Shown here: positions 1 to 53,965 of the stretch, one piece after another
How the letters are laid out: the number at the start of each line of letters is the position of its first letter
Numbering within the stretch: position 1 is the stretch's first letter
Origin: Lachnospiraceae bacterium UBA1258
GTDB lineage: Bacteria; Bacillota; Clostridia; Lachnospirales; Lachnospiraceae
Assembly (NCBI GenBank): GCA_002308235.1
Contig: DBVS01000065.1
Coordinates: forward strand, 11,492-65,456
Length of the DNA: 53,965 bases
Reading direction: 5' to 3'
Notes under the pieces: model-generated
Told to the model about the DNA's origin: nothing
The model's input: only the letters and a program-made list of their open reading frames with translations
The model's database searches: none
Program-made: the position numbers and the translations under genes

Positions 1-756
1 GAGTTACTTCCTTCTGACGGTACTCTTGTCATGAACGGAGAGATCTCAAACCCCGGAGAGATCACCGGAAACTTAAAGGGAAGCCTCCTTACCTACGGCT
101 TCGATCCGGCTTTTGATTATTATGCCGACTCCGTAACTTATGATAATGAGGGCCACCCTTCCTTTATCTGTCACGAAAAAGCAACGGGCGTAAGTTTTCC
201 CGTAACTCTGGCCCTTACCGGACGCCACAATGTTTCAAATTCCCTTGCCGCCATAGCCGCCGCGAGGAGACTCGGAATATCTCACGAAGTTATTGCGGAT
301 GCCCTTAAAAACTGCTCCGGTTCCAAGAGACGTTTCGAAAAGCGCGGGGAGCTTAACGGCGCACTTATTATCGACGATTTTGCACATCATCCTTCGGAAA
401 TAAAAGCAACCCTTACCGCCGCAAGAAACCTGCCCCACCACGATCTCTGGGTTGTTTTTCAGCCCCATACCTACACCCGTACGAAGGCCTTTCTTCATGA
501 GTTTGCGGAGGCGCTTTCCATGGCTGATCACATCATCCTTACGGATGTGTATCCCGCACGAGAAGAGGATATCTACGGCTGCAACTCGGTTAATCTCTAT
601 GAGGAGATAAAGAAACTCGGAGCCGACATCCGGTACATAAAAGATTTTAAAGAAATCGAAAACTGCCTTAAGACAAATTGCACGAAAAATGATTTGTTGA
701 TAACCATGGGTGCCGGAAATGTCGTAAACATCGCAGATAGTCTTACCGCAAAATAG
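1..756 (+). CDS. murC: UDP-N-acetylmuramate--L-alanine ligase, C-terminal part (5' end outside window)
   Basis: Frame is open from base 1. Motifs GRHNVSN, GSKRRFE, DDFAHHPSEI, VFQPHTYTRT and LITMGAG are typical of MurC. Confidence 0.95.
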   Translation, partial: ELLPSDGTLVMNGEISNPGEITGNLKGSLLTYGFDPAFDYYADSVTYDNEGHPSFICHEKATGVSFPVTLALTGRHNVSNSLAAIAAARRLGISHEVIADALKNCSGSKRRFEKRGELNGALIIDDFAHHPSEIKATLTAARNLPHHDLWVVFQPHTYTRTKAFLHEFAEALSMADHIILTDVYPAREEDIYGCNSVNLYEEIKKLGADIRYIKDFKEIENCLKTNCTKNDLLITMGAGNVVNIADSLTAK

Positions 757-884
757 TTATCCACATTATCCACAAATTTTGAAGGATTTTCGGCCTTCAA
801 AACTTGTGGATTATTTTTTCCCAAAAATACGATATATCGACCCTTCTTCGAAGTGGGAAATCCACCTTTTCCACAATGTCCACA
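757..884. promoter_or_regulatory. DnaA-box cluster
   Basis: Perfect tandem TTATCCACA at 757-765 and 766-774; inverted TGTGGATTA at 805-813; further tandem 9-mers AAATCCACC (858-866), TTTTCCACA (867-875) and ATGTCCACA (876-884). Confidence 0.8.
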
Positions 885-933
885 AATTCCCTGAAAGCCT
901 TGTGGTTGCTGGCTTTTCGTGAATTTTTCCTAT

Positions 934-961
934 TTGATTTTATCCCTTTTCATGCTACAAT
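934..961 (+). promoter_or_regulatory. Putative sigma-A promoter of the dnaD-like/dnaC-like/prs operon
   Basis: TTGATT (934-939), 16-bp spacer, extended -10 TG-C-TACAAT (953-961). Confidence 0.5.
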
Positions 962-1053
962 CCTTCTTGCTTGAATTTATTCGGAGAGCCCAAGGTTTTC
1001 CCCATAAATTTACGCAAAATGGGCCCACGGTCCAAAAACAGGTGAGAGACAGT

Positions 1054-2151
1054 ATGAGTTCGTTGACAATCTATAAGGATAATTATTCGGAGTGCACCGC
1101 CATATGCAATCGTTTTATCGATGAGTATATGATCGATGCCAACGATGCACAAATAAAGGTTTATCTTTATCTGATTCGGATGATGAGCGCCAACAGGGAA
1201 ACCGATATTTCCGACATGGCAGACAAGTTCAATCATACCGAAAAGGATATCTTACGCTCGCTTAAATACTGGGAAAAGAAACGCCTTCTTTCTCTCGAAT
1301 ACGACGGACCCACCCTGACGGGCATTCGGCTTACGGATCCCGAGGGCTGCTCCAGGATTCCCGAAAGGCAACCCGCTCCCATCGTTCCCATCAAGCTCTC
1401 CCCGGAATCTGCCGAAAAGAGTGTTGCGCCCGAGAGGGTAGTTACCCCCGAGAGGGTTATCGCTCCCGAAAGGGTTCTTGTTCCGGTAAACGACTGGTCG
1501 GTAAATCGCACCTACTCCCGCGATGAACTTAAAAACTTCAAGGATAATCCCGAAACCGGACAGCTTCTTTTTATTGCAGAGACCTACTTAAACAGACAGC
1601 TCGCTCATTCGGACATCGAGACACTCTACTTTATCAGGACCGAACTTTCCTTTACCTGCGAGCTTGTGGATTATCTGCTTCAATATTGCATCAGCAAGGA
1701 TAAAAAATCCTTTGCCTATATCAGAAAAGTCGCCATCGACTGGGCCGAGAACGGCATCACCACCGTCAGACAGGCCAAGGCATACGTCAGAAGTTCCTTT
1801 GACAAGAGCGTTTACACTGTAATGAAGCTCCTTGGAAGAAACAGCGTTCCGACAGTCAAAGAGGCTGAGATCATCACCAAATGGAGCAAGGAATATTGCT
1901 TTACCATGGAGATAATCGAGGAGGCCTGCAACCGTACGGTCCTGGCCACCGACTCTCATCGCCTCGAATATTGCGACAAGGTTCTTTCCTCCTGGAAACA
2001 GAAGGGAATCAGAGACAAGCTCGATATAACTGCCGCAGACAATACATATAAAAAATCTAAAACGGTACAGACCTCAAAGAACTCCTTCAATCAGTTTCAG
2101 CAAAATGATTACGATTTTGCCGCACTTGAGCAGAAACTCTTAAGTAACTGA
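1054..2151 (+). CDS. DnaD/DnaB-like replication initiation protein (two DnaB_2-type domains)
   Basis: N-terminal NRFIDEYM..AQIKVYLYL; two C-terminal repeats ending YIRKVAIDWAENGITT and YCDKVLSSWKQKGI. Start moved to ATG 1054, which has an AGGTGA SD. Confidence 0.85.
   Translation: MSSLTIYKDNYSECTAICNRFIDEYMIDANDAQIKVYLYLIRMMSANRETDISDMADKFNHTEKDILRSLKYWEKKRLLSLEYDGPTLTGIRLTDPEGCSRIPERQPAPIVPIKLSPESAEKSVAPERVVTPERVIAPERVLVPVNDWSVNRTYSRDELKNFKDNPETGQLLFIAETYLNRQLAHSDIETLYFIRTELSFTCELVDYLLQYCISKDKKSFAYIRKVAIDWAENGITTVRQAKAYVRSSFDKSVYTVMKLLGRNSVPTVKEAEIITKWSKEYCFTMEIIEEACNRTVLATDSHRLEYCDKVLSSWKQKGIRDKLDITAADNTYKKSKTVQTSKNSFNQFQQNDYDFAALEQKLLSN
1423..1485 (+). repeat. 18-bp tandem repeat (~3.5 copies) encoding (V/I)(A/T)PERV in the linker of the DnaD-like protein
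   Basis: gttgcgcccgagagggta / gttacccccgagagggtt / atcgctcccgaaagggtt / cttgttccg. Confidence 0.85.
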
Positions 2152-2182
2152 CAATCCCGCACACAGAGGATGGGTGACTATT

Positions 2183-3142
2183 ATGGGTTTAACCAACGAG
2201 CAGTATGACGAAATATCCAGAGAGTACGAAAACATCAGGCTGAAGAACCGCCACATTGCAGAATCCCGCCGTGATTACGTATACAAGAACGTTGAAGGCT
2301 ATCGTGAACTGGACGACTCTGTCGTTTCAATTTCCATGGATATGGCCAAGAAACAGCTTGAAGGAGAGGACGGTATCCTCGAAGAACTTCATGCACTTCT
2401 TGAAGACCTGAAGGATATGAAACGCTCCATGTTAAAGGGTGCCGGTCTGTCCGAAGATTATCTCGATCCGATCTATGACTGTCCCGACTGTCATGATACG
2501 GGTTATATCGGCACGGAACGCTGCCATTGTCTGAAAGACCGCATTTTCAGAAAGTTATACGAGCAATCCAATATAATCGAATACATCAATAAGAACAACT
2601 TCGATACTCTTTCCTACGACTATTATAAGGGTGAAAGTCTCGATCTTTTTTCGCGTTCCGTGGAAGCCTGCAAGGACTTGATCGACAGCTACGGCAAAGA
2701 CTCAAAGAACATCCTTCTTTACGGAACCGTGGGAACCGGAAAGTCCTTCCTTTCCGGCTGTATCGCAAAGGAAATGCTGGACAGAGGACACTCCGTCATA
2801 TACTTCAGCGCGGTTTCTTTCTTTGAGACCGTGGCCAAAGAGGTATTCGGAAACAATTCAAAAGAAGACCTTTACAATCAGCTTGATTATATTTATAATT
2901 GCGACGTGCTGATAATAGACGATCTTGGTACGGAGCTTACCAATTCCTTTGTGGAATCAAGGCTTTTCCATATTATCAATGAGAGAAACCTTCGGGGCAG
3001 ATCAACGGTAATCTCCACCAACCTCTCCTTGGAAGAACTTCGCGGAGTCTATTCCGACCGAATCTTCTCAAGACTTGTGAGCACATATACAATCTGCAAA
3101 CTGACAGGCCCCGACATACGAATGTTAAAGAAATTATCGTAA
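2183..3142 (+). CDS. DnaC/DnaI-like AAA+ helicase loader
   Basis: Zn motif CPDCHDTG..CHC, Walker A GTVGTGKS, Walker B LIIDDLGTE, ISTNLS, and DRIFSRL. ATG 2183 preferred over GTG 2174. Confidence 0.88.
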   Translation: MGLTNEQYDEISREYENIRLKNRHIAESRRDYVYKNVEGYRELDDSVVSISMDMAKKQLEGEDGILEELHALLEDLKDMKRSMLKGAGLSEDYLDPIYDCPDCHDTGYIGTERCHCLKDRIFRKLYEQSNIIEYINKNNFDTLSYDYYKGESLDLFSRSVEACKDLIDSYGKDSKNILLYGTVGTGKSFLSGCIAKEMLDRGHSVIYFSAVSFFETVAKEVFGNNSKEDLYNQLDYIYNCDVLIIDDLGTELTNSFVESRLFHIINERNLRGRSTVISTNLSLEELRGVYSDRIFSRLVSTYTICKLTGPDIRMLKKLS

Positions 3143-3164
3143 AGAAAGAGAGGATTCTTTTTTA

Positions 3165-4352
3165 ATGGCACCGCGTGAAGAAAAAAGAAATCTTGAAACC
3201 ATTCCCGTCGGTTCTCTGGGAATAATTCCCCTTGAAAGCTGCAAGGAGCTGGGACAGAAAGTCGATTCCTATCTCGTCAGATGGCGTGAGGAACGTGAGA
3301 GCGAGCACAAAGAAAGCCTTGCTTTCGCCGGGTATATGAGACCTTCCTACATACTCGATGCGAAGGTTCCCCGTTTCGGATCGGGCGAAGCAAAGGGACT
3401 GATCCTTGAATCGGTTCGCGGTACCGACCTTTATATCATGGTTGACGTCTGCAACTACTCTCTTACTTACTCCATGGGCGGACACGAAAATCACATGTCT
3501 CCCGACGATCACTATCAGGATTTAAAGAGAATCATCGCCGCAGTAGGCGGAAAGGCCAGAAGGATCACCGTGATCATGCCTTTCCTCTACGAATCCAGAC
3601 AGCATAAGCGTACCAGCAGAGAATCTTTGGACTGTGCCATGGCGCTTCAGGAAATGACTTCCATGGGTGTAGACAACATCATTACCTTCGATGCTCATGA
3701 CCCCAGAGTACAGAACGCAATTCCTCTTCACGGATTTGAAACCATTCAGCCCGCATATCAGTTTATCAAGGGACTCCTTAAGAATGTTAAGGGCCTCCAG
3801 ATCGACGCGGACCACATGATGATCATAAGCCCCGATGAAGGCGGCATGAGCAGGGCGATCTATCTTGCCAACGTTCTCGGTCTTGATATGGGTATGTTCT
3901 ACAAGCGCCGCGATTACACCAAGGTCGTAAACGGACGCAACCCCATTGTTGCTCACGAGTTCCTGGGTTCCAGCGTAGACGGCAAGGATGTTATCATCGT
4001 CGATGACATGATTTCCTCAGGTGAAAGCGTTTTGGAAGTTGCCGCAAACCTTAAGGCCAGAAAGGCAAACAGAATCTTCGTATTCGCTTCCTTCGGTCTG
4101 TTCACCAGCGGACTTGACAGATTCGATAAGGCTTATGCGGACGGTACCATTACAAGAGTGCTTACCACGAACCTTATTTACCAGTCTCCCGAACTTCTTT
4201 CCAGAGAATGGTACATAAGCTGCGATCTCAGCAAATATATCGCTTACATCATCGATACCCTTAACCACGACGCATCCATCAGCGATCTTCTCATTCCCAA
4301 CGAAAGGATCCAGCGCATCGTTAACCGTTACAAGATGGGTGAACTCGACTGA
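3165..4352 (+). CDS. prs: Ribose-phosphate pyrophosphokinase
   Basis: RFGSGE, MPFLYESRQ, ITFDAHD, ISPDEGG and the PRPP-binding motif IIVDDMISSGES. Confidence 0.95.
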   Translation: MAPREEKRNLETIPVGSLGIIPLESCKELGQKVDSYLVRWREERESEHKESLAFAGYMRPSYILDAKVPRFGSGEAKGLILESVRGTDLYIMVDVCNYSLTYSMGGHENHMSPDDHYQDLKRIIAAVGGKARRITVIMPFLYESRQHKRTSRESLDCAMALQEMTSMGVDNIITFDAHDPRVQNAIPLHGFETIQPAYQFIKGLLKNVKGLQIDADHMMIISPDEGGMSRAIYLANVLGLDMGMFYKRRDYTKVVNGRNPIVAHEFLGSSVDGKDVIIVDDMISSGESVLEVAANLKARKANRIFVFASFGLFTSGLDRFDKAYADGTITRVLTTNLIYQSPELLSREWYISCDLSKYIAYIIDTLNHDASISDLLIPNERIQRIVNRYKMGELD

Positions 4353-4363
4353 TATAATAAAAG

Positions 4364-4391
4364 AAAAGCACGGCACAGGCCGTGCTTTTTT
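4364..4391. terminator. Bidirectional intrinsic terminator
   Basis: aaaagcacggc-acag-gccgtgctttttt between convergent genes. Confidence 0.85.
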
Positions 4392-4408
4392 ATTTCATTC
4401 GATTTGAA

Positions 4409-6937
4409 TCATGAATTCGGAACATAGGTTATAAACTGATTCCCGTTTTCGAAGAAGAGCTTCTTTGCTTCGTTTAAGCCTATTTTATATGTACCCTTTT
4501 TCGGATCGTACACCACTATGGCAAGCTGGTTATATCCGATCACAAGATAAGTATCCTCGGTGTGGGTAAGCGCCAGCACCGGAATGTCTCTGTTCACGTA
4601 GTAAAGAATGCTGTCAAGCTCACAGCCTGTCAAGTTCAGGACATCCGCATCGGGAAGGGCTGCGGAAAGCACGTCGGTAACCGAATTCCCGATTCCCAGC
4701 AGATATTCCGAGTTTCTGACGGCGCCCTCGTATTCCGCCACCAGATCAAGGCAAAATGCCAGCTGATTCAGGCCTTCCGCAGGTGCGGCCTGAAGGGACA
4801 GGTTCATGATCTGATTTCTTAAATCCCTGTTAGCCCTGTACCATACGTAGAAGCCCTTGTTGTTTACGACCACGCCGTAATTTAAGTTTGCTTCCCGGAC
4901 TGCGTTTGCGGGGTTTGTATAGATGCTCTGCAATTTACCGCCGTAATAGACATAGTAATATTCTCTGTCGTTTTCGGTGTTCTCAAGTGCTATCTCTCTG
5001 GTGCCTTCCTTAATGACTTCCTTCGGGGAAAGCGCCACCGTACTCCCCTTTACATCCTTCTTTAAAAGGATCCTCACAACGGTCTGATAATTTGAAAAAG
5101 AAAAGAGATTTATCCGGTTCTGCTGCTCTTCTTTTTTCCGGTTATTGGATATGTAATCGTCGCTGTCTTCAACGTAGCCTTTTTCGGTCTTTTTCACGCG
5201 GTTAAGGGTAAGAAGGTTATCGCTTACCCTGACGCCCGTCACGTAAATATCCTCGGCGCCGTATTCATATTGTTTCAGGATCTCGCCGAACTTACTCTGG
5301 ATCTTTAACACATACATGGGGAAGATCGTTCGCCCGGTATTGTCGGTGACCACATCGTCCCTGAAAGCAAAACCGTAAACAAAATCCTCGCCCATGAAAG
5401 CCAGAGGCTTGACATACTGACCCTTCGGGGCAGTGATCTCGGTTATCTGCTTCGTGTTAAGGTTCATGAGCATCAGTTTCTCACAGGCGTTAACGTCATC
5501 ACCCTCCTGCCATACCATCATGGTCGCATTGTCGGAAACCGTGTACTTGTTTTCTTTAAGATCCTTTACCAGAATGTCGCTTTCTTTGCTTTCCACATTG
5601 ACCGTATAAATGGTCTTATCCAGCATGAAATAGAACAGTCCGTCGCGGCTTAAGAAGGACAGTTCCTCCATGTCTCTCTGTACCATTTCCGGCGACTCGT
5701 CCGAAGGCACAAAGAAAAGCTCTTCCACAACGTTTGTAACGCCGTTGTACCTGTAAAAAGCAACCCCGACTCTGCCTTCGTAAAGCCCTCTGTTCATATA
5801 GCCGTACACCACAAAGGAAACATTCCCGGCCTCATCCACGGTGAGAGCCTTCACCGAATGATCGTCTCTGACGGTTCGCGCGTCAAAATTGTCCTTGTCA
5901 TAGAAGGAAAAGAGTCTTGCAATCTTATTTTCGCTTACATTAAAGGAATAAAGCCTGTTGGCGTCGCAAAAAGCAAGGACATTACCGTCGTCGCTTTCTA
6001 TGAGCCCGATGTTTTCATCGCAGATCCCCAGGAGAATGTCCTCTTTTCTGATAAGGTCCCTTTCTTCGTCCGGGATCAGGTTCATGGTCCTTTGATAGTC
6101 AAGAAGGTAAGTTTCCTTCGGTGTATATTTGATCCTGTAATATTCCTTTACAAAAAACTTCTTTTCTCCGGTGCTCTCTTTCAAGGTTGCAATGTAATCG
6201 ACCGTGAAAATCCCGGTTTCGGAAGCAAGTTCTTTTATTGTAAATACGGGAGTTTCGCGCTTGATGTTTAAACCTGCGAAAGCCAGCTGCTTCATGGAGC
6301 TGTGGATATTTACCCTGGCCAAAGTGGAGTTATCCCCAAGATAGTTTGACTCCATGTAACTTTTCAAAGCATCGTTTGTATCAAGAGACGCTTCCAGTTC
6401 CCAGAAATCCCGGACAAACTTAAGTTTCTCCTTGCCGCAGTAGGAGGGCGCCTCGATGATCTTGGTATGATACATGACGCTGTCGCCGTTTGAAAGGTCC
6501 AGATAGATCTGCATGCTGTATTCGTTATACTCGCGGATCAGATCTTTAAAGGTGACGGAAGCGGCAATGGTATAGTCATCTTCGGCGTACTCGGTTATGG
6601 GTATGTTTTCGATAAGTCTGTCGCCGTTGGAGGTTCGAACCTTGACGGTGATCCCCTGTATGTTTTGCCCGAATTTGACTATATCAAAAGTAACCCCTCT
6701 GGAATCATCCAGGGGAGTGATGTTTTCCCGAAGCAGTCCCACATCCATATCCGATGTATAACCATAGAGCTCGTTAACACGCTCTCCCGCTATTTTCATG
6801 TATATAACGGGAAGTGTTGCCCTTGACATGGTTCTTGTGGTGTTAACGTTTCCCCGGTTCATGATGGCACCGGAAATGAAAAGCGTTGCCACAAAGACTG
6901 CCAATGCAGTTATAGCCTTTAAAACAGTTTTCTTCAT
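4409..6937 (-). CDS. Large exported/membrane-anchored hypothetical protein (842 aa)
   Basis: Long ORF with an N-terminal basic+hydrophobic segment; its start overlaps the upstream stop by 4 nt. No catalytic motif recognised with confidence. Confidence 0.8.
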   Translation of the reverse strand: MKKTVLKAITALAVFVATLFISGAIMNRGNVNTTRTMSRATLPVIYMKIAGERVNELYGYTSDMDVGLLRENITPLDDSRGVTFDIVKFGQNIQGITVKVRTSNGDRLIENIPITEYAEDDYTIAASVTFKDLIREYNEYSMQIYLDLSNGDSVMYHTKIIEAPSYCGKEKLKFVRDFWELEASLDTNDALKSYMESNYLGDNSTLARVNIHSSMKQLAFAGLNIKRETPVFTIKELASETGIFTVDYIATLKESTGEKKFFVKEYYRIKYTPKETYLLDYQRTMNLIPDEERDLIRKEDILLGICDENIGLIESDDGNVLAFCDANRLYSFNVSENKIARLFSFYDKDNFDARTVRDDHSVKALTVDEAGNVSFVVYGYMNRGLYEGRVGVAFYRYNGVTNVVEELFFVPSDESPEMVQRDMEELSFLSRDGLFYFMLDKTIYTVNVESKESDILVKDLKENKYTVSDNATMMVWQEGDDVNACEKLMLMNLNTKQITEITAPKGQYVKPLAFMGEDFVYGFAFRDDVVTDNTGRTIFPMYVLKIQSKFGEILKQYEYGAEDIYVTGVRVSDNLLTLNRVKKTEKGYVEDSDDYISNNRKKEEQQNRINLFSFSNYQTVVRILLKKDVKGSTVALSPKEVIKEGTREIALENTENDREYYYVYYGGKLQSIYTNPANAVREANLNYGVVVNNKGFYVWYRANRDLRNQIMNLSLQAAPAEGLNQLAFCLDLVAEYEGAVRNSEYLLGIGNSVTDVLSAALPDADVLNLTGCELDSILYYVNRDIPVLALTHTEDTYLVIGYNQLAIVVYDPKKGTYKIGLNEAKKLFFENGNQFITYVPNS

Positions 6938-8103
6938 AATCTGCCGGATTCCGAAAGTAATCTTACCAGTGTAATGTCGGCTCCTGCGGTTTCCTCAAGG
7001 AGTCTTTCTTTCGAAGGATCGACTTTTCTCATGGAGGTGCGCTTTACGGCCCGAATAAGAAGGTTTTTCGGCGTATGCTCCATATCTATAAATTCAAGTA
7101 TATCCGTATCATATCCGATGGCCTTTAGGGTATTTGCGCGCATTGCGTCGGTCATGACCGCGGCCAGTCTGTCTTTTAAGATGCCGTAGTCCGTAACGCC
7201 CCTGAGGCTCGGCGAATCAATCTTTTTGTTAAGTTCATGCTGACAGCAGGGAACTGCCATGATAACGTCCGCGCCCCAGATCACGGCCTTGTAGATCGCA
7301 TAATCCGTGGCGGTATCACAGGCGTGGAGGCTGAAGACCATATCCACGCTCTCAACTCCCGCGAAGTGCTCGATGTCCCCCTCGATGAATTCAAGAGAAT
7401 CATACCTGTATTTATTCTTAAGGCGGTTGCATTCGGCAATTACATCGCTCTTTAAATCAAGGCCGATGATGTGCACGTTCATCTTTTTCTTGGTAACAAG
7501 AAAATGGTAGAGGGCAAAGGTAAGATATGACTTTCCGCATCCGAAATCTATGATGGTGATCTTATCTTTCCCTTCAAAACGGGGCAGGATATCATTCACG
7601 AATTCAAGATACCGATTTATCTGCTTAAATTTATCGTATCTCTGCGCGATGACTCCGCCGTCTTTCTTCATGACACCCAGTTCGACCATTATGGGCACGG
7701 GTTCATCCTCGGGAATGAGATAGTTCTTGGTCCTGTTATGCCCGGTTTCCCTTTTTACGGCACTTACCGTCTTGTTTTTAACAACGGTAACGGTTCCGCG
7801 CTTCCCCGCAAGGACCGTGTATCCTTCGTCTTCCGTTTCAAACAATCCCTGAAGAAACATATCGGGGATCATGGATAAAAGCAGGGGTTTAAGCTCGGCA
7901 GCCGTGTAATTTTCATGTATTTCCTTGTAGGTATTGTTGGATTTTTTCCCTATGACGCTGGTGACCTGATAAAGAATCTTACCTTTAACCGTAACAGGGC
8001 GCAACTTAAGACCCGATTTTAACGCGTCCTTGACGGGCTTTGATAAAACCGCTCTGACTATTTTTCCACCTGTAAATTTATCGATAAGTTCTTCGTAGGT
8101 CAT
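6934..8103 (-). CDS. SAM-dependent methyltransferase (Methyltransf_32-like)
   Basis: KFKQINRYLE, IIDFGCGKSYL, SLHACDTATD, VPCCQHE and EHTPKN. Start moved to ATG 8103 (GAGGA SD). Confidence 0.88.
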   Translation of the reverse strand: MTYEELIDKFTGGKIVRAVLSKPVKDALKSGLKLRPVTVKGKILYQVTSVIGKKSNNTYKEIHENYTAAELKPLLLSMIPDMFLQGLFETEDEGYTVLAGKRGTVTVVKNKTVSAVKRETGHNRTKNYLIPEDEPVPIMVELGVMKKDGGVIAQRYDKFKQINRYLEFVNDILPRFEGKDKITIIDFGCGKSYLTFALYHFLVTKKKMNVHIIGLDLKSDVIAECNRLKNKYRYDSLEFIEGDIEHFAGVESVDMVFSLHACDTATDYAIYKAVIWGADVIMAVPCCQHELNKKIDSPSLRGVTDYGILKDRLAAVMTDAMRANTLKAIGYDTDILEFIDMEHTPKNLLIRAVKRTSMRKVDPSKERLLEETAGADITLVRLLSESGRL

Positions 8104-8113
8104 AAAATCCTCA

Positions 8114-9376
8114 TCAACACAGAACGCCCAGCATCCGCTTCGCTTCCGAAACCTCCGCCGAAGTGCAGTCTTTTCCCGAATATCTTGCTTTTTCATAGAT
8201 CAGGGCAAATTTCTCGGCCGAGTCTTTCTTTTCCTCCGGGAAGCTTGCCGCAAATTCCCTTGCGGTCACATATGAGATTCTGTCCGCAATGCCCGGATTT
8301 TTCTGCACAAGTTTAATATACATGCGTCTGATACGCTTGCTGTTTGACGAAACAAAGTCTTCGCGGCCGGGCTTTTTTACAAACTTTCGACGTGAAATCT
8401 TTTCTCTGACTTCTTCAAAACCGTCGCCCACTTCAACGGTTTTCTCACCCTTTCCGGTCCTGAAGGCGGCCACAAGTTTGATTATCAGATAAGCGATTCC
8501 GAAGATTACGCCGCCCACTATTGCCGCGGAAACCGCAAACATGAAGACCTTCTCCAAAAATACCATTATGGGGGAAGGTTCCTTTGCTTCGAGGGGAAGC
8601 ATGTCCATCATGGACGGCATATTGTTTTCCATCGTCTCCTGCACGATCTCTTCAGCAGCCCCGCCCTGCGGAAACAGCGAAAAGAACCAGCGGAAAAAGG
8701 CCTTGACCGCCCCCTTAAGGAAATCAAGAAACCGTCTTATAAGTGTTCCTTCCAGCAAAAGCGCCCCTGCGGCCAGAAAAATACCCGCCATGATCCCAAC
8801 GGCCGGAAGCGACGACCTTAAGATCGAAGTCGACGGAACGTTGGAAATAAGCCTCCTGTTTAAGTCGTCCTGCTTTAGGAAGCTGACTATGAACAGATTC
8901 AGTATGTAGATCGTGGTATAGAAAAGGGCAAAAGCGCCAATCAGAGTCGTCGAACCCCTTTTCATGTAATTCATGGCTATGATGGCAACCACAAAAGCGA
9001 TGGCGGCCATTTCGGGTGTGATGGGAAGGTCGGTTTTCTTTCCGTCCCTGATCCTCCATACGAAGGAAGCAAGCGCCATTACCGCGTATACCACAACCCC
9101 CATGATCCTGTCTGCCAAAGACAGACCGATAAAATCTGATACAAAGAAAAACAAAACCGGCAGTGAAACATGCAAAAGAACGAACAGGATGAAACTTTTC
9201 ACGTATCTTCTGAATGCATAATAGATAACGGGCACTGCCACAGATGCGCAAAGAAGCGGTACGTTCAGCTTAATTTCAAGCCCGGCACAGACTGTGATCC
9301 AGCCGGTCAGGATCACCATGTAGTTCATCAATACCGCAAAAATACCTTTGATCTTACCAAGCACGGGATATATCAT
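8114..9376 (-). CDS. Multi-pass membrane protein with DUF4129-like C-terminus
   Basis: About 8 hydrophobic segments; C-terminal IRRMY..TAREFA..LIYEKARYS is typical of DUF4129. Third gene of the moxR operon. Confidence 0.75.
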   Translation of the reverse strand: MIYPVLGKIKGIFAVLMNYMVILTGWITVCAGLEIKLNVPLLCASVAVPVIYYAFRRYVKSFILFVLLHVSLPVLFFFVSDFIGLSLADRIMGVVVYAVMALASFVWRIRDGKKTDLPITPEMAAIAFVVAIIAMNYMKRGSTTLIGAFALFYTTIYILNLFIVSFLKQDDLNRRLISNVPSTSILRSSLPAVGIMAGIFLAAGALLLEGTLIRRFLDFLKGAVKAFFRWFFSLFPQGGAAEEIVQETMENNMPSMMDMLPLEAKEPSPIMVFLEKVFMFAVSAAIVGGVIFGIAYLIIKLVAAFRTGKGEKTVEVGDGFEEVREKISRRKFVKKPGREDFVSSNSKRIRRMYIKLVQKNPGIADRISYVTAREFAASFPEEKKDSAEKFALIYEKARYSGKDCTSAEVSEAKRMLGVLC

Positions 9377-10502
9377 TCAGCACCTCCCCTGCATCGATCA
9401 CAATGGTTCTGTCCTTTATTTCCTCAGAGACTGCAAAGGGTGAATCGCTCTTTGCCAGACAGACCCAGTAAAATTCGGTTTCTTTTTTCGAAAGCTCCGC
9501 AAGAAAATCCTGGAACAAAGGCTGCATGCAGGGAGAAAGAATGATATCGAAGGAATCCCTTCTCTCTTCCTCGGAAACGCTTTCGTAGAGTTCTTTGAAA
9601 TCCGTCGTTCCCTTGTTCATATCTATCCTTGCAAGGGCTCTGTTAAGGCTTCTGATAAGACTTGCGCCGCTGCCCTCGCCTATGATAACGGGGCTGTCGT
9701 TAAGGACATCCTTGCCGTTACAGTATACGGAAACCGGGACCTCTTCCGCTGCGGATACTTCTGCGATCTTCACCGCCATGCTGATGCAGAGCTCGTTTAA
9801 TTCGTCGCGGCGAAGAAGGGCATTGCTCTCCATGTTTATGAAGATCCGCATGGTTCGTTTGGTGGTGTAGCCGTGAACATTTACCATAAAGTCGTCGGTT
9901 TTTGCCGAAGCCTTCCAGTTTATGTTCTTCATGCCGTCAAAATCCTGATACTCCCTGATGCCGCGAAGTTCGAATGGATCTTCGATACGGTTTCTTTTGG
10001 CACGGGAATCGCCGTTTATCTTATTTAACAGGGCTTCCGGCAATTCGCAGGGATAGGGTCTCGGATAGACATAGAGATATGAGATACTGTCCACGCTCTG
10101 CAGAAAGATCTTTGACGAAAAAATATCACTGCTGACAACATCAACGCCGTTGAAGTCATAGTATCCCCTTGCGGGACAGGAAAACTTCATGGTCCTGGTA
10201 ACCTTGTTGTAAGCACCGATAGTATAGATGTCCGTCCTGTTAAAATAATCGGAAACACTGGAATTGTCCGCATCACGAAAAAGAAGCTTCCTTGAAAGCT
10301 GAAGCTTCATTTTGACTACGGGCAACGGTAACCACTTGGCATTTTCAATGGTTTCGGTAAGTTCTGCTTCCTCTCCTTCATAAACCTCTTCGGTGCTGAA
10401 AAAAGCTGAAACCTTAAGACCCGTAAACCATTTCTTTCGATATATCAAAAGCTGAAGCGAATACAGTAACCCCAAAAGAGCAGCGAGAAAAATGACATAC
10501 AT
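9354..10502 (-). CDS. DUF58 domain protein
   Basis: IENAKWLPLP, ARGYY, LYVYP, GIREY..D.MKNINWKASAK; follows moxR. Confidence 0.9.
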   Translation of the reverse strand: MYVIFLAALLGLLYSLQLLIYRKKWFTGLKVSAFFSTEEVYEGEEAELTETIENAKWLPLPVVKMKLQLSRKLLFRDADNSSVSDYFNRTDIYTIGAYNKVTRTMKFSCPARGYYDFNGVDVVSSDIFSSKIFLQSVDSISYLYVYPRPYPCELPEALLNKINGDSRAKRNRIEDPFELRGIREYQDFDGMKNINWKASAKTDDFMVNVHGYTTKRTMRIFINMESNALLRRDELNELCISMAVKIAEVSAAEEVPVSVYCNGKDVLNDSPVIIGEGSGASLIRSLNRALARIDMNKGTTDFKELYESVSEEERRDSFDIILSPCMQPLFQDFLAELSKKETEFYWVCLAKSDSPFAVSEEIKDRTIVIDAGEVLNDISRAW

Positions 10503-11443
10503 CAGCGCTCCCGTCCGGCCGTAAAACTTTCTGTAGGCTTTACGGTCTCTTTGAGAATATCCCGTATTATTCCGGCTTCCGCTCCGCTGCTTCCCCGACC
10601 GAGAGACAAAACCAGTCTGTGGGCAAGAACGGGAACAGAAAGAGCACTCACGTCATCGGGGATAACGTAATCCCTTCCGCTTACATAAGCATATGCTTTA
10701 GCCGCATTTAACAAAGCAAGAGTACCTCTGGTGCTCGCACCGGCCAAAACACCTGCGTGCTTTCTGGTGGCGGTGACGATATCGAGAATGTATTTGCGCA
10801 CACCCTCGGAAACATAAACGTTTTCCGCACTTTCACGCATGGAAAGAACATCCTCTTTCGTAAGGACACTCTTCAATTCGGAAAGGGGATCCTCCTTCAT
10901 ATATCTGTCCATGACGGAAAGCTCTTCGTCATAGGAAAGGCCGCCCATGGAAAGTTTCATGAGAAAACGGTCAAGCTGAGCTTCCGGCAGTGGGAAGGTT
11001 CCCGATGTTTCGATAGGGTTCTGTGTCGCGATAACAAAGAAAGGCTCCGCAAGCTTATAGGTCTCTCCGTCAATCGTAACCTGTCTTTCTTCCATGCTCT
11101 CCAACAATCCCGCCTGAGTTCTGGGTGTTGCACGGTTTATTTCGTCCGCAAGGATAATGTTCGCAAAGATAGGTCCCTTGCGAAGTTCAAACACGCCCTG
11201 TGCTTTGTTGTAAACATTAAGTCCCGTAATGTCGGTGGGAAGAAGGTCGGGTGTAAACTGGATCCTTGAAAAGTCCGCATCCAATGATGCCGCCAGACTC
11301 TTTGCAAGTTTTGTCTTTCCGCTTCCGGGCATATCCTCAAGAAGAATATGTCCCCCTGAGATCATAGCCGTGATCATCAATTTGACGATCTCATCCTTCC
11401 CTACTATGACCCGGCTGATGTTGTCAGTAAGTTTTTTAATCAT
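10502..11443 (-). CDS. moxR: MoxR-family AAA+ ATPase
   Basis: GHILLEDMPGSGKT, RIQFTPDLLP, LADEINRATPRTQ, ATQNPIE and LPEAQLDRF. Confidence 0.95.
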   Translation of the reverse strand: MIKKLTDNISRVIVGKDEIVKLMITAMISGGHILLEDMPGSGKTKLAKSLAASLDADFSRIQFTPDLLPTDITGLNVYNKAQGVFELRKGPIFANIILADEINRATPRTQAGLLESMEERQVTIDGETYKLAEPFFVIATQNPIETSGTFPLPEAQLDRFLMKLSMGGLSYDEELSVMDRYMKEDPLSELKSVLTKEDVLSMRESAENVYVSEGVRKYILDIVTATRKHAGVLAGASTRGTLALLNAAKAYAYVSGRDYVIPDDVSALSVPVLAHRLVLSLGRGSSGAEAGIIRDILKETVKPTESFTAGRER

Positions 11444-11548
11444 TTTCGTAACCCCGTTGTAATTGTCAGACTATTAAGTTAATTTGCACCATGTTCTCTT
11501 AACTATGAAAGGATACTTGCAAGAAAAATCCATCTTGCAATATCGGAT

Positions 11549-12712
11549 TCATTTAAAAACGTGTCCGCCGATCTGATACCTCGCTCCGTAGCCCTCTATG
11601 GGTGTTCTGAAGAACAGGCAATTCGAAACATTGGTATATCCGCTCATGGCGGCATCTGCGGCATTGTAACAGCTCTGTGATGTCTTTCCTATGGCTAAGT
11701 AGTGGTCATATCGTCCGCTGGCTACGGGAGAGAACTGCCATTTCTGACGGATAACGCCTTCAAGTGTGTTGGGAAAGGCCCCGCTCAGCAATCTGTTGAT
11801 CACCACCGCACCCACGGCGATCTGCCCTTCATAAGGCTCTCCGCCGGCTTCGCAGTAGATTAAAACTGCCAGTTTATATCTGTCGTCAGGTTCAAAAGAT
11901 ACTTCCGAAATACTTCGCCATGCAAGGCTCGCTGCCAGACGGGCAAGTCTTTCTTCTTCCGCAAGCTGTTTCTTTAGCTTTTCAACGCTGTTATTCGCGG
12001 CTGCAAGTTCTTTTTCTTTGGCCAGAGCGACCTGCTCGGCCTCGTCGATAAGATCGTTGTACTCCGCGATATTGGCGTTGGTCTTGTCGATAACTACCAG
12101 TACATTGCCTTTTTCCGTCTCGGTCTCCACCATCAGTCCGTCGAGGTCGGCCTTCTCGCTTTGCAGCTTAGCTTCAAGAACTTCGATGGATATTCGAAGC
12201 TGCTTGAATTCCTCGAACTTCTTCCGATCGTAATCCGCCAGGCTTTCCATGTTTCGGCTCATGGTGATGAGGTCGGAAAAAGTCTTTGCATGGAAGAGTA
12301 TGTCAAGATACACGGTCTCGCTGTTCTCGTACATAAACTGTATGCGTTTCTTCATGGCCTCATACTGCTTGGCTTCCTCGTCTCTTGCATCAGCCAGATC
12401 CGCTTCGGTCTGTTCGATCTCGGATTCTTTTTCCGCGATCAGACCTTCCAGATAACTGATCCTTTCAAAGATTCTGTCAAGCTCCGCCTTTAGCTTTTCG
12501 AGCTCCTTGTTCAGCTTGTTCTTGCGATTTGTAAGGGAGTCGACTTCCTTTTGGGCCTGCTCGGCCTTCTTCTTCGCTTCCTCCTGCTTACGTTTGGCCT
12601 CTTCAAGCTTTTCTTTGGTGGTTGCGGCGTGTACCGGTTGGTATGGAATTGATCCCCAAAGGATGATAACCGCGATAAACGCGGCCAAAAACCGTTTGAT
12701 AATTCGCTTCAC
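11549..12712 (-). CDS. Secreted cell-wall hydrolase: coiled-coil N-terminus plus SleB/Hydrolase_2 domain
   Basis: Signal peptide, long heptad region, and C-terminal LIYCEAGGEPYEGQIAVGAVVINR..FPNT...QFSPV. Confidence 0.88.
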   Translation of the reverse strand: MKRIIKRFLAAFIAVIILWGSIPYQPVHAATTKEKLEEAKRKQEEAKKKAEQAQKEVDSLTNRKNKLNKELEKLKAELDRIFERISYLEGLIAEKESEIEQTEADLADARDEEAKQYEAMKKRIQFMYENSETVYLDILFHAKTFSDLITMSRNMESLADYDRKKFEEFKQLRISIEVLEAKLQSEKADLDGLMVETETEKGNVLVVIDKTNANIAEYNDLIDEAEQVALAKEKELAAANNSVEKLKKQLAEEERLARLAASLAWRSISEVSFEPDDRYKLAVLIYCEAGGEPYEGQIAVGAVVINRLLSGAFPNTLEGVIRQKWQFSPVASGRYDHYLAIGKTSQSCYNAADAAMSGYTNVSNCLFFRTPIEGYGARYQIGGHVFK

Positions 12713-12724
12713 TTTATTCTCCGG

Positions 12725-13204
12725 TTACATTTCCAATTCAACTTTGCGTCCGGTGCGTTGATACTGATAATATCTGACTCCCGCGGCATCAAGCATCATC
12801 TTTGAAGCCCGTGTGGAGGGCGCATCGGCATATTTGTCGCTGTCATAAACTATTGTTTTGATCCCGGCCTGGATAATGGCCTTGGCGCATTCGTTACAGG
12901 GGAACAAAGAAACGTAAATCTTTGCGCCTTCAAGACTTCCGCCCCGATAGTTCAGAATTGCGTTAAGCTCGCTGTGAGTAACAAAAGCGTACTTTGTCTC
13001 CAGCATGCCACCCTCCCTTTCCCAGGGAAATTCGTCATCCGAACAGTTCTTGGGAAATCCGTTATAACCCATGGAAAGGATTTTGTTGTCACTGCTGACA
13101 ATGCAGGCCCCAACCTGAGTGTTTGGGTCCTTGGAACGCATACCCGAGAGTTTCGATACTCCCATGAAATATTCGTCCCATGAAATGTAATCTTCTCGCT
13201 TCAT
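12725..13204 (-). CDS. dCMP deaminase
   Basis: WDEYFM, RSKDPNTQVGA, HSELNAI and PCNEC (Zn-binding HxE/PCxxC). Confidence 0.93.
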   Translation of the reverse strand: MKREDYISWDEYFMGVSKLSGMRSKDPNTQVGACIVSSDNKILSMGYNGFPKNCSDDEFPWEREGGMLETKYAFVTHSELNAILNYRGGSLEGAKIYVSLFPCNECAKAIIQAGIKTIVYDSDKYADAPSTRASKMMLDAAGVRYYQYQRTGRKVELEM

Positions 13205-13295
13205 TTGTTATCCCCCGTGTAGATCCTGCGACTGGCTGACCATCGCTCACAATGCCATGATTGCTGCACCTATGCGCTTGTGTCGCAACAGTAAT

Positions 13296-13925
13296 TTATT
13301 TCGTTCCGAAGATGCGGTCGCCTGCGTCACCGAGACCGGGAACGATATAAGCGTGCTCGTTAAGATGATCGTCAAGAGCTCCCACATAAATATCAACATC
13401 GGGATGAGCCTCGGTCATGCGCTTGATTCCTTCGGGAGCGGCAATGATACACATAAAGTGGATCTTCTTGCATCCTTTGTCCTTAAGCATCTGAATGGCC
13501 GCAACGCTTGAACCGCCGGTAGCAAGCATGGGATCCACAACAAATACTTCACGTTCGTTGCAGTCTGCGGGCAGCTTGCAGTAATATTCAACAGGCTCAT
13601 GTGTGTCGGGATCTCTGTAAAGACCGATGTGTCCGACCTTTGCTGCGGGAATGAGAGTAAGCATTCCGTCTACCATTCCGAGTCCTGCACGAAGAATGGG
13701 AATAATGGCCATCTTCTTTCCTTTTAATTCCTTGACGGTCGTCTTGCAGATGGGTGTTTCGATTTCGACCTCGGCAAGTTCAAGATCACGTGTTGCTTCG
13801 TAGCAAATGAGCTGGGCAATCTCGGAAATGGTCTGTCTGAAATCCTTAGTACCCGTATCCTTTCTGCGGATATATCCGATTTTGTGCTGAATCAACGGAT
13901 GATCCATAATCACTACCTTTGCCAT
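13296..13925 (-). CDS. upp: Uracil phosphoribosyltransferase
   Basis: [19 protein letters not shown] and [17 protein letters not shown]. Confidence 0.97.
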
Positions 13926-13940
13926 AATAATTCCTCCTGA

Positions 13941-14372
13941 TCAGTTGTTTTCTATAAGCGCAATTCTCCGTGCATGTCTGTCTTCTCCGGAGAATGACGT
14001 TGCTAAAAATGCATCTACGATGCCTATTGCAAGGCTCGGGCCCACAATTCCCGCTCCGAGTGCAAGAACATTGGCATCGTTGTGAAGTCTGGTGAGTTTT
14101 GCGCTCACCGTGTCCGAACAAAGAGCACAGCGAATGCCCTTAACCTTGTTTGCGGTAATGGAAATACCGATTCCGGTGGTGCAGATTACGATTCCTCTGT
14201 CGCACTCGCCCGAGGCAACTGCCTCCGCAACCTTACGCCCGTAAATGGGGTAATCGCAGGAGGTTTTGTCGTAGCAGCCGTAATCCTTGACCTCGAATCC
14301 TCTTTCTTTAAGATGTTCGATTACCTGTGTTTTTAAATCATATCCGCCGTGATCGCTTCCGATTGCTATCAT
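13941..14372 (-). CDS. rpiB: Ribose-5-phosphate isomerase B
   Basis: IGSDHGG, CTTGIGISITANK, HNDANVLALG and RHARRI. Confidence 0.95.
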   Translation of the reverse strand: MIAIGSDHGGYDLKTQVIEHLKERGFEVKDYGCYDKTSCDYPIYGRKVAEAVASGECDRGIVICTTGIGISITANKVKGIRCALCSDTVSAKLTRLHNDANVLALGAGIVGPSLAIGIVDAFLATSFSGEDRHARRIALIENN

Positions 14373-15430
14373 AAGTCCTCCTTGGTCAAATCTATAATCT
14401 TATGGCCCGCAGCCTTTAAAAGCCTGTTCATAATGGCCGCGCCGACGCCCTTTTCATCAAAGGCCTCGGAATATATCTTTTCGGTGTTTTCATCGTCAAA
14501 TTCCCGAAGCACCCTGAAAAGGCTGTGGGCCGTTTCTTCGTTATTGCCTGCGGAACCAACGGGTTTAACCGTGCCTTCCCGATATTTCTTCGCATTTTCG
14601 GATGAAGCAATGATACCCACCGAATAACCGTTTCGGATATCCTCCGAAACCAGGGAATTGATCTTTTCAACCACCCTGTCGGAAGCTCCGTATATGACCG
14701 TAAGCTCCCCCTTGGGAGCGTAGTGCCTGTACTTCATGCCGGGGGCCTTCGGTCTGTCGCCCTCATGTTTAAGGGCCGGATCTGTACCGACATAAACACC
14801 CAGCACACTTTGAATCATCTCCGCGGAAATGAATCCGGGCCTTAAGATAACGGGCTTTCCTTCGGAAAAATCAACTATCGTCGACTCAAGTCCCACCTCG
14901 GAATCGCCGCCGTCGATTATCATATCGATACGTCCGCACATGTCCTCACAGACAAATTTGGCGGATGTGGGACTGGGACGCCCCGAGATGTTGGCGCTGG
15001 GAGCCGCTATAAAGCCCCCGGAGGCTTCGATAAGGGCACGGGCCGTTTTATCGGAAGGCATGCGCACCGCAACCGTTTCAAGTCCGCCTGTGGTCTCCTT
15101 AGGGACTATGGGTTTCTTTTTGAATATCATGGTAAGGGGGCCCGGCCAGTATGCCTCCGAAAGCTTAAGTGCATCTTCCGGAATCTCTTCCGCGATCTTA
15201 TAAAGGTCATCAAGCTTTGAAATGTGGACGATCAGCGGATTGTCTGAGGGTCTTCCCTTTGCGCTGTAGATCTTTTGCGAGGATTCGGGATTGAGCGCAT
15301 CTCCCCCGAGTCCGTAAACTGTTTCGGTGGGAAAAGCAACCAGTCCTCCCCGCCTTATGATTTCGCCGGCTCTCTTTATGGCGCCATGGTCTATGTTATC
15401 TTGATTAATCGTAACTACTTCTGTGTTCAT
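14369..15430 (-). CDS. sua5: L-threonylcarbamoyladenylate synthase (Sua5 type)
   Basis: VAFPTETVYGLG, KGRPSDNPLIVH, WPGPLT, APSANISG and APGMKYRHYAP. Confidence 0.95.
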   Translation of the reverse strand: MNTEVVTINQDNIDHGAIKRAGEIIRRGGLVAFPTETVYGLGGDALNPESSQKIYSAKGRPSDNPLIVHISKLDDLYKIAEEIPEDALKLSEAYWPGPLTMIFKKKPIVPKETTGGLETVAVRMPSDKTARALIEASGGFIAAPSANISGRPSPTSAKFVCEDMCGRIDMIIDGGDSEVGLESTIVDFSEGKPVILRPGFISAEMIQSVLGVYVGTDPALKHEGDRPKAPGMKYRHYAPKGELTVIYGASDRVVEKINSLVSEDIRNGYSVGIIASSENAKKYREGTVKPVGSAGNNEETAHSLFRVLREFDDENTEKIYSEAFDEKGVGAAIMNRLLKAAGHKIIDLTKEDL

Positions 15431-15495
15431 ACTCTATTCAGTATACCATTTTGCGCTTTCTTTGTACACACATACGTAACGCGTGTAAACAAAGC

Positions 15496-15534
15496 AAAAA
15501 GGTAACTGCAGGGACAGATCCCAATACAGTTACC
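15496..15534 (-). terminator. Intrinsic terminator of the GH18 gene
   Basis: GGTAACTG/CAGTTACC stem with an inner hairpin; the A-run at 15496-15500 is the U-tract on the minus strand. Confidence 0.6.
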
Positions 15535-15551
15535 CTTATTATTTACTTAAA

Positions 15552-17237
15552 TCATTCGTTCATATAGGCTTCGATAACGGTCCAGATATCGGGAGTTTCC
15601 TGCCCCAGTTTCCAGGAAGCAACACCTGCGATGCCTGCTGCCTGCATGACATTCAATCTGATCTTTATCGAATCCGCATCTTCAAGCCATACCTGCCACA
15701 GTTCCTTGCCGATGGTAACCTCACCATAATTCTGTTTGGTGGCATCGTCATAGGCGGGCTTGATCTTGTTCTTTGTAAGGAAGTTCTGAGATACTTCCAT
15801 GGTCACAGCCTGAGAGGTAACTTCATTTCCCTTGGTGGTCCAAACGCGGGTGTAAAAAGGAACTGCGTTGATGACCTGACGGGCGGGTACGTAATTGATC
15901 GTGTCTTTGATACCCTTTTCCATCCAGGGAATACTCGAAACCGAACCTGCGGCACTTCCGACGTAGTGTTCGTCGTAGCCCATGATTATGATATAATCGG
16001 CAAATTTGGCCTGCTCATGTCTGTTGTAATGAGCCGTGTATTCCGTGGGAACATAGTTATCTACGGAAAGCACCAGATTGTATTTGTGACACTCGACGCC
16101 CAGCTCTCTTACAAACTGAACGTAATGGGTGCTGACTGCCACGGGAACATTTTCAAAGTCTAAGTTGATCCCGTCCGCGCCGCGGGAAACCACATCTGCG
16201 ACAAGCTCCGTAACAAGTCTGTTTCTTTTGCTCGTATAAGCAAGAATCTCGTAAAGGTCAACCTTGTAATCAAGGTTTGAAACAAGGGGCCAGACCTCGA
16301 TGCCTCTGCCGTGGGCATAATCCACATAGTTGGCATTCGCCACATTCTTAAAGTTTCCGTCATTGTCGGAAAGACGATACCAGGTGGGCGATACCACATT
16401 TACACTCCTGGTATTTGCAAGAGCCTGCTTAAGATCGGCGCCGTCCTGCGGAAATTCTATATTGTGCCAGGTAAGATTGATCTTATGGTCTCTTACAAGA
16501 CAAATAAGTTCGTCGCTAAATGCATCATTTACGGGAGTCTCATCCTCAAAGCGCTCGTTTGTAAGCTTGGAGTTTTCAACATAGCCGATGAATGAATCCT
16601 TTGTCTTGACCTTGGTCCAGGTGTCCATGACCTCAAGGACTTCGACAACATCATCCTTTGCCACATCGGTAAGGATTGCACTCTTTACACCCGCCAGCCA
16701 TCTTACCTGAGTGTCGGCCTTGATGTCCGCAACGGTTTTCCGGCCCCACTCGGTGTAAAGCTGCATGTGGTCGGGCTCCGGAAATACTTCGTAGGAGAAA
16801 TTCACGAACTTTTTAAGATAATCGGCCGCAATATAGAGGGTGTCATCCTTTACAAGACAGGTGATGTAGTTTTCGGTGAAGGTCTCACCGTCCTTCGTAT
16901 AGGTCTTCCCGCCGAGTTCCGCACTGACGGTTGCATCCGACATGGTATAAAGCAGGAGATTCTCATTGGTGTCTACATAGAAACGCTCCGTGAAATAATC
17001 TTCGATCATGCTCTGATCGAAATAAATCACACCGTCGATCTTGTGTGCGTATACATCAATCCTTGCATCCTGAAGGATAATGGGAATGTCGCTTGAGGAA
17101 TAGATTTTGAAATAATCGTTCAGATCGGCCCTCTCGGTGCCGTATGAATATCTGTCGACTATCTTCTTTCCAAAAGACATATAGCCGATTATAATAATCA
17201 AAACAATTGCGATGATTACGGGAATTACTTTCTTCAT
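15552..17237 (-). CDS. Membrane-anchored glycoside hydrolase family 18 protein with SH3-like domain
   Basis: N-terminal TM helix; SH3b-like WTKVKTKDSFIGYV; GH18 motifs VVSPTWY, DGINLDFE, IMGYDEH, VPFYTRVW and GVASWKLG. Confidence 0.88.
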   Translation of the reverse strand: MKKVIPVIIAIVLIIIIGYMSFGKKIVDRYSYGTERADLNDYFKIYSSSDIPIILQDARIDVYAHKIDGVIYFDQSMIEDYFTERFYVDTNENLLLYTMSDATVSAELGGKTYTKDGETFTENYITCLVKDDTLYIAADYLKKFVNFSYEVFPEPDHMQLYTEWGRKTVADIKADTQVRWLAGVKSAILTDVAKDDVVEVLEVMDTWTKVKTKDSFIGYVENSKLTNERFEDETPVNDAFSDELICLVRDHKINLTWHNIEFPQDGADLKQALANTRSVNVVSPTWYRLSDNDGNFKNVANANYVDYAHGRGIEVWPLVSNLDYKVDLYEILAYTSKRNRLVTELVADVVSRGADGINLDFENVPVAVSTHYVQFVRELGVECHKYNLVLSVDNYVPTEYTAHYNRHEQAKFADYIIIMGYDEHYVGSAAGSVSSIPWMEKGIKDTINYVPARQVINAVPFYTRVWTTKGNEVTSQAVTMEVSQNFLTKNKIKPAYDDATKQNYGEVTIGKELWQVWLEDADSIKIRLNVMQAAGIAGVASWKLGQETPDIWTVIEAYMNE

Positions 17238-17320
17238 TTGATACCCCTTGGTTAAATTAATGCTGTGTTGTATTATAACAGAATTATTCCCTTTGGTACA
17301 TCAAAAAATAAAATCGCCTC

Positions 17321-17349
17321 TTGCTTTTTTCTTTGAAATGTGTTTTACT
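17321..17349 (+). promoter_or_regulatory. Putative sigma-A promoter
   Basis: TTGCTT (17321-26), 17-bp spacer, extended -10 TG-T-TTTACT (17341-49); predicted start ~17356. Confidence 0.45.
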
Positions 17350-17355
17350 CTTTCT

Positions 17356-17627
17356 ACGATGCTCCGGCACGAATCCACATTCGGGAAGGAGCCGTGATTA
17401 TTCATTTAAGACGGTTAATTTAATTCTATTTCCGTTTTATACGGACGTCTTTTGACACTGTCGGTGTCTTTTGGGGAACATCTTGTTACTCCGAAAATTT
17501 TCACAAAATAATTCAAACATAACATTTAAATGCAGGTAACTTTATTTTTGTTCTTTTTTATTCATAAAGAATGAGTGTTTGGAGCATCGGTTCGCTATCA
17601 AAACCCGGTTTTGATTATTTATCACGG
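17356..17627 (+). ncRNA. Candidate structured RNA or long 5' leader (family not identified)
   Basis: CGATGCTCC (17357-65) pairs with GGAGCATCG (17581-89) and encloses several hairpins; a possible crossing pair CCGTGAT (17392-98) / ATCACGG (17621-27). Confidence 0.4.
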
Positions 17628-17653
17628 GAATTATATGAAAGGAGCTTTTTCAA

Positions 17654-17833
17654 TTGTATTGCAGTAAATATATGAAAAGCTTGCACAAAAACGGCGTAAA
17701 GCTTTACTTTTGCGGCAAACCGGTTAATCCGTTTATTTTGCGGTACTTTTTGGGCGGACGGGACGGTTTAAAGATCGGCACCGTTTACGACAGGCGCGGT
17801 AACCTTAAAGAAGTGCATTACTCCTACGCCTGA
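17654..17833 (+). CDS. Small hypothetical protein (59 aa; below the ORF-track cutoff)
   Basis: AAAGGAG SD then TTG (alternative ATG at 17672). Reads MYCSKYMKSLHKNGVKLYFCGKPVNPFILRYFLGGRDGLKIGTVYDRRGNLKEVHYSYA*, followed directly by a terminator. Confidence 0.65.
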   Translation: MYCSKYMKSLHKNGVKLYFCGKPVNPFILRYFLGGRDGLKIGTVYDRRGNLKEVHYSYA

Positions 17834-17841
17834 CGTGGTGT

Positions 17842-17881
17842 ACGGTTCCCTGCGTCCTGCGGGGAACCGTCCCTTTCTTTT
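17842..17881 (+). terminator. Intrinsic terminator
   Basis: ACGGTTCCC...GGGAACCGT stem followed by a T-rich tract. Confidence 0.75.
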
Positions 17882-18017
17882 CGAAATTGCCCGGCATCCT
17901 CCTTCGAGCAATCCCGAAAAATTAGAGAAAAATTAATTAAGTATAACGGCTTTTTGACCGAAATATAATACAAGATAAAAAAATAATTAAATATTTCAAA
18001 AACCTGTCACGGTTAAC

Positions 18018-18046
18018 TTGACGTAAACAAGAATTAAGCATAATAT
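18018..18046 (+). promoter_or_regulatory. Putative sigma-A promoter of mecA
   Basis: TTGACG, 17-bp spacer, TAATAT. Confidence 0.5.
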
Positions 18047-18129
18047 TCATATAAGTCAAAAGCAACTCAGTTGCTTTGCAGTCGGAAAGAACCCTTGGGT
18101 GCTTACACCGACCGGAAAGGAGGAACCGT

Positions 18130-18852
18130 ATGAAGATCGAGAAAGTGAATGAACATCAGATCAGATGCACATTGACCCAGGAAGATTTGGCATCTCGCAG
18201 ACTCAAGCTCAGCGAGCTTGCTTATGGTTCCGATAAAGCAAAGGATCTCTTCAGAGACATGATGGAGAAGGCCAACGACGAATGCGGCTTCGATGCGGAC
18301 AATATCCCTCTTATGATAGAGGCTATTCCCGTAAATTCCGAGTGTATCGTCCTTATCATCACCAAGGTTGAAGATCCCGACGAATTCGATACCAGATTTT
18401 CCAAGTTTGCTCCCGGAATCAGCGATCTTTCGGATTCTGATGACGACGATGATTCCGATGACTCTGCAAATGAAGATTTTATAAGCATCTCCGAGCTGTT
18501 AAATAAATTCAAGGATTCCGCAGCCAATGCTTCGGGCTCCAAGAAAAAGAACGATTTCAACGGAATGGCTTTTGCATTCTCATCCATTACCGAGCTTGCG
18601 GCTATCTCGAAGAGTGCGCTTAGTTTCTTCAACGGATCCAGCTCTCTTTACTACGACAAGATGAACGAGAGATACATGCTCGTCATCGCCCGCGACAAGA
18701 TGGACATGGCCGAATTCGTGCAGGTTTGCAATCTCTTCGGAGAATATGGCGAGCCCGCAAAGGGAAGACTTCTTGCCGAGAGTTATCTCAAAGAGCATTA
18801 TGAAGTGATCTGTGCTTCGGATGCGGTCAAGATGCTTTCTGAAATTGCTTAA
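18130..18852 (+). CDS. mecA: ClpC adaptor protein MecA
   Basis: MKIEKVNEHQIRCTLT..DL..R, LMIEAIP, acidic linker, and C-terminal EYG..YLKEHYEVI. AAGGAGG SD before ATG 18130. Confidence 0.9.
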   Translation: MKIEKVNEHQIRCTLTQEDLASRRLKLSELAYGSDKAKDLFRDMMEKANDECGFDADNIPLMIEAIPVNSECIVLIITKVEDPDEFDTRFSKFAPGISDLSDSDDDDDSDDSANEDFISISELLNKFKDSAANASGSKKKNDFNGMAFAFSSITELAAISKSALSFFNGSSSLYYDKMNERYMLVIARDKMDMAEFVQVCNLFGEYGEPAKGRLLAESYLKEHYEVICASDAVKMLSEIA

Positions 18853-18858
18853 CAGAAT

Positions 18859-18899
18859 AAAAGACCCGCCACGGACGAACCGCGGCGGGGTATTTTTTT
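18859..18899. terminator. Bidirectional intrinsic terminator
   Basis: CCCGCC-ACGG..CCGC-GGCGGG stem flanked by an A-run and a T-run, between convergent genes. Confidence 0.75.
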
Positions 18900-18900
18900 C

Positions 18901-20154
18901 TTATTTTCTGTTTTTCTTTCTTTCAAGCTGCTTAAGCTTAAGACCCGTGTTGTAGAAATCCTTAACAGAGCAGCCTGCTCTTCCGCCTCCGGCACAGGCA
19001 CAGGCGCAGGCACAGGCACAGGAGTGTGCACAGGCGCAGGAGCTGTGTGCACAGGAACTGTGTGCGCAGGAACTTCTGGGAACCGAAATGTGTGTTACGT
19101 GTACGCGTACGTAGGTGTTGGGAGAATCCCCGTAACGGAAGGTTCCTTCATCGCTGTACTTCGAAGGCTCCTTGATCTCTTTTTCCTCAACCACTTCTTC
19201 GCTCTCGATAAAACTGCGTCCGCAGTATTCGCATTTATCCTTGCCCTCGGGTCTTGCGGCACCGCAGCCCGGACAGGTGGGATAATACTTGATAAGGGTA
19301 CGGGTGATCTTTTTCTTTGTCTCGGTCTTTGAACCAAAACCGGCACCGGAAGAATACCCAAAGGTTTTCTTGAAAAAGTTTATTAAAATTCCGATAAAGA
19401 CGACTCCGCCGATAAGGCCGAAAATTGCCGGCTCTTCGCCGTCGGAACTGCTGTAGTTACTGTAATTTCCGTATCCCGAATCATTGCCGTAATCGGAATA
19501 ATTATTTGAACCGTAGTCTTTGGAAACACTTTTTGATTCGTCGAAAGCGTAATCCGCCGTATTGTAGGTAATACTTATTTCTTCAAATTTTTCTCCGGGA
19601 TCCAGGGAACCGCTCCAGACCAGGTAACCGTCCTCGGGAGTTGCTCCGTGAGAATTGCTTTTAACTTTGTCCGCGTTCCATCTGATCTCGATGTGATCGA
19701 CTTCTATACCGTCAAACCAGCCGGGCACGAAATAGAATACCGACTCGCCTTCCGTGAGCACGTTCATCTCGTACATGTAGCCCTGAATGATCGAGAAATC
19801 AAAGGATACCGTTTCTCCCTCATAATACGGCCTGTCAAGATCCACTCTCGCATAGTACTCACCGTGTTCATGCATTAACGATATGCGGGAGATGTTGCTG
19901 CTGAGGGCGGAAATGGTCTCGGTGTGGCTGTTTGGAATACCGACCTTCACCCATTCAAGGGGTCCGAGACTGTCATCATCCAAAACCTTCCATTCAACAT
20001 GGTAGGTCATGTAGAGTGTGGCGTCATCGTTTACATCCACGGTAATTACGTAATTGAGTATTTCATCTGTAGGCTCCGCCGCATAGGCAGTTTTCCCCGA
20101 AAGAGAAAAAACAAGCAAAAGAGCGGCGAAAATAGCGGCTATTCTTTTTTTCAT
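18901..20154 (-). CDS. Single-pass membrane protein (417 aa): signal peptide, DUF2207-like extracellular domain, TM helix, zinc ribbon, Cys/Ala/His-rich C-terminal tail
   Basis: ATG at 20154 overlaps the upstream TAA (TAATG) and has an AGGAGG SD. MKKRIAAIFAALLLVFSLSGKTAYA signal; TM AIFGLIGGVVFIGILINFF; CPGC-x10-CEYC; tail SSCAHSSCAHSSCACAHSCACACACACAGGGRAGC. Confidence 0.85.
   Translation of the reverse strand: MKKRIAAIFAALLLVFSLSGKTAYAAEPTDEILNYVITVDVNDDATLYMTYHVEWKVLDDDSLGPLEWVKVGIPNSHTETISALSSNISRISLMHEHGEYYARVDLDRPYYEGETVSFDFSIIQGYMYEMNVLTEGESVFYFVPGWFDGIEVDHIEIRWNADKVKSNSHGATPEDGYLVWSGSLDPGEKFEEISITYNTADYAFDESKSVSKDYGSNNYSDYGNDSGYGNYSNYSSSDGEEPAIFGLIGGVVFIGILINFFKKTFGYSSGAGFGSKTETKKKITRTLIKYYPTCPGCGAARPEGKDKCEYCGRSFIESEEVVEEKEIKEPSKYSDEGTFRYGDSPNTYVRVHVTHISVPRSSCAHSSCAHSSCACAHSCACACACACAGGGRAGCSVKDFYNTGLKLKQLERKKNRK
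18970..19074 (-). repeat. Coding low-complexity repeat: 15-bp (SSCAH) units then 5x TGYGCC (CA)
   Basis: Minus strand reads agttcctgcgcacac agttcctgtgcacac agctcctgcgcc...(tgygcc)5 ggaggcggaaga. Confidence 0.9.
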
Positions 20155-21509
20155 TATTTTTCCCTCCTGAGCGGGCATCTTCCGAGCATAAGGGCGGAAT
20201 ACTCCCTGCGTTTCCTGCAAACTTCATTATTCCAGATCTTGTCCCAGTCATCCTTTAAGATATTTCCGAGAACATCGCCGGACAACCAGCTCTGGCAAGG
20301 CACCACGTTTCCCCCGGGAGTAACTGCCATGTTGCTTAAGCAGGCTCCGCAATTAGGCGTTGAAAGTGCGTGCTCCTTAAAGAACTCATCATCGATCCAG
20401 CCGGGAGAAGTAAAGCTTATCTCCATGCCGTTTTCGTAGGCAAAATCTGATGCATCCGCCAGTACCTTGGCTATCTCCCCGGGAGAAAGCTGCAGCGACT
20501 CGGAAGTCTCGGTAAGAGCATTACCCGTGGTGATAAGACCCGAGCAGGTTACATACATGACACCCTTATCCTTTAAGAATTTAAGAGTGTCCACATAGTT
20601 TCTGTTAAGTGTGCAAAGAGGAGTGTTGACGCTTATGTTAAGACCTGCCTCCAATGCGTTCTCAATACCCGCAACGGTCTCGTCGAAATGATTGCCGCCA
20701 ACGAGCTTATTATGTATGTCTCTGTCATTTGAATAGAAGGTGATCTGCACGCTGTCGATCTCACACTCGTAAAGCTTCTTACAGTAGTCCTTCGTAAGTT
20801 TGATACCGTTTGTGTTAAGGCGCGAAACAAACCACCGTGCATGGTCGATTAATTCGAACAGATCGTCTCTCATGGTGGGTTCGCCGCCGGTGAAGGTCAC
20901 CTGAGGGATTCCGATCTCACGGAGTTTATCAAGAACCGTCTTCCACTCTTGCGTGGAAAGCTCGCCTTCAACGGCTTCCGACTGGCCGGCCGCATAGCAA
21001 TGTACGCAGCACTGGTTACAGTTCCAGCATCCGTTCTTTTCCATGGCGCTGACCATGATATCCATTCTGTGGGGTGCCTTCATGTTTTCGGCATAGTCTC
21101 CGATGTTAAGGTAACCGATATCCGTCGTGACTTCCTCACCGTAGGCCACCTGCTTGAAGGTCTCCATAATGGTATAAATATCGTTTTTAAGGCGCTTTCT
21201 CGATGCAAAAGGAAACACCTTTTTAACGGCGGTGCAGGTATTTTCAAGGATGCTTTCGACTTCCGCATCCGAAACCTCTTTGCCGTGATATTTGTTGACT
21301 TCCTTTATGAATTCCGACAGGAGAATGCTCCAGGAATAATTCACGGGAATGATGTCCTGCCCGTTGATAATCGCGATGCTGGGCGCGATCTTACCGCCTT
21401 CGTATTTGGGCGGGATAAGGTGGATGCGGACAACACCGGGCCCCTCGGGATTCAGGGTCGTGTGGCACACTTCTGTGAAGTTTTCTCGCATGTACTTTCT
21501 CGGGTTCAT
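20154..21509 (-). CDS. Radical SAM protein with RRE/PqqD-like N-terminus and truncated SPASM (twitch-like) domain
   Basis: CNQCCVHC (CxxxCxxC), ELSTQEW, FTGGEPTMR and LNTNG; C-terminal CGAC...GNVVPC...LGNI...WDKIW..C...CP. Confidence 0.9.
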   Translation of the reverse strand: MNPRKYMRENFTEVCHTTLNPEGPGVVRIHLIPPKYEGGKIAPSIAIINGQDIIPVNYSWSILLSEFIKEVNKYHGKEVSDAEVESILENTCTAVKKVFPFASRKRLKNDIYTIMETFKQVAYGEEVTTDIGYLNIGDYAENMKAPHRMDIMVSAMEKNGCWNCNQCCVHCYAAGQSEAVEGELSTQEWKTVLDKLREIGIPQVTFTGGEPTMRDDLFELIDHARWFVSRLNTNGIKLTKDYCKKLYECEIDSVQITFYSNDRDIHNKLVGGNHFDETVAGIENALEAGLNISVNTPLCTLNRNYVDTLKFLKDKGVMYVTCSGLITTGNALTETSESLQLSPGEIAKVLADASDFAYENGMEISFTSPGWIDDEFFKEHALSTPNCGACLSNMAVTPGGNVVPCQSWLSGDVLGNILKDDWDKIWNNEVCRKRREYSALMLGRCPLRREK

Positions 21510-21568
21510 GTCTGTGTCCCCTTTCTTTTTTCTGTAGTTATACTATCATAACACTTTTCGCTCATAAA

Positions 21569-21594
21569 GAAAAAGAGCGGCAAAATAGCCGCTC
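21569..21594 (-). terminator. Intrinsic terminator separating the TIGR01212-like gene from the radical SAM operon
   Basis: GAGCGGC-tatttt-GCCGCTC followed by a T-run on the minus strand. Confidence 0.75.
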
Positions 21595-21620
21595 ATATTT
21601 TGCAAAAAAGAGTGTATGTC

Positions 21621-22517
21621 TTAAATTGGTGAAAGATATCTGCTTATCTCGTTCAAAACCGATTTCTTGTCGGCGCTCCATTCGGGTGCGATGAGCAGTT
21701 TCTTGTCACCGTCCCCCGTAAGCCGGTGGATGATCATATCCTTAGGAAGAACTTTTATGCATTTACAAAGAAGGTTGATATATTCACTTCTTGTGAGGGT
21801 TTTAAATTTGCCCGCCGCGTACTCTTTGGCAAGATCGGTTCCCTTAAGCACATGAAGAAGCTGAAGTTTGATCCCCTTTGCGCCTGACTCTCCCACATAT
21901 TTTACGGTTTCGAGCATGTCTTCCTCGGATTCCCCGGGGAGGCCTAGGATCACGTGTGTGATCACTTCCATTCCGGAAGCGGACAGCCGTTTGACTGCAT
22001 CTGCGTATACCGAAAGGCCGTAACCGCGTCTAATGTATTCTGCGGTGCTTTCGTGTATGGTCTGAAGTCCGAGTTCAACCCAGACGGGCTTGATCTCATT
22101 TAATTCCTTAAGAAGTTCAAGCACTTCCTGCGGAATACAGTCGGGTCTGGTAGCTATGGAAAGGCATACGACTTCAGGATCGTTTATTGCCTCAAAAAAT
22201 TTTTCCCGCATCACATCAATGGGACCGTAGGTGTTCGTAAAAGCCTGGAAGTACGCTATATACCCGGGCTTTTCTTCTTTCGGAAGTTTTGATGCGATGA
22301 AGGCTTTCCCTGCCGCAAGCTGTTCCTTTATGCCGACACCCGACTGAGCAAACTCTCCGGAGCCGCCCGCCGAGCAGAAAATGCACCCGCCTGTTCCGAC
22401 TTTCCCGTCGCGGTTCGGACAGGTAAAGCCCGCATTCAGCGAAACCTTGTAAACTTTGGTTCCGAAACGCTCCCGAAGATATGAATTTAACGAACGATAG
22501 GTAAGCTTTTCAGGCAT
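21621..22517 (-). CDS. TIGR01212-family (YhcC/YtqA-like) radical SAM protein
   Basis: GFTCPNRDG..GTGGCIFC, YFQAFTNTY, IATRPDC, VELGLQT and IHRLTGD. Confidence 0.93.
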   Translation of the reverse strand: MPEKLTYRSLNSYLRERFGTKVYKVSLNAGFTCPNRDGKVGTGGCIFCSAGGSGEFAQSGVGIKEQLAAGKAFIASKLPKEEKPGYIAYFQAFTNTYGPIDVMREKFFEAINDPEVVCLSIATRPDCIPQEVLELLKELNEIKPVWVELGLQTIHESTAEYIRRGYGLSVYADAVKRLSASGMEVITHVILGLPGESEEDMLETVKYVGESGAKGIKLQLLHVLKGTDLAKEYAAGKFKTLTRSEYINLLCKCIKVLPKDMIIHRLTGDGDKKLLIAPEWSADKKSVLNEISRYLSPI

Positions 22518-22518
22518 T

Positions 22519-24414
22519 TTACTTTTTATCGTACCACCAGTTCTGTCCGTCGGAAGTTCCCTCGGAAGCCCCGTCAGTCGAACCGCTTGAAGGTTTGTTT
22601 TTCTTTGCTTTTTTGATGCGGTCCGTAACGATATACAAAACTGTGCTCAAAACGATCAATCCCACAAGTACGAGCATTCCCGTGAAGAACAGACGCTCCT
22701 CCTTTATGCTCTTTACCGCTTCGGATGCGGACTTTTCCGCAATTTCAAGGAACTTTTCGGTATTGTTTGCATTATATCTGATGATATACTGCCACAGGCA
22801 TACGCCGGCACCCGCCAAAAGCAGGATATTCCAGACAATAAGAGTGACAAGGTTGTTTTCCGGTTTCTTTTTAAAGAAAATAAGTGCAAGGATAATGACA
22901 ACGATACTTGCCACACCCGCGATCATCAGAGGAAGATACTGCTGCCACCAGGGCTTTTCGGTAACGGTGTTGCTGACGACGCTCACAGCCTTTTTGTAAA
23001 GTGTGACCGCCCTTGCCGCTGTGTTTCCGTTGACGTCCTCGACTTCGATATTTATGACGTTTTCACCTGCTTCCAGTTTCTTCTCGTAGGTGAAGGAACC
23101 GTCCTCTTTGTATTCGCAGTCTGCTCCGTCAATCCTTAACGTCTTGGCGCCCTTGACTTTACCTAAAATGGTAAAACTGTCGCCCGTAACGGATTTTCCG
23201 TCAGGATTATCAAAAAGAACGATCTCGGGCGGAATGGCATCAAAGTAAACGTCGGTATCGATCACGTATGAAAGCGAATCATCTATCTTTAATTCTGCAT
23301 AAACGGTATTGTTTCCCTGCTCAAGATCGAAGGAAAGTTCGCCGCTTTCTTTGATCTTATAGTTTCCTTCGTGCCCGTTTACCTTTACGACAAGTTCGGA
23401 CTCTCCCGAAACGGAATAAGCAATGCGAAGCTGTGAAGACCCCGTTACGTCTCCGTTCAGATTTTTAAGATATTCCTTCGAAAGATCGATCTTTTTGACA
23501 AAAGATTCCGAACGAAGACCATAATCATAGTAAGCAAGTCTTATCTCAATTTCCCCTGAGCCGACAGGGATAAGAGTGACGTCATTCGATACGCCGGTCT
23601 CGAGTTCTTTGGAAGATATCACTTCTCCGTCTGCAAGCACTGTTAGTTTGTGATTCGAATATGAACCGGGCTTACTTCTTTTCCAGTCAACGGAAACCGT
23701 TCCTGCATCAAAATCGAGCTTTGTCACGATACCTTCGGGTGCTTTTCCGGTTCTTGAATTGGTGAAGTTTACGGCATCGGAGTTTACCGAGTCAAAGATT
23801 TCCGCATCGCCGTCTTCATAATAAACATCAAGTCTGAAAATGTAGTTTCCGCTTGAAATATTTGAAGCATAAAAACTCAGTTCCGTTTCTTTATTGGGAA
23901 ATGCAGAACCGGAAGCCACGCGTTCTGAATAATCCTCTTCGGTGCTGACCATGTAGATCTCATAGTTGTATAAATAGATATCATCTTCACAATCGGCCTG
24001 AAATTTAACCGATACTCTTTCTTTTTCGATGCTTTCGACCGTGAAGTTTTGGATCCAAAGGCCGTAATCGTCGTTTATGATCGAATACTCGATTTCCGTG
24101 TTTCCGGCGGGATCGTATTCTAGAGTCCATTTACCTTTTTCGGCATCCGTGATACGGTATGTGCTCCAGCCATCCCCCGAAGCATATCCGACGCCTTCGT
24201 CACCGGCCTTCATTCGCTTTCCCGAAGGAGAAATGAATTCGATATCAACAACCTCGGCGTCAAAAGAGAACATGATTGCAAGGTCTCCGCCCTCTTTTGT
24301 CTTTTCGACGACAGTCTGTTTTGTTTCCGCATATGCATTGGTCTTGCAGAGCAGAAATGCCGCTGCGACCATTGCAAAGCAACATAAATTGATCAAAAAT
24401 TTTCTGAAGGACAT
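22519..24414 (-). CDS. Exported protein with beta-sandwich/Ig-like repeats and three C-terminal TM helices
   Basis: Signal peptide ending AYA; LEQGNNTV and LEAGENVINIEVEDVNGN Ig-like signatures; three hydrophobic C-terminal segments. Confidence 0.8.
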   Translation of the reverse strand: MSFRKFLINLCCFAMVAAAFLLCKTNAYAETKQTVVEKTKEGGDLAIMFSFDAEVVDIEFISPSGKRMKAGDEGVGYASGDGWSTYRITDAEKGKWTLEYDPAGNTEIEYSIINDDYGLWIQNFTVESIEKERVSVKFQADCEDDIYLYNYEIYMVSTEEDYSERVASGSAFPNKETELSFYASNISSGNYIFRLDVYYEDGDAEIFDSVNSDAVNFTNSRTGKAPEGIVTKLDFDAGTVSVDWKRSKPGSYSNHKLTVLADGEVISSKELETGVSNDVTLIPVGSGEIEIRLAYYDYGLRSESFVKKIDLSKEYLKNLNGDVTGSSQLRIAYSVSGESELVVKVNGHEGNYKIKESGELSFDLEQGNNTVYAELKIDDSLSYVIDTDVYFDAIPPEIVLFDNPDGKSVTGDSFTILGKVKGAKTLRIDGADCEYKEDGSFTYEKKLEAGENVINIEVEDVNGNTAARAVTLYKKAVSVVSNTVTEKPWWQQYLPLMIAGVASIVVIILALIFFKKKPENNLVTLIVWNILLLAGAGVCLWQYIIRYNANNTEKFLEIAEKSASEAVKSIKEERLFFTGMLVLVGLIVLSTVLYIVTDRIKKAKKNKPSSGSTDGASEGTSDGQNWWYDKK

Positions 24415-24434
24415 TTATATTTCACCTCATTAAG

Positions 24435-27400
24435 TTAGTTCAAAGCGCTCTTCCGGCTGCCGGCGTGTCCGTTTTCGTCAAGGTAGTAGAATTTGCTGAT
24501 TCTTTTCTCATTACCGAAAATATTGTCATAAGTGCCGTTGACGGCAAGTATCCACTCATGTTTGCCGTTATGTGTCGTATATAATCCGAATGCAACCGAT
24601 GCGTCCATTTCCTTTTCGGTATTGATGAGCCACCAGTTTATGTCATACATTGCGGTACCGGTATGCTGAAAACCGATAAATCTTGAATGGATATCGAGTT
24701 CATCCTTACCGCTTAATTCCAGCTTGATCCTGCCGTCGGAGCTGTCCCACATAATACCCTGCTTAAAGCTTGCCATAAATCCTTTGACTTTTTCTCCGTT
24801 GATCGCAAGAAGGGGATTGGAATAATCAAAGTTTCCGCCGTGAACCTCGGCCTCGGCAATCTTTATTTCACTTAAAACCTTGAGCTGAGCCTTAAGTTCG
24901 ATCTCAAAGGGATTTACGCAAAGTGATGCCGTGGTTTCGGGCATCTCGAGCAAAGCCATGTCTCCCAGGAATTTGCCCAATCCGGGGATATAATCCTTTA
25001 TCTTGCAGGATGTTATATCCATAGAGCCTGTAAATTTGAGTTTGGTAAAGTTACGCTCTTTGATGGCGGTATCAATTTCTGAAACCTGGAAGGCAAATTT
25101 GTTAAGTTCAAGCGGGAAGGTGGTGGGAAGCTTTATTCCCTTCGCGAGCTCCAGTTTAAGCTTTGCGGAATTGGGTATAAGAGAACCCTTCCACTCAACC
25201 GCGCACCCGATTCCGGAACCATTGGAGAAGAAGTCAAAATTCACCATTGCGTCGATGCTGTACTCGTTCTTTATCGTATTGATCTTGACCTCAAGTTCTC
25301 CGCCGAATTTGGCAGGAGAGCCGAACAAACTGATGGGGTTCGTACAATCGGAATCTTTCTTATGTCCGACAGAGGTATCCAGGATGAGTCCGACTTTTTT
25401 GTCGGTTATGGAAGCGCTTCCGTCAAACGTAAACTTAAAGAGCATCTCCGCATCAAACCCGGCGCTCAAAATCTGTTCCTGATAAGGGAACATCGTTGTA
25501 CCGGTTTTGAAGTTCAAATTGATGCTGTCGGGATAAAGTCTTACCGTAGGGCTGTCAAACATAACCAGCTTTGCAATCTTCAAAATACCCGGTCTGATAT
25601 CATCTACCAGAAAATTATCGTAATCGTAGCGATGTAACTCATCATTATAAAGCGTAAAGGAGCCAAGCCTCGGAATATCGAGTGCTATACCTTTGGATGC
25701 CAGGAACTTGGCAATTCCCGTTGCGGTTGCTTCGTCAAATTCCACATAAGAACCGCTGTTATCCGTAACAAATATCGAACCTCCCGCCTCAATATCTCCT
25801 CTGAGGCTTACATCCCCCTTAAAGTGAAGCCAGCCGTTCATGGTAACATTTCCGCGAAGCACTGTTTCGCCATAGTCGTCCTCGATCCGCTCTGTAGACG
25901 TAAAGACATAAGGTCCGAAGACCGTTCTCTTCTCGGTACCCTCCACAATAACGGAGAAACCGTTCTTAAGAACCTTATTCTTTCCGCCGATGCTGATCTC
26001 GACATCATAGGTTCCGACTGCCACGCTGGCGGGAACGGTCAGGGAGTAAGTTTCCGAATCAACATATTTTGCTTCGATGGTGTAATCTATATTGCCGTTT
26101 AACTTAACGGTGATCTCGCTCTTTTCTTCAAAACCGGTACCTTTAAGTTTAATGGAAGCGTCCTGAATGCCCTTGTACATATATCTGGGATTAATGCCGG
26201 AAATGCTGAGGCCCTGTGAAACCGCAAGTCCGTTTTCGTCACTTCCGCCGGGAAGCGAATAGGTCTTGACGTCTCTTAAATTGTTTTCGGGAATCAAAAC
26301 CTCAAGAGTTCTGCCCGAAAGAGTAATCGTATCGCTTGCTTTGTACTTGAGTTCGTAACGGTTATGGAGCTGGCCGTGGATCATATCGAAGAACGAAGTA
26401 AGGCTTGCGCTGTCCGAAATGTAAACAAGGTCGCCGTTTCCGCTTCTTGCGATGGTATTTAGATAAGCGGTATTAACACCCGATCCAAGACCCATGGAGT
26501 AGATCGCAACGCCCTTTTCAAGTGCGAGACTGCCGATATTACTGTAGATCTCTTCCGCACTTCTGCTGGTGTTGTCCTGACCGTCGGTCATAAGGATAAT
26601 GACGTTGTTCTCATCCTTCTTGCTCGCAAAATAGTTAAGGCACTGCAGGGTTGCGGAGTACATGTCGGTTCCGCCGCTCGCATACATATTGTTTGCGAAA
26701 TCCATAAGGCTCGAATCATCGGAGCCAAAAAGCATCTCTCCGGTAATAGAGCCGGCAAAGGTTACAACCGCAAGGTTTTCGCCCTCATTCTTGTTGGTAA
26801 TGAAGGTCTTTACGGCTGCTCTGAGGTCTCCGATGCTGTCGGACATACTTCCCGAAACATCACAAAGAAGCATTACATTGGAGCCCTTATATTCAATCTT
26901 ATCCAGAGTGAAATCCTTGATCTCGGCGCCGCAGTCGTAAATCCTCAATGCGTTCTTCAAAGCGTTCGTATTCGGGTAATTGCTTGCATCGATCTGAACG
27001 ATCGCGGTGATCTCGCCTTCCTTGTCGAAATTCCCCGTGTCAATCCTTCCGATCGAGATCGAACTCTTTATCTTGCTGACATAGTCTGCCGCTGCCTGTG
27101 AGAAGTCTTTCTTTGTCTCGGGAGTTTCCGTATCATTCCCCTGCTTTGTTGATGTGGCAGGTTTTGTCTGAGAAAAGCCTGCGGTCTGCACCGGAGCATA
27201 GCCTGAACCGGAATTCACGGTCTGAACGGAACCGTAGGCCGGATCGGAGTTTTTACTTTGAGTATTTCTTTTTCCGGAATTACCGCTTCTGTCTGAGTTG
27301 TCTTTCTTATCTGAAGTGCCCGACTTTCCCGATGAATAAGCCGTATCGGGATTGTACTGGGGAGAAACGATCTTCTCGACATTTACCGTTAATGAGTGAT

Positions 27401-28784
27401 CAAGAACCGTATCAACATAATCCTTCACGTTCTTGATGTTTTCCGTATCATTGTCTTCATCATTGCTGATAACGCTAATGATCTGCGTCATTCCCGCAAC
27501 ATAACTGTCGTCCTCGTTGTCCTGCGAACTGTAGATTGCTTCGCTCAAATATGAAGCAGAGGAATTGTCGTTTCCGAAATAGTACTCGATCTTTGCAAGT
27601 TCGAGGCAGACCTTGGTCTTGTCGGTTCCTGCGCCCGTTTCGGCAAATACTGTCAGCTGCTCTTTGATGTTCATGAGCTCGGTCTCGCGAAGCTGTACAC
27701 CTATAGAATCGACACGAGCCTTAAGAGCGTTCTTTTCCTGCACCGTAAGGCCTGTCTTCATACCCGCATAAACCTTGCTGAGTCTGGCTTCGATCGTTTT
27801 GATGTCCGCCTTCGCAACGTTTCTGTAAGCACCTGAAAACTCGGTCTTCTTTACAAGACCGCTCATATAAAGCTCTGCCGCTATCATCAGTTCGTGATAA
27901 TCGGAATCTGCTCTTAAATTCTTTGTAATGGCATCGTAATCCCCGGTAAGCACGTAAGACTTGATCCTTGCTTTGCTTACGCATTCAAGGCTTAAAAGCT
28001 CGGGAGCGCTTTTCTCGAGCTCATTAAATTTTTTCTTAAAGCCTTTTACCTCTTTGCCGATCTCTTCATCGGTATTGTCCGATACGGCTTCATAGGTTTT
28101 TGATACGCCGGCCACAGCATCGGCGCAATCCCTTATCTCGTCGGAAAGATTGTAGCTGTCCTTAATATTGCTTTTAACGCTTTTAAAAATGTCAGCGCTG
28201 TCAAGCATCAGTGTCCCGGAAGTCTTGGTATATATCTCCTCCGAATAGCCGTACTCACTGAGGTCTGCACCGATTGACTTAAGATAATTTATCATAACAA
28301 GATCGGAAGTATCGCCCTCGATCTTGTTTTGGGCAAATTTCACTTCTTCATCGCTGTTTGAAATAAGCGATGTATTATCGCAAAGAAAAACGTAAAGCTG
28401 TTCTGCGGTTTCATAATCACCCTGCAAAAGAGCGATCCTTGAATTCAAGAGTCTGCATTCATCGTCGTAACCGTAGACCTCGCTGTACTGGTCGATGACT
28501 TCGGCTGCCTCGTCGTAGGCTTCTTCCAGAACGAGCGCATTGGCAAACTCCATCATCTTTTTCTGAGAAAGCATGGGAGTCGATTCACTTGCCGTTACGA
28601 TCTGCCGTTTTGCACCCATAAAGAGTGTGGTCCCGCAGACTGCGGTAAGGACAACGGCAGCAAGGATCTTGCCTGCCGCGAAAGCCTTTCTCTTTAATAA
28701 TATAATGATTGTCACCAGGCATCCGGGCAAAAGACCCGCGCCGATTTGAAGAAAAATGTTCATTAGAATACTGCGGTTATCCAA
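24435..28784 (-). CDS. Giant membrane-anchored VWA-domain protein (helical/TPR-like N-half, VWA, IPT/TIG-like, beta-rich C-terminus)
   Basis: Two N-terminal TM segments; MIDAS motif DVSGS..GGTD..LMTDG; ISGINP..IKLKGTGF TIG-like signature. Start codon uncertain. Confidence 0.85.
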   Translation of the reverse strand: MDNRSILMNIFLQIGAGLLPGCLVTIIILLKRKAFAAGKILAAVVLTAVCGTTLFMGAKRQIVTASESTPMLSQKKMMEFANALVLEEAYDEAAEVIDQYSEVYGYDDECRLLNSRIALLQGDYETAEQLYVFLCDNTSLISNSDEEVKFAQNKIEGDTSDLVMINYLKSIGADLSEYGYSEEIYTKTSGTLMLDSADIFKSVKSNIKDSYNLSDEIRDCADAVAGVSKTYEAVSDNTDEEIGKEVKGFKKKFNELEKSAPELLSLECVSKARIKSYVLTGDYDAITKNLRADSDYHELMIAAELYMSGLVKKTEFSGAYRNVAKADIKTIEARLSKVYAGMKTGLTVQEKNALKARVDSIGVQLRETELMNIKEQLTVFAETGAGTDKTKVCLELAKIEYYFGNDNSSASYLSEAIYSSQDNEDDSYVAGMTQIISVISNDEDNDTENIKNVKDYVDTVLDHSLTVNVEKIVSPQYNPDTAYSSGKSGTSDKKDNSDRSGNSGKRNTQSKNSDPAYGSVQTVNSGSGYAPVQTAGFSQTKPATSTKQGNDTETPETKKDFSQAAADYVSKIKSSISIGRIDTGNFDKEGEITAIVQIDASNYPNTNALKNALRIYDCGAEIKDFTLDKIEYKGSNVMLLCDVSGSMSDSIGDLRAAVKTFITNKNEGENLAVVTFAGSITGEMLFGSDDSSLMDFANNMYASGGTDMYSATLQCLNYFASKKDENNVIILMTDGQDNTSRSAEEIYSNIGSLALEKGVAIYSMGLGSGVNTAYLNTIARSGNGDLVYISDSASLTSFFDMIHGQLHNRYELKYKASDTITLSGRTLEVLIPENNLRDVKTYSLPGGSDENGLAVSQGLSISGINPRYMYKGIQDASIKLKGTGFEEKSEITVKLNGNIDYTIEAKYVDSETYSLTVPASVAVGTYDVEISIGGKNKVLKNGFSVIVEGTEKRTVFGPYVFTSTERIEDDYGETVLRGNVTMNGWLHFKGDVSLRGDIEAGGSIFVTDNSGSYVEFDEATATGIAKFLASKGIALDIPRLGSFTLYNDELHRYDYDNFLVDDIRPGILKIAKLVMFDSPTVRLYPDSINLNFKTGTTMFPYQEQILSAGFDAEMLFKFTFDGSASITDKKVGLILDTSVGHKKDSDCTNPISLFGSPAKFGGELEVKINTIKNEYSIDAMVNFDFFSNGSGIGCAVEWKGSLIPNSAKLKLELAKGIKLPTTFPLELNKFAFQVSEIDTAIKERNFTKLKFTGSMDITSCKIKDYIPGLGKFLGDMALLEMPETTASLCVNPFEIELKAQLKVLSEIKIAEAEVHGGNFDYSNPLLAINGEKVKGFMASFKQGIMWDSSDGRIKLELSGKDELDIHSRFIGFQHTGTAMYDINWWLINTEKEMDASVAFGLYTTHNGKHEWILAVNGTYDNIFGNEKRISKFYYLDENGHAGSRKSALN

Positions 28785-28875
28785 AGATCCGTTTACCGCT
28801 TTCCTCCTGTACGAAAATATCGCATTGAGATATTATATCATATTTTTAATACAAGGTTAGAGCGAAAACGCACAG

Positions 28876-28903
28876 AAAAACCCGCGGGCATTCCGCGGGT
28901 TTT
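28876..28903 (-). terminator. Intrinsic terminator of the MCP gene
   Basis: aaaacccgcgg-gcatt-ccgcgggtttt. Confidence 0.8.
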
Positions 28904-28953
28904 GTTTATAATTTGTACTATGGGGCGATTCCTTTGCCCAATCGGTCGCAGGA

Positions 28954-30633
28954 TCAGTGCTTAAGCTTGAAGTGATCAACCAGCTCCTTAAGGGACTTGG
29001 AGTGCTCGTTCATCTCGTAGCTGAGTGCCAGAGATTCTTCGGATGTAGCGGCATTGGTACGTCCGTCGTCGGCGATACGGCCGATGTTCACGGAAAGATC
29101 CTGAACGGAACGGGCCTGTGTGGTGGAGGTTCCGGCAATCTGCTTAACCTGATCTCTGATACCTTCAACCTGCTTGACCATTACATTGAGTTCATCTGCG
29201 GTCTCGTGTGCGACCTTGATACCCTGCTCAACATTGGAAATGGACTCGTTGATAAGAGCGGTGGTGCTTTGTGCCGCCTGAACGGTCTGAGTGGCAAGCT
29301 GGGATACTTCCGCAGCTACTACAGCGAAACCTCTGCCGGCTTCTCCCGCACGTGCGGCCTCAATACTTGCATTGAGGGAAAGAAGGTTTGTCTGATCCGC
29401 AATGTTGTTGATGGTATCGATAATCTTGCTTATCTGATCGGAGGATTCGGAGATCGCGTTCATGGCGTCGACAACCTTTTCCATCTTCTTGTTGCCTTCG
29501 ACGATACTTCCTACGACACGCTCCACATCAGTGGAGATCTTCTCGGCTTCGGTGGAATTTGCGGATATTTCTTCGGTAATGGTATTTACACGCATCGAAA
29601 GTTCTTCAACGTTTCCGGCCTGACTGGTTGCGGTCTCCGCAAGGTTCTGGCCCGCATCTGCAAGCTGTCCTGCGCCCGAAGAAACCATGCTTGATACATT
29701 TACGATCTCATCCATGGATTCGGAAATCTTTCCGGAGAAGCTTTCGATTGCGGTCTGGATCGATACGAAGTCGCCAATGAAGTCTTCTTCAAATCTGATA
29801 TCAAAATTGCCGTCTGCCATGGTGGACATTACGGAACCGATCTTGTCTATATATTCGGCAAGAGAAGTGATGGCATCGCGAAGTTTGTCCGCAACCTCTC
29901 CAATCTCGTTTTCTTTGTCATAATCAATCTCAGCGTGAACGTTTCCTCTGGCAATTTCTGTGGCCGCATCCTTAAGGGTACTGAGGTCGTTCTCGATATC
30001 GGAAATAAGTTCCTTGTTTCTCTTACGGCTCAAAACAACCGTCGCCACGGAAGCGATCACAAGTGCGATGATGGCGATTACCGAAATGGTCATGATCGCC
30101 TTATATTTTCCGTTAGCCGCTGCATCGGCGCGTTCGCCGGTGGCATCAAGAAGGTCTGCAAGAACCTCCGATACGGCATTTAAGTTGTTATTGTAATAAT
30201 CCAGCGCTCCCTGAGTATTACCCGCATTGACAAGGTCCAGCATTTCGAAGGATGCTTTTTTAACATCGTCCCAGGCCTTGGAAAGCTGGTTTCCGAGAGC
30301 AGCATCATTTAAGTTCTTTGAAATGGTCGCAAAATAAGATGTGATCTTCGTAAAGCGCTTCTCAAGGTCAGCTGCCTGATCCGCGGTTACCTTTGTATCG
30401 TTGGAAGCCTGTGCAAACAAAAGTCGTTTGTTGATGGTCTGCACATCCTTACGGATTTCCATCTGGTACTTTTCGGTAACGTATTGTACATTGTAGAAAT
30501 TAAGGAAATTGAAGGCGATGATAGCAAGAAAGATAAGCATGAGGGCCGATACGCCTATGAACATGAGATTTGTCGAAGAAGACATGCGGTGCAGTGACTG
30601 CGCGATTGTCTCGTTTCTGGTATTCTTTGCCAT
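28954..30633 (-). CDS. Methyl-accepting chemotaxis protein (4HB-type sensor, HAMP, signalling domain)
   Basis: Two TMs; HAMP NEIGEVA; [30 protein letters not shown]. Start moved to ATG 30633. Confidence 0.95.
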
Positions 30634-30707
30634 ATGAAAATTCTCCCTTCCTGTGAAAACCACGAAAATATTTTACAGGAAGGGTATTAAATATCAGTTA
30701 ATCAAGG

Positions 30708-31463
30708 TCACCGCATAAATTCCACCGCATGTTTCCGTGCCCAGAGAGGGAAGTGGTTTCTCTGGCACTTCTCATTGGCCCGCTCTTTGATTGCCACGGA
30801 ATCAAAGAATACTTTCCAAAGATCCGTATATTTATCGTTCTCTTCCTCGGTGTGAAGAAGGTTTTCAAATTCGACATCCGTCAGTTTCTGAATGTAAAAG
30901 TGTTCATTTTTCCCATGGATCACGGCTTCTCTATGGATATCATCAACTATGACAAAGAACTCCGAGGGCATGCGGTCCGAAAAAATGGGGCCTAAGTATC
31001 CCACAACCCTGCTCCTGGGTTCAAAATGAGCGATATATACATTTCCAACCCGGTGAAAACGAAGGATCTCTCTGAAGCGCTCCGCTTCTCTCACGACTCT
31101 GGCCCTTATCTCGCGATTTCTCATGATGTCCGCAAATTTGACCATGCGAAGTACCTCCGGGCCATAGTGAAATCCCAGGATCAGCACGTGATATATGTTA
31201 TCAAGCACATCCTCTTCAAAGGCCATGGCCGTGTAAGCCATCTCCGTGTATACTTCATAAGAAATCCTGCGGACGATGGCCTCGCTGAGTCTGTCTGCCT
31301 TTGACGGATCGGCATCCACATGAACGTATTCGTCCAGGAAAGACACCTGTCCCACGGGCTCAAGCAAAAGCTTAATGTTCTTATGACCCAGTCCGCTTTC
31401 AAAAGCCTCAAATATGCAGGTAAGCATCGCCTCCCATTCGGGTTCACATGTAAAAATCCTCAT
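30708..31463 (-). CDS. TIGR03915/DUF4130-family putative DNA metabolism protein
   Basis: EAMLTCIFEAF, F.DRMPSE.FVI.D and Y..LWKVFFDSVAIKERAN..CQR; coupled to the upstream radical SAM gene. Confidence 0.88.
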   Translation of the reverse strand: MRIFTCEPEWEAMLTCIFEAFESGLGHKNIKLLLEPVGQVSFLDEYVHVDADPSKADRLSEAIVRRISYEVYTEMAYTAMAFEEDVLDNIYHVLILGFHYGPEVLRMVKFADIMRNREIRARVVREAERFREILRFHRVGNVYIAHFEPRSRVVGYLGPIFSDRMPSEFFVIVDDIHREAVIHGKNEHFYIQKLTDVEFENLLHTEEENDKYTDLWKVFFDSVAIKERANEKCQRNHFPLWARKHAVEFMR

Positions 31464-32917
31464 GCTCTCTCCATTTTCAGATCGTCAAACAGGTTAAGCT
31501 GCCTGAAATCGTTATTCCGATCCGTAATCTGATAAACATCCCTTCGATCCGCATCCGCCAGCTGATTCAAAATATATCGATGGTCCATCGGTACTCTTTC
31601 AAACATCCGTCCGTTACAGGTTATAAAGAATCTGGCCCGTTTCAGCACCACATGCATGCGTTTGAGCATCTCAAAGTTGATGCTCCCGTATCTTCTGGCA
31701 CTGACGATCCGTTTGACACTCGTGGGGCCGATCCCGGGTACCCTTAAGAGCACATCTACAGGCGCAGTGTTGATCTCCACCGGAAATCTGTCCAGGTGAT
31801 TGATGGCCCAAAAGCACTTGGGATCCACTCTGTAATCCAGGAAAGGATTGTCACCCGTAAGTATCTCATCCGCCACAAATCCGTAATAACGGATCAGCCA
31901 GTCGGCCTGATAGAGTCTGTGTTCCCTGAGAAGGGGAACGGGAGCGGTCTTATCCGGGAGGGCCGCGTCCTCATTAACGGGAATATAGGCCGAAAAGAAA
32001 ACGCGCTTTAAATCAAAGCTTTGATAAAGTGCCTGAGTGGTCCTGATAAGATCGAGGTCCGTTTCGTCCGTGGCCCCGATGATCATCTGTGTGCTCTGCC
32101 CGGCAGGCGCAAAGGGGCGCCTTAAAAGAGCGTCGTTTTTCTCTGCGGGATAAAGAAAGGGATTGGCTGCGGGAAACAGTGAGGAGTCCCCCTCGGGCCC
32201 CTCTATACGGTCGACACCCGGTCCGAAAATGCTGTTTACCAGGTGTTTATTGATCCCACAGCGCTCCATACGGGCGGACTTTCCGACGGCGACCCTGTGT
32301 CCCGCAATGGTACCCGATATCCGGTTCATGGGACCGATGATATTTTTCATGTTCTTATTCGGAGCAAGCTTCCGGAGACTTTCCTGGGTGGGCAATTCCA
32401 TGTTCAAACTGATTCTGTCCGCCAGAAGCCCCGCCGAATAAATCAGCTCATCGGAAGCACCGGGAATGGCCTTCACGTGGATATACCCGTTAAACCTGTA
32501 TTTGGTACGAAGAAGGCGCAAAGTCTCACAGATGCGCTCCATGGTGTAATCGGGGCTCTTGATAACTCCCGAACTTAAGAAAAGCCCCTCTATGTAATTT
32601 CGCTTATAGAATTCTATGGTGAGAGTGCAGATCTCCTCCGGTGTGAAGGTTGCCCTGGGAACATCATTGCTCGCTCTGTTTTTGCAATACTTGCAATCGA
32701 ATATGCAATGATTGGTCATGAGGATCTTAAGAAGAGAGATGCACCTTCCGTCAGACGTGAAAGCATGACATACGCCCGCAGCCACGGAATTGCCGAGAAA
32801 TCCTTCCCGTCCGCCGCGGCTCACACCGCTTGAGGTACAGGCCACATCATACTTGGCCGCATCGGAAAGGATCGTAAGTTTTTCTTTTAATGGATCGTTG
32901 TTACTCAAATCGTACAT
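31460..32917 (-). CDS. TIGR03916-family putative DNA modification/repair radical SAM protein with C-terminal HhH
   Basis: KLTILSDAAKYDVAC, CIFDCKYC, APAGQSTQMIIGA, REHRLYQADWL and LLRVPGIG. Start moved to ATG 32917. Confidence 0.92.
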   Translation of the reverse strand: MYDLSNNDPLKEKLTILSDAAKYDVACTSSGVSRGGREGFLGNSVAAGVCHAFTSDGRCISLLKILMTNHCIFDCKYCKNRASNDVPRATFTPEEICTLTIEFYKRNYIEGLFLSSGVIKSPDYTMERICETLRLLRTKYRFNGYIHVKAIPGASDELIYSAGLLADRISLNMELPTQESLRKLAPNKNMKNIIGPMNRISGTIAGHRVAVGKSARMERCGINKHLVNSIFGPGVDRIEGPEGDSSLFPAANPFLYPAEKNDALLRRPFAPAGQSTQMIIGATDETDLDLIRTTQALYQSFDLKRVFFSAYIPVNEDAALPDKTAPVPLLREHRLYQADWLIRYYGFVADEILTGDNPFLDYRVDPKCFWAINHLDRFPVEINTAPVDVLLRVPGIGPTSVKRIVSARRYGSINFEMLKRMHVVLKRARFFITCNGRMFERVPMDHRYILNQLADADRRDVYQITDRNNDFRQLNLFDDLKMERA

Positions 32918-32964
32918 CTGTTCGCCTCTGGTAATATCATAGAACAAATGTTTCTTTTTGTAAA
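32912..32964 (-). promoter_or_regulatory. Sigma-A promoter with two LexA (Cheo) boxes
   Basis: TTTACA (32964-59), 17 bp, TATGAT (32941-36). GAACAAATGTTT (32942-53) lies in the spacer and GAACAGATGTAC (minus, 32923-12) overlaps the start codon; each is one mismatch from GAAC-N4-GTTC. Confidence 0.75.
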
Positions 32965-32997
32965 GATGTTTTTGTAATTTGAGTGATGGAAAAAGTA

Positions 32998-33747
32998 TCA
33001 GACAGCCAAAGATATCAGATAAAATACTCCAAACAGCACCACCTGATGGAGCATATAGATCAACAGGGAATGTCTCCCCAAAAACTCAACTGCCGGTATC
33101 CCCTTCTTAAACGGCGGGATATCGAATTCTTTTCTGTTCATCAGCTTATTTGTGAAGTACCCCGTCAGAAAAAGAAACAGCCACGGAATCAGGGAAAAAT
33201 AGTCCGTCGAAACAAAATCCGGATCGCAGAAGCCCAGATATGTCATGAAATATCCGTGATAAAGAACCTTGGGAACACGACCGAAGGCCAGCCCTTCAAA
33301 GCCGAAGGTTCCGACATTCACGTTTCTCATCAGCACGAAAAGAAGCACCGATGTTACCAGACCGATGATATAGGAAGCCCGGCTTTTGCAAATAAACCTG
33401 TCTGTCAGCGCGGTGATAAGGATCGAGCTTCCGATAAGTATCAAAACTCCAAAGATATCTGCCGCATCGGGAACCATCGTAACCGTCACAACGGTGATGA
33501 GGATACCGCCCCCGAGAGCCATGAGCCCCCGTTTTACCGGTTTCTTTGAGTAGGAAAAGCAAAAGCCCGACAGCAGGATAAAAGACCAGCAGATGGACTG
33601 CTGCCATACATATGCCGCGGGACTGTACAATTCTTTCTCCGTTAAACCCATGCCGAAATAGACCATGTCCCAGCATGCGTGAAATGCGATCATGCTGAGG
33701 ATGGTCAGGCCTCTGACGGTATCGATCAAACGAAGTCTTTCTTTCAT
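32998..33747 (-). CDS. DUF1624 / HGSNAT-like membrane protein (putative acyltransferase)
   Basis: RLRLIDTVRG..I.SMIAFH, FILLSG, DYFSLIPW and FLGRHSLLIYMLHQ. Confidence 0.85.
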   Translation of the reverse strand: MKERLRLIDTVRGLTILSMIAFHACWDMVYFGMGLTEKELYSPAAYVWQQSICWSFILLSGFCFSYSKKPVKRGLMALGGGILITVVTVTMVPDAADIFGVLILIGSSILITALTDRFICKSRASYIIGLVTSVLLFVLMRNVNVGTFGFEGLAFGRVPKVLYHGYFMTYLGFCDPDFVSTDYFSLIPWLFLFLTGYFTNKLMNRKEFDIPPFKKGIPAVEFLGRHSLLIYMLHQVVLFGVFYLISLAV

Positions 33748-33749
33748 GG

Positions 33750-35015
33750 TTATCCTTCTATACAGCCTCCGGGATACAAAGTTGAGGAATAAAGTCTCTT
33801 AGGCTGGGGTAAGGGCTTTCCTGCAAAAGAAACCGCGGGATTCAACTTGGTTCCGCTGTAGATGCGTGCTTCTTTTTCCGAATATACGATCACGTCCTCT
33901 GCGCCGCGGCCGAAAAGATCGCTGTGAAGCACATACTCATAGGCACCTTCGCCCATGGAAAATTCCACGATCTTTGCGCCGTTGTGATCGTAGAGCCCGG
34001 GAGCCTCACCGCCGCCGCGTCTGTAGGCAAGAATGTAATCCCGCCCTTCTCCGTTCCAGTTTTGAAGCGTCTCCACAATGGTAAGCCAGCCCTTGGATTT
34101 ACGGTCTTCTTTCCAGACCTCATTGCCTTCGGAATCCACAAAGAACATGCCGTCCTTGCCGTCCCACTGACCTTTGTAGCCGTCGCCGCGTCTGATGCGA
34201 TCGAGACCCGCCAGCTGAAGTCCGGGGTGCTTTGGATCAAAGCGACCGAGTGCGATGTGCTGGGATTCAACGGAACCTTCGTAGCGCCAGAGTTCCCTTC
34301 CCTCCGCACTGTACAGACAGGTCACGCTTCCGCCCACGGCGATCTCTTTCTTTCCGTCGCCGTTGACATCTCCTACCCAAAGGCAGTCCGCGTGATCCTC
34401 AAGATCGTGACAGGACCACATGATGTTTCCCTTGTGATCAAGCATGTCATAACCTGCCATAACTTCATCGAAACCGTCGCCGTTTATGTCGTAGGCATAG
34501 GGAAAGTGGCCGATATTTCCGTGATGGGTCCAAAGTACTTTAAAGTTTTCGTCCATGGCCCACATGTTAAAATAGCGGTCCTTAAGGATCACTTCTTTTG
34601 CGCGGGGTCCTCCCTTGAGATTTGCGATTATTATACAGTCATGGGCTTCTTCGGCAGGAAGCTCGTACTCTTTCTTGAGCTTCCCTGTGGTGCCTTCCAA
34701 AACCTTGAATTTATGATCCATGACACAGATAACTTCAAGTTTTCCGTCTCCGTCATAGTCATAAACTTGCGCGGGAAAATCGGAGCCGAAGCCTCCGGGG
34801 TGCTCCGCGGGTGTCCCCGTCTGCCATAAAAGCTTTCCCGTCAGGTCATATGCCGTCACACAGGTCACCGTGTGAGGCACGTATCTGTCGTCTATATCTC
34901 CGTCGGCCTGCACAAAGACCACTTCCATGCGGCCGTCTCCGTTAATGTCTCCCAGCAGTCCCTTGCCGTGTCCTGCTGCGGTTATGTCTATCCTTCCAAG
35001 TAGCTCGGCTGTCAT
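33750..35015 (-). CDS. Beta-propeller protein with DxNGDG Ca-binding repeats, rhamnogalacturonan-lyase (PL11)-like
   Basis: Repeats GDINGDGRME, YDYDGDGKLE, YDINGDGFDE and GDVNGDGKKE; no signal peptide; downstream of GH2. Confidence 0.65.
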   Translation of the reverse strand: MTAELLGRIDITAAGHGKGLLGDINGDGRMEVVFVQADGDIDDRYVPHTVTCVTAYDLTGKLLWQTGTPAEHPGGFGSDFPAQVYDYDGDGKLEVICVMDHKFKVLEGTTGKLKKEYELPAEEAHDCIIIANLKGGPRAKEVILKDRYFNMWAMDENFKVLWTHHGNIGHFPYAYDINGDGFDEVMAGYDMLDHKGNIMWSCHDLEDHADCLWVGDVNGDGKKEIAVGGSVTCLYSAEGRELWRYEGSVESQHIALGRFDPKHPGLQLAGLDRIRRGDGYKGQWDGKDGMFFVDSEGNEVWKEDRKSKGWLTIVETLQNWNGEGRDYILAYRRGGGEAPGLYDHNGAKIVEFSMGEGAYEYVLHSDLFGRGAEDVIVYSEKEARIYSGTKLNPAVSFAGKPLPQPKRLYSSTLYPGGCIEG

Positions 35016-35044
35016 TTACATGTCTCCCTTTTCCTGTCAAGTAT

Positions 35045-37372
35045 TCAAAGTTTTACTCTTACATCCCCAAGGGGGCTTTTAAGGATCACGGAAGAGTCAC
35101 CGGCTCCTTCACCGCGCCTCACATAGACCATCAGCCGTCCGCCATGGGTATTTCTCGTAGTTGATATATAATCGGAGGTGTCCGCAAGATTTCCGTTATC
35201 CATATGGGCAAAAGAAACCTCGCCTTCGGTCCCAACGGTAACCGGGACTTCAGCGTCTCTTGCGATCCTGCCCTTTGTATCAAGGACTGTTACCTCGATC
35301 TGTTCATAGGCTCCGGATACGGATTCCGGTGCGATAGACTCATCCAAACGCTTTGCGGTGACCGTCGCTCCTTCATTGTCGGTTTCAAGGATATCCTCGT
35401 ATTCGAAACCTTCTTGGTCCCTTGCCACAGCTTTGAGGACACCTTTCTCGAAGGGAATGATCCACACAAATTTCCCTGTCTCGTCCCTTTCGGTTCTGCC
35501 GACAGGCCTGTCGTTTACAAAGAGCTCCACCTCGGAAAGACCGCTGTAGGCTTCGACTCTTATTTCCTCACCCGCCTCGTATTTCCAGGAAAAACGCCTC
35601 AGTTCCATCCATCCCGGCGCATCCTTTTTGCAGGTGGCAAGCTTAACAAACTTTTCTTTTTCATTCCAGAGGCTCTTCCTGAAGTAAAAATCCGGCTTCT
35701 CAAATCCTGCGGTGGTCAGGTGTCCTGCCCTTGAACCGTGCTCGGGCCAGCCCCTTGTCTCACCCAGATAATCGATGCCCGTCCACAGGCACTGTCCGGA
35801 AATATAATCATTCTCAGTCACGGCCAGCCACTGTTTGTAATCGTGGCCGTTTTCGCTTCCGAAAATGGGTTGGTCCGGGAATCTCTTATGATCCGCCTCA
35901 TAGAACTGTTCTTTGTAGTTATAGCCTATAACATCCAGGCAATCGAAAAGTCCCGTATTTCCCGAAAGTTCCGGGAAGGCCGAGGCCAAAGAAACCGGTC
36001 TTGTGTCATCGTACTTTTTCACAAGCCGGGTCAGTTCTTTTGCCAGAGTAACAAGCCTTACGGCATTGGGTTTTTCAGGGTCGTACTGTTTTTCCTGGGA
36101 GGGCTTGCCGGCATCGTTGTTTCCGGTCATTTCCGCGAAACTTTCATGGCAGTAAGGGTCGTTGGGATAGTCAATCTCATTGCCTATACTCCACATGATG
36201 ACGCTTGCATGATTGCGCCGGGCCTTCACAAAGGCTTCCACGTCCCTCTCGTGCCAGGTGGGGTAATCCAGGAAATAACCCTGATGCTTGGGTGGATACA
36301 CATTATGCCCCTGCCACCATTTGTTCTTGGGACCTTCCCACTCATCAAATACCTCATCTATCACAAAGAAACCCATCTCATCGCAAAGCTCGTAAAGGCT
36401 CTCGGAATGTGGGTTGTGGCTCATCCTTACGGTATTGGCACCCATTTCTTTGAGTTTCGCAAGTCGCCGCTTCCACACGTTCTTCGGAACCGCATTGCCG
36501 AAACTTCCCGCATCCTCGTGGAGGCAGACCCCCTTAAGCTTCATGGATACACCATTGCAAAAGAAACCCTTGTCCGGATCAAAGAAAGTTTTAAGAATGC
36601 CGACCTTGCATTGGTTTATATCCTTCTCCTCCCCGCTCTCCACAAGGGTCTTCCACTCATGAAGATTCGGTTCATCGGCAGACCAAAGCATAAGATCCTT
36701 GAGTTCGTACTCAAAGAACACTTTGACCGTACTTCCGGCTTCGATACGGCCTTCGGAAGAAACCCTTTCGGCCCCCGCAACATATTCCGTGATCCTGTAA
36801 GATTTCGACCTGTCACATTTATTTACGATAACGTGCTCCGTCTCGATAACGGCGCGGTTTCCCTCAATACTCTTTACGCGGAAGGCTCTTTCTTTTACGA
36901 CCTCATGGACCTTGGGCTGGATCAAAAGCTTAACTTCTCTTTCGATGCCGGACCCGGTGTACCATCTTGAATCCGCAGTGTCATTGTGGTTTACCTGAAC
37001 CGTGATAAGGTTCTTTTGCCCGAAACGGACTGCGTGGGTGATATTGAAGTCAAAGGGTGTATAGCCGTTGGCCCAGTCCCCGAGATAATACTGATTGCAC
37101 CACACCCGGGCGTGCTTATATACACCGCCGAAGCAGAGGGTGATGTCGGAATCCTCGGCTCCTTCCGGCAATTCAAAGGGGATCCGATACCAGCCGATAC
37201 CCCCGGGCAGATATCCGGTGCCGCTGGAACAATCTTTGGAAAAAGAACGACTTACCGCCCAGTCGTGGGGCAGTACCACGTCCTCCCAGTCGGAATCGTC
37301 AAGGTGTGTATTCCAGCCGTCCTCCACGTCCTTCAATATGAATTTCACAGGTTTGCAAAGTGTTATTTCCAT
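35045..37372 (-). CDS. Glycoside hydrolase family 2 (beta-galactosidase-like)
   Basis: W..V.LPHDW, GIGWYR, SRWYTGSGI.R, KGVCLHED, RMSHNP, WSIGNE and WTGIDYLGE. Confidence 0.93.
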   Translation of the reverse strand: MEITLCKPVKFILKDVEDGWNTHLDDSDWEDVVLPHDWAVSRSFSKDCSSGTGYLPGGIGWYRIPFELPEGAEDSDITLCFGGVYKHARVWCNQYYLGDWANGYTPFDFNITHAVRFGQKNLITVQVNHNDTADSRWYTGSGIEREVKLLIQPKVHEVVKERAFRVKSIEGNRAVIETEHVIVNKCDRSKSYRITEYVAGAERVSSEGRIEAGSTVKVFFEYELKDLMLWSADEPNLHEWKTLVESGEEKDINQCKVGILKTFFDPDKGFFCNGVSMKLKGVCLHEDAGSFGNAVPKNVWKRRLAKLKEMGANTVRMSHNPHSESLYELCDEMGFFVIDEVFDEWEGPKNKWWQGHNVYPPKHQGYFLDYPTWHERDVEAFVKARRNHASVIMWSIGNEIDYPNDPYCHESFAEMTGNNDAGKPSQEKQYDPEKPNAVRLVTLAKELTRLVKKYDDTRPVSLASAFPELSGNTGLFDCLDVIGYNYKEQFYEADHKRFPDQPIFGSENGHDYKQWLAVTENDYISGQCLWTGIDYLGETRGWPEHGSRAGHLTTAGFEKPDFYFRKSLWNEKEKFVKLATCKKDAPGWMELRRFSWKYEAGEEIRVEAYSGLSEVELFVNDRPVGRTERDETGKFVWIIPFEKGVLKAVARDQEGFEYEDILETDNEGATVTAKRLDESIAPESVSGAYEQIEVTVLDTKGRIARDAEVPVTVGTEGEVSFAHMDNGNLADTSDYISTTRNTHGGRLMVYVRRGEGAGDSSVILKSPLGDVRVKL

Positions 37373-37422
37373 GCGTGTACCTCAAATCGGTTTTTTATTC
37401 TGCAGGCTGTTTTAAGTAGCGG

Positions 37423-38595
37423 TCAAAACCAGGGCTCAAGTACAAGCTCGCCGTCTTTGCCGCTTATGGTAAGACAATATGCCCTGCGGGTTCCGAAGGA
37501 ATCATCAAAGGTGAAGAAAATGGAACTCATATCTCCCGGGAACGAAGCATAGATGATAACGGCATTGCCCCAGGCCACGTCACCGATCCGCTTGATCGGT
37601 ACAAGAGTATAGTCCTGCTCTCCGCCCTTCTCTTCGCCCCATTCGATATTGCAAACATTCAGATCGTAAATGTCATCATAGGTTTCAAGGACTAAAGCAA
37701 CGGGTGAGTCGTCCGTGCTTACATAAAACTCCCTGAGTTCCGCGGTATCAAAGGGACAGTCCTCTTTGTACATGACATTTAATAGACTTCCGCCCATGAT
37801 CCCGCATATACTCTGCATGGACTGGATTGGCTGAAGATCGATGTCAACGATCTTTTCCTGATAGGATCTTTGCAGATCAAAGAACTTTGCTTCGTCAATA
37901 TCAAGTATTTCGGAAACCTTTATATCCCATGCTCCGGAGGTATTGTGATAGTATCCCACTTTTCCGTTTACTTCGGTGGAAAAATAAAAATCTATCCACT
38001 CCTGTTTTGTACCGTCGTAACTTAATCTGTAGGTTCCGAAACAACCCTCGGTGGCCCCTGCGGAACCTTCATTGTAGAATTCTCCGGTATCAAGAAGGTA
38101 CTGGCGGTTTCGACCCCAGCCTTCAACGACGACTTTATAGTCATCTTCGCCCGTCATGGTATAAACAGTCTTGATGTCTGTTTGGTTCGCCCATTCTTCG
38201 TTAATGGGATATTCGGCTATGATAAGCTCGGGTCTTCCGTCGCCGGAATAATCGTGACACTTAAAGCCTATAAGCTTGGTGGCGGGTTCACCGGTGTAGT
38301 CCACATCGTATCTGAAATCCGCTATCCAGTAAAAACCCTTATGGCCCGAATATTCGGGGAGATCTTCAACGGGCCCGGAGAGAAGATAAAAGTGCTCCGT
38401 GAGAAGCGCTATATAACCGGTAAAATCGTCATCGGGGGCGCCGTTCGGCTCTTCCTTCTTTTCCAAAGATGCACTGATACTTGCCTCTTTCTTATCACTC
38501 GCCGTTGAAACGGAAATACTTGCACACCCGACCGCAGCAATGCCCAGTACTGCGCACATGATGATAACCGTGAACTTCTTGATAAAGCCCTTCAT
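37423..38595 (-). CDS. Hypothetical lipoprotein
   Basis: Start moved to ATG 38595 (GAGGAG SD); MKGFIKK..IAAVGC lipobox; one DYSGDGRPEL motif. Confidence 0.75.
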   Translation of the reverse strand: MKGFIKKFTVIIMCAVLGIAAVGCASISVSTASDKKEASISASLEKKEEPNGAPDDDFTGYIALLTEHFYLLSGPVEDLPEYSGHKGFYWIADFRYDVDYTGEPATKLIGFKCHDYSGDGRPELIIAEYPINEEWANQTDIKTVYTMTGEDDYKVVVEGWGRNRQYLLDTGEFYNEGSAGATEGCFGTYRLSYDGTKQEWIDFYFSTEVNGKVGYYHNTSGAWDIKVSEILDIDEAKFFDLQRSYQEKIVDIDLQPIQSMQSICGIMGGSLLNVMYKEDCPFDTAELREFYVSTDDSPVALVLETYDDIYDLNVCNIEWGEEKGGEQDYTLVPIKRIGDVAWGNAVIIYASFPGDMSSIFFTFDDSFGTRRAYCLTISGKDGELVLEPWF

Positions 38596-38801
38596 TTTCT
38601 GCTCCTCGCATGTCTTAGCCGGTATCACCCGGTTGTTTCCAAAGTTGTATTTACAGTGGTCTTCCACTTAACAGATTATAACACCATGAAGGGCTGCGAG
38701 CCATAGTTTGCTTTTACACATTGACACACTTATCCCTGTGTAGTATCTTTATTGCTATATTTTTTTATTGGTTTTTTCGGAAAAGAAAGGGGATCATAAC
38801 A

Positions 38802-39350
38802 ATGGACTTTAGGATTAATGATGATCTGATGCTTATTAAACTCTCACCCGAGTATCTGACTCAGATTTGGGAATACAAGGCTGAGTTTCTGGAAAACGGT
38901 GATTCCATGGACGGAACCGGTCCCTTAAGACGTGCCGAGAGCCCGGAAGAATATTACGGCAGGGCTCAAAGTTATTTGAGTGAAGAAACCCTGCCCGAAG
39001 GCCTGGTCCTCGCCACCCAGTTTCTTTGTGTGAGAAAGAGCGATAACAGGCTGGTGGGCATGCTTCAGGCCAGGCACTACCTGAACGATTATTTAAGACA
39101 GTTTGCGGGACACATCGGTTATTCCGTGCGCCCTTCCGAACGAAGAAAGGGTTACGCGGAGTGGATGCTTCACAATGTGCTGCCTTTCTTTAAAGGCATA
39201 GGTGTGGACAGTGTAATGGTCACCTGCTCTGACACAAACGAAGGGAGCAGAAAGACCATCCTCAAAAACGGAGGGGTCTACGAAGGAACGGCCTTCTGTG
39301 AGGAAGATAACGAACACCTGGAAAAATACTGGATCGATATTGACAAATAG
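38802..39350 (+). CDS. GNAT-family acetyltransferase
   Basis: GHIGYSVRPSERRKGYA, VTC...NEGSRKTILKNGG. Start ATG 38802. Confidence 0.9.
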   Translation: MDFRINDDLMLIKLSPEYLTQIWEYKAEFLENGDSMDGTGPLRRAESPEEYYGRAQSYLSEETLPEGLVLATQFLCVRKSDNRLVGMLQARHYLNDYLRQFAGHIGYSVRPSERRKGYAEWMLHNVLPFFKGIGVDSVMVTCSDTNEGSRKTILKNGGVYEGTAFCEEDNEHLEKYWIDIDK

Positions 39351-39410
39351 TTGCTTTGTTCATTACACCGTTATGCGACAATTCTTTTAGAAGATCTCTA
39401 AGGTTTCGTT

Positions 39411-39618
39411 GTTATCATTCATTCGCACTCCGCTTCGCTGCGTGCTCATGTATGTTGTCGTCAAGGTGACGAAATAATCAGCGACTTACTTCGCAAGTCC
39501 TACAGCAATAAAAAGGACGTGTCCCCACATGCAAGCACGCGGGACACGTCTTATTTATTGCTTGTCGCCTTACGGCGAACGCTGATTATTTCTGTTACTT
39601 TGACTCGTTATCATTCAT
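39411..39618. repeat. Branched palindromic intergenic element bounded by a 12-bp direct repeat; probably also acts as terminator
   Basis: GAAATAATCAGCG (39471-83) / CGCTGATTATTTC (39580-92); GACGTGTCCC / GGGACACGTC; side hairpins; GTTATCATTCAT at 39411-22 and 39607-18. Confidence 0.7.
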
Positions 39619-40594
39619 ATTCAATCGTGGCGCTGGGCTTGGGTGTAAAGTCGTAGAGCACGCGGTTTACGCCCTTTACTTCGGAGGTGATGCGCTTTAC
39701 AAGAAGCTGCATCAGGTCGAAGGGAATGTTCTCAACTTCGGCGGTCATGGCATCCTGGGTGTTGACGGCACGGATAATAACGGGCCACTCGAAGGTACGC
39801 TTGCCGTCGCGGATACCGGTGGACTTAAAATCGGGAACTACTGTGAAATACTGCCATACCTTGCCTTCAAGGCCGTGCTTCGCAAACTCTTCGCGAAGGA
39901 TTGCGTCTGCTTCACGGACTGCCTCAAGTCTGTCTCTGGTGATGGCACCGGGGCAACGAACGCCAAGTCCGGGGCCGGGGAAGGGCTGACGATATACCAT
40001 GTTTGCGGGAAGTCCCAGGCACTCGCCCACGATACGTACCTCATCTTTAAAGAGGATCTTAACGGGTTCAACCAGTTCAAACTTCATGTCTTCAGGAAGT
40101 CCGCCTGCGTTGTGGTGAGCCTTGATGCCTTTTTCACTCTCTAAGATATCGGGCCAGATGGTTCCCTGAGCCAGGAACTCGATGCCGTCAAGCTTTCTTG
40201 CTTCTTCGGTAAATACTTCGATGAACTCTCCGCCTATTATCTTACGCTTGGTCTCGGGATCCGTTACACCCGCAAGCTTGTCTAAAAATCTGTCGGTGGC
40301 GTCCACATAAACAAGATTTGCCTTCATCTGGTTACGGAATACTTCGATAACCTGCTCGGGCTCGCCCTTACGAAGGAGTCCGTGATTTACATGTACGCAT
40401 ACAAGCTGCTGTCCCACAGCTTTGATGAGCATGGCTGCAACAACGGATGAATCCACACCGCCTGAAAGAGCCAAAAGCACTTTCTTGCTGCCAATCTGCT
40501 CTCTTAAAGCTTTGATCTGCTCATCGATAAATGCCTGAGCCAGTTCTTTGTTCGTGATCCTGACCATATCGTCGGGACGTCTGTCATTAACCAT
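39611..40594 (-). CDS. guaA: GMP synthase, ATP-pyrophosphatase plus C-terminal domains only (no glutaminase domain)
   Basis: ALSGGVDSSV, PETKRKIIG, FLAQGT, IKAHHN, RQPFPGPGLGVR and KPSATIEYE; 327 aa with AGGAGG SD. Confidence 0.88.
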   Translation of the reverse strand: MVNDRRPDDMVRITNKELAQAFIDEQIKALREQIGSKKVLLALSGGVDSSVVAAMLIKAVGQQLVCVHVNHGLLRKGEPEQVIEVFRNQMKANLVYVDATDRFLDKLAGVTDPETKRKIIGGEFIEVFTEEARKLDGIEFLAQGTIWPDILESEKGIKAHHNAGGLPEDMKFELVEPVKILFKDEVRIVGECLGLPANMVYRQPFPGPGLGVRCPGAITRDRLEAVREADAILREEFAKHGLEGKVWQYFTVVPDFKSTGIRDGKRTFEWPVIIRAVNTQDAMTAEVENIPFDLMQLLVKRITSEVKGVNRVLYDFTPKPSATIEYE

Positions 40595-40711
40595 ATGTAC
40601 CTCCTGAAATTTTGACTGTCAGATGTCGGGCGTCGCAAAGGACTGCTGCCCGTGTCCTTTATATTCTATCACAGGCCGGCGGATATCTGTACTGATTTTT
40701 CTTTTCTCTGT

Positions 40712-40737
40712 TAAGTTTTTACTTTGTGCTCCGATAT
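40712..40737 (+). promoter_or_regulatory. Putative sigma-28 (FliA/SigD) promoter
   Basis: TAAG-N15-CCGATAT matches the flagellar sigma consensus. Confidence 0.6.
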
Positions 40738-40915
40738 ATAAAATACAGGGACGTTTATCGTGAGAGGGATCCTCACACGAGAAGCGTCTTTTTTTACCCC
40801 AAAACGGTCCCGGGAATGCACGCCCGGTGCTCTTTAGGCTTGTTAAAGTCGCCCTAACGCACCGAAACCGGCTGTCAGGGGGAAACCAAAATACAGAGGA
40901 GGGTTAAAAACCACA

Positions 40916-42040
40916 TTGAGAATCGATTCCTGTAACATAGGAATGGACTCCGCAAGACTTTATAAGTCTTCACAAAGCACCCACGCTTCACAAACCGTCG
41001 TGGGAACAAGCATAGCGAACGGGGACCCGGCGGGACGCCTGCCCTTCGCTTATTCCAATCTGTACGGAAACAGCGGAAAAAGCAACGACCAAACACTAAA
41101 AGACGCGGATTCGAAGGAGACCAAGGAAGAACAGGGAGCGGAAGATCCCGCAAACACGGCCTTCAACCGTCTCTCCACTGCAAGAAGAATCCTCTTCCCG
41201 CCCGAGGAAGACAGGTCCGTCTCCGACACCTTTCATCGTCTCAGAGAACTGATGGTCAAAAGCATTCTCGAGCTGCTCTTTGGCAGAAGAACCGAAGATC
41301 TTGCCGGAAACGGCGTCCTCTACGGAAACGGTGTCTGCGAAGAAGCAGCCAACATGCCTGAATATCAGGTGGTGGAGGTCCGCGAACAGTTTTCTTCCTA
41401 CTACGAAGAATGCGAGTACACAAGCTTTAACGCAACCGGCACCGTAAATACCGCTGACGGACGCTCTCTCGATATCAACATAAATGTAGGTATGAGCAGG
41501 CGTTTCGTATCTTACTACGAAGAATCCGTTTCGAGATTATCTTTAAGAACTTGCGATCCCTTAGTCATCAATCTCGACGACTCACCCACGGAGCTTTCCG
41601 ACATGAGTTTCTTTTTCGACCTTGACTGCGACGGGGAAAAAGAAAAAGTATCCTCTCTCGGAAAGAACCACGGCTTCCTTGCCCTTGACAAAAACGGGGA
41701 CGGAATCATCAACGACGGTTCGGAACTTTTCGGAACCGCCTCGGGAGACGGCTTTAAGGACCTTGCAGCCTACGACGAAGACGGAAACGGCTGGATTGAT
41801 GAAGCCGACGCGATCTTCTCGGCTCTTAAGATCTGGACAAAGGATGAAAACGGCAACGACCTTCTTTGTACTTTAAAAGACCTTGATATCGGGGCTTTGT
41901 ATCTCGGAAATGCGGACACCGATTTTTCCCTGAACGATTCAAAAACAAACGAAACAAAGGCATTCGTCAGGAAGACGGGACTGTTTCTTTATGAAAGCGG
42001 CATGGCAGGTACCATGCAGCACGTGGATCTGGTTTCCTGA
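40916..42040 (+). CDS. Hypothetical protein with DxDxDG Ca-binding-like repeats
   Basis: DPLVINL..FDLDCDG..GFLALDKNGDGIINDGSELFG..YDEDGNGWIDE; TTG start after a GGAGG SD. Confidence 0.8.
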   Translation: MRIDSCNIGMDSARLYKSSQSTHASQTVVGTSIANGDPAGRLPFAYSNLYGNSGKSNDQTLKDADSKETKEEQGAEDPANTAFNRLSTARRILFPPEEDRSVSDTFHRLRELMVKSILELLFGRRTEDLAGNGVLYGNGVCEEAANMPEYQVVEVREQFSSYYEECEYTSFNATGTVNTADGRSLDININVGMSRRFVSYYEESVSRLSLRTCDPLVINLDDSPTELSDMSFFFDLDCDGEKEKVSSLGKNHGFLALDKNGDGIINDGSELFGTASGDGFKDLAAYDEDGNGWIDEADAIFSALKIWTKDENGNDLLCTLKDLDIGALYLGNADTDFSLNDSKTNETKAFVRKTGLFLYESGMAGTMQHVDLVS

Positions 42041-42063
42041 TATTCCAATCGGGCCGAAAGCAT

Positions 42064-42095
42064 AAAAAAGGGCGCCTGCATCAAACAGGCGCCCT
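42064..42095 (-). terminator. Intrinsic terminator (likely bidirectional)
   Basis: AGGGCGCCTG-catcaaa-CAGGCGCCCT with an adjacent A-run. Confidence 0.8.
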
Positions 42096-42108
42096 GTATA
42101 TTCATTCT

Positions 42109-43164
42109 TTATTCAGGTAAGTATTCGTCGAATGCCGTATGCATGGCAATCGATTCATTCATTTCTTTCGTTTTTTCCATAAACTCTTCATCGGTAAGCA
42201 GGAAATAGTCATTATGCATTTTCACCACGCCGCCGTCATTCCAGGTAACATCCACATTCAGCCACTCGCCGTCGACCTTGACTCTGTTCCAAATGTGCTC
42301 ACCGTTTTTGCTGGAAACAAGATAATTATCCACACCGAGAATATTCAGGCATAGTTCGTATGCCGCAGAATATCCGTCACATACCGCCAAACCGCTTAAA
42401 AGCGCACCCGTAGCATCATGCTCGGGATTGGGATGTTCTTCGTCTCCGTTATACAGAGTTCCTTCTAATGTAACGAACTTTGAATTCCGATCGTATCTTG
42501 TCTTCTCACCGATAGCGTTATTGATATAAAGCAGCCGGTCTTTTAAATCATCGCTCGAAGCAACTGCTTTTTCAACGATGGCATTTGCTGTGGCAAGAAG
42601 TTCTTTTATCGTATCATCCGCGTTGTAATCGCTGTATCTGAGCAATGCCACTGCCTTCCATCCATCTCTGTACACGGGTGATATCGTAACCTCGCTGATA
42701 TCGGTGTAATCATTATATGCGTATGAACAACTGACACCCCCCAAATGATGGCCGATGACTCCTGCGGAAAAGACCAGCTGATAAAATCTTTTCTCCCACT
42801 GTTCTTTAAAGTTACCCTTAATCAGCAGGCGAAGAGCACCGTAAGCTCCGTCAAATCCTGCAGAAACTTCTTTTACAATCTCTTCCTCTGTTGTCAGAAT
42901 ATTGTTCTTCCAGTAATACTTCTGATACTTGGTTCTGGGTTTGGGATTCAAAATTCCATAGTATTCCGAATCGGGTAAAACCGGAGCCTCACTAAAAGCA
43001 GCCGTTACCGAATCGCCCTCGGCACAGACCCCCACGTTGGGAGTTACAGCGGCATCACACTTAACAACAGGCGCAGCTGTAATCAACACCCCCGTCAAAA
43101 TAACGGCAATGGACGATTTTAGAATTTGACATTCCTTTTTCCGTTCCCTATGCCAAAAAAGCAT
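42109..43164 (-). CDS. Exported transglutaminase-like domain protein
   Basis: Catalytic triad motifs AVCDGYS, EHIWN and VDVTWND; N-terminal hydrophobic segment. Confidence 0.85.
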   Translation of the reverse strand: MLFWHRERKKECQILKSSIAVILTGVLITAAPVVKCDAAVTPNVGVCAEGDSVTAAFSEAPVLPDSEYYGILNPKPRTKYQKYYWKNNILTTEEEIVKEVSAGFDGAYGALRLLIKGNFKEQWEKRFYQLVFSAGVIGHHLGGVSCSYAYNDYTDISEVTISPVYRDGWKAVALLRYSDYNADDTIKELLATANAIVEKAVASSDDLKDRLLYINNAIGEKTRYDRNSKFVTLEGTLYNGDEEHPNPEHDATGALLSGLAVCDGYSAAYELCLNILGVDNYLVSSKNGEHIWNRVKVDGEWLNVDVTWNDGGVVKMHNDYFLLTDEEFMEKTKEMNESIAMHTAFDEYLPE

Positions 43165-43210
43165 ATATTATCTCCCCAAAACTCAAAAAACTGCCCCTGC
43201 CATATCCTGT

Positions 43211-43849
43211 TTAAACTGCAGGAAATCTGTTAAGAAACTTTTCTGCCTCCGCTTTAACCTGCTTCATAACCTTCTTATTGGACTTGGCATGTGACTTTAC
43301 TGCCGTTACAAAAAAGGGCGGAATAAATATGCAAACAAAGAATTTAACTACAAAAGCCAAAGGCTTCCAGAATATCCCGATTACCGCTGCTCCCAATCCT
43401 CCGAAACCGCCTACACCTGACAGTACACCGGCCAAAGCACCCACACCGGCGCCTAAAGCTCCTGCAACCCCTTTGCCAAGTGCACTTTCTTTGTTGGGCC
43501 ACAAAGCCGAAAGACCTTTCATTCCCACAAGCTTAATTACGCACACATGACAAAAAATCCAAGCAGCCCAAAAAAGCAAAATAATTACCGTCTTCGTCAG
43601 GTCATACCAAAAGGCTCCTTCTTCCCATTCTATTTCCGTACCCGTAATCCTTTCGCTCAAACCCATAACTGAAGCTAATAATATTGACAGTACCAAAACG
43701 ATAGCAAAAGCCAAAAGGAAAAATAACCATGCTTTCCTATTTTTCTTGGATGCTTCTGCCACTTCCTCATCGGCCTTGGGAAGCCAACCGTCCACATAAT
43801 CGATTACTGCATTTGCTTCTTCGCGTGAATTGAAAACAATATCTGCCAT
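43211..43849 (-). CDS. Hypothetical membrane protein with glycine-zipper helix
   Basis: AGGAGG SD; 3-4 hydrophobic segments; GVAGALGAGVGALAGVLSGVGGFGGLG. Confidence 0.75.
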   Translation of the reverse strand: MADIVFNSREEANAVIDYVDGWLPKADEEVAEASKKNRKAWLFFLLAFAIVLVLSILLASVMGLSERITGTEIEWEEGAFWYDLTKTVIILLFWAAWIFCHVCVIKLVGMKGLSALWPNKESALGKGVAGALGAGVGALAGVLSGVGGFGGLGAAVIGIFWKPLAFVVKFFVCIFIPPFFVTAVKSHAKSNKKVMKQVKAEAEKFLNRFPAV

Positions 43850-43995
43850 AACTATCCTCCTGATTATAAAGAAAAATTTTTTTGTTTTTGCCTTTCTGAT
43901 TGTATTACAGATGAGAGTACCCTCAGGTTTTAAAAAAACAAAAAAATTTTATCTTCAAAAAGAATCGGCCTATATTATATCTGTTTTCAGGCTTC

Positions 43996-44709
43996 TTATT
44001 TCGCATTTTCCGTGAATTCCACCACTGCAAAGGGATGTCCTTCCCGATCATTCAGAGAAACGGTGTGAAGCCCTGCGCCTGCGTAGTATACGGGACAGAT
44101 CTCGTTACCGAGGCGGGCCTGGGCCTTATATTCGACTCTTAACCTGTGAGGTGTGATCTCTTCCGGAAGCAGTTCCATTGCCATTCGCACGTACTGACCG
44201 TTGTTCACATGATGATTTGCATCAAGATGATGTTTTGAAACAATGAGCGGATCCAGGGCTTTGCCCTCTCCTTCAATCTTTATCTTACGGGGAAGGTACT
44301 CCATCTCAAGCTTAGGCTCCACAGGATACGCCTCCGCAACCTCTTTGGGCGTATTGACGGGAACCATGCGCTCCATATCAAGAAGAGTCCAGATGGTCTG
44401 GGCCACTGCCAGGCGGTTTCCCTTTGAATCGTCCATAAAGAAATTTCTGTATCCGAGAGGACCTTTGAGCATATAGGGAATCGTGCCGACAGTGACGCGC
44501 TCCCCCTCCTTCGGGTACCGGTTAACGTCGATCTGCCACATGTTTAAGACCCAGGCAAGTTTCTTGGGCTTAAGATAATCCATTCCGACACCCGAGTCAT
44601 CCGACTGAAACGTGGAACAGTCCTGAAAATAATCAAGAAGTGCCGTCAGCGTCAGATGCTGGTGTTCATCAACCTCACTGTAACGAATTCGACTTTCAAA
44701 AGTATACAT
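43996..44709 (-). CDS. Acyl-ACP thioesterase
   Basis: RIRYSEVD, YFQDCS, WVL and LDANHHVNNGQY. Start ATG 44709. Confidence 0.9.
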   Translation of the reverse strand: MYTFESRIRYSEVDEHQHLTLTALLDYFQDCSTFQSDDSGVGMDYLKPKKLAWVLNMWQIDVNRYPKEGERVTVGTIPYMLKGPLGYRNFFMDDSKGNRLAVAQTIWTLLDMERMVPVNTPKEVAEAYPVEPKLEMEYLPRKIKIEGEGKALDPLIVSKHHLDANHHVNNGQYVRMAMELLPEEITPHRLRVEYKAQARLGNEICPVYYAGAGLHTVSLNDREGHPFAVVEFTENAK

Positions 44710-44719
44710 ATTTCCCCCT

Positions 44720-46096
44720 TTAACCAACCAGATCGTGTATCCATATTTTCTTTTTCAGCATGATGGCACCGATCAGAACTTTAATAAAATCGATACAAAG
44801 CACGCAAAAATAGAGATACCCTATTGTCATGTTCGTAAAGCGGCTCAAAACATAGGCTACAGGCCAGCAGATAAGCCACAGATACGCCGAATCAAACAGA
44901 AACGTAATAAAAGTTTTTCCGCCGGAACGAAGCGTAAAGTATGCACAGTTAAGGAAAGCTCCCACCGGCATGAACAGGGCGGCAATCCTCATAAGCAAAG
45001 TCGCCAGTTTTCTTATGTCGTCCTCAGTATTGTAAAGCATGGGAAAAAGCGGCGCAAGAATGATGAGCAGGATTCCCAGTACCGTAGAAAGAAAAACGGA
45101 AAAAGCAATAAGCTTTCTGTCTGTATCCACCACATTCTTCATATCTCCGGAACCCAATATCTGCCCTATCATAATGGCAACCACCGAACCCATGGATATC
45201 ATGACCACGTTAAAGAGGTTGGTGATGACATTCGAAATATTAAAGGCGGCAACAACGCTTAAACCTCTGGTGGAATAACACTGGGTAAGGGCTGTCATGC
45301 CCATGGACCAAAGAAGCTCGTTTAAGAAAAGGGGTGTACCCTTTGCAATGATCTTAATAACAAGTTCTTTGGGGATCGTAAAGTGTTTGTAAAGGCCCTG
45401 GGCAAACTCGTTTTTCTCAAGATGTCTGTGGGTCCATGCGACCACGATCACCAGCTCCACCACTCTTGAAATGACAGTAGCCACGGCGGCGCCGGCAACA
45501 CCGAGCTTCGGTGCTCCGAAATGACCGAAAATTAGGATGTAGTTTAAAATAAGATTTACAAAGACCGCAACCAGTCCCGCTTTCATGGGGACCATGGTTT
45601 CACCGGACTCTCTTAATGTTCCCGCATAGCTCTGGGTATAAGCAAATGGAAGCATACCAAAGAGCATCACATTCATGTAGTTCTTTGCGTAATTAAGAGT
45701 AGCCACGGGATCTATGTCCTCTCCCTGCTCGTGAAGGAAAAGAGAGATCAGTGTTTCTTTGAAAAAGAACATGAAAAGAGCTGCGGCAATCGCGATCACC
45801 ACTGCCACAACTATCTTGAATCTCACAGTGTGCCTGATACCCTTGGGATTCTTCTGTCCCACATACTGGGCGGTAAATATTCCGGGACCCGATATGGCTC
45901 CGAAAATGGCAAGGTAGAACACAAACATGAGCTGGTTTACGATGGCAACACCCGACATCTGCTCTGTTCCGATGCTTCCGACCATGATATTGTCAAGGAG
46001 GCTCACGAAATTGGTGATGCCGTTTTGAATTATTATGGGGATTGCAACCGCGAGAACCTTCTTATAAAATTTCTTATCTCCGATATATTTGCTCAT
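44720..46096 (-). CDS. MATE-family efflux transporter
   Basis: AIPIIIQN..DNIMVG, NLILNYILIFG..PKLGVAGAAVATVISR; about 12 TMs. Start probably ATG 46096. Confidence 0.92.
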   Translation of the reverse strand: MSKYIGDKKFYKKVLAVAIPIIIQNGITNFVSLLDNIMVGSIGTEQMSGVAIVNQLMFVFYLAIFGAISGPGIFTAQYVGQKNPKGIRHTVRFKIVVAVVIAIAAALFMFFFKETLISLFLHEQGEDIDPVATLNYAKNYMNVMLFGMLPFAYTQSYAGTLRESGETMVPMKAGLVAVFVNLILNYILIFGHFGAPKLGVAGAAVATVISRVVELVIVVAWTHRHLEKNEFAQGLYKHFTIPKELVIKIIAKGTPLFLNELLWSMGMTALTQCYSTRGLSVVAAFNISNVITNLFNVVMISMGSVVAIMIGQILGSGDMKNVVDTDRKLIAFSVFLSTVLGILLIILAPLFPMLYNTEDDIRKLATLLMRIAALFMPVGAFLNCAYFTLRSGGKTFITFLFDSAYLWLICWPVAYVLSRFTNMTIGYLYFCVLCIDFIKVLIGAIMLKKKIWIHDLVG

Positions 46097-46321
46097 TCCG
46101 CTACAGAAACTTCCTCTCTCCGGACCTGTCCGTTCATACACGTTTCTTATCATTAACCCACAAAATCAAAAATGAGTCAAGCCTTTCCTTAATCTTATAC
46201 GTCCTCTGCAGTTTGGGAATATAGGTTACGTCGCAGTTTGTTGCGCATATTATTCGGTGTGTTGCGCAATAAGTTGTTGAAATTGCATTTATTCGCGGCG
46301 ATATCTTATTGCTTTTGTAAA

Positions 46322-46350
46322 TTGACAACAAAAAACGCGAATTTTATAAT
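46322..46350 (+). promoter_or_regulatory. Consensus sigma-A promoter of the sugar ABC operon
   Basis: TTGACA-N17-TATAAT, a perfect match. Confidence 0.88.
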
Positions 46351-46410
46351 GATTTTACAGCAAAAATCAACAAAAGCATTCTCGCTTCAATCCACAGACA
46401 AGAAAAGAAA

Positions 46411-46428
46411 TTGCGCAACATTGCGCAA
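46411..46428. promoter_or_regulatory. Putative LacI-family operator
   Basis: TTGCGCAA-CA-TTGCGCAA near-perfect palindrome; additional half-sites at 46241 and 46262; LacI gene at the end of the cluster. Confidence 0.7.
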
Positions 46429-46477
46429 CGTGTTATTCGTCGACATATCTGCTGAAGTCGGTATCGGGGAGATCGAA

Positions 46478-47410
46478 ATGAAAAAAAGCACAACCGGAAA
46501 GAAATTTTTCAAAAAACTATACAAATACAGATTTTTTCTTTTGATGTTGTCGCCGGCAATCATCTATACCCTTATCTTTGCTTATTACCCCATGTTCGGA
46601 ATAGTCATGGCTTTCAAAAAATATAACTATATCGACGGAATATGGGGAAGCCCCTGGAACGGTCTGAATAACTTCAAATTTTTCTTTAAATCGGGACAGG
46701 CCGGACTTGTAACAAGAAACACGGTTTTATATAACATTGCTTTTATCCTTTTAAGCACGGTTTTACAGGTAGCGGTTGCCGTCTTCCTCACAGAGATCCG
46801 AAATAAACGGTTCCGGAAGATCACACAATCCATGATGTTTCTTCCCTACTTTATTTCCTGGGTAATCGTGGGAGTAATGGCCTTCAACCTTTTCAGTTCG
46901 GATTACGGTTTCATTAACAACCTGATAAAGCTCTTCGGCGGCAAAAAAATTGCTTTTTACACAACTCCCTCCGCATGGCCGGGCATAATAATTTTCTTCA
47001 ATCTGTGGAAAGGCGTCGGATACGGCTCCGTCATGTATCTGGCTGCTATCATGGGAATCGACACCTCTATATATGAGGCCGCTTCCATAGACGGAGCAAA
47101 CGTCTTCCAAAGAATATTTAAGGTCACGATACCTATGATCATGCCGACCATGGTTATCCTGATCCTCATGGCCGTCGGCGGAATATTCAAAGGAAACTTT
47201 GATATGTTCTACAATCTGGTCGGAAACAACGGTTTGCTTTATGATTACACGGATGTTATTGACACGCTGACAAACAGAGCCCTGCTTACAAGCAAGGACT
47301 TCGGAATGGCTTCTGCGGTCGGCCTCTTCCAATCCGTACTTTGTTTCGTAACGGTCGTCATAGTAAACCGACTTGTCGGATTATATGACAAAGATTACAC
47401 ATTGTTTTAA
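46478..47410 (+). CDS. Carbohydrate ABC transporter permease
   Basis: GSPWNGLNNF, LPYFISWV and EAA motif IYEAASIDGA. Start ATG 46478. Confidence 0.93.
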   Translation: MKKSTTGKKFFKKLYKYRFFLLMLSPAIIYTLIFAYYPMFGIVMAFKKYNYIDGIWGSPWNGLNNFKFFFKSGQAGLVTRNTVLYNIAFILLSTVLQVAVAVFLTEIRNKRFRKITQSMMFLPYFISWVIVGVMAFNLFSSDYGFINNLIKLFGGKKIAFYTTPSAWPGIIIFFNLWKGVGYGSVMYLAAIMGIDTSIYEAASIDGANVFQRIFKVTIPMIMPTMVILILMAVGGIFKGNFDMFYNLVGNNGLLYDYTDVIDTLTNRALLTSKDFGMASAVGLFQSVLCFVTVVIVNRLVGLYDKDYTLF

Positions 47411-47421
47411 GGAGGCGGGGA

Positions 47422-48345
47422 ATGACAGGCGAAATCTCTTTGAAAAAAAAGAAACCGGGATCCGATGTGATTGCCTTGAATATCATGGCATACCTGTTTT
47501 GCTCACTGGTAGCCCTTTTATGTCTGCTGCCCTTTGTAATGATATTGACCGGTTCCTTTTCCTCGGAAGGTGCCATTATTCAAAACGGCTTCAGTCTGCG
47601 TATCCGGGAGTTCAGTCTCGATGCATACAAAACTGTATTCAAGCAGCCCGGAGTCGTATTCAAAGCCTATGCGGTTACCATAGGACTCACTCTTGCCGGT
47701 ACGACGATCGGACTCCTGCTTCAGACCATGACTGCATATGTACTGGCCCGTAAGGATTTTGAGTGGCGAAATATTTTTTCTTTTTTCTTTTACTTTACAA
47801 CCCTCTTCAGCGGTGGTCTGGTTCCCTACTATGTTTTGATGACTCGGACCTTGAAACTGGCAAACAACTATCTGGCTTTGCTTTTGCCTTTACTATTCAG
47901 CGTCTATAACCTGCTTGTAATGAAGAGTTATATCTCCTCGGTACCGGAATCCCTTGTGGATGCGGCCAAAATAGACGGCTGCGGTGAGTTCGGGACGTTA
48001 TTTAAGGTGGTTATGCCCCTGATACGTCCCGCTCTCGCTACCGTCGGACTTTTCATCGCCCTTGCCTACTGGAATGACTGGTACAATGCTATGCTCTATA
48101 TTGACGATTCTTCAAAATACCCGCTTCAGTATTTCCTCTATGAAAAAGTAAACGGAATCGAAGCCTATAAAAAGATGATTTCCAACAACGCTGTCAACAG
48201 TGCGGTCATTACATCCATGTCACTGCCGACGCAAACCTTAAAGATGGCCCTTACCATCGTCGTTACGGGACCCATCGTTCTTGCTTTTCCCATTGTACAA
48301 AAATATTTTGTGCAAGGTATCACCATAGGTGCGGTCAAGGGATAA
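47422..48345 (+). CDS. Carbohydrate ABC transporter permease
   Basis: FSGGLVP.Y, VPESLVDAAKIDG, WNDW and QKYFVQGITIGAVKG. Confidence 0.93.
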   Translation: MTGEISLKKKKPGSDVIALNIMAYLFCSLVALLCLLPFVMILTGSFSSEGAIIQNGFSLRIREFSLDAYKTVFKQPGVVFKAYAVTIGLTLAGTTIGLLLQTMTAYVLARKDFEWRNIFSFFFYFTTLFSGGLVPYYVLMTRTLKLANNYLALLLPLLFSVYNLLVMKSYISSVPESLVDAAKIDGCGEFGTLFKVVMPLIRPALATVGLFIALAYWNDWYNAMLYIDDSSKYPLQYFLYEKVNGIEAYKKMISNNAVNSAVITSMSLPTQTLKMALTIVVTGPIVLAFPIVQKYFVQGITIGAVKG

Positions 48346-48433
48346 TTTGTGAAACGAAGATCTGGCCCATGCCGAAATCTCCGTCAAGAACGCGGAACCG
48401 AAGGGCTTATCGATAAACAATAAGGAGGATTCT

Positions 48434-49987
48434 ATGAAAAAGAACATGAAAAAGTTAACGGCACTTTTACTCGGCGCAATAATGGCTGTAAGTATGCTTG
48501 CCGGCTGCGGTTCTTCGAGCAAGAAGAATGCAGAAGTGAACGACAACGGAGAATTAGTGGTAGACACATCCGAACACGTGGATTTAAAAATGTATCTCAT
48601 CGGTGACAGAACGCCCGATTTTGATGAGGTGTACGGAAAGATCAACGAAATTCTCGAGAAAAAATTAAACTGCTCCCTCAGCGTGGATTTCCTTTCCTGG
48701 GGTGAGCATGATACGAAGTATTCCCTTCTTTTTTCACAGAACAAAGACTTCGATCTTATCTTCACCGCTTCCAGCTGGTGCCACTATGAGCAGACAGTTG
48801 CTTTGAAGGGATTCTACGCTTTAAGCGAAGACTTTATCAAAACCTATGCACCCGACATCTGGAAGGTTGTTCCCGAAATGGCCTGGGATCAGGCAAAAAT
48901 AGACGGAAACATCTATATGGTTCCCAACTACCAGAACCAATTCGGTCAGGATGTAATGGCAATCCGCGGCGATCTGATGGAAAAATACGGTGTCAGTCAA
49001 ATTACAAACTGGGATGAGTTGATGACCTTCTACAAAGCATGCGCGGCTGCGAACGACGGAATTTATGCAAGTCAGGGCAGCCCTTCTTACCAGTATTTCC
49101 AGAGCAAGGGACTTACAACCACCGGCGGAGCTCCCAAGAGCGGAGAATTGATCTTATACAACACTCAGGACCCTTCGGATTTAAGTTTTACCTACGTACT
49201 TGACTGGGACGGCTTTACTGATTATTGCAAGCAGATGAAGGAACTTGCGGTGGCCGGCGCATGGTCTCCCGATGTACTTAATTCCACAGACGAAAGACAG
49301 GACGGTCTTCTTAACGGAAGAACCGCAACCATGACCTGGAACCTGGGAACCTGCAGAACTTATGCAAAACAGGCCGAAAGTGAACATCCGGAATGGAAAA
49401 TGACCCTTATCGACCCTGTTGCCACAATGCCCAAAAAGGTTAATTCCTACATAAACAACGGTGTAGCCATCAATTCAAGAAGTAAAAACAAAGAAAGAGC
49501 CATGATGGTTCTCAATGAATTCTACACAAATCCCGAAGTATATGACCTTGCTTACCTCGGAATAGAAGGAAAGCACTGGGAAGCTGTAGGCACGGACCAG
49601 TATAAGGTAATAGACGAAAGCGGTTACGGAGTGGATGCCAACTGTAACTGGGGCTGGACCAACACCACCATCAGAAGAACCGAATATATCGAAAACAAGA
49701 CGGATGTCGACAAGCGCTACGATGAGTTGGATGATGCTTTCAACGCCAATGTAAAGAAAGATCATATTTACGATGGCTTCAACTTTGATTCTACCAACGT
49801 TTCCACTCAGTTTGCAGCAGTTGAAGCAGCAGTGGGTAAGTACTTCGATCCTCTTTCAAACGGTCTTGTTGATGACGTTGACGCATCACTTGCAGAATTC
49901 AGAGCAGCACTTGAAAGTGCCGGAATCCGCGACATTATCGCAGAGCTCGAAAAACAGGCAAAGGAATATGTAGATTCCAAAAAATAA
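48434..49987 (+). CDS. Carbohydrate ABC transporter substrate-binding lipoprotein
   Basis: Lipobox LAGC; IDGNIYMVP, LGIEGKHW; DUF3502-like C-terminus. Confidence 0.92.
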   Translation: MKKNMKKLTALLLGAIMAVSMLAGCGSSSKKNAEVNDNGELVVDTSEHVDLKMYLIGDRTPDFDEVYGKINEILEKKLNCSLSVDFLSWGEHDTKYSLLFSQNKDFDLIFTASSWCHYEQTVALKGFYALSEDFIKTYAPDIWKVVPEMAWDQAKIDGNIYMVPNYQNQFGQDVMAIRGDLMEKYGVSQITNWDELMTFYKACAAANDGIYASQGSPSYQYFQSKGLTTTGGAPKSGELILYNTQDPSDLSFTYVLDWDGFTDYCKQMKELAVAGAWSPDVLNSTDERQDGLLNGRTATMTWNLGTCRTYAKQAESEHPEWKMTLIDPVATMPKKVNSYINNGVAINSRSKNKERAMMVLNEFYTNPEVYDLAYLGIEGKHWEAVGTDQYKVIDESGYGVDANCNWGWTNTTIRRTEYIENKTDVDKRYDELDDAFNANVKKDHIYDGFNFDSTNVSTQFAAVEAAVGKYFDPLSNGLVDDVDASLAEFRAALESAGIRDIIAELEKQAKEYVDSKK

Positions 49988-50070
49988 CGCAATACAGCTT
50001 TACCGATTCACTTTTTGTTAAATGATGTACCGGAACAGAATTGCGGATAACAAAAACACAGGAGTACAAA

Positions 50071-52341
50071 ATGCATTACAGTCTTGACATCTCCAAAGTA
50101 AATAACAAGGAAATCCGTTCCCTCGGGACGGATTTCCGGGGAAAAAGCAAAAACGGAGACGAAATCTCTTTTAATAATTATTACCCGGAAAAAAACGGTA
50201 AACCCTTCTTCGGTATCAGCGGCGAATTTCATTTCAGCCGCGTATCCGCCTCCGATTGGGAAGATGAACTTATCAAGATGAAACTCTGCGGTGTAAATGT
50301 GGTGTCCACATATCTGTTCTGGATTCATCATGAGGAAGAAGAGGGGATTTTTGATTTCAGCGGAAGAAATGACATAAGACGTTTTGTCAAACTTTGTGAA
50401 AAGCATGGTTTATACGTCATCCTCAGGATCGGTCCCTTCGACCACGGAGAGGTAAGAAACGGGGGGCTTCCGGACTGGCTTTACGGAAAACCCTTTACTG
50501 TAAGAACCACGGAAGAAGGCTTTCTTTCCTGCACAAAGAAGTTTTATTCCAAGATAGCCGAACAGGTTTCAGACCTGTTCTTTAAGGATAACGGACCCAT
50601 TATAGGGATCCAGCTTGACAACGAATACATGCACTCCTCCGCTCCCTGGGAAATGACTGCGGGAGTGTCCGATGAGTGGGTATTCGGCGGTAACGAAGGA
50701 CAGGCATATATGCTTGCTCTTAAAAAAATGGCCATGGAATGCGGCCTTATCCCGGCAGTATATACCGCAACCGCCTGGGGCGGTGCGGTGGCGCCGGACT
50801 CTTTTCTTCCTCTGTGGGGCGGATATGCCTACAGACCCTGGATCTTCTACTCTCATAAGGGTGAACATCCCGCCACGGAAGAATATATTTATCAGGATTA
50901 TCACAACAATGATGTTGTCTGCACGGATGATTTCCGTCCGGCCTACAAGCCGGAGGACAGACCCTACGCCTGCTGTGAGATGGGCGGAGGTATGACCTGC
51001 TGTTACTACTACCGATTTAAGTTCCCGGGAAAGGCCGTTGACGCTCTTTCCAACATCAAAATTGCCTCAGGCTGCAATTTCCTGGGGTACTATATGTTCC
51101 ACGGCGGCACAAATCCCGTGGGCAAACACGGAACCTTCATGAATGAAGGGCAGACTCCGAAAATTACTTATGATTATCAGGCTGCTTTGGGAGAATTCGG
51201 CCAGGAGCGGGAATCCTACAGACGTGCAAAAAGCATCCACTGCTTTGCAACCTCCTTCGCCGACAGACTTTGTCCTCTTCCTACCCTATTGCCTGAAGGT
51301 GCAAGCAATATAAATCCCGAAGATATGGAAACCCTCAGATTTGCTGTTCGTACCGACGGTAATCGCGGCTTCCTGTTTATAAACAATTTCCAGGATCACA
51401 GAAGCATGCCGGACAGAACCGATGAGCATGTAAAGTTGCTTTTAAAAGACGAAACATTAGATTTTGATTTCGGAATATCCGGAGATGAAAACGCTGTTCT
51501 TCCCTTTCACTTTGACATGAACGGAATAGATTTGATAAAAGCAACGGCTCAACCGATAACGGTCCTTCATGAATCCGATAAAGAAACCTTTGTCTTCTTC
51601 GTTCCGGATGGCATGCGCGGACAGTTTTGGTTTGAAGAAGGCACAAAGATTGACGGTGACGACAAAGCATTATACAATTGTCTGGAACACTGCGAGTGCG
51701 AAAGTTTTACCGTTTCCAAGGCGGATAAAAGCGCTCACGTTCTTGTAATAGACCGCCGGATGGCAAATGATCTTTTTATCACCGAATCCGGTGGGCTTAT
51801 CTTTACCGATGCGGCACTTTTGGAGGATCAAAAGGGGTTTCGTCTGGAAACCGAAAATGCCGTAAACAGGATATACTCCTATCCCGCCGATGCTTTGGCA
51901 GGTTGTAAAAATGTCAGAAGGCTGTCCGACAATAAGGGTTGCCTTGGCTCTTATGAGCTTAAGACCCGGGAAATAAACATAGTTCCCGAAGTGATTTCGG
52001 TTTCTTTCGGAAAATACAGAATAAAACTCCCTCAGAACTTTATGCGGGATTTGAAAAATATGCGACTCGTCATCGATTACATCGGTGACATCGGAAGTGC
52101 CTTCCTTAACGGAAAAATGATCCATGACAACTTCTCAAACGGCGAAGTTTGGGAGATCGGCCTGAAGGAATATGCCAAAGAACTTGAGACCGGAGAATTG
52201 ACTCTTTATATAGCTCCCTTAAAGAAAGGGGCAAAGGTCAGCGTCGAATCAGCAATGGCCGCGCGGATGGAGCATGTTGACGAATTGGTGGGTGAACTTT
52301 ATTCCGTAAAAGCCCGTCCCGTATATGAAATCGCATTTTAA
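50071..52341 (+). CDS. Glycoside hydrolase family 35 beta-galactosidase
   Basis: SGEFHFSR, TYLFWIHHE, LRIGPF..GE..NGGLPDWL, GIQLDNEY, CEMGGG, YYMFHGGTN and YDYQA. Start ATG 50071. Confidence 0.92.
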   Translation: MHYSLDISKVNNKEIRSLGTDFRGKSKNGDEISFNNYYPEKNGKPFFGISGEFHFSRVSASDWEDELIKMKLCGVNVVSTYLFWIHHEEEEGIFDFSGRNDIRRFVKLCEKHGLYVILRIGPFDHGEVRNGGLPDWLYGKPFTVRTTEEGFLSCTKKFYSKIAEQVSDLFFKDNGPIIGIQLDNEYMHSSAPWEMTAGVSDEWVFGGNEGQAYMLALKKMAMECGLIPAVYTATAWGGAVAPDSFLPLWGGYAYRPWIFYSHKGEHPATEEYIYQDYHNNDVVCTDDFRPAYKPEDRPYACCEMGGGMTCCYYYRFKFPGKAVDALSNIKIASGCNFLGYYMFHGGTNPVGKHGTFMNEGQTPKITYDYQAALGEFGQERESYRRAKSIHCFATSFADRLCPLPTLLPEGASNINPEDMETLRFAVRTDGNRGFLFINNFQDHRSMPDRTDEHVKLLLKDETLDFDFGISGDENAVLPFHFDMNGIDLIKATAQPITVLHESDKETFVFFVPDGMRGQFWFEEGTKIDGDDKALYNCLEHCECESFTVSKADKSAHVLVIDRRMANDLFITESGGLIFTDAALLEDQKGFRLETENAVNRIYSYPADALAGCKNVRRLSDNKGCLGSYELKTREINIVPEVISVSFGKYRIKLPQNFMRDLKNMRLVIDYIGDIGSAFLNGKMIHDNFSNGEVWEIGLKEYAKELETGELTLYIAPLKKGAKVSVESAMAARMEHVDELVGELYSVKARPVYEIAF

Positions 52342-52357
52342 ACAGACACTGTCGACA

Positions 52358-52389
52358 AGAGGGCTGCTACGAAGGTAGCGGCTCTTTTT
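52358..52389 (+). terminator. Intrinsic terminator
   Basis: GGCTGCTAC-gaag-GTAGCGGCT stem followed by a T-run. Confidence 0.75.
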
Positions 52390-52417
52390 GAAAACATAAG
52401 CAAAGAGGTAAGAAAAC

Positions 52418-53452
52418 ATGACAATGGATGAAATCGCCAAAAGTCTGGGTGTGTCAAAAAGCACGGTTTCCAGAGCCCTTTCCGGAAAAGGCAGGATCGG
52501 CAAAAACAAAAGGCAGGAGATCATCGAATTTGCAAAACAAAACGGTATTACCGTAACCGAGGAAAAAACCGTTTCTTCTTCCGCAAAGAAAATCTCCCCG
52601 GAAAACAATAATGAATCACCCATTATTACCCGAAATCTGGGTGTGGTTTTTCCTTCCGACGTTTATTTCAACGGAAGTCCTTTTTTCTACGAATGTCTCT
52701 TGGGAATATATGAAGCGGCTTCACTCATGGATTATAACGTTATAGTTACGACTGCAGCCGCAAATGATATGACAGGAATTCAAAAACTTCTGGATGAAAA
52801 ACATATAGACGGTCTGATTTTAACAAGAAATATGGAAGATGAACACTTCCTGAAGCAGCTCACCGACAGACACTTTCCCGTCGGATTGACAGGACGCTGC
52901 GAAAACCCGGATGTCATCCAGGTAGATGCGGATAACTCCCTTGCTGCGGAAAATCTGGTTTCTCTACTGGTGGGAGAAGGATATCGTAAATTCGCCATCG
53001 TAACGGACAATATGACCTTTATGGTAAATCAGGCCCGATACGAAGGCTTTTGCCGGGGGATCCTCAAAAGCGGCCTTTCCCGCGATAACCAGGAATTCTA
53101 CTCGGGAAAATTAAGCTCTGAACTGCTTGAAACGGTTATGGATGATGTGATGGCGAAGAAGGTTGAATGTGTGATCTGCGGTGATGACGTAATCTGCACA
53201 AAACTTATGTCAAAGTTTCAATCCGCCGGATACCGCATACCAAAAGATATAGCAATAGCGTCCCTATACAACAGCTACAGCCTTGAATGCTTTACACCCA
53301 CGGTAACCTCCGTAAATATCTCCGCAAGAACAATGGGTAACATGATAGGCCGTCAGTTGATACAGTATATTCAGGGCGCAAGTGTGCCCGTGAAAACCTT
53401 TTTGGATTATGAAATCCTTTTAAGAAAATCCACGGGCAGAAAGAAAAACTGA
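52418..53452 (+). CDS. LacI-family transcriptional regulator
   Basis: MTMDEIAKSLGVSKSTVSRALSG HTH; IDGLIL, IPKDIAI and LRKST. Confidence 0.93.
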   Translation: MTMDEIAKSLGVSKSTVSRALSGKGRIGKNKRQEIIEFAKQNGITVTEEKTVSSSAKKISPENNNESPIITRNLGVVFPSDVYFNGSPFFYECLLGIYEAASLMDYNVIVTTAAANDMTGIQKLLDEKHIDGLILTRNMEDEHFLKQLTDRHFPVGLTGRCENPDVIQVDADNSLAAENLVSLLVGEGYRKFAIVTDNMTFMVNQARYEGFCRGILKSGLSRDNQEFYSGKLSSELLETVMDDVMAKKVECVICGDDVICTKLMSKFQSAGYRIPKDIAIASLYNSYSLECFTPTVTSVNISARTMGNMIGRQLIQYIQGASVPVKTFLDYEILLRKSTGRKKN

Positions 53453-53453
53453 T

Positions 53454-53960
53454 CTATTTCCAAAACTTCTTTTTTCCGTCACCCGAATCCTTGCCCGAGG
53501 CTCCCGCATTCTTAACTGCGTTTAAGGAGTCTCCGGAGATCGCATCGAACTGCTTGAGCAGTTCTTTTGCTTCTTTGGAAAGTTTTTCGGGTGTCTGTAC
53601 GACCAATGTTATGTAGTGGTCGCCTCTTACATCACGATATCTGAGGGAAGGAACTCCTTTGCCCTTAAGTCTTACCCTGGTCCCGGTCTGGGTTCCGGGC
53701 TTAACCTCGTAAGCCACTTTACCGTCCACCGTATCTATGAGCACTTCACCGCCGAGAGCCGCAATTGCAAAGGAAATGGGCACTTCGGTGAAGATATCTC
53801 TGTCTCTTCTCTGGAATAAGGGATGCTCGCCCACGATAACTTCAACAAGCAAGTCTCCCCTTTCACCGCCGTTTACACCGGGTTCACCCTTACCGGTTAT
53901 GCGTACGCACTGACCGTTATCGATACCTGCGGGGATCGATACGGAAATCTTCTTACGGCT
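53454..53960 (-). CDS. dnaJ: Chaperone DnaJ, C-terminal part (5' portion not in window)
   Basis: [40 protein letters not shown] and [13 protein letters not shown]. Confidence 0.9.
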
Positions 53961-53965
53961 TTAAA

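Follow-up and report, generated by a model that had tools for sequence, protein, structure and literature searches.

Two minus-strand genes lie together in the analysed window, a 53,965-nucleotide stretch of Lachnospiraceae bacterium UBA1258. One encodes a radical SAM enzyme and the other a membrane protein, here called the carrier, that ends in a Cys-rich tail (Table 1). The stop codon of the enzyme gene and the start codon of the carrier gene share the sequence TAATG (20156-20152), confirming the one-base overlap described in the initial annotation. A longer form of the carrier, starting at a TTG at 20220 according to the ORF finder, was not supported because most aligned homologs start at MKK...

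The pair had also been described as its own transcription unit. The hairpins on both sides were recovered by the minus-strand terminator scan; the proposed promoter element, TGtTATGAT, is present in the sequence but was not called by the promoter scan. The downstream terminator had further been read as bidirectional; the scan listed it on the minus strand only, although mecA converges on this hairpin from the other side and an A-run precedes it. The number of terminator-like sites (6 observed versus 4.8 ± 1.9 by chance) was not above chance. Ten RNA runs contained small shares (0.05-0.13). Four of them yielded no more than short pieces of contigs; some were 98-100% alike across both genes, and two spanned the junction. 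Since contigs cannot show transcription, these pieces were not counted as evidence of expression.

Table 1. Genes and features of the enzyme-carrier locus (positions in the window)
Feature	Position	Strand	Description or basis
Radical SAM enzyme gene	20154..21509	-	451 aa; RRE, radical SAM core and twitch-type C-terminus
Carrier membrane protein gene	18901..20154	-	417 aa; remotely DUF2207-like; without Pfam/NCBIfam family
Closing hairpin of the upstream gene	21594-21575	-	On the terminator scan's list
Extended -10-like TGtTATGAT	21553-21545	-	Consensus match only; absent from the promoter scan's list
10-bp GC-rich hairpin with T-tail, ending the pair	18889-18865	-	On the terminator scan's list
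RRE-fold domain, enzyme residues ~15-125	21135..21467	-	Strands, then three helices; structure model; profile link to PqqD-matching orthologs
CX3CX2C motif, C164/C168/C171	20997..21020	-	Sequence
Twitch-type region	20175..20351	-	C387, C405 and C445 invariant; C390 and C431 nearly so in the window's clade
Predicted signal peptide, carrier residues 1-25	20080..20154	-	Sequence, hydropathy
Predicted extracellular beta-sandwich, residues 27-205	19540..20076	-	Structure model with pLDDT above 90 for the most part
Single predicted transmembrane helix, residues 244-262	19369..19425	-	Hydropathy; AlphaFold helix 244-269
CxxC-x10-CxxC zinc ribbon, Cys 294/297/308/311	19222..19275	-	Optional in the family
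Ten-Cys tail, residues 361-395	18970..19074	-	Cys at 363-395; core CACACACAGGGRAGC at 381-395; predicted disordered
Follower SxKDFYxTxL after the core	18925..18969	-	Conserved; candidate RRE-binding stretch

Enzyme architecture and coupling to the tail gene

The enzyme belongs to the radical SAM SPASM/twitch superfamily: it carries CX3CX2C within its PF04055 match (E 3.6e-20), matches PF13186 over the cut-off (E 6.4e-07), and has the three invariant cysteines C387, C405 and C445 of the auxiliary cluster. Both the CX3CX2C motif and these three cysteines are kept in all 68 active enzymes. A full SPASM domain occurs in 30 of the 68 orthologs and a shortened form in the other 38, among them the window's enzyme, from which the second-cluster motif CxxC-x5-C is absent. 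C390 and C431 are each found in 36 of the 38 enzymes of the window's clade, and either could fill the fourth site of the auxiliary cluster.

Structural comparison of the predicted enzyme (pLDDT 86) revealed SkfB as the top match (Z 26.4, rmsd 5.1, 339 aligned, model residues 27-442) and SuiB as the next (Z 26.1, rmsd 4.2, 355 aligned, model residues 28-451), both spanning the RRE-fold N-terminus. Fold rank does not fix the chemistry, since anSME (Z 25.2) and viperins (Z 24) score no more than ~1-2 Z below SkfB; the epimerase EpeE ranks much lower (Z 17.6). Among the N-termini of distant orthologs, 32 of 40 match PqqD; by profile, these N-termini match the RRE TfuB1 at E 1.1e-07 and align to the N-terminus of the window's clade at 91%. 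The N-terminal profile of the window's clade alone retrieved no RRE from the PDB; the assignment for this clade is made through the structure model and the intermediate profile, and on that footing the predicted RRE fold is upheld. No NCBIfam match listed reached the cut-off of a curated maturase model (SkfB, AlbA, StsB and others), the SkfB model scoring 60 of 300 bits. In PADLOC, the matches were confined to viperin models and were of a generic radical SAM kind.

Does a Cys-tail gene always accompany the enzyme, as initially proposed? The tail gene lies directly downstream in 13 of 15 GTDB enzyme loci, and the other two loci end inside the carrier. Within the family, 27 of 401 genomes carry the enzyme domain; 20 of these have a tail match, in every case within ~2.5 kb downstream, and among the remaining seven a variant, CACACACASSGRAGC, is adjacent in five while contig ends cut two. 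Overall, 25 of the 27 enzyme-bearing genomes have an adjacent tail, a count drawn from related genomes rather than independent samples. No tail match was found in the 374 family genomes lacking the enzyme. In the reverse direction, 58 of 70 metagenome tail contigs carry an enzyme-family gene, and each of the 12 contigs without one has less than 1 kb on one side. Where at least 1 kb was available on both sides, an enzyme homolog was present in 31 of 31, with only a cluster-less copy in view in two of them (L049 and L092). The gene order is reversed in other lineages, and enzyme clades track tail types in a quick tree, in which the L014 tail label is an artefact of a cut contig. Coupling of the enzyme and tail genes thus runs both ways across distant lineages, and the proposed co-occurrence is supported wherever the readable DNA extends far enough.

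The enzyme was present in 3 of 251 genomes of an order-wide sample. The tail DNA pattern occurs in an estimated ~4000 metagenome stretches, most of the sampled ones being genuine. A plasmid search gave no match at E 1e-25, and six pattern matches in viral contigs comprised five chance-like ones and one tail fragment at a contig edge. No other conserved gene was found beside the pair in the window's clade, nor any Cys-rich small ORF next to it or a recurring protease or transporter, in agreement with the initial reading, which recognised no short precursor, transporter or protease gene nearby.

The carrier and its Cys-Ala tail

Hydropathy analysis of the carrier revealed two hydrophobic stretches, a signal-like one at the N-terminus and another at ~242-262. 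The latter is followed by eight K/R residues, versus one K/R and six D/E before it; the tail is therefore predicted to be cytoplasmic, on the enzyme's side of the membrane, as previously suggested. The beta-sandwich model resembles the N-terminal domains of ribophorin I and M1 aminopeptidases. The predicted signal peptide, ectodomain, single membrane helix and tail of the earlier description were recovered. The zinc ribbon is present too but is an optional element, occurring as an insert in 14 of 94 full-length carriers and as a separate gene in 24 loci.

Carriers range from 310 to 780 aa and keep their ectodomain and cytoplasmic domain from lineage to lineage. Profile comparison indicated remote homology to DUF2207 proteins over the ectodomain, membrane helix and cytoplasmic domain for long carriers (99%) and over the ectodomain only for the window's carrier (80%). 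Atlas neighbours of the carrier are also DUF2207-like, and carriers have the DUF2207-type layout of signal peptide, beta-sandwich ectodomain, membrane helix and Gly-rich C-terminus, although none of 19 carriers matched PF09972/PF20990 over the cut-off. The window's own genome (65% complete) holds a single copy of the tail and no DUF2207 match.

The core, CACACACAGGGRAGC, is the most conserved part of the carrier. Its codons vary at 13 of 13 third positions and at 0 of 13 second positions, and the tail motif is kept in 119 of 120 homologs; this conservation at the peptide level argues that the motif is more than chance. All 120 of 120 long carriers end in ACACAGCACACAGGGR. A glycyl-radical reading of RAG was rejected because long carriers end at GGGR. 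The ten cysteines of the original description are all present, but invariance is limited to about four of them plus the one after GGGRAG. The Ala and Gly positions of the core are as invariant as Cys. Its first two Gly are replaceable by Ser (GGG to SSG), and no enzyme position was found to co-vary with this variant (5 versus 34 enzymes).

The core is flanked by Gly-rich linkers, predicted to be disordered, and HSS triplets upstream of it are variable. The conserved stretch of the window's gut clade follows the core rather than preceding it. Across 144 clusters, this follower (SxKDFY) keeps K in 144, D in 127, F in 125 and Y in 128, and its position is fixed while the spacing from membrane helix to core ranges from 30 to 178 aa. 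Complex prediction for the enzyme with tail residues 345-417 gave a median of 0.28 versus a mark of 0.32, without folded controls, and carries no weight in either direction.

Proposed modification and rival explanations

From these sequence patterns, we propose that a radical SAM enzyme of the peptide-modifying type likely cross-links the near-invariant Cys-Ala tail of its neighbour inside the cell. The more specific reading, that it installs putative Cys-to-carbon thioethers in the tail of an intact membrane protein, is evenly poised; it draws on the two-way gene coupling, the peptide-maturase architecture, the conservation of the core and precedents. The carrier would be exported and anchored with its beta-sandwich outside and its tail inside, where the RRE domain would grip the tail by a fixed stretch adjoining the core: probably the follower SxKDFY after GGGRAGC in the window's clade, and probably a conserved stretch before the core in clades that stop at GGGR. 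A SAM-derived radical would then abstract a hydrogen from a carbon of an Ala, Gly or Cys residue while the auxiliary cluster holds a tail thiolate; like those of CteB and CrpC, this cluster has no more than three universal Cys ligands. Several thioethers would be set in the Cys-Ala/Gly core in this way. In the weakest step of this scheme, repeated turnovers may rigidify the tail, which would then bind a metal or a partner and be coupled to the ectodomain, possibly under redox or envelope stress, as with DUF2207 proteins.

Several observations were counted against the thioether reading. C390 or C431 could fill the fourth cluster site, and anSME and viperins are close in fold rank. Known ranthipeptide acceptors are Asp, Glu, Thr and Asn, none of which occurs in the core. 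The GGG to SSG change is tolerated with no matching enzyme change.

The same tail could instead undergo other radical chemistry, such as epimerisation of alternate residues into an L/D strand, anSME-like Cys oxidation, or C-C or dehydro bonds that leave the thiols free for metal. The coupling and RRE evidence applies equally here, anSME ties with RiPP maturases in fold rank, and a strict two-residue period would fit alternate-residue chemistry. The anSME target motif is CxPxR/CxAxR, which the tail lacks, its Arg standing five residues after the last Cys, and the epimerase EpeE falls far down the fold ranking. HXS enzymes made an unexpected +8 Da change on a protein, according to PMC13128918; Cys-rich cores beside RRE-SPASM enzymes, however, have mostly given thioethers (PMC13692751). 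On balance, we consider such chemistry rather unlikely.

Unlikely, too, is a tail that is no substrate at all, serving as an unmodified metal- or Fe-S-binding strand or as a membrane tether or regulator of an enzyme that acts elsewhere. Alternating Cys can all point to the same side of a strand, the zinc-ribbon element recurs, and cluster-less enzyme copies that keep the RRE (11 of 71 rows) are conserved in some lineages, implying that non-catalytic binding roles exist. Against this, the invariance of Ala and Gly goes beyond what metal binding needs, the pair is joined in the window's clade by neither a further conserved gene nor a small peptide, and the peptides bound by RRE-bearing radical SAM enzymes are their substrates.

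That the carrier is a giant precursor, whose modified core is excised by an unlinked protease to act as a free RiPP, seems improbable. Disordered Gly-rich linkers and RRE-type recognition would suit it, but the core is predicted to face the cytoplasm, the ectodomain and cytoplasmic domain are kept across lineages, and no protease or transporter recurs beside the pair; short database matches to the tail resemble carrier fragments without a shared leader, and ordinary DUF2207 proteins share the Gly-rich end free of Cys. Adjacency by chance, or translation of what is really a DNA hexamer repeat, can practically be dismissed: TGYGCC-like hexamers do occur in the window's tail, yet synonymous sites saturate while the peptide stays fixed, and two-way co-occurrence with reversed gene order refutes chance adjacency.

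Returning to an enzyme-made cross-link in the membrane protein's tail, it would, if true, be an undescribed modification. No curated family in the libraries searched claims either protein, in line with the initial view of the pair, and no description was found in openly accessible main texts; an atlas supplement may still list it. Few cases of RiPP-type radical chemistry on full-size proteins have been tested; the precedents, CrpC/CrpA and QhpD, act on soluble proteins (PMC13692751), and none was found on a membrane protein's cytoplasmic tail. The pair lends itself to an unusually clean test: there is a single enzyme, the invariant core spans 15 residues, the follower is defined, and nature supplies variants (SSG in place of GGG, presence or absence of the second cluster and of the cluster-less paralog). 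It would also open a first mechanistic route to the Gly-rich tails found in DUF2207-like proteins. Tentatively, and with more doubt than confidence, we envisage that the Gly-rich tail of DUF2207-like membrane proteins has become a RiPP core built into the protein. The radical SAM enzyme, which would read a follower instead of a leader in gut lineages and be aided elsewhere by the cluster-less paralog and a zinc-ribbon membrane protein, would write a new linkage (e.g., Cys-to-Ala rings arranged as a ladder) on the inner side of a membrane receptor, yielding a cofactor-like sensing element common to anaerobic bacteria and archaea.

Comparison with known systems

DUF2207 proteins (PF09972/PF20990) encoded beside LemA share remote homology and a Gly-rich C-terminus with the carriers but have Cys-free tails and LemA-like neighbours; no radical SAM gene lay within the 1.5-kb flanks of 13 DUF2207 loci. 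In TIGR04222 membrane proteins with MNIO enzymes (PMC12452194), too, the C-terminal tails are Ser/Gly-rich and contain Cys, and a RiPP-type enzyme encoded next to them has been proposed, likewise as a hypothesis, to act on them. There, the enzyme family differs, the tails are predicted periplasmic and variable, and the association is loose; none of 19 carriers tested matched TIGR04222, and no MNIO neighbour was found. In the HXS anti-phage system (PMC13128918), two radical SAM proteins mature a repeat-bearing envelope protein, and some lineages here have two enzyme-like genes; HXS differs in its His-Xaa-Ser repeats and periplasmic cleaved effector. No such effector with HxsB/HxsC/HxsD was found here, the HxsC model scored the enzyme far below cut-off (58 of 268 bits), and carriers had no PADLOC match. 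Unlike the anSME/sulfatase type, which has no RRE, the enzyme here has one and the tail reads CAGGGR.

SkfB, CteB, AlbA, PapB and SuiB resemble the enzyme in fold and in the order of their domains, RRE included. Despite its RRE, SuiB forms a C-C bond and holds its peptide at a site away from the RRE; CteB binds a substrate Cys at an open site (PMC6231123). In contrast to sactipeptide and ranthipeptide maturases, the pair has no short leader-core precursor, protease or exporter, and its Cys core sits in a 310-780-aa carrier. QhpD also uses an RRE and sets thioethers into a protein subunit, QhpC. Unlike the carrier, QhpC is a soluble enzyme subunit of small size, its links join Cys to Asp/Glu, and its leader is N-terminal (PMC13692751).

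CrpC/CrpA of Methanococcus voltae (TIGR04463) is also an RRE-radical SAM-SPASM enzyme adjoining a full-size Cys-rich protein. The best 25 of 57 NCBIfam matches of the window's enzyme all stay below their cut-offs, and TIGR04463 is not among them. CrpA has a mass of 29 kDa, a leader-like region at its N-terminus and a repeat of 17 residues, and the word "membrane" is absent from the main text of PMC13692751; the window's pair instead has a membrane-protein tail, (Cys-Ala)n, a follower and an enzyme without the second-cluster motif. CrpC puts ranthionine links into its Cys-rich protein, and its first auxiliary cluster is ligated by three Cys (PMC13692751). The enzyme here shares such a cluster, with thioethers shown on CrpA and predicted only for the carrier. 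As in the protein-modifying type represented by CrpC and QhpD, the obligate partner of the enzyme is an adjacent full-size Cys-rich protein.

Coupling of the radical SAM enzyme to the Cys-Ala tail

The pair is real and tightly coupled. The genes for the radical SAM enzyme and for its partner membrane protein (the carrier) lie on the minus strand where the initial annotation had placed them, with the TAATG overlap at 20156-20152. The tail was directly downstream of the enzyme in 13 of 15 GTDB loci, and the other 2 stop within the carrier; in these as in all our coupling counts, related genomes are not independent samples. Across 401 genomes of the family, the enzyme domain was present in 27 and the tail in 20, always adjacent. 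The 7 discordant loci comprised 5 with an adjacent CACACACASSGRAGC tail and 2 cut by contig ends, giving an adjoining tail in 25 of 27 genomes, and no tail match was found in the 374 enzyme-less genomes.

A pattern scan of metagenomes yielded 125 loci, 80 of them with flanks (on 76 contigs), and the tail was in frame in 70. On the basis of an enzyme profile built from the enzymes of these same loci, which had first been picked up with the window-family profile, a same-strand enzyme-family gene accompanied 58 of the 70 in-frame tail contigs; all 12 enzyme-less contigs had one flank under 1 kb. Such a gene was found in 31 of 31 tail contigs with 1 kb on both sides, 2 of which had only a cluster-less copy (enzyme-like, lacking CX3CX2C) in view. 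The expectation that a Cys-rich tail would neighbor the enzyme was thus borne out in all three collections.

In the gut clade, to which the window's pair belongs, the enzyme gene precedes the carrier gene; where carriers end in GGGR or GGGxG, it mostly lies downstream. Such a reversal between lineages is difficult to account for unless the pairing is functional. In a quick tree of 71 enzymes (CX3CX2C absent from 11 rows), types bearing the follower, an SxKDFY stretch after the invariant core of the tail, formed one clade with support of 100. Atlas clusters of long carriers, those of other lineages whose tail stops at GGGR, were mostly from Chloroflexota, Myxococcota, Thermoplasmatota, and Bathyarchaeota.

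Architecture of the enzyme and the carrier

The enzyme matches the radical SAM and SPASM domains of Pfam. None of the best 25 of its 57 NCBIfam matches reached the cut-off, and those of four active orthologs outside this clade all fell below theirs too. In the structure model (pLDDT 86), the N-terminal part shows a sheet and then three helices, and SkfB, SuiB, CteB, and TigE ranked at the top in Foldseek. A second structural aligner gave Z scores of 26.4 for SkfB and 26.1 for SuiB with alignments beginning at model residue 27-28, thus covering the RRE region, and 25.2 for anSME, aligned only from residue 145. N-termini of distant orthologs matched PqqD in 32 of 40 cases and the RRE TfuB1 at an E value of 1.1e-07. 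The gut-clade N-terminal profile found no RRE in PDB by itself and aligned with that of the distant orthologs at 91%. Together, these data support the proposed N-terminal RRE. C387, C405, and C445 are invariant across 68 active enzymes (those with CX3CX2C). The second-cluster motif CxxC-x5-C is kept in 30 and absent from 38, including the window's; of these 38 enzymes, 36 have C390 and 36 have C431.

The carrier has 14 cysteines, four in the CxxC-x10-CxxC ribbon and ten in the tail, as annotated. Two hydrophobic stretches, one N-terminal and one at about 242-262, and a charge distribution that follows the positive-inside rule predict a cytoplasmic tail, in agreement with the earlier proposal. 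The ectodomain was modeled as a beta-sandwich, like the N-terminal domains of ribophorin I and M1 aminopeptidase, and the tail is predicted to be disordered. No Pfam or NCBIfam family passed for this carrier and 18 others; taken with the NCBIfam matches listed for the enzyme, the pair did not fall into an already characterised family in these searches.

AGGGRAGC occurs in 119 of the 120 best homologs and ASSGRAGC in 1, and every one of the 120 best long carriers has ACACAGCACACAGGGR as its C-terminus. In 13 loci found via the enzyme, third positions of the motif codons varied at 13 of 13 and second positions at 0 of 13. Among the best 150 of 246 tail-profile matches (50%-identity clusters), CxCAGGG is present in 144, always followed by R-A/V-G-C-x-x-K, and then by D in 127, F in 125, and Y in 128, in a set biased to follower-bearing tails because the profile contained follower columns. 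In the same set, the zinc ribbon is present in 14 of 94 full-length carriers, and 30-178 residues separate membrane helix and core (93 proteins). Variant tails include CACACACASSGRAGCSVKDFF in a Lachnospiraceae-family clade (L164-L168) and GSG forms among database proteins. Tail-bearing carrier genes occur as tandem pairs at L026/L027, L038/L039, L042/L043, L092/L093, and L099.

The window-carrier profile matched long carriers at 99.7%, the long-carrier profile matched true DUF2207 proteins at 99%, and the window-family profile matched DUF2207 directly at 80%; Atlas neighbors of carriers agree with this link. Unlike the carriers, true DUF2207 proteins (13 loci, L150-L162) have Cys-free Gly-run ends, in many cases with Arg or Trp as the last residue. 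Their genes mostly lie beside genes that are LemA-like by motif, and no radical SAM match was found in their 1.5-kb flanks. These ends, together with the profile links, suggest that the Cys-Ala block was inserted into an ancestral Gly-rich end.

Surroundings and accessory genes

The pair had been described as its own unit, bounded by terminators with a -10 site upstream. Hairpins do flank it on either side, but the number of hairpin-type sites in the window is not above chance and the scan did not list the -10-like sequence, so this claim rests on gene layout, with the TIGR01212 gene on the upstream side and mecA converging from downstream. Pair and surroundings have the same G+C, and the near relatives bearing names are Lachnospiraceae. 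The TIGR01212 gene (over cut-off) is also upstream in locus L011 and is not kept in more distant loci.

Features of the window and of related loci (L, compared loci from metagenomes and genomes; P, database proteins)
Feature	Position	Strand	Remark
Radical SAM enzyme	20154-21509	-	451 aa
Carrier	18901-20154	-	417 aa
TIGR01212 MnmL/YtqA tRNA-modifying radical SAM	21621-22517	-	directly upstream of pair
mecA			downstream of pair, convergent
1449-aa vWA-domain protein and 631-aa Ig-like membrane protein	22519-28784	-	tandem
Radical SAM/helix-hairpin-helix, then DUF4130	30708-32947	-	similar to a putative DNA-repair pair already known
MoxR ATPase with DUF58	9354-11443
EEPKW zinc-ribbon protein	L028:1986-2408		precedes long carriers, 24 loci
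RRE-keeping cluster-less copy	L035:5313-6584		also L050, L061, L066, L075, L086, L096, L024
Cluster-less paralog, very long branch	L049:5865-7211; L076:417-2030; L092:905-2221		just upstream of carriers
Carrier of ~770 aa	L066:1703-4033		also P0243-P0249; ectodomain seemingly duplicated
Enzyme with split RRE match	L170:3589-5244		~40-residue insertion; Ala replaces C390

The small two-helix protein ending in EEPKW (CxxC..CxxC) had no NCBIfam match at the threshold used; its ribbon resembles that of the window carrier over 30 columns (90%), which may be a generic resemblance. In many long-carrier loci, the active enzyme is followed by a second enzyme-like gene that has the RRE and lacks CX3CX2C and the auxiliary cysteines. 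The different paralogs upstream of carriers keep the C-terminal SPASM cysteines in two of three cases. Genes for small PAS-like proteins are found repeatedly in the vicinity of long carriers (L025, L050, L056, L067, L068, L075), and a methyltransferase is downstream in some (L024, L035, L096).

Possible chemistry and relation to known systems

Coupling, enzyme architecture, and conservation are established for the pair, and the enzyme probably acts on the carrier tail in some way. Our preferred reading, at about even odds, is that it forms thioethers in the tail of the intact membrane protein. The RRE would bind the follower of a tail lying in the cytoplasm, a substrate thiolate would sit on the auxiliary cluster, and the thioether product might enable the tail to bind a metal or a partner when stress is sensed. 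In PMC10457818, tolerance of acid and peroxide is linked to a DUF2207 protein. The same tail could undergo some other chemistry, which we consider unlikely; that it serves unmodified as a scaffold or tether seems less likely again, and release of the core as a free peptide is quite improbable.

Thioether formation in an intact protein can be set beside CrpA, a Cys-rich protein that carries thioethers according to passages of PMC13692751, where QhpD is cited. Auxiliary-cluster ligation and the RRE are treated in parts of PMC6231123, TIGR04222 protein tails in parts of PMC12452194, and the HXS system in PMC13128918. The passages covered of PMC9062424 do not mention the pair, and no description was found in the open-access main texts searched; within searchable literature and databases, it is uncharacterised. 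The ranthipeptide and sactipeptide maturases are candidate likenesses in mode of action, but the target here would be a protein, and the pair falls outside those families.
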